Shown: positions 1 to 47,542 of the stretch, in pieces
Layout: each line of letters begins with the position of its first letter
Numbering within the stretch: the first letter of the stretch is position 1
Source: Klebsormidium nitens
Lineage: Eukaryota > Plantae > Klebsormidiophyceae
Assembly (NCBI GenBank): GCA_000708835.1
Contig: DF237597.1
Span: forward strand, 1 to 47,542
DNA: 47,542 nucleotides
Reading direction: 5' to 3'
Translations under genes and position numbers: made by a program
The notes under the pieces: model-generated
What the model saw: the letters and a program-made list of their open reading frames with translations, nothing else
What the model was told of the DNA's origin: nothing
The model's database searches: none

Positions 1-354
1 CCGAATCGCACATCCACGGCCCTCACAGAAACCCCGCCCATCCGACGGCCGAGAGAGTTGGGTGGGAATTGAAGCTCGCGCCGCCCCCCGCTTGGCGCAT
101 GCAGGGCGCAGACAGGCGCCACGTCCTGATGTCCTGCATTGTCTCTTCATCAGAAAACCTTTAACTAGCGGAATTACGTTCTCTGGTGATCTAGAGACTT
201 TCAAGGTTGGGCTTATAGAGTCGGTCAACGTGCCGGCGCCAGCATAAGATCAGATCAGGAACAATATGGCTAGCCATCAAAAGAGCAAGAAGTTAAATCA
301 GCCGCTGCAACGCGTTTATAAATCTTTACCGGTGAGACACTGGAGGAGCTGCAG

Positions 355-618
355 GATTGGCCTGTTCCAAACAAAGCGGAACGGAGCCTGGAATTGAGGA
401 AAGCGGGGTGGAGTCGAGCAAAGGCCAATGACCAAGCTGAGCTTGAGTTTAGAAAGGCAAAGGAGATGAACGCGACAGTGATCAAGCCGCTGAAGAGGTT
501 GAGGGAGCTGAATGAGGATGTCAGGAAGAACACCATGGTCCAATGGTTCGCGGTTGGATGGCACGCTGTGAATTGGTTCGTTATGCATAAGTTCTTTGAG
601 AAGTGGGACCGAGTTTGA
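355..618 (+). CDS. Possible terminal coding exon of an unidentified gene
   Basis: Open frame after ctgcag: DWPVPNKAERSLELRKAGW...VQWFAVGWHAVNWFVMHKFFEKWDRV*, with coding-like GC3 bias. A candidate upstream exon at about 152-203 ends TTCAAG|gttggg. The acceptor lacks a good pyrimidine tract and no family was recognised. Confidence 0.35.
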   Translation, partial: DWPVPNKAERSLELRKAGWSRAKANDQAELEFRKAKEMNATVIKPLKRLRELNEDVRKNTMVQWFAVGWHAVNWFVMHKFFEKWDRV

Positions 619-2354
619 GCCGTGCTGCAGGGGTGCTGCAGCTGGACTTGGAATAGTTGATTCTTTACGTAGAATGCCATGAAACCTGACGCTATACCAG
701 TTTAATCCAGCGGGAATCAGAGTGTTGAGGGAGGTTGAAGAGCACGAGCGTAAGCATGATTCGTAATCTGCAAGCACAGACGAGACTCGTCTGAGAGCCT
801 TGTACCATAAACCTTACAAAAACAAAGGAGAACAAGAGCTTTTCTTGAATCAAACGTCTCAAGTAGGAAGCTATGACATAGGGCTACTGTTTTTCACTCT
901 TTGCCTTCCAGCCTAGCCATTACCTGATTACAAAACGCTGGACCGACAGATCAAGGTGACTTGAAGCAGGACGCTCGACTCGGACGGTTGACGTTGTCTT
1001 CTGCAAGTAGGCACTTCCCTTCACCTCAAATGCACCCTGCCGTGCGTTCTAAAACGGTCGAGATGCATTATGTTCAGGAGGAAATTTGCTATATATATTT
1101 TGCGGCTTTGCGGCGGGCAAATATTGCTTCGATTTGAAATCACGAAAGAAGAAAAGACCGCCACACGCAACCGAAGTGCGACAAGGTACAGCTACACTCG
1201 TTGAAGCAGGAGTACGCGTCGCCAAAGACCTGGCGAAGCCACGTGCGCAAGGGGCCATGCATGTAGCACGGGCGCGCCCATCTTGAAGCATTCTTAAGCA
1301 GCACTAAGGGGTCTCGCATCATGATAAGTGTCTGCCGAGTTGCTCAAACGCGCGTCCAAATTGCAGATTCAACGAGCTCTATCGGTACAGCAGTCGCATG
1401 CTGGCTACTATACAAACATTGAAGGCGGCTCCGGCCTTGGATGATATACTTGTCTTATAAGTTGTCGTGCATCGCAACAGTGGCGCTAACGTTTTGAAAT
1501 ACTGGCCGGCGGGCCCTGGGCCCTAGGGCGCAGAGGATTGTAGTACAGTAATTGGGCAAGCCGCCCGGACATGTGAATGCATGCGTTAATTAGCGCCCAT
1601 GTGTGTGGCGCCGTGGGGCAAACAAGTATAAAGCATGCACAGAAATCAGAACATGTGCATGTTATTGCAGATCGATCATGCCAGACTTATCATGACTCGA
1701 GCTACCATATCAAACGTCCACGTTCAATGAGATCTTTTTCAAATTATATGCAGCGCCGCGCACAAGATCGCGCTTCATGTCTCGACATTCACGATGCTTG
1801 ATATTGCATGATCGATGATATTGCTGAGTCCTGTATACACATGTGCTGCCAGTCATACCATTGGTCCTGTACGTTGCACATCCGCAGATGAGCTACTAGC
1901 TAGGTAGATCATTATCAGGCCCTCGTCACTGCATGTCTTATGACGCAACAGCTGCGTACGCATATCGGCGCACATGTAGATTTTCCGAGCCTGTCGAGGT
2001 AGGCCCGGTAAACGTTTGTCCCGGAATATTCACGCGACTTAGTGGCATTCCTACGTATAAGTTTTGTTGATGCGATATCTTGTGTATGTATCGCTGATCA
2101 TTCGCTGATCATTCATGCGTGATCAGATAGTATGCATCGCTGCTTCTTTCGCCGTGACGTATTTTGATGAAGAACGGCGGTGCAAAACTGCTTGCCAAAC
2201 ACTGATAAGTACTTTGAATTCAAAAAAATTCGGTTGACTCTATACGATCGTTTGCACGAACACACATTTCCAGCTCTCAGTAAGTTCAAACGACTTTCCT
2301 ACGCCTAAACCTCACTCTCTTAAGTTGTCTGAATAAGTTAACGGGCACCGTTCA

Positions 2355-5300
2355 TCAACTGCTATTCCTCGGCGCGACACTCACGCGAATGTAATCATAA
2401 TTCGCACTCCCTTGGAGGCTTCCCGCCGTGTTGAAGATAAATAACCCGAACCGGAACCCGACGTAAACCCGGACCCGGTACTCGGTTTTCCAGGACGGAC
2501 CGAGCGGAGTGAAAGTCTGGCCGTCGGTGCTGTAGGCGAAACTGGCTTGCTGACTCCCCTCCGTGAAGGTCGCCTGGAGATATACCGTTGTTGCTGACGC
2601 AGGCAATGGTGCGGTCACGGGGGGGACGGCGTTCTCCACTTGCGTGATCGTGAGAGATGTTCCGGTCTGCAGGATGTTCAAAACGGGTTAAGTAATCGGA
2701 TCCTTGTTATTGTCTCCTGACCAGCTTTGGGGAGCGGTGCGGTTACCGTTTGGAAGCCAGTGCTCTTCAAATGAGCGTAGGGTTACCTCCAATCAGGATC
2801 CCGAGGAACTCTGAAGAAAGGACTTGCAACTTTGGGCTATGTTGCACACAGAAGTGGACGGGCTTAAGTGAGTTCCGTGCATATCAGACATTCCAATCAG
2901 GGAGAAATTTGACGATCTCAGGATGTGAGAACCGGCCCGCAAAGTAACAAATTTGCACGACAGCTGAATAGGCTCAATAGATCGGAATGTGATATATGTA
3001 GAGGCCAGCTCGTTGAGCTTGAGCTGGTATTCTTAGAAGGACAGACACTGGAGCGGACACAAACCGAGCCGTCTGGCAAACCTCCGTCAGGCACCGGGGA
3101 TCTTATAGTACCAGATTCACAAGCAGGAGAGTTACCGGAGAAGCAGAATGCAACTGCAAAAATGACCCAAAGAACAACCATAGGTTTACGTACGGGTTTC
3201 TGGACAAACTTCCGGACAAAAGCTGTGGACGGGGGCAGGCCAGCACAGGAAGAGTTTGGCCTGCTAACCAGGCTGGGTAACCCAAATTGGGTCGGGTAAT
3301 TTGCCGTATAACCGGCCTGCGACGAGCGAAGACCGCCCGAAGAGTCTGCTTCCTGGTCATTGGATATGTATCCAGCTTCTAACCAGCACGTAACCAACAA
3401 AAATAACCGCCAGGAAACTGTGTGCAGACCACCAGAAAAATGGGGTTAAATAAAGAGCGAGCCGCTCACCTTTCGGACCCCGATGTAGGCGTACTCGACC
3501 TGGAAGATGGACAGCCCTGCCACGTCACCATCCACCAGGCCGCTGACGTCAAGCGCCACCGTGGCCACGCTCTGGGGTCCCCACACGCGTTGCGTCAGCT
3601 GGTTTCGCACCATGGTTAGGTTGCCGTTTGCGATGGCCTGCGGGTTAAGAGCGGGGGTTTAGAGGGTTAGGATGGCGGTGTTTTGAAGTACTACGAAAGA
3701 TGTCTCGAAGGCGATACAGAAACAAAGGCTATCCCAGTCCGTATAAAAGCTATGGGAACAGGGCGACGAGCAATTCACAACGGGCCGCGGAGCGAAGATG
3801 CCATGAAAGCTGCGCTTTCGAACAAGTTGTGAAACCAGTGACATACGCCACAGCAAGCACAGGATACCGGAATCACACGACAGGGGATCCCAAGTTGCAC
3901 TCCTTGTACCAAGGGCGATAATTTACATGCTGACGTCTTCACGAAGCATCCAGACACACCAACCCAAAAAGGCCCGAGTAAAGGAGACCCTGGCGGTGCA
4001 TAGTGGTTATTTCCAGGGACGACTGACGCTATGCTGACGTCCTCAGATGCTATACGAACCAAGCACCCACCGAAAAGCTCCGATGAAGCATACCGTGGCG
4101 GTGTGTAGTGTCAAGTTCCAGGGGAATTTGACGACATGCTGACGTCCTCACATACTATTTGAACAAATCATCCGCAGCAAGGCTCCAATGAAGCGTACCG
4201 TGGCGGTGTGAAGTGTCAAGTTCCAGGGAATTTAATGATATGCAAACCTCCCCAGATGTTATTCAATCAAACCATCCACAGGAGGGCTCAAACAAAGGAA
4301 TTCATGGCGTGTCAAGTCCCAGGGGCGATTGATGATATGCTGACGTCCTCATATGCTATCTGAACAAACCGGCTCCAAGCGTACCGTGGCGGTGTGTAGT
4401 GTCAAGTACCCAGGTCGCTCGGTCAGGCTCCACTTGGTGTTGTCGGGCTGGTGGTTCCATTGCCACTGCATCCCGAGCGTTGTCCTGTTAAACTCGTCGG
4501 ACGTCGCCGGGAAGATGTCCGGGGAATAGATACCGCTCGGGTAAGGGACCGTCTGCTGCGCCTTGCCGTCGCTGCAAAGATCAGAAATACAGCTTCGAAT
4601 GGCGTACTCGTTGTCACAGGCGGATGCTGTCTTAAGTATAAAAAAGGAGCTTGAATGTCAGGAATCAAGATCCTTTCAGAAGGTGATGGAACCCCGGCGA
4701 CTATCCCCTCTCAAACCCGGAGAGTTGTGGCTTTTGCAATGTTCTTCTTAGATTGAGAACGAAAGTCTGCCGTGACTGTAGTTGATTCCAAAAGCGTCAA
4801 GGTCGCCTGAGGTGCCTAGCAGAGCATGAGCCCGAGCGATAAGGCACAACTGACTCTTGATAAGGCAGTCCCAAATGTCACATGTCTGATAGCCAGCATG
4901 TTTGTCCGTCATGGAAAAAACGGGAACGCGGCTCTTCTGCTTTCCTCAGAAGCAAGAGTCCACCTACGATTGGAAAACACGTCACACGTTCAACACTATA
5001 TTGTCGAGTGTCTTTACCTGGTATGAGCGACATTCGAACATACTGCTTTTGTCAAAATGCAAGAAGCTCACCCTATGGTTGGCCAGCCGTCGACGAACTT
5101 GACTTGTTGAATTATGGGCAGGCGGCCGACCGCGTCGTGGTCTTGAAGCAAGTAGCTCCACCATTCGCCTACAAACGATTCAGGTAAAGAATGAGGAAAA
5201 CGGTCGCGCTTTGAAAGTGGGCGTCGGATTTATAAGCACACTAGTGAGACCGAGTCCTGAGGAGATACTAGCAACTCTTGCGTTCACGGCAATACAGGAG

Positions 5301-8300
5301 TATTGGGCACCTCAACTATAACTCCTAACCTAAAAGATCAGCCGCTCCGCACCCGCACCCCTCCTACCCCCCTGATTCACCCCACCCGTCCCCCGGGTGC
5401 TTATCCTAGTGAACACACCCCTCAGTGAACGCAAGAGCTGCCAAAATCTAAAGAAGGCTGAAGGGAGGCTCGAAAAGCTGACTGTAAGACGTCCGATAAA
5501 CTCGACTCCGTACGTTTAAAATGTCGAATATGTAGGTGCACTTGCGAGTGCAGACGCCCACTTCAATCACTGCCGGATCTATCTTTCAACCAGCCAACAA
5601 GACACCTGGATTCGACTGAAGCATTTTATTGTTGGCTTGACGATTCCCTGTGGAATTGAAAACGAGTATTGACTCCGCAGAGACCAAAAATGATGGGAGC
5701 AACATCTGCGAATATTAAAGGATTCCTTTGTTTGGCGGCACCGATGTTCACAGTGAAGGAAGAAAGACCAAGGATCTTTTGCGATCCGCAGCGATCCGGA
5801 TGGAAACGAGTACATCTGTGCAAGGAGGTGAAAGAGAATTGCTTCCTCGGGTAAACGAACCGGCAAGCTCTCAACTTTTGTCATGCTTCGTGACAATCGG
5901 CAAGCCCTCAACTTTTGTCAAAACCATGTTTCCTTACAAAACGCCGATTCTTCGTTGCTTGCAAGAAAAATGCCCAATCATCAGAGCCGGAACAAGGTCG
6001 AGCAGAGAGTACAGGGACAGGACACACACGTCGGAAACAGAACTGCAGAGAAAGAGGTCTAGACTTCCAACCCATCACCAAACAACCAACTTTTCGTTAA
6101 GTCACTAACCGTTGGTCGTGTTGACCAGGCAGCCCTGGTGGATGCTGTTCTCCTTATACCCCAAATTGTCTTCCCCGAGCCCTTGCAGCACCTTGTAATA
6201 CTCATAAGGACCAGTTGGGTTAGTCGCTCGGAGCGCCATTTGCTGGCCCTCGCCACCCCCCCAAAGCGCGTAAATGTAATAAGTGCCGTTGGATTTGTAC
6301 ATGTGAGAGCCCTCGATGCCGTAAAACCTGCTCGCAAACCCGGGGTACTGGACGGAGTCGTTCACGACTGCGGAGCAAGGTTTAACAGGGTTAAGGGTTG
6401 GGTCAAGTACTGTTTGAGTTGCAGGATTGGGAGCAAGGGTTAAGAGGGTTAAGGGTTGGGTTACGTTCTGCTTGAGTTGCGGAACGGGTTGATGCAGAGA
6501 TTTGTTGAGTGCGCGGTAGACAAGGGACAGGTAGCAACTGGGTCTCGGACAGAAGTGCAAGGTGGATCGATTGAAGGGCTCGCAAAGGTCATGATGTGAG
6601 AATTTGAGAGCGGATAGCCAAGGCCATGTTTTACCGTTGGGAGATGACGTGGCGTTTAGTATGCTCAGAGAATGAAGTTGAAACAGGATGCTTAACAGTA
6701 TCGACAAACAGTGTTGGAAAGGGGAAAGTTAAGGAGGAGCTCTGAACTCGCAAGCGTTTGACAAACGAAGAATCAGAGGCTCAAGTATGACACGAGTATA
6801 CTCAAGGTGTGCTGTAAACTGGCTGGGAAGTGACGTCAGCGGCTCACTCTGCACGGGGCTGCCTATGGGCTGGAAGTCTGGACTCAAAGTGTAGACGTTC
6901 AGTTGTCCATGGCCGCAAACCGCGTAGATGCTGTTGTCATCGTCGAAGAACAGCCCTGCAAGCAGCGCAAATGCTGACGTCAGGATCGGAAAACCTGTTG
7001 TCAAACCTGACTGCCGACATTTTAACAGGAGAAGCGGTGCCGTCATCGTCGGGTGGTAGCCATCCACGCAGCTTGGGATGCTTCGCTCTCATGATGACGT
7101 CAGCATTCACGCCAGTGTGAGTACTCAGATCTGCGCGCTTGAAGATGAAGGTGTCTTGATCACCGGGATAAGCAAAAACGGGGAGCAGAAGCGGCACTTG
7201 GCTGGGCGTGCCCTGGCTACAGTCTCGGTTGTTCACTCTATGACCCATTGGTTTGTGTGGAGAGCAGTATTGCTGACTCTGCTAATCCGGCGAGCGTCGT
7301 CCAATGTCGTCACTCTAACCACGGTGCGATGGGTAGAGGAAACCACAAAAGCTCTCGCTTGGACAAGTTACTATTCCAAACCTTCAAGAAAGGGACACCA
7401 AACGATTTGCAATCCCCTATCGACTCTCGATATGGTGAAGGCCAAGAAGACGAGCTTCTCCGCGGGTGAAATCTACACGCTCTTCAGATCTTGCAAACCC
7501 CCAAAGATTCCTCACCCGGGTCCTGGCAGGCCCACCCGAGCGCGGTCACGCTCCACGGCCCCGCCGGGTCCGCGGCGCGTGAGAGCAACGCTCCGTTGTC
7601 GTTCATATTGGTCATGAGGTAAAACGTGTTGTTGTAAAAGCGCAGGCTGTTGGCCCAAGTGCCTGTCCCGTACTTGTCGCAGCCGTCCAGATTGTAACAC
7701 TTCGCGTCGATCGACGGCGGGAGTTGCGGGATGGCGTGCGAGAGGTATTCCCAGTTGATCAGATCGCGCGAGTGCATAATCTGCGGGGTAAGTAAGGAGA
7801 GGTTTAGGCCCGAACTTAAAAATAGTACTCAGCAAAGGGTGAGAGGGCGTTGTGAAGAGAGCGATAGGGAAAGGAGTGCAACAAGTGGTTTCAGGCAGGG
7901 TTTGCAGGGTGTGTTTCTGAAGCGCTCTAACAATCCGTTTTGGAAAGGCTTGTGGAGATCATCCTTCGTCTTCAGCTTAGATGCGTATCTGTCTAGGCAG
8001 TCAATTCGTAGCGGAATGTGAGGACGACAAGTGGCTCCACATTGTTCTGCTCGGTGGTCGAAAGGTATTCCTCTAATAAATGTACTACGCAAGCTTTTGG
8101 TTGACAAGCGCTCTTGGTCCAGACGAGCGCCTTCAACCAGAGGCGGCGCAGAAAAAGACAAAATGTGTAGCCGACTGAGTCTAAGAGTGGCTCTGAACGC
8201 AGCCACGAATAAGACCGGCTGATGTCACAACCGACGTACCGAAAGCGATGTTTGAATGTACGAGGCGGATGCAGACAAGCGGCAGGTAACGTGCAACCTG

Positions 8301-11300
8301 CTCTGACGTCAGCATAATAACTTTCTCTAAACGTCAAACTGCCTCACGTGTGCTCCTGGGAACATGTGGAAGCTAGTCACCGCCATGTAGAAGTCGTTCT
8401 GGACGCGGATGACGTCAGGATCGGCAAACTCGGCGAACATCACCGGGTTGCTGAACTGGCCTGCGAGGAAGATCGTGCCAGAGAATAAGCTGTCGTCTGG
8501 TGATAGGTTATTCGCAGAGATGTATAACTGTCCGGAGTGGAGGGGCTGAATATCTGCAGGATTACTAACGGTGAAAGTATGACGGGGTTGCTAACCTGGC
8601 CTGCGGAGAAGGAGAGGGCAGGGGCGGATACGGGATGAGGAAGCGATGGGTGGCAGAGTACCGTATGAGCAGAGATTGGAAGACGACTTCGACCAGCAGG
8701 CCGCAGGAGTGACAAAAAATCAGGAACGGGGCAAAATGTGTCAAAAGCAGAGGCATATGAACATGGCTCTTCAGAAGGGGTGGTGGCTTCGAAAAGCAAT
8801 GGTCGGGTCACATGAGCGGGGGCCATCTAGCTGGTTCGAGCAGGTCTGATTGATCTCATCGAGGCACCTGAAGCGTTGGGGTTTATGGAGATCATAACAC
8901 CACACATGCCCCCTGATTCGACTCCTTTGACCTCATTTCTCAATCAATCTACGTGAAGTGTCACAGAGGCCCGACTTCTGTCTTACATATACTCACTTCT
9001 CAAGTAACCACGTTTGTTGAGTGCCCATTCACACCACCTCACCTGGGGGTGCCCCAACCGGGGCGAGCTGCTGCGTCTGGGGCAGTGGGGCTGACGCCGG
9101 GGCAAAGGGTCCAAAGGCCCCCGGCGCAGGCGCCCTCGCGCCTAGTTGCGCCGTCGCGTTTCCGAAGACAAGCGTTCCAATCAGAAGGAGAGTGCCGTTC
9201 GACGATTGGGTTGAGTTCACGGTTAGACTGCCGTTCAGGGCAAACAGAGGCGTGCTTCGTGAGGCGTTTGTGGCGGTCCGGTTCGGGAGTGTAAGTTGGC
9301 ACCCAAGGACCAGGGTCCCGTTAACCGAAAGGGTTTGGTTAGTGGGTATGCTAGCGTTGGTCGCATTGGCGGAGGAGTTCAGTAGTGGAGAGAAGGTTAG
9401 CACCAGGGTTACGGTCTGGTTAAGCGAGTTAGTCACGTTGAAGGGGTTTGCGGAAGGAGCAACGAATAAAGTGTTGTTTGAGCCGCTGATTAGAGTGAGG
9501 TTGACGGCTGCGGAAGCAATGATGGGTTGGGAGAGGTTTAGGGAGGTTTGGAGGAGTGGAGGGGTTTGGGTGGTGTTGAGTGAGGTCAGATTGACGCTGC
9601 TGAGGCGCGCCTGGAGGGCTGTCTGAAGGCTTGACACCAGCGCGGCAAACGCGGTTTGGTTCTGGGAGAGCGCCGTCCTGCGCAGGAGAAAATTGATGGC
9701 AGCGTTACGAGATGTTCAAAGCATAATCAATCGTGCTACTGAATGATGAGCCTCATTTGACCGAGAAGATAAAGAAGCAGTGCGCTTTCTTGACACATGG
9801 AAACGTAGTAGACCATTGGCTAACATGGTATTAAAATGCGGGAGAACCCGAGCCAAAAAAAACCGAAGATTACCACTACACATTACTTTTCACCAGGAGA
9901 TAGGAGCACATTAAAGCAAGAAAACTAATCTAAAAAACCTTGGAAGACCATCAGCTGAGAGTGAGGGGGGAGGGGCATGGCTCACGTGAGGTTTGATTGG
10001 AGAGTCTGGTTTGTCTGGCCGTTGACCGCACTCACAGCAAAAGCTGCAGAAGAGATTTGTCAAGTCACCGATCAGAAAGCGTCAGTTTCTCAACAAGCTC
10101 GCGAGTGGTTTCCCTGGTAGCAAGACTCTTCATCAGGACTTCCCCCTTTGAGACGGCTCGTTTTGCAGGCTCTTGTAGATGTGAGAGGTTGAGTAGAAGG
10201 CTGCTTCAGCGCACTGCTCCTTTCTCGCGGATCCCGTAGCTTCTCATACAGCTCACATGATCTCTGACGTCAAAGAATCCAGATACTGCCGATGTTCAAT
10301 GAGGAGAACCAAACTCTAGGTAAGATGAACGTCTAAATGTAAGCTTCAGAGTAACCAAGTACTTCTTTGTGGCAACTTGAACTACCCATGCTTGCACATT
10401 TGTCAGGCTTCGAAAGCGTCAGATTGAAAAGCAGTAATCGCAAAAGGAAGTAAAGAGGGGTGGGGGGCAGCAAACAAGAGAAGCTCAAGAGCCCAAGAAT
10501 TGTTTGGGTGACAGTCCTAAGTTTTGACCACCCTCGCAGAAAGGAACAAGCCATAGCATAACACCTAAGGCACCCCCAACTTGCTTGCGAATGTGCCTCG
10601 TGCGCCCAATCTTTACAATGATTGTGGTTCAAAAATGGTGGTGTAGCGACCATACTTTAGCGCAGGCCACCGAAAGCTTTGCGCTGAAAAAATGAGAGCG
10701 GAGGTGTTGATTGGATACTGGCACAAGCTCAAACTTTCAGGCTACAACTTGTGCGGTGGGGGATGTGCTGCTACTGACATCAGATAGGTGTCGACATTCT
10801 GGAGGAGTGTCCCAGATCGGGGCGTTTCTTTGCTGAGAGAAGTTTCAAGAGCTTTGTTCATCTCATCCAAGGAGTTGCGGAGAGCTGAGCCAAACATCTC
10901 TCACTCCCTGCTCCTCAGCAGACTTACTTAGAGTAATAAGCGGACTCTGCTGTGGTATGTCCCAAATGAACATGTTTAGAAACTACAGTGTGACGGGAGG
11001 TTCGGACGACAACGAGCAGCAAGCTACTGATGAGCTGGAATTTCAATTTCTGGAAAGTATTCTTGAGGAAAGCAGAAGTTATTCTTGAGGAAAAAGGGTG
11101 ATGCTTAAGCTTGAAGGAGAACATCAATGCTGCATATGTTTTTGGTGGCGCTTGCCAAGTGGGTGGTCAACATGGGGCCAAGTCAACAACTTGTGAAAGG
11201 AGTTCAGCATTGTGTTTTTAGAAAGGCTCAAAAGCTGCCCAAAGAGCAAAAACACTAAGAGATCTGAGGCGCCACCACTACTATACTGATGTCATCATAC

Positions 11301-11528
11301 CTTTCTGAAACATCTTGTCAGACAATGCTGTCCTCTGCCCGCTCTCAAGCCGATACCTTTACTCCAACCAAACCCTTGTTGCATAAAACGTTGATTCCCA
11401 AGCGCCATGACCTCGTGAGATGACTTCAAAGGTTTAGCTTAGAGAAGATGGGGAGCCGTAAGAAGAAGCTCACCAGCAAAGCAAGCTGCCACCAGAAGAA
11501 GCGCTCTCGGCGCCACGCATCCGCCCAT
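2355..11528 (-). CDS. Secreted glycoside hydrolase family 43 (FsAxh1/GH43_10-like beta-xylosidase/arabinofuranosidase) with C-terminal GH43_C2 beta-sandwich, 751 aa
   Basis: Exons: 11474-11528, 9986-10043, 9043-9677, 8348-8460, 7516-7780, 6848-6955, 6110-6367, 5072-5168, 4385-4571, 3470-3637, 2355-2666. All are GT-AG, phases match, total 2256 nt. Signal peptide MGGCVAPRALLLVAACFAAFAVSAVNG. Family motifs: NPVMFAEFADPDVIRV, HSRDLINWE, WANSLRF, QDPGLFFDDD, IEGSHMYK, IHQGCLV, GEWWSYLLQDHDAVGR, SDEFN..LGMQWQWNH, NQLTQRVWGP, GDVAGL. The three catalytic acids (D of ADPD, D of QDPG, E of EGSH) are present. Confidence 0.93.
3905..4413. repeat. Degenerate tandem array of about 104-bp units in GH43 intron 9; the last unit overlaps the end of exon 9 and its 5' splice site
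   Basis: Anchor tgctgacgtc at 3928, 4032, 4137, 4241 (degenerate) and 4338; spacing 104, 105, 104, 97. The 25-mer taccgtggcggtgtgtagtgtcaag at 4382-4406 recurs exactly at 4091-4115 and with one mismatch at 4196-4220. Confidence 0.9.
5305..5410 (+). mobile_element. Dispersed repeat with a Helitron-like 3' end (copy A, GH43 intron 7)
   Basis: About 75% identity by eye over about 100 nt with 40346-40443. Ends in hairpin cacccg-tcccc-cgggtg, a 6-nt spacer, then CTAG|T, which matches the Helitron 3' signature. No 5' end found. Confidence 0.45.
6372..6483. repeat. 58-bp direct duplication of the branch-point/pyrimidine tract before GH43 exon 7
   Basis: ggagcaagg(t/g)ttaa..gggttaagggttgggt.a.gt.ctg.ttgagttgc begins at 6372 and at 6430. 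Confidence 0.8.
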
Positions 11529-11599
11529 CTTGGCCGTCAGTGCCAGCCGCCGAGGACCAACTTACCAAAGGTATGTTGAACCACCCACGCGAGGTTGAA

Positions 11600-12150
11600 A
11601 ACTGAAGTTGGAAAGAATGCTCGCCCTGCTGCCAGTCGCGCAGCTCGCTGCTCAGCTTTCTTCTGCGCAGCAGATTCCGGAATTCAGCTTGTCACGTTCT
11701 TGGATTTGAAAATCCGGCGCAGACACCGTCCGCAGAACGGACTCGGACGTGACTCAGTCAGGCTACGCGGCCGGGGCTTAAGCCCCGGTCTGGTCGAACG
11801 CCGAGATGCGGTGACCTATTGTAGTCCCGGTACTACAGTCTAGGACCCGGGCCGGCGTCCATCGACTACGCGGTACTAACGGTAGGGCTGTCTGCAGTGC
11901 AGAGCATGCGGACGATGTCTCCGCGAAGTTCGAAAACCTCCTCGCCGCCAGCGGGCCGGCCGCCGGCCTTCGGTGCCAGACTGCGGCCGGCCGGCGCGCG
12001 CCCGGACGCGCGCGCCGCGCGCTTACTTCATGCGAACGTTTGCAGCAATGATCGGACGTACTCATAGCCTGTAGCACTTGGTTCGCGCGACACTCGCGTC
12101 TGGCACTGGGCGGCCTGTGGCCGCCGGTCCGCGGCCGGGCCAGGCCCAAC
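11600..12150. promoter_or_regulatory. GC/CpG-rich divergent promoter region between GH43 (-) and the small + gene
   Basis: Lies between head-to-head start codons (11528 and 12713). Very GC-rich, with (CG)n and GGCC runs at about 11945-12025. A candidate 5'UTR intron follows at about 12235-12650. Confidence 0.5.
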
Positions 12151-12712
12151 AAATCAAGATCTGTTGGTGAGGAGGTGACGAAGGAGAGTTGAAGCCGACG
12201 TCGCCCTCTAGCTTATGAACAATGAAAGCCTAAGGTAACTTTGCTTGAGAAACGGGTGGCCTTTCATGCACGAGCGTTAGAACTGATGTCAGCAATCTAC
12301 TTTCATGCAGACCGCATGCAAAGTGACCAGCAGAAAGGGCGCTCTTTGAGCGGCGCAGCCAACTAATTTTGAAGGTCACTGAGAGAGAAGCTCCAGCAAA
12401 GATCCCCCTTCTCCTTCGCTCGAAGATTGTGCAGGTTGCATGGAGCGACTTCTGCTATTAAAGAAAAGCTTCTGCTTCTGCTTTTGCTTTCTGATATTGA
12501 CACCTGGCTGTGGGCGCGCGAGCGTGGCAAGCAGTCTGACAATAAGCAGAGTGGCCATTCCACACCTTCTAAAAAACTTGGTTTCGCATGGAACTTCTTA
12601 TCAAAGCCTGGCCTTTCGACGAGAGCCGCAAACGACGTTTTCCCGCAGGCCAGCGCGCTCGACAACGAGATCGCAGTTCCTAATTTTAACGGAAAGTCGT
12701 TCCACAACTAGA

Positions 12713-14011
12713 ATGGCGGCGCGCTTCCGCGCCATCCTGCAGGCGGTCAAGGTGGTGCAAGGCCTCACGCGAGCGCTTCGAGAGATGAAACCTCGTGCGA
12801 GGAGCAGCGTCTCACGCAATGCGCCATCGAGCGCCGAGCTCGAGGTGGGCCCTAGCTTCCTCGCTGGCTTCAGAAATCTTCTCTTCCTCGCAGAACAAGC
12901 CACAGACTTCTTCATCAGCTCGGTCTTTAAATCTAAATCGAAAGAAACTTCCGACGTTTTCAGAGTATCGTGAATTTAATAGGAACTTGACAAACATCAA
13001 GCGGTTTGCAGCCTTACTTCCTCAGATCGACCCAAGTATCTTGGATCGGGGATCGCTACAATGCAACATGGATTTTCAAGCATTCGAGGTTGTCACAATG
13101 GACTGGGCCCGCGGTTCAATGCTATGAACAGGGAGCATCCTCTTCAAGCGGCCTCGCTTTGGAAAGGTGTCGGTCTGCAGACAACAGCTCAGATTCTCTA
13201 GTTTGTCAAGCATCCATGCAACGTGATTGGAATCTGCACGATTCTAGTACTGAGCGTCGGGTCAGTCGGTTCTTCTCCGTATGCAGAAGAAAACATTCGT
13301 CGAACTCGCCACAAGTGTGTTCCCGGTCATGATTGTTTTTTTCTTACCCTGTTGGGTAACCTCTTCTCGAAGCTCTTCTGCCCGACCTCGCAACTACATG
13401 CAAATGTGTCTTTCTTTTGGGTTCTCTTTTGACATCTTTGCTTCTGAGCTTTCGAAGAAGGGCCAAGGTCCATCGTTCCAAATGCCGGAGAGGATACGTT
13501 TCAATCTCTCAGGACGAAGCACACGCCAAGCTCCAGTACAGCAAAACATTGACAACAAGCCGCCCCGGCCGAAATCAGGAAAAGGAGTCATCAGCCTTTA
13601 TCTTGTGAGTATCTTGTTAAGCTCAGTCTCATGAGACAAGGATCATGCATGACCGAATCCTGATTCAACATTCAGCAAACCTCGGCTGATACTTTTGCCT
13701 CATTGCTACCATGGATTATATTACCCGCTGTGATTCCCCTGTCATGATTGCAGGCGGCGCTGGAGTTTTCGGACTCTTCGGATGCCGGCGTGCCGAAGCT
13801 GGATCCGGACGTCGTCCGCCGGTGGGAGCACCAGGGGGAGGTTGCCACGTGGCACCGCGAGCGCCGGCGTTTCTCGCTGAGGGTGGTAACGTTCGCGTAC
13901 GTCATGATAGCAACTACGTCGCTCGCGCAGTACTGGGCGATGCGGCACAGAAGGAAGAGGATGCAACAATTGGCCAACGCAGAGCTTCCTCCCGACGGCG
14001 AAATGACCTGA
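12713..14011 (+). CDS. Small orphan single-pass membrane protein, possibly mitochondrial (129 aa, or 178 aa with the middle exon)
   Basis: Exon 12713-12844 (MAARFRAILQAVKVVQGLTRALREMK...AELE|gtgggc) joins in phase 0 to 13754-14011 (attgcag|AALEFS...FSLRVVTFAYVMIATTSLAQYWAMRHRRKR...*). An optional in-frame 147-nt exon lies at 13458-13604 (ends CTT|gtgagt). Arg-rich amphipathic N-terminus and one hydrophobic helix. Confidence 0.6.
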
Positions 14012-15414
14012 TCTTTTATGACCTTGAACTGAGGCTTGGTGGAAAAGGCTCGCCATTAAACTAATCATATGAGGAGCATGAAGCGCAATGAATTAAGATT
14101 TATTGTAACAGGCTCTGCGCATAGTGCGGCTCCTTGACTTGCGCATGCTGAAAGACTTCGGGCCAACGACTTGCCCGGCTTCATGATAATACAGAGCGAA
14201 CGGATGATCAGCCATGAGGATGCCAGCGAATAATCATCATTGGCCGCCTCCCTCGAAGTCACATGCCTCTCTGCTGCTGACATCTCAGAATCAACTTCCC
14301 CTGAGCCGCCGTCGTCCCTCCGACTTGAAACTCGTGGAAAACCTGCGCTTGGTCGGCCATCATTGTCTGCATATCAAGCTGAATCTGCATGAATGAATGA
14401 TAGTAGTTCGCATGTCATGGGCCGGGTCATGTGTCACGCCCGATTGTGTCATGCTGTGGTGCCGACATGATCTAGCACCGAGATGGTCTGTCGCGACACA
14501 TGATCCAATTGGCCCAATTGGCCGCGCGCATGACATCATTTTCATGCACATCCTATGCGGGCCAACATCCCGATCAAGCTCATTATTTGACTGAGTCCCG
14601 CCCAAGTGCAAGCTATAGTACGCGGCGGCTGCCGGGCCGGTCCAGGCCGGGGGGCCGCACGTATATGCGGCGGGGCCATTAAAGGTACCATCCTGCCCGC
14701 GGCTAAATCGAATGACTGTATGTGTATGTCAAGCTCAAGTAAGTGTATATATATGCGCCCAAGTACGTGTATATGCGTGGCCAAGGGCTCTCGCTCGAGC
14801 TGTCGACCGATCGCAGGCGGTGCAGTATAGCTTAACCTTATATGTGACGTATATACATATATGCGGGCCATACCTGTAATCGAACGATTGAAACGTGCGC
14901 GCTGCATGCAGCTTCAAGGACCATGGCGCGGCCAGTGATTGACGTGCGCGGGCCGGCGTGCTGCGCGTGCGCACTCTGTCAAAATGGGCACATGCATAAT
15001 ATATTGCATTTGATTGCAATGATGCGCAGAGCCAAGTGGTATTGACAGGTATCCGAGCCGGCGTATGATGCAGGTGGTCACCACTTGAAGTTCTTTTTTC
15101 ATTAGCCACCGGGTTATTTGAGAGCTTGATTAGCTGCATGATGGCCCAGCGAGACGTGTGCTTTCACAGAGTCGCTTGCCACACATGTGTGAGGTATCAA
15201 AAGCACGACTTCGACTGTTCGACTACTCAGACATGGTCCAATGATAACGAAGTTCTTCCTGATTTGCGAAAGCAGCGTACTATCCAAAGTATTCGGCCAG
15301 AATTGCTTCTTGCCATTTTAAAAGACGCAACGTGCTCGTAACCGCTGTAGTTCAAATCTATCGCTGGCCCCTTGTTGCAAGCCCCTTCTATCCACTTCCC
15401 CCAGTCCGCTCCCC

Positions 15415-18400
15415 TCAGTCTGCTATTCGTTCGTAGAACAATACTTGTGGCTGCAAATGACCCCGGCAGCATGCCCGCATCACGTCGTCCCAGCTTCCGA
15501 TCAACTGCAGAGGGAATGGAAGTCATCAGTCCAAATCTTTGGCCTTTTGGTGAACCACCCCCGGCATTCGTAATCCTTTCAGGGCGACAAAGAAGTCAGC
15601 ATAGAGCACGAGCGCCTCCGCAGTGAAATTGTGACACCCCCTTACGTGGCGGCAAATTTGGTCACGTTCCAGCACGCAAACTGCTACTTTGTTAGGAGAA
15701 CCATCGCAAACGACAAGAAGCGGACAGAAATGACACTAAATCCAGCAGCAGTCAATCATTGTGGCCTCACCTTGACGGCGTATCGTCGAACATGACCTAG
15801 CAAGCTCCTGGTTGTTGGAAAAGTAGCTCACGTCCAATACTGATACACTCAATGCTTGACTTGACACCAACTTGACACCAACTTGACACCAAATCAAAAC
15901 GAGCTCTGTCAACGCAGCCTCACCTTGACGGTGGTGTCGTCGAACATGACCCAGCGCGCGAGCTCCTGGTTGTAGGCGAAGCAGTGGTAGTGCTGGCCGT
16001 AGTAGCAGACGACCGACACGAGGCGGTGCCGCAACCCGCTCAGCGCGCCCGAGTACACCGTCAGAACGTCGATGTCCACATCAATCGCGGATACAGTCGC
16101 GGCGATGTCGTCGATGCTCTCGCGGCTAGTTTGCCATCCCAGGACTGTAGACATAGACACGAGTTCAGCATTCTGGATGGTCATATTCTTGAAGTCTTGA
16201 CGTCATGATATGCTTCGGAAACTTAGTTCTGAAGTGTAGACGTCGTACTTTCGGGTTCTGTGAGTTTATTATTCAATTGATGCCGGGCGATCACGGAGGA
16301 ACATCGTCAATGCTCGCAGCTGGTCTGCACATCCCAGGACGAGGGCGAGGAGTAAGATCGTTTTGCTGGGATGCGGTCTTCCTCTCCTTTAAACGGCACG
16401 AAGGAGGACGACTCCACTCTCGAAACAGGGGATGCTTCCACTTTGCCAATCATTCCTTCCAAGGGCAGCCGCCACAGCCCAGATGAAGGAACAAGGCGAA
16501 CGTCCCAACCTTACGACGTTGCCTCCACGGATCCTAAGGACTGCAATTGCTGTCAAACACTTTGTGCTGCCTCACGCCAGACGCGTCCCAAATGATGGAC
16601 GAGAGACAAGGAAACAGATCAAACCCATCCCGCCAAAAAAGCTGCCGAGCCTTTCCAAACGACAAGGGAACCACTTCTGTTTAGAGGGTTACCAAGACCG
16701 GGAGCTGCTTCAAACAAACTCCATGCGCGCTCACCCGTGGTGAAGACTTGCGGCGTGGCGCGCAGCTCGTACTGCATGCGGTTGACCTTGTTGCAGCCGC
16801 CGATGTCGGGGTCGCATGGCAGGTCGTGGTGGTGGTCGATGCAGTTGAGCAGCTCCGCCAGCGTGTGGTTCGGCTCCAGGCCCTGCAGCAGAGTGACGTC
16901 ACAGCATTCAGATTAATGACCTAGAAGGCGTACGAGGTGACTTTACAGTAGTAAATGACAGGACGAGTTTGTGGTAGTATATGCAATTGAGCTCCGCCAG
17001 AGTGTGGTTCGGCTCCAGGCCCTGCAACAAAGTGACGTCAGCATGGCGTTGTATCATGAATTATGAAACACCAGATATCGAAACGCTATTCTGGGCTTTT
17101 ATGGGTGTTGAGCAGCTATGCGGCGACAGGTTCAGCTCCAATCCCTACGAAATTCGGCTCAGAATGTTTATCACTGCGTCAAAGTTGGACGAATTTTGAA
17201 ACCCACCTTCTCTCACCGTAGCGTGCTCGCTCTCATGTTGTGGAACTACGGCACGTACTTGAGCTTGCGACATGCCTGCCTGATCAAACCCAACTTCAAG
17301 CCTCACCTGAAGCTCAAGATCAAACCCTGCAACCACAAACCCAAATTATACTGCAAACCCACCTTTTCTCGCCGCAGCGCGCTCGCATTGATGTTGTGGA
17401 AGTACGACGTGTACTTGAGCTTGCGGCTCGCCAGCTGGCAGTTGTTGCACTGCATCTCCTCCGCGACATCAAGCCCGAACAAATCGTGCACGATACACCG
17501 CCGCAGCTGCGTGCAAGTCCAGCCGTCGGGCTTGGCCTCTTCGTCGGAGCTTGCGTATTCCTGCCCGGGGGGCGCCGTGTAGGCCTTGTGCATCGCGTCG
17601 AATACGGCGTCCAGCACCTCGGACGCGTCGTTCATTTGGCCCTGGGGAAGAAAAAGGACGGAGTTTCAGAGATTATAATCCGAGGTTTTCAAGTTTGAAA
17701 CTTTGGGGGAGAATGAGGCTGATACTCAGCAGACATCGCCATGATTTGACAGCTTCCTGCCCTTCTAAATGACCAAAACATGAGCGCTCTCTTGTTTTGA
17801 GGTGCCCAGAAAACTCCACAATCTGAACGATCACAACGCCAGCCCAGCGTCGTTCATCTGGCCCTCGAAGGGAATGAGGACCGAGGACAAGAGCCGCACT
17901 GTAGCGGCTTCCTGCACCAAAAACGACCAGAAAAACGATCGCGCTCTCTAGTTCGCAACGAAAAGGAGCCCATTATTCCGAAGGGGCTGTAGTCATGGCC
18001 AGCTCAATTGCTGAAGAGGAGGCCACCCTGACTGATGACCCACCTCCTGGAAGAAGTTGGTTTCGGAGTACATGGCGTCGAGCGCCATGCGCAGCGGCGT
18101 CGGGTCCACCGCGCCCTGCTGCCCCGGGCCGGGCGCCCGGTTGTCGAGCGCCGTGAAGATCTCGCGCAGCGCGCACACCACGCACGGGTGGCCCACGTGG
18201 GCGTGGGCTTCGCTGGAGCGGTCCAGCAGGCGCCTGGAAGGAAACGAGATGGTTCGCTGCATTCATTGACACGTTACTTCGATTTGCAGCCCCTAAAGTT
18301 GTGAAGTTTAGTTGCATTCATTGAGAGATGGAATATTTTGTAGGGCTCTAGCCTTCTCCGGTTTTTTGATGCGAGGGCGCATTTTGCAGGGTTCTAAGGT

Positions 18401-21400
18401 TGTGAAGTTTCTCTTATGTTCAATCAAGTGCAACACTGGGGGTGGCATATGCCTAGCTCGATCGGCTCGACCCAGACAACCCTAACGGATGCCGTCAAGC
18501 AGAATGAGCATAGTGGAGACCGAAGTGCAACCTATGGAATAAGACGCCCCCTTTTTGGAAGCGCCCATCGCTCGTGGGCTTGATTACTACAGAAGTCGGA
18601 ACACAAGCCCTTAAGACTCTCCTTGGCTACGCTCAGCCTTTGATTTTGACCCTCTATCCCAAAAACTCGCCCCAGGCGCTCACCTGCGGAAGCTCCTCAA
18701 GTGCCACAGCGACTGGATGACGACGTTCAGGAAGCAGTTGTACTGCCCCGTCTCGTTCACCAGCCCCTTGCCCGCAACCGTCTCCTGCAGGCCCGTCTCG
18801 GCGCCAGCTGGCGCGCTGCCATTGGCCGAGGGGGGCGCACGTCCGGGGGGGTACGCGGGGCGGGAGGGAGCGCCTGACGCTTGCAGGGACTGCTGCATCG
18901 CGAGCCGGATGTCGGCCTGGAAGCGCTTGTCGTCCTCCGGGATCGCGCCATCTGGCCGATCCTGTGGCTGGGAGCGAGGGGAAAACAGGTTGTTAGGTTT
19001 TTGTGGGCGGTTCCAAAGGAGATGCAGTGAGCGATACGACTGGCTAGGGGACCACAGGCTCTCCAATCCTGTGAAGGCAAAGCAGACCTGACATAAAACA
19101 AGGCGCTTTGCGAGAACCAGTCTACTAAAAGCCTTAGCAAAGGTAACTTTGCCAGCATCGACTGGGGCCCTTTTTCTAACATCCAGCAGGGGTATTGTCC
19201 AGTAGGACTTCATTCCATCTGTCCACAAGAACGAGTTCAATCTCCACACGAAAGAGGTTCGGAGCGTGCCAGCAGCTTCCAAGCAGTATACTCGGGCCAA
19301 AGAGCAGAACTTTGCGATGGAACTTTCAACCAAAACCAGGCCGAATAGCGCGCTAACAAACAATGAAGCATTTCTAAGGAGCTGCAGCACTCACACGCTC
19401 CCCGTCCTGCCCGCTCCCGTTCACCCGATTATCCGCCGGCAGTCCCGTGCGCAGCGCGGCCGCAAACCCGTTGTCCGGCTTCTGACCACTCGGCAGCAGC
19501 ATGCTCATCAGGTTCGACACGTCGGGCTCCTCCTCCGCTACCCCTGGCAGGCCGCCATTGGCCCGCGCGTCCTGCGCCTCCCACCCGGTCGGCCCGCCGA
19601 GAGACAGTGACGTCATGTCGGCGTCGTTATTCTGGGGCTGGTGCCACTGTGGGGAGCTCCCGTTGCCGTTCGCTTGACCCCCCCGGTACACTTCCGGCGA
19701 GTCGGGGTAGTACGCGGCAGTCCGGCGCTGTGCGAGCGCCGCCTGTTGTTGGTCTTTTAACGAGCGGGGGTTTTGGGGTTTTGGCTGGTTGCCGCGCGAG
19801 CCCGCGACGTGGGACCAGGACGAGGATTTGGAGAGGTCTTCCAGCTGTTGGAACGCGAGGCTGTCCGCTTTTCCGGTGAGGGGGGGGGACGCCGGGGGGG
19901 GGTTGCGGGCGGCGTGCTGATGGTGCTGCGGGTGCTGCACGACGGGGATGCGGGTGGAGTCGTGCCTGCACAACCATTCGGAACAGGGGTTAGGGCAAGG
20001 TATTGGGGTTCAGGGATGGATTTGTAAATCAGGTGTGGGATCTGGGTTCTGGATCTAAAGAGCATGAGAAGAATGAGGCTCATTTGCCGGTCGCGGTTGC
20101 CACCTCAATGCAACTCTTGGAGCTGCATGAGCTGGGAAACCGTCTTGTGCCCCAGCAGGAAACGCAGGCAGGAAGTTCTGCAACGACGTACTAGACAATG
20201 GCGGCCTAAAATCCCTGCAATCGGTTGCCGCGCCATTGCGGGCATCTTAAATCACTTTTAAATAGGCAAGAAGCACCGTCTATTCAAACATGCCTTTGGG
20301 CCTTGACAAGAACTTGCAACAGCATCTGCAATTGATGTCCCTACCTATGAGAGAACAGCTATACAGCGACTCCAACAGCCTGACTTTCGATAAGTTTCAA
20401 GCAGCACCACCCATGATACTTCTTGATTCCTGCCAGCACCCAATTAAACCCCCTTGCCTCTCACCTTTGGCGTGGCCCCTCTCTCATCCCCCCAGTCGTC
20501 ATTGGCCGCCGGCCCTCGTCCGGCCGCCTCTGCTCAGTTTCCGGAGGGCCCGACCGCTTCTCCTCAGATCCCCTGTCATTGTGTGAATGGGCGCCTCGCC
20601 GGCTAGACCCTGCCAGTTCCCACCCTGCATCTGCATCACCGTTCTGCTGCTTGGATCGCCGCTCCGCTTCTTGACGCTCGCTCTCGGCCAGGGCGTGCTT
20701 GAATTGCCGCTGCATGAAGAAGGGCGGCGATTCGGTACTGGCGGATCCCGCAAAAAATGCATCAATTGATCCTGAAAAGAATGCATCAATCGCTAGCCAG
20801 AACCAGAGTCTTTGGCACAACATCTTGGCGCTCCAAACAATGAATCCGCCAAAGTGACTTTTCAACCCGCATTGGAAGTTCTTGGTTCGCACGGTCCTCA
20901 AAGATCCGCAAAATGATTCTTGTTCGTAGGCTTGAGGTTAATGACGACCGGAAGCTTGCAAGGTTCAGACAACCTGGAGTTGGCGAGAGACCTCCTGTAC
21001 AAGTCCCATCAAGTTCCAGTGACTTGACAGGTGGCATGAGCGATTAATGCAGGCCATGAGCTATAAGCTATAAGGCCGATTCAGGAGGCAATTGTTAGCA
21101 GTCACATCAGTAGTTAAGAGTGCTCAGCCTTAAGATGGTATACTGCACCGCACCCAGTCCACTGTCAATTCACGTACAAAGCCCATATCTTGCAAACCGA
21201 CTACAAATTCTGCTTTCATGACATCAAGAAGCATGCGACAAGTCCACAGAAAGCCATGCCAATTTATGAAAAAAGAAAATAAAAACCCGAAACCGCCGCA
21301 TGCTGAGAAAACAGCTCCTTCCAAAATGCAACAGCTCAGAGGAGATCTTGACTAGAGCAAGGGAAATTCAGCGCGCACGGACCTCCTCTTCCTCCTCCCG

Positions 21401-24400
21401 CAAGAGAGCTTCCCGCTCTTGCTGCTCGATCTTTCGGCGTGCTGCAGCGTCCAGGCTCTTGTTCTTCTCTTTCGCCAAGGCTTCCTCCGCCAGACGCTGC
21501 CGCTCCAGATTCGCCGCGAGAAGCCGCTCGTCTTCGTCATCATAAGTCGCCTGCCACAAATATCGACTCCGATTTAGGTTTTCCTATCCAATTTCAATAG
21601 ACTGAAGAACTGGTCGACCGGCACTTGATACTAACAAGCTGTTGAACTAGTGGCCTTCAGAATTGAGGTCAAAGATCCAAGGAAACTGACTTGGCTTTGG
21701 CCGTAAGGCAAAGGCGTCGTCATGATTCGCTTGCAAAAGATGGCCTGGATTGTCATATTTTTACACTAATGACCTAGAAGAATAAGGGACATTGAATAAG
21801 ATGACGTGAAAGAAGCACACAGCGTGACTTTGGCTTTGCCAAAAGGCAACATTATGGGTGATATCAATGTCCGAGGATGACCATTTGAAACTGCCAAGAT
21901 GTGTTTTCTAGCTTTCGCCAAAATACACAAGGTTGTACCATAAGAGGAAAGCCAATCAGGGGCCAAAAGTTGTCGGACAGAGTAGCATAGACTGCACTAA
22001 TCTCGGTGAAGTAGAGTTCGTGGCAATCACCTCTGGTCGTCGAAGCTCGGCCTTTGTCTCCTTGGGGCTGTCTGCCAGCTCTTCCTCGGAGTCCTCGCCC
22101 TCATCGACGTCCCGCTCGGAAAGGGTCGCAGAGGCGACCTTCTGCAAAAAGGACTCGGCGGAATGTTGTTCAGATCGGTTGCTTGAGGGGCACTTCAATC
22201 CATGAAAGGGCTGAGAGACGCAGGTGCTGAGGTCAGCTCCGTCATTCCAGACAAGTAAGGGGCAAAGGGACGCTGCGAAAATGAAGAGCAAAATGCACCG
22301 AGACTAAAACTACGGAATCGCGAAGGTGACTACTAGACGAGCGGAAAGACGAGGCTCCGTTGGAAGAACTTCTATTACGCTACAGAGGTCACTACTGGCT
22401 TCATCGGCCAGGCTTCATCGGCCAAAGAGACGAGTGACCAGGTGTTTTAGATCATACAAAATCCAGTCGAATCATTCCACCAAACTGACTTCAAGAATCC
22501 CAAGCGGAAGACTACTGATTTATGTTGCAAGCAAGGCAGCATACCTTGGTGTCCTTGGACTTTCGCCGGTCCTTCTTCTTGGCGTCCTTTGCCTTGGCCA
22601 CCTTGGCGGGCTCCGCCTTCTTCCCCTCCTTCTCCAGGTCGGACAGGAGCGTCGCCTGCGCCTCGTCCGACTTCCGGATCGCGTCCTCGTCCACGGCCGC
22701 CACCAACTTGTGCTGCAGAGGCCAATCAGCAGGCGTCAGCGACCGGACCAAAGTGACGAGGTTCAGAGTTTTACTGTTCGTTTTTCCGACCTCCCCCGGA
22801 TTTTATGAAATCCAGTTTTTCCAGTTGTCTCCACTCCTTTCGTTGGGCCACCGTCCCCAAAAAGAGATTATGAGCAAGAAATTTGCTCTGAGTGACTGTA
22901 TCCAAGCCAGCGGGTCTCATGTGGAAAAGGAAGTCCGTGACCTTTAAATACCCGCTCTGACTGATCGAGACAAATGAGTCGTCCTGAAACGCACCAAGCA
23001 GCATGCGCAAGTGCGTACAGGAGAGGTCTCTCTTTCGAATTCTCGCTCGGATGGAGCAGAAGACTTTGGCTCGAGCACTAGGCTGGTGCGCCGTCGGAGC
23101 ACAGGCTAGGAAAAGTGGCTTCTAACCTGTATGTGTTGCTTCAGGATGGGGACAATCGCCTGGCGGTAGTCGAACCCGAGGGCCTCTTGGAGGTTAACAT
23201 AACCGAGGGAGATGGCTCGCTGCAGATCCAGGACCCGCTTCTCGATGTTCTCCATCTGCAGACCGAGCATAATTGAACTTGGTCATCTATTTCTAGTCAA
23301 TCAACACCAAAGAGCTTTGGAGACCACCTGGAGGGATTCATTCGGAAACGTATCGGAACGAATCTTTGTGATGACTTTCGCTCAATACTCCAACTTCAGA
23401 CGTTCGACATTTTTGTCGCTTCTCATAGACAGACGCCGACCGAAGATGGGACCAGACAAGCGAAGAAAGGAAGTCGCAGCACTCTCACCCTGGTCTCCAG
23501 CTCTGCGCGCGCGCTGTCGAACGCCGCGCGCACCTTCTTGTTCTTGAACCGCGTCGAGTCGCGCATCCCCAGGATCTCGAACTCGCCCTCGTCCTCCGAC
23601 GAGTCCGGAAGCCCGCGCCCGTTGAGGCGCGCGCGCTGCAAGTGAATCTGCAGCGAGTTGGCCTTGCTCAAAATCATCCGGATCGCCTCCAGGTCCGACT
23701 CGACTTGCCGGCGCTGGTCGCTCTTGTCGGCGCGTCCGGCGAAGGACAGCCGCTCGCGCTGAAGCTCCTCCATGCGGATGCGCAGCACGTTCTGGAACGA
23801 GATCTCGCCGTCGGAGGACGAGGGACTGCTCCGGGGCGTCCGCTGCTCCTCCGCGTTCTTGACCTGCGAGAGAGATCATGTTGCTCTTTGGGGGTTACGG
23901 TGCTTAAGCTCTGATGCGGGAGGAAGCATAGCGTAGCTGGGGAATATTCTTTCGGACAGGCTTGATTTCTAGAAAGGGTTTTGGAGTCGACAGGTTTCCC
24001 CAACTGCTTCATCTTCTTAAAGCTAAGCACACAGCACGGAACCGTGAGACTTTCTTTGAAAACATGTGTCTTGCTTTAGCGGCCTTGACCAGCTAACTCA
24101 GTCCAGGATGGGTCTGAAGTTCCTAAACCGGTGAATGACCTATCCTTGACCTTGAAGCGCTAGGTGCATCTCATATGAAGTCATAATGTGCATGAAGAGC
24201 TCACAACGACAATGGCTGTCCTAGCCATACTAAGGGTTTCAACGTCAACATGTGCCTAAACATTGAGCGTTTAGGGCTCTATCTTCTGACATTTCCGGTT
24301 TCAAAAAGTTCAGATCGTCTACGATAACAGAGTGGATTCTTCGGCTTGTCTAAACCAGACTCGAAATGGCCACTGATTCCGGCATGATACGATTTTCTCA

Positions 24401-27400
24401 CCTCAATCATAATGGCCTGCTCTGCGTTGCGGATCGACGAGTCCTCCACCAGGAGATCCACCTTCTCCTGAAAGCACTTGGTGAGGTCGCGGTGGTGCTT
24501 CCGCAGGTCGTTGTACACTTCGTCCGCCAGCCGCTTCTTGCGGTCCCGGTCGGTCGTCCAGGAGATGGGGACGCTGTCCGACACCTTCTCGTCCACGTCG
24601 AAGATCCATCTGCAGAGGTTGTTGTTGGTTTGACAGCTGTGCGCAACCTTCTCACTTTGTCAAACGCGAGGCAGTGTTCCTTCGGCAACTTCTCATGTGT
24701 TTTCAAAACTGCTGCCTTACAAAGTAATGTATCGTAGACGACATGGGCAGGGTGCCCAAAGAGTATTCATGTGGTCAACTTTTGAGTAAGGAACTGCGGC
24801 TGCTGATCTATGTATGCTTTGCGTTCGACGGATCCCTCTGCGCCAAGATTCACTTTGGAATACAGAAGACTCCAATCTGAAGCCAAGGGTAAAAGACCAC
24901 GTCACCAGAAATACGAAGACATCTCAAGCATGCACTCCGCTAGCTAGCCAGACTTGAGAGTCTACTCGATCCAATACCAGGCCGTACCCTTAAGCTAGCA
25001 CCCTTAGCCTCAGCTTGGTCATGAGATACTTCAGCAAGCTCTTGAAAAGGTACCCGCCAAACCAATCCGCAACCATGAACAGAGCATGCCCTGCCCTGAA
25101 TTCGATACTCTTGAGGAAAGCTTTGAAACCGCGGTTGCACTGAAGATCGCTCGCAGCGTATCTCACCGCAGCTGATCCTCAGGCCCCGGCGGGCTCTGCT
25201 CCACCACCTGCTCCCCTTCTCTTGGCACAATCTCCATTCCTTTCGCGTCATCTTTCCCCTTGCCGCTTTCAGATTCGTCAGCTGTGGACTTCTCCCCCGC
25301 GCCCTCTCCCGAAGCGGTCTCCTCCAACGGCCCAATCAGAGGCTCTTTCTCCATCGCCGAAGCCCCTTTCTCCTCCGCCTCTTCCCCAGCTGAGGGCTCC
25401 TTCAAAATCTCCTCTGCAAGTGCAGCCCCAGGGCCTTCCATCTCCTCTGCGGCCGGGGCCTCCTTCGGCCCCCCCGCGTCCCCCCCCGCTTCCGCCACCG
25501 GCACCCCCTCCGGCAGGAAGGGATCCCCCTTCTTGTACAGCAGCAGGTACATCAGCCGCTTGGACGGGGCGAGAACCTCCTCGCTTTCGGACAGGGTTAT
25601 GTCGAGCGGGACCGGCTCGTCCTCCTCGACATTGTACGTTACCGTCAGCTTGTTATCGCTGCCCTCTCCCAGGATCTCGTCCTCTAGGTATTGCCGCACC
25701 TGGGCGATGCTCTCCTCGTCAACCATGCGTAGCAGGTTCCAGTCGTGCTGCCACTCCACCGACGCGGACGGATCTGCGGGCCAGGCGTCTGCCTCAGTAG
25801 GGGTATCTGAGTGGCAAAACAGAGGATCACAGGAGAGATGCACATCCTAATCTGCTTGTCAAATTCTACTAATCACCCCATCTCCTAACCCTGCAGGTCA
25901 GAAAGCATCAGTACAGGTCTTTCAAAGGGTAAACAGCTCTGTCAGATGCATGAAGCAGCATCCCCCAAAACCAAGCCAATCTGGACATCTGATTCTACGA
26001 TCTTTCAAGCGGTCAATCACTTTAGTAGAAGCATTCGCGAAACAGGGGCCTGATCCAGAGAGCGCCAACTCAGGACACCTTCTCTCTTAGTTGCGCCCTC
26101 TGCAGACCGTAGAACCGTCTGTATGCAGTGTCGCCTGGACGCAACCTTCCAGCCAAAAATCAGAATGATAATCTGTGGACTAACCCGGGAGCAGGCTCTG
26201 CAGGACATCCACGAGGAACTGGAAGATCTTGTGCTGGTGGTTCATGAAGAACAGCTTGTGCTCAATCAGCACGCGCACGAGCCCCAGCAGCTCCCCCAGC
26301 GACTTGGCCCGCTTCTCGTCCTCCACCACTGGAAGCTCTACGTCCTGATTCCCGAGCGAGATCGGGCAGCCGTTTGCCCCATGCGTCGGACAGAAGTGCT
26401 CGCCGATCTCGGGGGGCGGGTTCTCCGAGTCCACAAAGTGCTCCCCCTCCTCGCCTTCCTTCAGCAGCGGCTCAAACTGCTCCCCCGCTTCCTCAAACTG
26501 GCTCTCTGCGGACTGGCCCCCCTCGCTGCCGTCCGCGTCGGCCGCGTTTGGGACGCTCTCGTGCGCGTCGAGAAAAGGGGCCTCGGACGTAGGGCTGTTA
26601 GGGGATAGAGCCGGCTTTGCATCGGGGCCGATGATACGCTTTTGGAGGGCGTCTTCCAGGAGGAGCCGTGCAGCTTCCTTTCCGTCGGTTGGAAGCATCT
26701 TATCAATGTCAAAGTTGGGGGGCAGGTCCACGGGAGAGATGTCGCCCCCCGCGGGGAAAATGAGGTGCTTCTCCTGGACGTGGACCTTGTGCTCGATCCC
26801 CGTCTTGAACTTTGCGCTGCACCTGAAGAGCAAAACCTCAAAGCGTCAATCTCTTTCATGATCAAACCTAAGTGGAGTGAAGGGCGTATAGAATGCCCGT
26901 CCTCTTAAAGCAGATTACAGAGCACAAAAAGTTGCAAACGATTTGGAGGCCATGCTTGTGGTGGTGCTTTTGATGGGGCAATTGAACATTAAGACAGTTG
27001 GAAGAGCTCTTCCCTTTTTATATGCATTGTATCAAAGGAGATCTGACAGCAGGCATGCGCCAAAAGACGGGTACACAAAATCATACCAAAACAAAGAAAC
27101 AAACACTGTGTTCACCTTGTTGAACACCAGCGCAATATGAAAAGTGGCAGAGGCATTAGAATCAGGCGATTGTGAAAAGATTGATAGAAGCACGTAACCA
27201 CCACCCTCATCGGGGGTTTTCCTGACACATTTAGGCGTAGTTTGTGACTGCTTATTGAAGGCAGAATGAGCATATGACACCAAAACCAACTTTTGTGTAT
27301 ATCTAGGATCTGTGTCTACCTAAAGTGGTACGGACCCCAAAATAGAAATTAATTGGTCTACGCTCTTCCATCAAAGCAGAAAACTTACTATCAAATACGA

Positions 27401-29081
27401 ACTGAGCACACCACCATGCAACGACCATGCATCAGAAGATTCTAAAGAGGTCTGAAAAGCACTCTTCACTTTTTCACCATCACGTAACAAGAAGGTACCT
27501 CGAACAGTGTGCTGATATACTCTCTCCAATGGTTGGTAAAGGTTGCATGGCAGCGGAAAAATCCTACCATCGCTGCCGAAGCCTGCTAAAGTTTGCCAAT
27601 GACCTTTTACCCAAACCTTCAAAGACAGCAGCTAACTTTTCTCATTGTATCAGATCTTTTGAAACCCATGCCCAACCATGAGCAACTAAACCCATTCGAA
27701 ACAAGGACATAGAAAGTCAACAATGTGGCTGCACTCACTTGTGGCAGAGCCAGTACTTCCACACTTGATTCTCCTTGTAGAACTCGAGCGCCTCCTCCAG
27801 CACGCTGCTCGACTCGGCACTCCTGCTCGACTTGAGCCGCTGCGCCAACTCGCTGACAGGCACCTGTAGCAGCTGCTCCCGCTGCTCCGAGACCGCAGTC
27901 TCCCAGAACGGCTGCACCTTCTTCATCTTCTCATCCGCCCCATTCTTCTGGCCCTTGCTTTTGGCCCCCCGCTTCTTCTCCCCCCCCTTGCCGCCCCGCT
28001 GCTGTTCTCGCTCCTCCACCTCTCCCGCCTCTGCCGCCTCCTTAGCCCCCTTCCGCTTCTCCTGCGCCTCCTTCTGATGCATCAGCAGCCGCGTCGCCTC
28101 CAGCTGCGCCTCAATCTGCTTCCGCCGTTCCGCCTCCGTCTTGGTGCTCTTTTTCACCTCGTTCGCTCGTTTTGGCTGCAGGATGCGCTGCTCCAGGTCC
28201 TTGTCATTGCTCTGCAATTGCCGCATCAGCGGGACGAAGTTGCCCTCGCTGTCCACGCTCACGTGCTTGAAGACATGCTGCAGCCCCGACAGCTTCATCT
28301 GATGCGACAGCTGCCGCAGCTGGTGCTTGAAGTGGCCAATCCTCATCTCAGTGGTCTTCAGCTCTTCAGGCAGTTCTCCCAGCATGTCCCTTGCCGGATC
28401 CCTGGGCTCCACAATGCCCAGCGCACGCTCGCATTCCGCTATGGCCTGCGCATTCTCCTCCCCATCGACGTACTCTTGCAGCAACATCGCATAAAAGAAG
28501 GCGTGCTCTACCGAGTTGGGGCTCAGTGTGGTCGCCAGCTTCGCAGCCTCGAGCGCTGTCTTGATGTGCTGCTTCTTCAGCTTGCTCGCATCATTCTGCT
28601 GCTCCGCGAGCCGCTTCTCTATGTAGGCATGATACCTGAACCCCAGGGAGATGGTGGGATGCTTCTGGCATGTCTCCTTGATTGCTTTCTGAGCCCTCTG
28701 CGGATTGTTTTTCATTGTCTTCACCGCCTTCTCGCATTCTGTCCGCACAGTGTCATCCTCGCTGGGGCCAGCGACCTTGGGTTTGGTTGCTTTGGCAGGC
28801 ACAATGGCTTTGCCCTTCCCGGACGACCCAGCCTTTGTCAACTTCTTATCCTTCTCCTTGTCAGGTTTTCGGTCCTTCTCCTTCTCTTTCTCCTTGTCCT
28901 TGTCCTTGTGTTTGTCTTTTTCCTTCTTCTTTTTTGCTTTCCCGGTGCCATTCTGTTCAGACTGCATTGCGCCGGACTTCCCAGACAAACCCAGCAATTG
29001 CTGCTCCTCGGCGGGTTCAGAAACCTCAGAGGCATCTTCCCCTCCATTTGATGAGGCTCTGCTTCCCACCTCCTCCGCCAT
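15415..29081 (-). CDS. Ubiquitin carboxyl-terminal hydrolase-related protein (DUF627 + C2H2-like finger/DUF629 + USP53/54-type UCH domain), about 1935 aa
   Basis: 17 exons: 27739-29081, 26185-26822, 25167-25806, 24402-24609, 23489-23863, 23127-23255, 22545-22712, 22031-22141, 21383-21550, 20465-20709, 19395-19965, 18684-18967, 18044-18233, 17363-17641, 16735-16882, 15924-16144, 15415-15504. Phases are consistent, total 5808 nt; an alternative ATG at 29108 adds 9 aa. Motifs: LSPNSVEHAFFYA, WKYWLCHKCSAKF..H..H...H, FDYRQAIVPILK, GLVNETGQYNCFLNVVIQSLWHL, HVGHPCVVCAL, GQMNDASEVL, CDPDIGGC, VCYYGQHYHCFAY, WVMFDD, GHLQPQVLFYE. These match the Arabidopsis At3g47890-type family as I recall it. Confidence 0.95.
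15762..15815 (-). repeat. Decayed copy of the UCH exon 16 3' end plus donor site, inside intron 16
   Basis: Minus strand caaccaggagcttgctaggtcatgttcgacgatacgccgtcaag|gtgaggc versus true caaccaggagctcgcgcgctgggtcatgttcgacgacaccaccgtcaag|gtgaggc. Confidence 0.85.
15860..15892. repeat. 11-bp tandem repeat (cttgacaccaa)x3
   Basis: Three exact adjacent copies. Confidence 0.9.
16981..17270 (-). repeat. Cluster of decayed splice-junction copies in UCH intron 14 (two acceptor+exon 15 copies, one exon 14+donor copy)
   Basis: 16981-17045 is a near-exact copy of the branch point, AG and start of exon 15. 17101-17146 is a more diverged copy. 17199-17270 is a copy of the exon 14 end plus gtgggttt. Confidence 0.85.
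17847..17870 (-). repeat. Short copy of the UCH exon 14 start behind an AG in intron 13
   Basis: cttcgag|ggccagatgaacgacgc versus true ccccag|ggccaaatgaacgacgc (16/17 identical). Confidence 0.65.
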
Positions 29082-29456
29082 GTCGGCAGTCTCACGTATT
29101 TGTACCATCCTTCTGTCACACACTCCTAGTGCATGTCAACCAAACAAACCTTCTGAGCATGCGGTTTGGCCATGTTATTTCCCTTCAAAGGTCCCCAGAA
29201 CTTCTCTTCTACGCCACCCTGAACTCCTTGCTAAGGAATGAGCCCCTCATGGTCGCCTGGTAATGACATGGCTGAGCGCCATGATCGTCACTGCTCTGAC
29301 TCTTTGAAGTTGAAGTTCGAGTCTGGGTGTCGCAGTCGAAATGTCGTCTTCCACAAATTTTTTCTAGCTTTGTAACTGGGCAATACGCCCCTATATTAAG
29401 TGCCTTGCGGGCTAATATGTATCTTCAAAAGCTGGCATCAGTCCACAAAATGGGTA

Positions 29457-29692
29457 AGAGTATAGGCCCTAATTCCGGAATTTTGCAATTCCGGACGGGC
29501 AGAGCGAAATCCTTATTTTGGACCTAACAGATTCAGTCGGTGAGTTGACACACGGAATCGCATTCAAACAATCCGGAATTTAAAGTGGTGAAAGTCTTGG
29601 TATGCTCGGTAGACTGCTTCGTTAGGTCCGGAATAACATTTCTGCTTTACCCGTCCGGAATTGCAAAATTCCGGAATTAGGGCCGATACTCT
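29457..29692. mobile_element. 236-bp MITE with about 50-bp terminal inverted repeats and TA flanks (Tc1/mariner-Stowaway-like)
   Basis: Left end agagtataggccctaattccggaattttgcaattccggacgggcagagc; reverse complement of right end agagtatcggccctaattccggaattttgcaattccggacgggtaaagc. TA at 29455-29456 and 29693-29694. Six TCCGGA sites inside; no transposase ORF. Confidence 0.85.
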
Positions 29693-29942
29693 TATGGCAT
29701 CTCGTCGCGCAAATCTGGGAGAATAGAAACTGAGACACCTATAGTAGGTAATCATCAGGTTTTATGTAGGTAGGAAGAATCGTGAAGAATGTGGCAGAAG
29801 TTTACCAGTTCGGAGCTTTCGAGAGGGGAAGCTCCAGTGCAAGAATCTGAAACACAGACAGACGGTTAAACTTACAGACCTTCCTTCAGGTCGTCCATCA
29901 GCATCGATTCATGCCCAGCTGAAACACTTCGAACTGCGCACC

Positions 29943-32900
29943 ATGGAGTCTCTGCAGGCAATGTCACAACCACACGGGTTCCTGCTTTCACACCCACCAT
30001 GCGAGCGCAGGGCACCTGCTGGTGGACAATGCAGCAGCTTAGTCCAGTCCTTGCTGCATCAAAACTTGCCCGGTCTCCTACGTACTTCAAGGTCCTACAT
30101 GCATTACAGTCCTCTGGCCCATCCTATGAAGCTTCCACATCACAGGAAGCAAGCGAGCCTGATGCCCCCCAGGGCTGTAGTAGAGAGCAATGTTGAAACA
30201 TCCCGGTCAGTAGAAGATGCGCGGGAATCTTTGCTTGATGCCATATCGGGGGTGGGAGGCAGGGGCAGAGTTGCGTCAGATCTACAGAAGAAAGTGAGTC
30301 AGTACTGTGCTTGGGCCATGCTTCTGTGCATCAACATAGATTCCCCGTCCCAACATGAAGTTCGTTGAGTTTCAATCTTCCTTTCTTGAGCGTTCTTACT
30401 GGTGGCAAGACTTTAAGAACGTTCCTATGCTGCATCAACATATTCTCCTGTTCAATAGCTTTGGGTAAGTTGAGTGTGCACAATGTGCCCCTCTGTGTAT
30501 AAAAGAAACCTGCATTAGCCCTACATTCATTGGAGCAGAAAATGTAAGAGATGCTTAAGGGGGCCACGAGCGGGCAAAAGACATCACAAGCAGTTCTGTT
30601 GCAGGCTCTTTTATACCACCTTGAAAAAGAATATAGAGAGGTGTCGTGTATCGCTGTTGCCATTCTTTTCTGATAGTTGCTCACAAAACCCTCATAATCT
30701 TGAGGTACTTGAACTCATCGAGCTTTCACAATGTTTGTGAGACTTCCTTAAACAAGAAAGTTGATCTAAAGTGGCCTTGTACACCTCTTCCAGGTCATAG
30801 ACGACTGTGTTCGGGTGCTTGAGGAAGATGGCGGCCTTCAGAATCCCACGGAGGCAGAATCACTAGAAGGGCGCTGGCAACTGGTATACACGACACGACC
30901 GGGGACTGCGTCGCCAATTCAACGGAGCTTCGTTGGGGTTGATGCATTCACAGTGTTTCAGGTGAGGAGGCGTGATTGACAGCTCCCAGTATTGGCATGC
31001 CGTTTCCACTTTCCTGAACATGCTCTTTGAAACTCAGCCCCATGTGGTTGGTTCCGGCAGTCCGTTCGTTGTTTAGCTTGTTACAGGAGTTTCGAACTTC
31101 GTATCAACAGGTTCAGTATTACTAGGCTATCTTTGTGTTGAGTTTACTGCAGTCTTGAAAATAGTTGCTTGACTGCAATCCTGACGGCCCACGTCAATCC
31201 ACGAAGAAGCACCTGACGCTGGAATGCGCAAACATTGCGAGACTGAATCCTTGAAGTCAGTCATTTGTTGCTTGAGTCCAAGATGCGGCTTCTCATAGTA
31301 ACTTGATACTGGACGACAAAGGTGCCCCTCAGAAACAGGAGGAGGATCGTACGTATGTTGCCCCAGATCTCAGCAGATAATCAGCTGCCTATTCTTGCAG
31401 GAAATCGTTCTGAGAAACACCGACGATCCACGCGTGACCAACACCGTGAACTTTGGCAAGAAGATTGGCGAGCTGCGGGTGGAGGTAAGCCCTAACAGTC
31501 TCAGGACGGATGGGGTTAGTTTGGGGGAGGGGAAAAGCGATGCGGAGCAGGTTCGATTATCGGGTCCAGGTCTTTGAATTTGAAGGGGTCCCTTATTATC
31601 TATGGCCCATATAATACATCGACCACTTTTTGTAAGACCTGGTGGTCGAAGACATGTCCATATCCCAGTTATATGGTAAATAAACATTTCGTCGAGAGTT
31701 GCGCCAGACCAAAGGCAAGCGAAAGGCTGCTTTTCATTGATCCGACGTAGACAAACAATCACCTTCAGAGGGATCTGGACCGTTGCGATCTGGAGGGGGT
31801 AGTGCTTTCTCAGTCGTCCGATCGGATGCTCTGACTTGCTAATATGAAAAGTGCATTAAAATGGAGTCGTCTGTGTCCAATATGGTCAAGAACTGGGTCG
31901 AAGCTTGATGATTGGGCAATGGATATGACACCGCGCCCCTTCTCTTCTCGCTTCGAGTTCCCTCTTCCACAACACTCTCATTCCTACAGGATTTCACAAG
32001 AACAAGAAGTCCTCCATCAGGCCTCGTTCACTGGGCAAGACGCCCCACTTTGGCATTCCCAAAAGGTAGTTGCTTCGATCGCCACGAAACTTTTCTCCAA
32101 GATAGAGCTCTCTTCGGACGTAACCTCACACGAGGTCCCCCTTTACTCAGGCGGTTGCTTCGATCGCCACTGGAGTCCGTATCAACTTCCGCTTCGACCG
32201 AGCCGCCTTCCATTTCCAATTCCTGCCGTTCAAAGTCCCGTACCCCGTCCCGTTCAAGCTGCTCGATGACGAAGCCAAGGGCTGGCTTGATACCGTATAC
32301 TTGTCTCCGGAGGGCAACCTGCGCATCTCGAAAGGGAATAAGGTACGGCTGTCGATTTCGCCTCTTTGCCTGGACCTTTCCTTACTCGACTCCCATTGGT
32401 GCACGTCGATACGTCCAGATCAATAGTTTCACAAAGTCCATTTGGTCCGGGACTCTGTTTAACAAACGTTGGAAGTCGTCAAACCTGGAAGGTATCCCTC
32501 GTTTCGATCCATTTCAGAGGGTTTCTTTATTGAAAATCAACAACGTGGCCTTAAGCCTGTGAAGGGACTCCTTTCGAGCTTTGAAAGCGTGGGCGCCGAT
32601 GCCTCTCATTCTGTCATGTGTCCGAGCAATGTCTTGGTGGATGGACCTTAAGCACTCTCGCTATGCTTCTACGTCTATTAACCGATTCTTGTCTGCCAAC
32701 TTCGACAGACGATGAACTTCCACCCCCCCTCGAATCTGTTCGGCCCTGTTGTGCTCTTCCGGCGTCACGAGACTACTCTCGCCCTCTCCTTCTTCAGACG
32801 GGTTGTGATATGCTCCAGACACCTCTCGAATCTGATTTTTAAGGTTTTATCGTCAAGATCACTTCTCAGAAAGTTGGTCCGTAAAACAGCCAGTCGTGCA

Positions 32901-35900
32901 GACTAGCCGCAGACCATTGAAGCAAATTGCTAAGTTTGCAGGGAACGACTTTCGTGCTGCAACGCAACCCGGGGCCCCGACAGAAGCTGCTCTTGGCAGT
33001 CAAGTCGAAACGGGACGTAGAGCAGGTACGTACTGCATAGCTTTCAGCGCTTTCTACATGAACAGTCTCGGTGTTCCGCCCTTTTGAAACATCCTTTCGA
33101 ATCATTTTCCGGTCGAATGACTGTCCAGCGTGGTAAGAACTTTGGGTTGCTGGTGTCTGACAGCTAAGACTCTCAGAGGTTTAAAACTGGCTCATGTTCT
33201 AGTCTGCACAACTCTCAGGTAAGCTCTCGTTGAATCTACTTGGAGTAGATGCGGTGAGAGAAGGGCCCTCGTTGAATTCGCCCTCTTCGTGACTTTTCTC
33301 AGTGTTTTCTGTTCGAAGAAGAGGAACCTTGGTTGACTTTCTCTCTCTGTGATTCTTGTCGGAGTAGCTTGAAATGAAGGGGATGCCTCCTTCTGAATTC
33401 TTCGTGGACTTGTTGTGCTTGGCCAGTGTACTTCTGACAGCACAAGATGCATGAGCAATCCTGCTTAGGGATGCACGAGCGCCGTGCATCTTAGAAATAT
33501 TGGATGTGGTAGCTCCGCAACCATTGACTGGTACCAACGAATAATTGGTATCAATCGCAGTCGCTGCAGCTTCGACTGCAAATGGTTCGTTGACTGCAAA
33601 TCCAAGCGACCGTTGAGGCGAAGTCTCATGCGATCGGTCGCCGGTGGGAAACATACCCACGACGCCGATGTAGGGAGGAACGTACTGATCTCTCCGCAGC
33701 AATGTTTCTATTACATTTCAATATGATTGAAATATCCCCACTTCTTCTCTCCACTTAGGAAGGATATCTGCCTACTCTAAAGCCCAGCTTTCGTTGGCGA
33801 ATTTTGCGCCTGGCTTCACGTGATGAAGTTAGAAGTCGCCTGTGTGTAGACCGGCCTCATGCTGCTAACGTCTGTATGGTTGAAATAAGTCGGTCTGACT
33901 TGCTCTATTCCAGGCGTTGTGACCTTATCATTGCTATCAAGGAAGGATCTTGCCCAAGATTGTTTCTGCACGCACAGTTTTCTGCACAGTTTTCTGCACT
34001 GTTTACCTCCGGCCCTGTACTTTCCGTCCTTCAAATAGCGGCGCTGTGAGGCTGCCCGATCACTGGCGATGATGAGGGACTGGGCTGGGCTTGCCCATGA
34101 GAGGTTTGTCTAAACCTCCGATGCCAACGTTTTGCTCTTCAAAGTTCAGAGTATACCAAAGTTCTGCGTACGATTATCGTGGCACTCTGCCGCTCCAATG
34201 TTCTACACTTTCACCTACCTTTGCAAAATTTCTGCAACGTTCAGCGTGAGTGATTTAGCCAGTGCACTGCATTGTCTGAGATCCCTGCGTTAGAGACTGC
34301 ACTTCAAGGATACTTCTGCCCTGCGCCCTCGTTCAGTTCCGACACTCAACGAGCCGATTGTCACCTTCACCCTGTTTTTCTTTCTCGCAGAAAGGGTTTA
34401 ACAACGTCCCCGGCTGTGGCAGTTTTTGTTTTATAAGATGCAGAAGCTCCAATACGGCTGTTTTAAAAGGCGTTTCATTGTTCCGTGAACATTTATTAAC
34501 TGGCCGCTTGTTTGCCTTTCCAATGACGCCTTGCTCTTTGCTTTGTTTCGTCATTTGAGAACCTCCCATTCCAACTCGTATTCCCGTCGTTTTTGGGGAG
34601 TTCAACCACGTGATTGAACAGCTAAGTCAGTCACAGACCAGGCACTTTTCTAGTCAGCAAGAAATCTATCTATCGTCCGTCCAAAGATGGCGGGCCGATG
34701 TTTCTTAGCACGTTATTGATCTCGCCGTCACAGTGACGTCATCAGTGACACAGGGCCTGTGGCAGCGGCCTCTTCGTAGCTAAAATCTGAATTCAACCGA
34801 CATAGGCCACGTGGCCCTTCAGGGGCCGCATCAAGCGAGCAGAATGTTTTTTGCTGTTGCCGTCCTTGCGTGCACCGGCTCACCTTTGATCACTATTGAA
34901 GCTGGAAAGGGTGTTCAGATTTGACAGACGGTTAGTCACCGATCCTTTCAGAAGGGAGCTTTCGGCATCAGTCGCTGCTTTTCTTTCTGGGCTGCGCAGG
35001 AGGCGGTGCAAATGCAGTTGCGGCATTCGAGACTTTGCTTTTAACCTCTGCTCTATTCATAGTTTTTCCTCTTTTCTCTTGTGCTCTACCTGGTATGAAT
35101 GGATAAGCTGTCTTCGAGCTGTACTGTTGCACACCCCTACAACCGTCGCTAACAAAGACTGGTGGCAGTGATGAGATCCACTTGGGCTCATGGATCAGCT
35201 TGCCCAGTTTCCATCGGTCCAGTGAAGCCACGTTCTTTAGCAGGGAGAAGTATTTGGTGCGCGAAGCTGACTCGCATCACACCGCCTGCTTCCATTTATC
35301 AATTTTCTATGGCCAGCACGCATCCTAGCCCGTCTCTGTTTCCAACTTTTCCCCGAAGAGAAGGTCGCAAACGCTTCAGGACTGTTAGCACTCACACGCT
35401 CTCAAGCCTTTTGTCGTCCGAGTCTCCTCAAGCTCTAGATCGCCCATACATCCTCTGTTTTCATTTACAGATCCTTCAATTGCGGGCAATCGAAGGGTCA
35501 AAAGGCTGCAGTCATCAACGTCTGAAACTTGATTCCGCTCCCGCTTGCAGGCAATCGAGGAGTTGAAACCGCTCAATCCTAACATCGCCCCTGCCAAATC
35601 TGAGGCGCTGTCGGGAAAGTGGCGCCTTGTCTGGACATCACAGGTAGGCATGGTAGTCGGAGCGTTCACCCTTTTATGTACATTGGACCGTTCAAGCCTT
35701 CAATCAGCAGATGAGATACTTCCCGGCTCACATTCGTGGCAAAGCCCCTGGCACTCATCGGTCTCTGTCGGCTATTAAGATTTGGATTCCGAGGCAGGCC
35801 GTTTCCTTGTCGGGCTTACGTTGTACTGCCCGTTGAACGTGTGCTGACTAACGATTCGACGAGATGATTCCACAGATGGTCAAATATCTACAAGCCTGAG

Positions 35901-37663
35901 AGGATGAGTTCGGAGCAATAGGTAGGCGGTGCTTTAGCGCGGCATGAGGATTGCTGAAAGCTCACAGTGGTGCTAGGGGTTGATCCTTTGCGCCAAGGCC
36001 TTCGTCCCGTCCTCCTCCCAACCAGGCGACGTCGCTTCCTTACCTTTCTCCACAGGCCCGGAATGCGAACCCTTTGCAGAAGTTGTCGGCTGGATTCGCG
36101 AGCAATTGGCAGGTGAGGCTTCATCAGTCAAACAATGTCGTTTGGATAAGGTGCTTTCCGAAAACACTGCCTCAGGAACGGGGTAATCAACTAGCAGTCA
36201 AAGATTCGGGCTGTCTGAAGGGTTTCGCTTGCGTTGTTTTTAGGAGCAAAAAGGCTGGAATCCGCCTCATTCGAATAGACACCGACGATTGAGCTCTCAA
36301 GCAATCTTTCTTGTTGAGGAGTGCTTTTGCTCTTCAAAAACGACATCGTATCAAGTTCTTTGCAACCAGTCAATGTCCTGACGCTGCTATGTTCAAAGTA
36401 AAGCCTGCGGATCATTCTTCGTCGTCGATGCAGATTATCGACGGCGATACGGGCACCCTCGAGAACCTCGTGACGGCAGTGTTTGGGTTTGTCAAGCTGC
36501 GGGCGAACGCGGATACCGAGTGAGTTGAACTTTTGAGGATGAAGCACTCAAATTTTATGGAGCGCTTAAGTTTCGACTGACGATCTTGACGATCAAGAGC
36601 TCACTGAGGTTCAGCAGACGTTGGTCGAGTCAGCTTTCTCATCGACTGTCCTTTAAGTCTGTTTGATGCGGCAGGAACATAGGAAATCCGCATCGGGCAC
36701 TTATGTCCCCTGCACGGGAGCTAGAACACCTTCTTCAAGCAGAAGAGTTGGTTTCTTACAACGTCGCGAAGCGAGTGTTCTCGGTTTGCCAGTGTCCTTG
36801 CCGGCTTTCAGGGGGGATGGATAGGAGTGAGCACCGGCAGACAGTGACCCATTAGTCAACCCGCACTCCAGATATAGAGGGAGTGATATTGCGACGATGT
36901 AAAGCTAGTCAACATACGCGTCTGATCGAGGTTCTGCGATGACACTTCTGCATACGATAAGGTAACGATAAGGTGGCTATAAGGAGGAGAGAACCCAGCG
37001 TGTTGCGCTTTCGTGGAGTTGTCCACAGAGTCTGGTGTCATTGAAAGTCGCTGTTGCCTTATGAGAACGGTATAAGAGTCCCGGTCAAAGATTACGCCTA
37101 ACATCGATGACAAGACTCCTGGTGAAGAAATCCAGGGGCGTGAATCTGCTCGATGAAGCCACAACACTTCGGACAAATTTTCCAACTTTCGCACTAACTA
37201 ATCGTGTGCCCTTTCAGAACCACGTCACCCGTGAGGACGAACGTCTTCATCAGAAAAGCGGCCGTGGAGGTTGGGCCGGTCAAGATTCCGTTGAACCTCA
37301 ACGGGCGGGGCTTTGTTGAGCAACTGTAAGAGCCAGTCTGTCTGCCTCCATCTGTTTTGACGTTGCTTACGGTCTGTCTAAGAAAGGCTTCCTCATCTCT
37401 GTCTGACCGCCCGTTCTCCATAAGCAAGACGCACCCTGTCCTTGTCGAAAGCCTGGTTCGTCATAATCTGTTGACACTAAGCAGCTCATGTGCTCAATCG
37501 TCTGCGCATATGCGTTCTACGGTTATGGAAATAACAAACTGGAATTCGTCGTATGTTTCAATGCGCTGAGTGACTTTGTCGCTTCTGCAGGTATTTGGAT
37601 GACAAGCTGCGCATCAGCCGCGGCAGCAAAGGGAGCACTTTCATCCACGTACGGGACGACTAG
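29943..37663 (+). CDS. FBN10: Plastid lipid-associated protein / fibrillin with two PAP_fibrillin domains (FBN10/PAP12 type), 431 aa
   Basis: Exons: 29943-30293, 30794-30961, 31401-31484, 32151-32342, 32942-33025, 35551-35643, 36056-36112, 36434-36519, 37218-37325, 37591-37663. Total 1296 nt, phases consistent. Transit-peptide-like N-terminus. Motifs LEGRWQLVYTTRPGTASPIQRSF, FRFDRAAF..FLPFKVPYPVPFKLLDDEAKGWLDTVYLSPEGNLRISKGNKGTTFVLQ, LSGKWRLVWTSQ and YLDDKLRISRGSKGSTFIH match Arabidopsis At1g51110 as I recall it. Confidence 0.92.
32060..32085 (+). repeat. Copy of the FBN10 exon 4 start behind an AG, 85 nt upstream of the true acceptor
   Basis: gttgcttcgatcgccac is exact at 32069-32085 and 32154-32170; preceded by aaaag|gta versus ctcag|gcg. 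Confidence 0.75.
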
Positions 37664-38815
37664 TTTTGACACGTGTTGCAGATTACCTGCGCGCGTTGGT
37701 TGTGACGGGTGCGTTCTTGTATATACAAACAAACGTCTTGCGTGCAATGATGGACCAATAATTTGAATCGAACATGGATTTGTCTGACTCCTCAGCGCTT
37801 CTTTTTAAATAGAACTCGTAAGCAGCCGAGACCGGTATGTGTCGGTATCCTGGAGCCTGCACGCTCTTCATAAGGTTTCTGGCCCGGAGTACACAGCGCA
37901 CTGCGCACTATATAGGGTGTTCAAAGCTACCGTCGGATGGAATGATGTGCTTCGACCACGCGGCGCGTCGACATGCATAAAAGCCCCATTGTGCATCATT
38001 GTGGTGTATAAGACGTCTCTAACATTTGGGAGTCTGGACCATTTGACCGCGCGAACTTAATTGGACCCTTCTGCATATGGCATGCCTGGCAGACTGAGGC
38101 CAAGTGAGTCGGACTGCCTGGCTACAGCTCGCTGCAAACATGTGAGACACGCATCCATCAACGCAGTAATGACTTCGAGCGGCCAGGCCGCTCACTCGGA
38201 TCTTGATGGCTGGCCCGGCCTCGGTGCGACATAGGAGAAGCAGGCCCATCAATAAAAATTCAATCAACAACGTCCGTTCGATCAGTGTGCATCATGCAGC
38301 AAGCCCTAGCGCGGTTGCACGTACTTATTCAAGCACAGATTGTGACATGTATATGTACGTCCACTTCTCACATCATTCTTTGAAACCAACGAGGCTGCGT
38401 TATCGCTTCATGAGTCTGCATGTGTCCAGCATCATCGGCAGCCGTTCTTTGTATCATGAACACCGCGGCCCTTCTAAAATGTCGAGCTTTTGAGTGTTGG
38501 ACAAAACGCGAAGTTTAATAAAGAACAAAAGCGGGTCAAGTTCAACCTATCAGTATTGTTTAATAGCTGGTCCGCTGTATATATGACATGTCTCGTCCGC
38601 TCTAGCAATCAAACAAGCAAGCCGACACCCACCCATATCATTTATTCTACCGTACTTGTATCTTATCGGCTTATTATCCAGTTTTGGTTTCTTTACCCGG
38701 TTTCTTTCCCGATCAGCGGGGAAGCTGGAATAATATGCGCGTCGAACCTAAGCTCCCCTTTCCCGACCCCGGAACCTTCCACACCTAGTTTTACAGACTC
38801 GTCTGTCCCGATTGC

Positions 38816-41800
38816 CTAGCCGAAGCACCCACAGGACGCCTTCTTTTTTCGCGCGCCACCGACAGTTTCTTTCACCGCCGCGGCTTTGGTGCGAACCCTG
38901 GCCAACGTCACCTGCAGAGAAATGGCAGGCGCTTTAACCGGGTGGTTCCGCCTACGTCACCATTTCGTTCACTCAGCGGCGAGTGTTCCACGGCAATTGT
39001 GTAATTCCTGTCGATGAGCAGTTGCGGGCTCGAAAGCGACAGTTGACGCTATTGATCGCCACTCACTTTTGGCTGACAAGTCCCGCCACTGAACTGAGCC
39101 ATCCGGCGATTACGCGTGTTCGAACATACCCGTTTAACAAAAGGAGTGTTCGGATGCAATCGCGAGCGGTTCGTGCTTTGACTGCATTGCAAAGGTGTCC
39201 AGAAGGGCGCTGAGACGGTAACGGGTGTAAAGCGTCCGATTGGCGGTTGACGCATGAACACGTTTTGATGGATATTTGGCTGCAACTCAGAGCCAAAACG
39301 GTAGGCTCGCAGCAGTGATCGTTATTTGGAGAAGCTTTAGGACAGGCGAGTAAGACGATAGTCTTGAAACAGCCAGGACGTGGCAGATCATCAGGGCAGG
39401 TGTGGCAGAACTTCAAATGCAACACGGAATGACAAGGACTAGGATAACTCTGCAACCAACTGTTGGCCTCTACATAAGCGGATGTTAGGATGCTGCAAGC
39501 CTACCTCGGAGTGATCGTTGCACAAAGAAGAGACAACTGCACGGTACGAAGGAATCGAGGAGGCAGCGCTTACCTCCACGTCCTTGAGCGACTCCGTGCC
39601 CGGTTCAACAACCCCAGGACCTTGCTTCTCCATACCAAACTGCACCAAGAGTGGAACGGAAGAGTTGATAACGACGACGGGATCTAAAGCTGTCCCGTTG
39701 ACAAAACCGATTGAAAAGATGGTCAGAAATGTAGCATTCGTCGGGCATGCCGGAAGACCTCTCGTTTCTTGGCCCGAAAAAGTCATTTGCATCTCCCTTT
39801 GATTTCCATTTATCCTCCCTTAATCTCCTTTTGACTTTCGTCGTACGCATCTCCTCTGAAAGGCGCACTCAGAATGCTAAAAGCGGTGCTGATTGAAAGA
39901 CTGGGTAAAGAACCGATCATTGCGTGTTTCAGTGGCTTGACGATTAATCTACTTTGTATTCTTAATTACAGCCAAGCGACAGGAAAAATTCGCTTCGCAT
40001 CTCCTTCGGGGCCGATTGTCGACGTATCTTGTCTGTTATTGCATCCACGCGCGTAAAAGTAGCAATCGAATCTAGGCAACGGTGGAATCCGACGAGACCT
40101 TTCTGCAGTACGCAAGTTGAAAACAAGACAGGATATTTCAACCGAGAGTCGATTCGAATCCTACCTCCGTGCCTGCTTCTACGGAAGCGGCGGGAGCCTT
40201 CGCCTGGATATTTTTGTCTTCCTCCTCGTGCTGTCCGTTCATGAGGGGAGCGGTTTTGCCTGGCAAGGGGACAGGCGAGTCTGAATTGCATATGAGTAAC
40301 TCTATACTGTAATAAGAGGAGTTTGTTTTCTGATACACAAACGCCGGGCATCTCAACTACGGTCCGTAACCCGAATATCACGCGCTTCGCACCTGCACCC
40401 AACCTAAGCATCAGACTAACCCCACCCGTTCCCCCGGTGCTTACCGTTAAACAGTCGGCCCTTGAAACATACAAGTCCAGAGTTGCGGCGTCAGAGACCT
40501 TTTTGAGTGTCCTTATGTGCAGGCGGGTGTAGAGTATCGGGTCAAAAAAAAAAGGCCAGAGTTTCAATGCAGTTCAAGGGAGCGTTCGGAGAGACAGCTT
40601 GGAAAGAGCGTACACTTCGAAAGAAACTGGGAAAAATCAAAATTCAAGGTTTAGGGATATCTTGGAAAGTCATTTAAAAACGTCGCAAAGAAAGATGGGA
40701 AATGGTTGAGGCACCTTCGAAAGAAGTAGTCGAAGCGACTCAGGAATGTGGAACCACGAGACCCCAAGGGCACATCGCTTTTCTTCCAAGAGGGACACGT
40801 TGAAGAGGGTATAGTTTAGGTACATGCAACACAATATAGACCTTTGCTTGCCGCCTGCTTCGCGTATCAGATAGCCGGTGAGAGGCCTTTCCGAGCTCCC
40901 GAAGAGTAAAGAAACACGTGATCCACGTACCCGAGTCTCCAGACATACACGAAAAGATCCAACGGGCGAAAAGGTAAAGAAGGGCTAAGGTTAAGTAAAT
41001 GTTTTAAAGGTAAGAAAGTGATGCGAACAGGTGTAAGCAAATTACGGAATGTATCTATGTTTGAAGTTCGCCACTTCGTCCTAAAGTGCCCAACGTTACC
41101 ACCATAATGTGCTCACCTGTCGTGCTGGGCACTTCGTCTATGGGAGGCAATAACCCCACGTAAGAGAACGCGTGCTCATACTTGGCCGGGGGGTCGCTGG
41201 CTGCCTCCTTCTTCAGGTACTGACCCCCCTGGTACGAAAACGCGTGCTCGTACTTGGCTGCGGGGGGGCTGCTCGGGGTGCCTTTCTTCAGGAACTGCCC
41301 CCCCTGGTACGAAAACGCGTGCTCGTATTTGGCGGCAGGGGGAGAACTAGCCGCTTCCTTCTTCAGATATTGACCCCCCTGGTAAGAAAACGCGTGTTCG
41401 TACTTCGCCGCGGGGGGGCTGCTCGCTGCCTTGTCCTTGAGGTATTGCCCCCCCTGATACGAAAACGCGTGCTCGTACTTCGCCGCGGGGGGGCTGCTCG
41501 CTGCCTTCTCCTTTAGGTATTGACCCCCTTGGTACGAAAAGGCGTGCTCGTACTTTGCCGCGGGGGGGCTGCTCGCTGCCTTGTCCTTGAGGTATTGCCC
41601 CCCCTGGTACGAAAAGGCGTGCTCATACTTGCTCGGAGTGGGAGTGTTGGCCTCCGCTACAGTAACTCCCGCCGCTGCCGCTTGGCCGCGAAACGACCCC
41701 CCCACGTATGAGAAGGCGTCGGCGTATGGCTTCGCTTCCGGCTTCTTGGCGGGAAAAGACTGCCGTCCAACATACGAGAACGCATGTTCGTAGCGAGAAC

Positions 41801-44800
41801 CCACTCCCCCGTCCGTCGCTGACGTCACGGAGGCCTCCGGCGCGACCTTTGCTGACTTCAGGTACTGCCCCCCCACGTACGAAAAGGCTTCGTCGTATTT
41901 CCGGGTTGCGCTCGGCCGGGGGTCCGCTTTGTGCAGGAACTGGCCCCCCTGGTACGAGAAAGCGTGCTCGTATTTGTTAGCAGGGGGGGGGCTGGGCTCG
42001 GCTTTTTTCTGGAACTGACCCCCCTGGTACGAGAACGCGTGCTCGTATCTGCTTGAGGGGGAAGGGCTGGACTCCACTTTCTTCAGGAACTGACCCCCCT
42101 GGTACGAGAATGCGTGCTCGTACTTACTTGTGGGGAAAGGGCTGAGCTTGGCTTTCTGCAGGAACTGGCCCCCCTGATACGAAAACGCGTGTTCGTATTT
42201 GCTGGCAGGGGGTGGGCTGGACTCGGTTTTCTGCAGGAACTGGCCCCCCTGATACGAAAACGCGTGCTCGTATTTGCTGGCAGGGGGTGGGCTGGACTCC
42301 GCTTTCTTCAGAAACTGACCCCCCTGGTACGAAAAAGCGTGCTCGTACTTGCTGGCAGGGGGAGGGCTAGACTGCGCTTTCGTCAGGAATTGGCCCCCCT
42401 GGTACGAGAACGCGTGCTCGTTCTTTTTTGGGGGGTCCGCCGCTACGCTTCCGGTCGCCTCCGGCCTCAGCCCCTGAACCCCCTGGTACGAAAACGCGTC
42501 CTTATATCTTTCCCCTGGATCCGCTCCCCCCTCCGAGGTTGCCTTCAAATGCTGCCCCCCAACGTACGAAAACGCGTCCGCATACTTGCTGGGGGGGACA
42601 GCCTCGCTCTTCTTCGGTTGCAAGTACCCCCCCCCGACGTAAGAAAAGGCGTGCTCGTACTTGCTCGCTGCGGCGGGGGGGCTCGTCTTGGGCGGAAGAT
42701 ACCCCCCTCCGACGTACGAAAACGCGTCCGCGTACTTGGCCGCGGGAGGGGCGTCGCTCGTCTTTGCTGGCAAGTACCCCCCTCCGACGTACGAGAAGTC
42801 GTGCTCGTACTTGGGGGGGGCAGGAATCTCCGTTAGGTGCTGCCCCCCAACGTAGGAAAAGGCGTCCTTGTAGCGGTCGGCTTCGCTGGGGGATGCCTGT
42901 TGAGCACAGGGAGGGAAATTGCAGAAGGATTGCAAAACGGAGAAGGTCGCTGCAAGTAGCCGTCACTTAAAGCAGAGTGTGAAGCGGCTGAGAACGAGCA
43001 TCCCGAACATACGATCTGAGACTGAAAGGTGGAAGCAAATAAGAACAGAATTAAACAGACCGTTGGGCTACGGTATAAGAGAAGGGGAGAAAAAAGATAC
43101 ATTCCCAGAAATAAAACACGTACAGAGCTTATGAAGGTAATTGAGACGTGGAACTCTCGGTGAAAGTAAAAAGAATATCTTTGCAATCCCAAAAAGTCGA
43201 CCCTGAAGCCTGCCAGCGCCTGACTTTACTTACGACCATTGGGGGCGGATGCTGTTAAGTCAAAAAGAGCAAAAGATGCGGCAGAGAAGGATAAGAAAAG
43301 CCGCTCTCGCTTCCTGTGGTGCAACGAAAGAACTAAGGTAAATGAAACGTCCGTCATTTTGAAGTACTGCATTTCGACTTCCCTACAGCAGATGTTGGAA
43401 AACTTCGAGGCAAGAAGGGGACGGAACGGGAAGACTGCTCAAGTAACGACAAGGGACGGTTGCTGCTGTATCCAAGTGCGCGGCAAGCCAAAGCTTGGAG
43501 TGAACATGCCAGGGTACTCTCCTCGTTTGACAACCTTCACCAGGAATCTTGATTATGTGTGATTACTGGTGGCTTCTCTGTGATCGAAATACATCTGTAT
43601 GCAGTTTTCCAAGCGAGCATGACAGAATGCGGTTCCTTTGAGCATGGAAATGGTTGCAAAAGAACGTTTTCCAGAAAACGATTTCATGAGCAGCGACACA
43701 CTTCAATAGCACTGCATGAAAAACTCTCAAGATGGCTTCGCAGGTGACCAGGCCCGGTGGCCGTGCATCCGCTCGCATATTCCAGTCTCTTTGAATGGTC
43801 TACAACATTTTCCAGCGACTGTTCTTAGAGATCCGTACCTCAAGACACGAGCTGCAACGTGGCTGGTGGACGGAAGCATCGCACTTTGAGTTGACAAATA
43901 AAGAAGGAAGGTAAAAGATCAACAATCGAAAGGACTTAGGTTCTATGAGAATGCTGATTCACCTCAGGGCTCCCGCCGCCAGTGCTGGGTGCGAGACCGT
44001 CCACCGACGACATGCTGTGGGAAAAGCACAGGCAATGAGAAAGTGGCCTCCACAACCTTTGTCAGATTGTTCGTTCTCCCTCAGACCCCACAACCAAGGG
44101 TCCCTTTCTTAACCACTCCTTTGGCAATCGAACCTTCAAACCCCAACTTTAAGGGGTTTCTTTCATTTAGTTGCACTCTCTGGCATTTGTCTGGTGAGGA
44201 AAGGCAGGCAATAAGGAACGAGGATTTGAGATCGGGGCTTATGAGGGTCAACAACAGGGTAGTTGCGACTCACACAACGAGGAAAATAATGCTCAAAGAA
44301 GGTAACCAAAACGACAAGCTTCGGATGGTCATGCGGTCTGCCTCTGCGACCTTCCCCTGACCTGTATGTGGTGCTTATCAAGTGCGAAGCGCTCAGATAC
44401 TCAAGTAGACAAATATTCGACAATCTGCTCTGAGCCAAATCTTTTATTAACAGCTGACAACTTTTGGAATAATGTTCAAAGGGTTCAAGGAAGATAGATT
44501 CAGTTCAATGAAGACAGGATCTTGTCTGTATGCAGGTCAAAACCTCAAGTGTATGTGGACGCTGTTGGCTTCTTTTAACCTGCTTCATATCACCTGATTC
44601 AGAACATTCCAAAAGGTTGCTTCTTGCAATGCAATGCAGCTGCAATTAAAGGTGTCAAAACTTGAGAGGAGTCCTCCTTACCTGCTTACACTTGCAATGT
44701 CCATTACTGACTTTGGGCTTGGAGGGGCGTCAATCGGCGTCAAGCCCTGCATTGATTGCGTGAAGTCAGGCGCCCTTCTTGCAGCATATACAGGCTATAG

Positions 44801-45354
44801 GAGGAGGCTTTGAATAGAGACCATTGGGTGATTCCAGACACAGAAAATCGATAGAGCGTTGGAGGTTGCGAATAGATCTTCACACTGGATGAATCTTGAG
44901 AGAGAGTAACCAGGAATGCACCATCAACCCGTAGGGCTGTCTCTGCGTCGATTGCAGGTTGTATCAAGAATGCTGCCACTTATCTGGAAATATTTCTGAA
45001 AGGGTATGAACGTTTTCCGGCACATAGAGAAAGTTTGTCTGCGCTCAGAAGCAAAGAGCAAAGGCAGAGCATCTCTTTTAGCGAGCCTTTCACATGGGAG
45101 TGCGCTTTGCCCTCTTCCCACCCCCTCAGGAACTTTCTTTATATACAAATACAGGATGCATCTGGCTACCTTCTAGAAGATTCAGAAGGTCAGAACGAAA
45201 TGCTTTCTTTTTGATCAAGCAATGCCAGGGTCTACAATATCCGTAACAGCGGGGTGCTAAATTTCACCTTTGAGTCGCCTTGTGCTGCGGTGGGGGCTAT
45301 GGCAGTCGGGCCTCCCTTGACCTTTCTGCTCAGTATCTTCTTGAATGACTTCAT
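38816..45354 (-). CDS. Uncharacterised low-complexity repeat protein (23 x KYEHAFSY[Q/V]GGQ), polybasic N-terminus, C-terminal KKKASCGCFG, 752 aa
   Basis: Exons: 45268-45354, 44682-44746, 43963-44014, 43234-43251, 41117-42896, 40165-40259, 39574-39639, 38816-38911. All are GT-AG, phases match, total 2259 nt; an in-frame stop precedes the ATG. Reads MKSFKKILSRKVKGG...GDSK|GLTPIDAPPSPKSVMDIASVSS|MSSVDGLAPSTGGGSPE|HPPPMV|ASPSEADRY...PSTTG|KTAPLMNG...GTE|FGMEK...KDVE|VTLARV...ARKKKASCGCFG*. The small flanking exons are less certain than the 1780-nt repeat exon. Confidence 0.82.
40346..40443 (+). mobile_element. Dispersed repeat copy B (in an intron of the repeat-protein gene), homologous to 5305-5403
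   Basis: gggcatctcaactac...atcacgcgcttcgcacctgcaccc...ccccacccgttcccccggtgctta aligns nearly ungapped with copy A; the terminal CTAG is lost. Confidence 0.5.
41155..42876 (-). repeat. Coding tandem repeat, 23 units, mostly 75 nt (25 aa) period
   Basis: Units counted in the translation; plus-strand core ccctggtacgaaaacgcgtgctcgtactt recurs with synonymous variants. Confidence 0.97.
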
Positions 45355-46169
45355 CTCTTCAGCTTGGCTTTGCTTCAATTCCGGTTCTCAAGACAGTTTG
45401 CAGCTCAAACCCTCCGTGAGACTCCAGACCTTCCAGCTGGTCAGTTATCTGCTCACAAGACTTGACACTCTGCTGAACTCAGACTGCAGCAGCTAACTAT
45501 AGAACAAGAATCTTCTTGCGCCTCCAAACCCTTGCGTTGCCTTCTGCAAGGAGATGGTTCTCATCCTTCGACCATGCGATCAGCCTTCACAGAGGAGGTC
45601 CTTTGCTGTTGATCCGAGTAGCCAACTGGTTAATCCTGTTTCTCCTGGCTCCTCAATCCCACGTACTAGGTCCAAACGATAGCAGGTCGACTTTGCGCTG
45701 CGCCGCTGATGCAATAAAGTCTGTAACAAGACACCAGCCGCCGACTCTGAGTCTGAGGCTCGAACCTTCTGAGCAGATGGGTCCTTTTTGCACCGTAGAA
45801 CAAAACAAACGGCGCTTTCCACAAGCTGATCTACGGTATCTTGGATCAGCAGCCTTGGGCTTCAGCTGTTTCAACATTTGGTGGTACCACGAACTTGAAC
45901 TTGAAGTTGGGATTTGAAGGGGGCCATTTTGGAAGGCACTGGGCAGCTAAAAATCTCAAAAAGGCCGGTCGGCCAATCACCACGTGCACCACGGGGCAAA
46001 AAGCTAGTATCATATCCGAGTCGGCGTCAGGGCCAGTTCTCGCGCGCGGGGACATGAGCGCACTGCGCAGCAGACCAAAGTTGCCATTGGCATCATCATG
46101 GCGTCAGCGGGAAAATTTTGCACTTCGCAGACTCGTGCGAGCAGTGCAGCAAAACGGACTCACAAACAA

Positions 46170-46380
46170 CGGTACTTACTGTACGGTACTTGGCCGAACT
46201 TTTCCCGAACCGTATGACTGTCGACGCTTGTGAAAGGGCGGTCACTTGTACGACTTCGCAATTCCGAGTCGGGGCTCCCGAAAAAGCACTGCAAAGTTCG
46301 GTCTCGTATATATGGTCGGTCGGCGTGAAATACTACGTGTTGGAAATCAAAATAAATTCGGCCGAACCTGCCACGTCATC
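46170..46380 (-). promoter_or_regulatory. Candidate promoter of the repeat-protein gene (TATA-like, DRE/CRT-like and ABRE-like motifs)
   Basis: tatatat at 46307-46313; ACCGAC and GCCGAC on the minus strand at 46315-46324; ACGTGGC on the minus strand at 46370-46376. A candidate 5'UTR donor lies at about 46179 (gtaagt) and an acceptor at about 45482. Confidence 0.4.
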
Positions 46381-46989
46381 TGCTTTTGCGGCTAGCCCCA
46401 TGATGCTGGCACGCGAGTCGCGACCATCGACGGCACGCGCGTGTGACCGTACCGTGACGCTCCTCAGTTGTCCGGACGGCCAAATCAATCAGCGCTACTA
46501 GCGATCAAAAGCAGCACTGAGCCGGCGGCGGGCCAACCAACTGAAGAATGGCATAAAAGGAACGGCCCAGATATTCCTCGGGGAGGATCGACGGCGATCG
46601 GAGCTTTGCGCCAATTAGCGTCACTTTTTACGACAATCCAGACGCAGTCACCGTAGAGGATTTTCCATTACCGACCCCCTCGGCGGGCGGACCAAGCCTG
46701 ACCGTACTTATCAGACGCCTGGCAGCACCCGACCGGGCCCTAGTAGGCTGACTCATTACCTAATTTCATATATTACGTACATTGCGGTGGACTCGACTGC
46801 CCATACGTGGCGCACTCTGAGCGGATACGTGGTGCACTTGGCTCTGAGCAAACTCGTGCTGCACTGTGAGGGAATACGTGGTCCACTCTCAGCGCGCAAT
46901 ACACGTCCAGCCTGTGAACTGCCGGCGACATATTGCCTCCGAAGTCAGTTCCCTATTCACAAAGTCAGGCTTCGGGATTGACTCGCGGG

Positions 46990-46996
46990 TATATAA
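46990..46996 (+). promoter_or_regulatory. TATA box candidate for a + strand gene leaving the window
   Basis: TATATAA, followed about 50 nt later by a donor-like aaa|gtaagt. Confidence 0.3.
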
Positions 46997-47515
46997 GGCC
47001 AATGCGACTTCCAAATTTCTCATTCCGAGTCGGTCATAAGCTGAAAGTAAGTCCGACCGGCCCCGCGACGCCTGCGCCGGCCATTTGTAAGTACTCAGTG
47101 TACATGCCCGGCCATCAAGCAACCGGCATGACAGGCCGGGATTAAAATCATGTGGAGCCAGGCTAAGTCACCGGGTCAAGGGTTCTGTCCAACTTCCTGG
47201 AATCAGGTCTCCACAGGGAGGTTCATCATCGATCCAAGGCTGCTCCTAAATGACTCCACTGCATTCAAGTGTGCAATATGCAAGCAGTCTCTCTTGATTT
47301 CTAATAAAGGAGTTTGCCGGATCTCATTCAGAAAATCCCAGCAAGCAAATCTTAGCGGCTTTACTATTTCCACTAAGGTGAAAGGCAGTGGCAAAAATCA
47401 GCCTTTGTGCCTCGCTTGCGTAGAGCGCTGGGTGGGAAAGGTCTCGTTCACAAAGACCACCGTCGGCGTTTTGCCAGCTGGAGGTCTGGTTCGATCGCAC
47501 ACAATCCAACGACTC

Positions 47516-47542
47516 ATGGCGTCAGCGGAAGGTGTTGCTGGG
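47516..47542 (+). CDS. Possible start of a + strand gene (MASAEGVAG...)
   Basis: ATGG context downstream of the acceptor-like ttttgccag; only 9 codons are visible. Confidence 0.2.

Follow-up and report, generated by a model that had tools for sequence, protein, structure and literature searches.

The minus strand of a 47,542-nucleotide stretch of Klebsormidium nitens DNA (contig DF237597.1, hereafter the window) raises the question of whether a long and highly repetitive reading frame belongs to a real gene and, if so, what a chain of 23 near-identical aromatic motifs might do. A preliminary description, drawn from the letters alone, had read it as a sticker-and-spacer protein encoded by 8 exons and suggested a disordered scaffold.

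The gene and its transcript

The gene is real, spliced and transcribed, and encodes a basic protein of 746 residues without a signal peptide or a membrane span. Three runs from a single study (X1-X3) supplied RNA-type contigs that define a coding span at 38816..45354 (minus strand) with 7 exons and 2241 nt (746 codons plus the stop), in place of the 8 exons and 752 residues first proposed. These spliced contigs, together with per-exon translation, in which the phase is continuous through all exons, back both the ATG at 45354 and the stop at 38816-38818; the introns are all GT-AG on the minus strand. Both ends of the coding span lie where the preliminary description had put them, as do the borders of the repeat exon at 41117 and 42896. 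A transcript of that exon, on which the description had made its case depend, is present among the spliced contigs, with zero mismatches across most of the exon length. The last exon was placed by following the contigs to 39572, where their loose end reads into 38911 and downward. Upstream of the ATG there is an in-frame stop (45388-45390), and the contigs reach at least 521 nt 5' of the coding part of exon 1, into a 5'UTR or a neighbour. The exons, all on the minus strand, are as follows.

45268..45354, minus strand: coding part of exon 1 (29 aa), starting MKSFKKILSRKVK (contigs and translation)
44682..44746, minus strand: exon 2 (65 nt), a Ser/Pro/Asp-rich linker (joints 44745/45267 and 44014/44682)
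43963..44014, minus strand: exon 3 (52 nt), a Ser/Gly-rich linker (joints 44014/44682 and 42895/43962)
41117..42896, minus strand: exon 4, the repeat exon, 1780 nt (593 codons plus 1 nt; contigs and translation)
40165..40259, minus strand: exon 5 (95 nt), acidic, charge -3 (contigs and translation)
39574..39639, minus strand: exon 6 (66 nt), acidic, charge -3 (contigs and translation)
38816..38911, minus strand: coding part of exon 7, 31 aa plus the stop, basic, charge +6.7 (contigs and translation)

An 18-nt candidate micro-exon flanked by GT-AG (43234-43251, minus strand), probably the eighth exon of the earlier model, is not in the transcript seen; it is unused, since the contigs leave exactly 117 nt (65 + 52) between exons 4 and 1. 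The plus-strand open reading frames that cross the repeat are mirror images, and were rejected because the splice sites match the minus strand only. The transcript is well assembled in only 3 of 24 runs from the same species, all 3 from one study, an uneven presence that may stem from strain differences or from the assembly of repeats.

The repeat array and selection on its cores

The 23 aromatic-core units announced for this region are indeed there: the open reading frame at 41055-42935 (minus strand, 626 aa) has 23 matches to the pattern [YN][EAKD][HDE][AD]FSY[QV]G. When the 47.5-kb window is translated in six frames, all 23 occurrences of the shorter pattern [AD]FSY[QV]G fall within this single frame. 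The core reads [KR]-Y-E-H-A-F-S-Y-[QV]-G-G-Q-[FY]-L and is followed by a Pro/Ser/Ala/Lys spacer. The array makes up four fifths of the protein and can be divided into blocks.

41154..42875, minus strand: the whole array of 23 units, each a 14-residue core and a spacer of about 11 residues (motif scan)
42426..42875, minus strand: block A, units 1-6, the most diverged, with cores mostly of the types ..AFSYVGGGYL and ..VGGQHL
41901..42425, minus strand: block B, units 7-13, of the type KYEHAFSYQGGQFL followed by KKAESSPPPAS, each exactly 25 aa
41631..41900, minus strand: units 14-16, irregular at 35, 22 and 33 aa and carrying an insert rich in Ala, Gly and Val
41154..41630, minus strand: block C, units 17-23, of the type KYEHAFSYQGGQYL followed by KDKAASSPPAA

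Units are 25 aa long in 15 of the 22 intervals, the others measuring 21, 22, 24, 26, 28, 33 or 35 aa, and Tandem Repeats Finder reports three 75-nt arrays with matches of 82-84%, 84% and 73%. The product of exon 4 has a pI of 9.0, a net charge of +12.5 and a GRAVY of -0.8. Alanine (14%), serine (12%), proline and glycine (10% each), tyrosine and lysine (9% each) dominate the composition; each spacer has three prolines, and aliphatic residues are scarce in the chain.

For dN/dS, we compared the 15 units of exactly 25 aa. The units are old copies, and the synonymous differences between them are near saturation (pS 0.62). The dN/dS ratio is 0.07 in the core and falls to 0.012 in AFSY.GG, against 0.51 in the spacer; in units 17-21, the pN of the core is 0.012 versus a pS of 0.63. 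Although synonymous changes are numerous, the F, S, Y and G of the core are the same in all 23 units. Of the two glycines, G10 never varies and G11 is present in 20 of the 23 units; seven positions of the 14-residue core are near-invariant, and the conserved strand shows an alternating pattern in the per-position table. These results show that the core is under strong purifying selection, and that the spacer drifts in sequence with its length held. The sticker-and-spacer layout proposed initially is supported, and the cores matter (0.07 vs 0.51 for the spacers). The accompanying view of a protein of almost entirely low complexity fits its composition but not its core, which is a specific, selected motif.

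Predicted fold and searches for relatives

Structure predictions differ with the input. When seven units were modelled with a pseudo-alignment, AlphaFold returned disorder (pLDDT 33.6) without secondary structure. Given the whole of exon 4 as a single sequence, it arranged each unit as strand-GG-strand-loop in a low-confidence stack of beta-hairpins (mean pLDDT 48.2, pTM 0.45, 348 of 593 residues with pLDDT < 50), with the highest confidence in units 7-13 of block B (pLDDT 55-78). Neither the seven-unit nor the whole-exon model contains a helix. The folds nearest to the whole-exon model are parallel beta-helices or solenoids and curli CsgA, with Z of 8-12 (maximum 11.8), a range that repeats can attain through arrangement alone. 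The structure atlas gives TM of 0.51-0.54, again with beta-helices nearest to the hairpin stack, and Foldseek found no match to this model at E <= 1. Single-sequence AlphaFold runs can over-structure perfect repeats. Since AlphaFold stacks the hairpin stickers like a solenoid, at low confidence, a disordered scaffold is not a settled label for this protein.

In line with the preliminary description, which recognised no family, we found no relative by sequence. Pfam gave no match at E <= 10 for exon 4, nor any for exons 1, 2, 5, 6 and 7 searched separately. The PDB had no meaningful match by sequence or by profile, and word-indexed searches with queries of 626, 211 and 100 residues retrieved no relative. 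An exhaustive HMMER search of 1.84 billion representative proteins produced 86 matches. The seven that we inspected are unrelated periodic proteins (Kelch, WD40, ankyrin and kinase-linked repeats), and the remaining ones are taken to be of the same kind. The matched Kelch proteins themselves score 1e-60 to 1e-73 with Kelch profiles. Scans of metagenomes and prokaryote genomes with the patterns KYEH[AD]FSY and KY[EA][HD]AFSY gave no confirmed relative, and a literature search for the core motif found no mention of it. The ESM Atlas offered a single weak look-alike for the 211-residue query and none for the whole of exon 4. An exact look-up of one fragment of the protein, of the size of an RNA contig, returned no record. 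The status of orphan is provisional, because the collections searched also lack this protein's own fragments.

Several known systems share features with the array. Kelch and WD40 blades are the only look-alikes by sequence, with E-values inflated by the summing of one weak match across many repeats. The Kelch repeat shows a similar succession of SPPA-loop, aromatic strand, G-rich turn and strand, with two units per blade at 22% identity and 20% gaps, and the core resembles the AFSxDGxxL hairpin of WD40. However, Kelch and WD40 blades have four strands in 42-50 residues and an aliphatic core, whereas the units here have two strands in 25 residues. Membership in either family was rejected: the period is wrong (a four-stranded Kelch blade takes about 44-56 residues) and no Pfam profile matches (Kelch at E <= 10). 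Beta-solenoids, such as curli CsgA, pectate-lyase-type beta-helices and autotransporter passengers, have a similar layout: they are built of strand-turn-strand rungs of about 20-25 residues with turn glycines and ladders of identical residues. The low-confidence AlphaFold model aligns with them at Z 8-12, and the array shares their constant rung length (15 of 22 intervals) and their conserved turn and ladder positions. There is no sequence relation to them, however, and the present chain is far more hydrophilic and rich in proline; the named solenoid proteins are also secreted, while this one lacks a signal peptide.

The FUS segments SYSGYS, SYSSYGQS and STGGYG form reversible kinked beta-sheets and hydrogels, and the core F-S-Y-Q-G-G-Q-[FY] shares their make-up of aromatic residues with Ser, Gly and Gln. 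In contrast to the degenerate and irregularly spaced FUS-type domains, the motif here has 14 residues, a fixed 25-residue period and proline-rich spacers, and the protein has no RNA-binding domain. The nearest protein-language-model cluster is the staphylocoagulase repeat (PF04022), at 0.80, which is below the level of relatedness. The 27-residue repeat of staphylocoagulase forms a disordered tandem array that binds its partner unit by unit. The likeness lies in tandem units of about 25-27 residues without a fold of their own, but staphylocoagulase is a secreted bacterial protein, and our protein has no Pfam match to PF04022.

Possible membrane attachment and possible roles of the array

Both termini of the protein are basic (+5.5 and +6.7) and the inner flanks are acidic. 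The N-terminus encoded by exon 1 has no acidic residue among its first 26, which are basic and hydroxylated, and would be amphipathic if helical (moment 0.57-0.59). Exon 1 has no hydrophobic segment, the best 9-residue hydropathy at the RNA-supported N-terminus being 0.79, and the search for a signal peptide or membrane span found none (highest 19-residue hydropathy 0.64). At the other end lies a distinctive tail:

38819..38851, minus strand: C-terminal tail RKKKASCGCFG, polybasic, then two Cys and a Phe (sequence)

We regard this tail as a candidate S-acylated membrane anchor, and together with the basic termini it points to a membrane rather than to the plastid stroma. The preliminary description had overlooked both the basic termini and the tail. 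In remorin anchors, lysines binding anionic lipids occur together with C-terminal cysteines that are acylated. The likeness to the remorin anchor REM-CA and other polybasic, S-acylated plant anchors, an unstructured C-terminus with lysines just before Cys and a terminal Phe, extends over some 11 residues and is a visual judgement; a long, proline-rich N-terminal part, disordered in remorins, is a further point in common. Membership of the remorin family was rejected, as Pfam finds no Remorin_C (PF03763) in exon 4 or in exons 5-7. The tail departs from canonical lipidation boxes. The N-terminus could alternatively be an organelle presequence, in which case the membrane-tethering step described below would fail.

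Our preferred reading, to which we give a probability of roughly 0.4, is a multivalent array of beta-hairpin stickers that is probably tethered to a membrane. Each core would be a sticker prone to form a beta-hairpin. Along its first strand, K-Y-E-H-A-F-S-Y-Q, residues would point in turn to an aromatic side (Y, H, F, Y) and to a small or polar one (K, E, A, S, Q), before a G-G turn and a short second strand, Q-[FY]-L. Pairing or stacking among the 23 stickers, both inside one chain and from chain to chain, may then give a rod resembling a solenoid or a reversible network of cross-beta type (a gel or a condensate); instead of stacking on themselves, they might line up along a partner that is itself repetitive. 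The polybasic, Cys-containing tail, probably S-acylated, would hold the assembly at the cytosolic face of a membrane, perhaps with help from the basic amphipathic N-terminus. A very hydrophilic and proline-rich chain with few aliphatic residues would be an unusual core for a solenoid, which speaks against a hairpin array, and the conservation of both strand faces together with the small A and S would be no less expected if the cores docked on a folded partner. The disorder returned for seven units counts against the array as well.

The same observations can be read in other ways. The array could be a stably folded, monomeric rod, a beta-solenoid or hairpin stack with one 25-residue rung per unit and a length of about 11 nm for 23 rungs, serving as a structural spacer or flat binding surface rather than as a disordered chain. 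In favour of such a rod are the period, kept at precisely 25 residues in 15 of the 22 intervals although synonymous divergence is saturated and the spacer sequence drifts, the conserved GG turn, the alternating strand and the similarity of the whole-exon model to beta-helices (TM 0.51-0.54). We nevertheless find it unlikely, given a mean pLDDT of 48 with 348 of 593 residues below 50, the disorder of the seven-unit run, the hydrophilic, proline-rich sequence with few aliphatic core residues, and three irregular units (21-35 aa) that would interrupt a regular solenoid. Improbable to a greater degree is a reader of a polymer lattice, in which the 25-residue units would each engage a single subunit of a cytoskeletal polymer (cortical microtubules or actin, for example) and the membrane-type tail would tie the polymer to the plasma membrane, in the manner of tau-type or nebulin-type repeats. 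A repeat length fixed under selection, conservation on both faces of the core, a net charge suited to acidic polymer surfaces, the anchor-like tail and the weak language-model likeness (0.80) to the unit-by-unit binding repeat of staphylocoagulase are in line with it. However, neither Pfam nor the PDB shows similarity to known microtubule- or actin-binding repeats, and matching a period to a lattice is numerology without a structure. We rate just as low a stress-protective disordered protein with a function like that of LEA or CAHS proteins, which would gel or vitrify on water loss without a specific partner. The host alga is terrestrial and desiccation-tolerant, the chain is hydrophilic, repeat-rich and disordered in one AlphaFold run, its stickers resemble gel-forming aromatic kinked segments, and good assembly of the transcript in 3 of 24 runs could reflect conditional expression, if not strain differences or repeat assembly. 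Yet no LEA or dehydrin model matches in Pfam (E <= 10), and strictness at seven core positions across 23 old copies exceeds what bulk physical chemistry usually needs.

The preliminary description had cited EPYC1 and a list of partners, both of them conjectural. A linker of the EPYC1 type would be imported into the plastid and cross-link Rubisco holoenzymes into the pyrenoid matrix through its 23 stickers. The alga possesses a pyrenoid. Like EPYC1 of Chlamydomonas and CsLinker of Chlorella, the protein is basic (pI 9.0) and built of repeats with short conserved stickers and flexible spacers, and those linkers are lineage-restricted, without sequence conservation between clades. The FLIPPer screen for linkers expects binding elements 20-120 residues apart, a window that includes the 25-residue period here; it also looks for repeating helical elements, whereas these cores are modelled as beta-hairpins, and for a largely disordered chain, on which the seven-unit and whole-exon models disagree. 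The acid-free, basic and hydroxylated first 26 residues recall organelle presequences. EPYC1 and CsLinker, however, carry a plastid transit peptide and bind Rubisco through helical elements in 5-6 repeats, each about 60 residues long, while the present protein has 23 units of 25 residues with spacers of about 11, a beta-type core, no predicted helix and no sequence similarity to them. Its acidic flanks and lipidation-type tail would be out of place in a stromal linker, and in most runs the transcript does not stand out, itself weak evidence. We therefore hold this role to be very improbable. Hardly credible is a wall protein, secreted and either hydroxyproline-rich or adhesive, whose Tyr/Lys-rich cores would serve in cross-linking. 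The SSPPPA spacers of block B and the Tyr/Lys/Pro/Ser-rich composition recall extensins and adhesive proteins, but SPPP occurs in only a few block B spacers, most being SSPPAA rather than SP3-5, and the YXY cross-link motif, which we sought in the repeat, is absent. The extensin or secreted adhesive assignment was rejected for want of a signal peptide: the N-terminus that the RNA supports lacks a hydrophobic signal sequence, and the ATG is preceded by an in-frame stop.

If the cores of the preferred hairpin-sticker array do drive assembly or multivalent binding, the protein would be a clean natural sticker-and-spacer system: its 23 stickers are nearly identical, the length of its spacers is fixed, and it carries its own record of selection, since the peptides of old copies have stayed identical although their synonymous sites are saturated. 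It would then be a convenient model of how valency and spacing tune condensates, gels and solenoids. Were it only a lineage-specific filler protein, its value would lie mainly in the corrected gene model and a new repeat family entry. One may speculate further, at distinctly longer odds than for the array itself, on an undescribed protein family of streptophyte algae in which a lipid-anchored chain of 23 stickers zips up, on the cytosolic side of the plasma membrane, into a reversible layer of cross-beta or solenoid-like character. Such a layer could be a membrane skeleton or a tether from cortex to cytoskeleton, possibly switched by water loss, with a remorin-type anchor predating the remorins of land plants. 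The host alga is an early-diverging, desiccation-tolerant relative of land plants, and a membrane-tethered protein of this kind would inform the origin of remorin-like cortical scaffolds.

Gene model and transcription

The gene at 38816-45354 on the minus strand is real and expressed. It encodes a basic, non-secreted protein in which 23 cores under selection recur at a fixed period, and for which we detected no relatives. Assembled contigs of three sequencing runs from one study cover the locus, with five internal joints that read CT..AC on the plus strand and thus GT..AG on the minus strand. A loose contig end at 39572 continues directly into 38911 and downward. Since the contigs are spliced, we took these runs (X1-X3) to be RNA, the run type being guessed. 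A second study contributed one further run with parts of exon 4.

Exons of the repeat gene
E1, at least 45399 to 45268, minus strand, with the ATG at 45354
E2, 44746-44682, minus strand
E3, 44014-43963, minus strand
E4, 42896-41117, minus strand, the repeat exon
E5, 40259-40165, minus strand
E6, 39639-39574, minus strand
E7, 38911 to the stop codon at 38818-38816, minus strand

When each exon is translated separately in phase, the frame is unbroken over 2241 coding nt (746 codons and the stop). The start codon is the ATG at 45354, because an in-frame stop lies at 45388-45390. The preliminary description had both ends of the gene right (start at 45354, stop at 38816). It took a missing transcript of the 41117-42896 exon as grounds for refutation; this exon is present in the spliced contigs with GT..AG borders. 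However, its 8 exons and 752 aa give way to 7 exons and 746 aa. The extra exon and residues would come from an 18-nt candidate micro-exon at 43234-43251 (minus strand), flanked by AG/GT, which would insert six residues in frame between exons 3 and 4. The contigs do not use it, since the gap between exons 4 and 1 is exactly 117 nt (65 + 52); it is perhaps an alternative exon, or one that is not used.

Most of the repeat exon is present in just 3 of 24 runs labelled as the same species, all three from one study. In four runs of a second study 12-19% of its words are present, and five studies contribute at least 13 runs that have almost none. This uneven presence may stem from conditional expression or strain divergence, or from repeats being poorly assembled. 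The contigs with exon 1 extend at least 521 nt upstream (45400 to ~45920). This extension represents a long 5'UTR that could accommodate upstream ORFs, or else read-through of a neighbouring transcript. Short RNA contigs at 41418-41505, over the repeats of units 17-23, show 2-3 mismatches at 41448-41475, most likely neighbouring units placed on the wrong copy rather than editing or alleles.

The repeat array and selection on its units

The ORF at 41055-42935 (minus strand, 626 aa) has 23 cores fitting [YN][EAKD][HDE][AD]FSY[QV]G. The unit consensus is [KR]-Y-E-H-A-F-S-Y-[QV]-G-G-Q-[FY]-L, followed by a Lys/Pro/Ser/Ala spacer. Units are spaced by 25 residues in 15 of the 22 intervals (the other seven are 21, 22, 24, 26, 28, 33 and 35), in agreement with the 23 copies and 25-aa period proposed earlier. 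Tandem Repeats Finder delimits three 75-nt arrays in the repeat exon, which match three blocks of units.

Blocks of the repeat exon
Units 1-6, minus strand, VGGGYL-type cores
Units 7-13, minus strand, QGGQFL cores, SSPPPAS spacer
Units 17-23, minus strand, QGGQYL cores, SSPPAA spacer

In the six-frame translation of the whole window, [AD]FSY[QV]G has 23 matches in the repeat frame and none outside it. The GC content of the repeat region is 0.60, against 0.46-0.50 around it. Several long plus-strand ORFs lie over the repeat exon (41172-42970), e.g. 42114-42836 (240 aa). We rejected them as genes: every splice site fits the minus strand only, so these ORFs mirror the repeat.

We compared pairwise the 15 units of exactly 25 residues. 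They are nearly saturated for synonymous differences (pS 0.62), hence the copies are old. The dN/dS is 0.07 in the 14-residue core, 0.012 in A-F-S-Y-x-G-G and 0.51 in the spacer. The core peptides of units 17-21 are nearly identical (pN 0.012), whereas their codons are at pS 0.63. All 23 units share the same F, S, Y and first G, even though 60-120 synonymous pair differences fall on these codons. Selection acts on the cores; spacer length seems to be selected too, since the sequence drifts while the length is held.

Relatives and predicted fold

The preliminary description recognised no family, and our searches concur. Exon-by-exon searches of Pfam, PDB sequences and PDB profiles gave no relatives, nor did word-indexed protein searches identify any for the repeat among candidates of 55-1095 residues. 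HMMER, run exhaustively against 1.84 billion representatives, returned 86 matches (18-39% identity). The seven that we inspected or scanned with Pfam were bacterial Kelch propellers, a WD40-like protein, an ankyrin-type repeat and kinase-linked repeats, and we read the remaining ones as the same sort of periodic match. BLASTP against a Kelch protein places two units onto one blade (22% identity, 20% gaps); we rejected homology, as such an alignment is a loop-strand-turn-strand pattern summed over many repeats. Core-pattern scans of metagenomes and prokaryote genomes gave no confirmed relative. The ESM Atlas gave a single weak look-alike, the 27-residue repeat of staphylocoagulase (0.80), and a further query gave none. 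The core motif strings are absent from the literature searched. The protein itself and all its fragments are absent from the protein collection searched, which orthologues present only in algal transcriptomes would escape too. We regard the repeat as a new family of a known kind, that of multivalent sticker-and-spacer or solenoid-type repeat proteins.

Seven units, modelled with a pseudo-alignment built from segments of the protein itself, are predicted to be fully disordered (pLDDT 33.6). The whole exon 4 as a single sequence gave a mean pLDDT of 48.2 and a pTM of 0.45, with 69 residues at pLDDT 70-90, chiefly in units 7-13. Every unit is modelled as a strand (A-S-K-Y-E-H-A-F-S-Y-Q), G-G, a strand (Q-F-L-K-K-A) and a loop (E-S-S-P-P-P). 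The aromatic face of the core strand (Y, H, F, Y) alternates with a small or polar one (K, E, A, S, Q), as expected of an amphipathic beta-strand. Foldseek gave no matches to this model at E <= 1, and its weak rows are mostly tailspikes and pectate-lyase-type beta-helices. The top ranks of VIA-align are mainly parallel beta-helices and solenoids, including a SufBD-like chain (Z 11.8, rmsd 4.9 over 213 residues), pectate lyases, autotransporters, an antifreeze beta-helix and curli CsgA (Z 8.4), although repeats attain such Z values through arrangement alone. The core chemistry resembles that of the aromatic kinked segments of FUS, which are reversible gel formers.

Termini, possible roles and a neighbouring gene

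Exon 1 starts with MKSFKKILSRKVK and is basic (+5.5). Its N-terminus is amphipathic (helical moment 0.57-0.59), lacks acidic residues in positions 1-26, and may just as well be a presequence for an organelle. Exons 2-3 and 5-6 are acidic linkers rich in Ser/Pro/Gly/Glu. Exon 7 is basic again (+6.7); its C-terminal residues, RKKKASCGCFG, have, judged by eye, the same ingredients as plant polybasic, S-acylated anchors. Remorin anchors have an unstructured C-terminus with lysines that bind anionic lipids, often with acylated cysteines and a conserved Phe; the Remorin_C domain is absent from the exons scanned with Pfam.

We tentatively favour a self-stacking, membrane-tethered array (probability around 0.4). 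The cores would act as beta-hairpin stickers that stack on one another into either a solenoid-like rod or a gel or condensate of cross-beta type, and the C-terminal tail would tether the chain to a membrane. Alternatively, the stickers might dock onto a repeating partner. A stably folded solenoid rod, the arrangement common among the VIA-align top ranks, is rather unlikely, with the seven-unit model disordered. We consider a binder of a cytoskeletal lattice improbable, and a stress protectant acting without a partner just as much so. The sticker-and-spacer layout of the preliminary description holds and its interpretation is supported in part, but its example, the Rubisco linker EPYC1, is slightly less plausible still: sticker spacing is within the range expected of a linker and the basic pI agrees, but helical elements are missing, the spacers are very short, and the flanks and tail would be out of place in the stroma. 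No signal peptide or membrane span was found in the protein (top 19-residue hydropathy 0.64), and a secreted wall protein is very improbable.

Elsewhere in the window, a large USP/UCH-type ubiquitin hydrolase gene occupies ~18600-29150 (minus strand). Its ORF at 18680-19390 terminates in the Cys-box-like GLVNETGQYNCFLNVVIQSLWHL, and the one at 27735-29123, which has a strong AT skew, forms a Lys/Glu-rich N-terminal exon.
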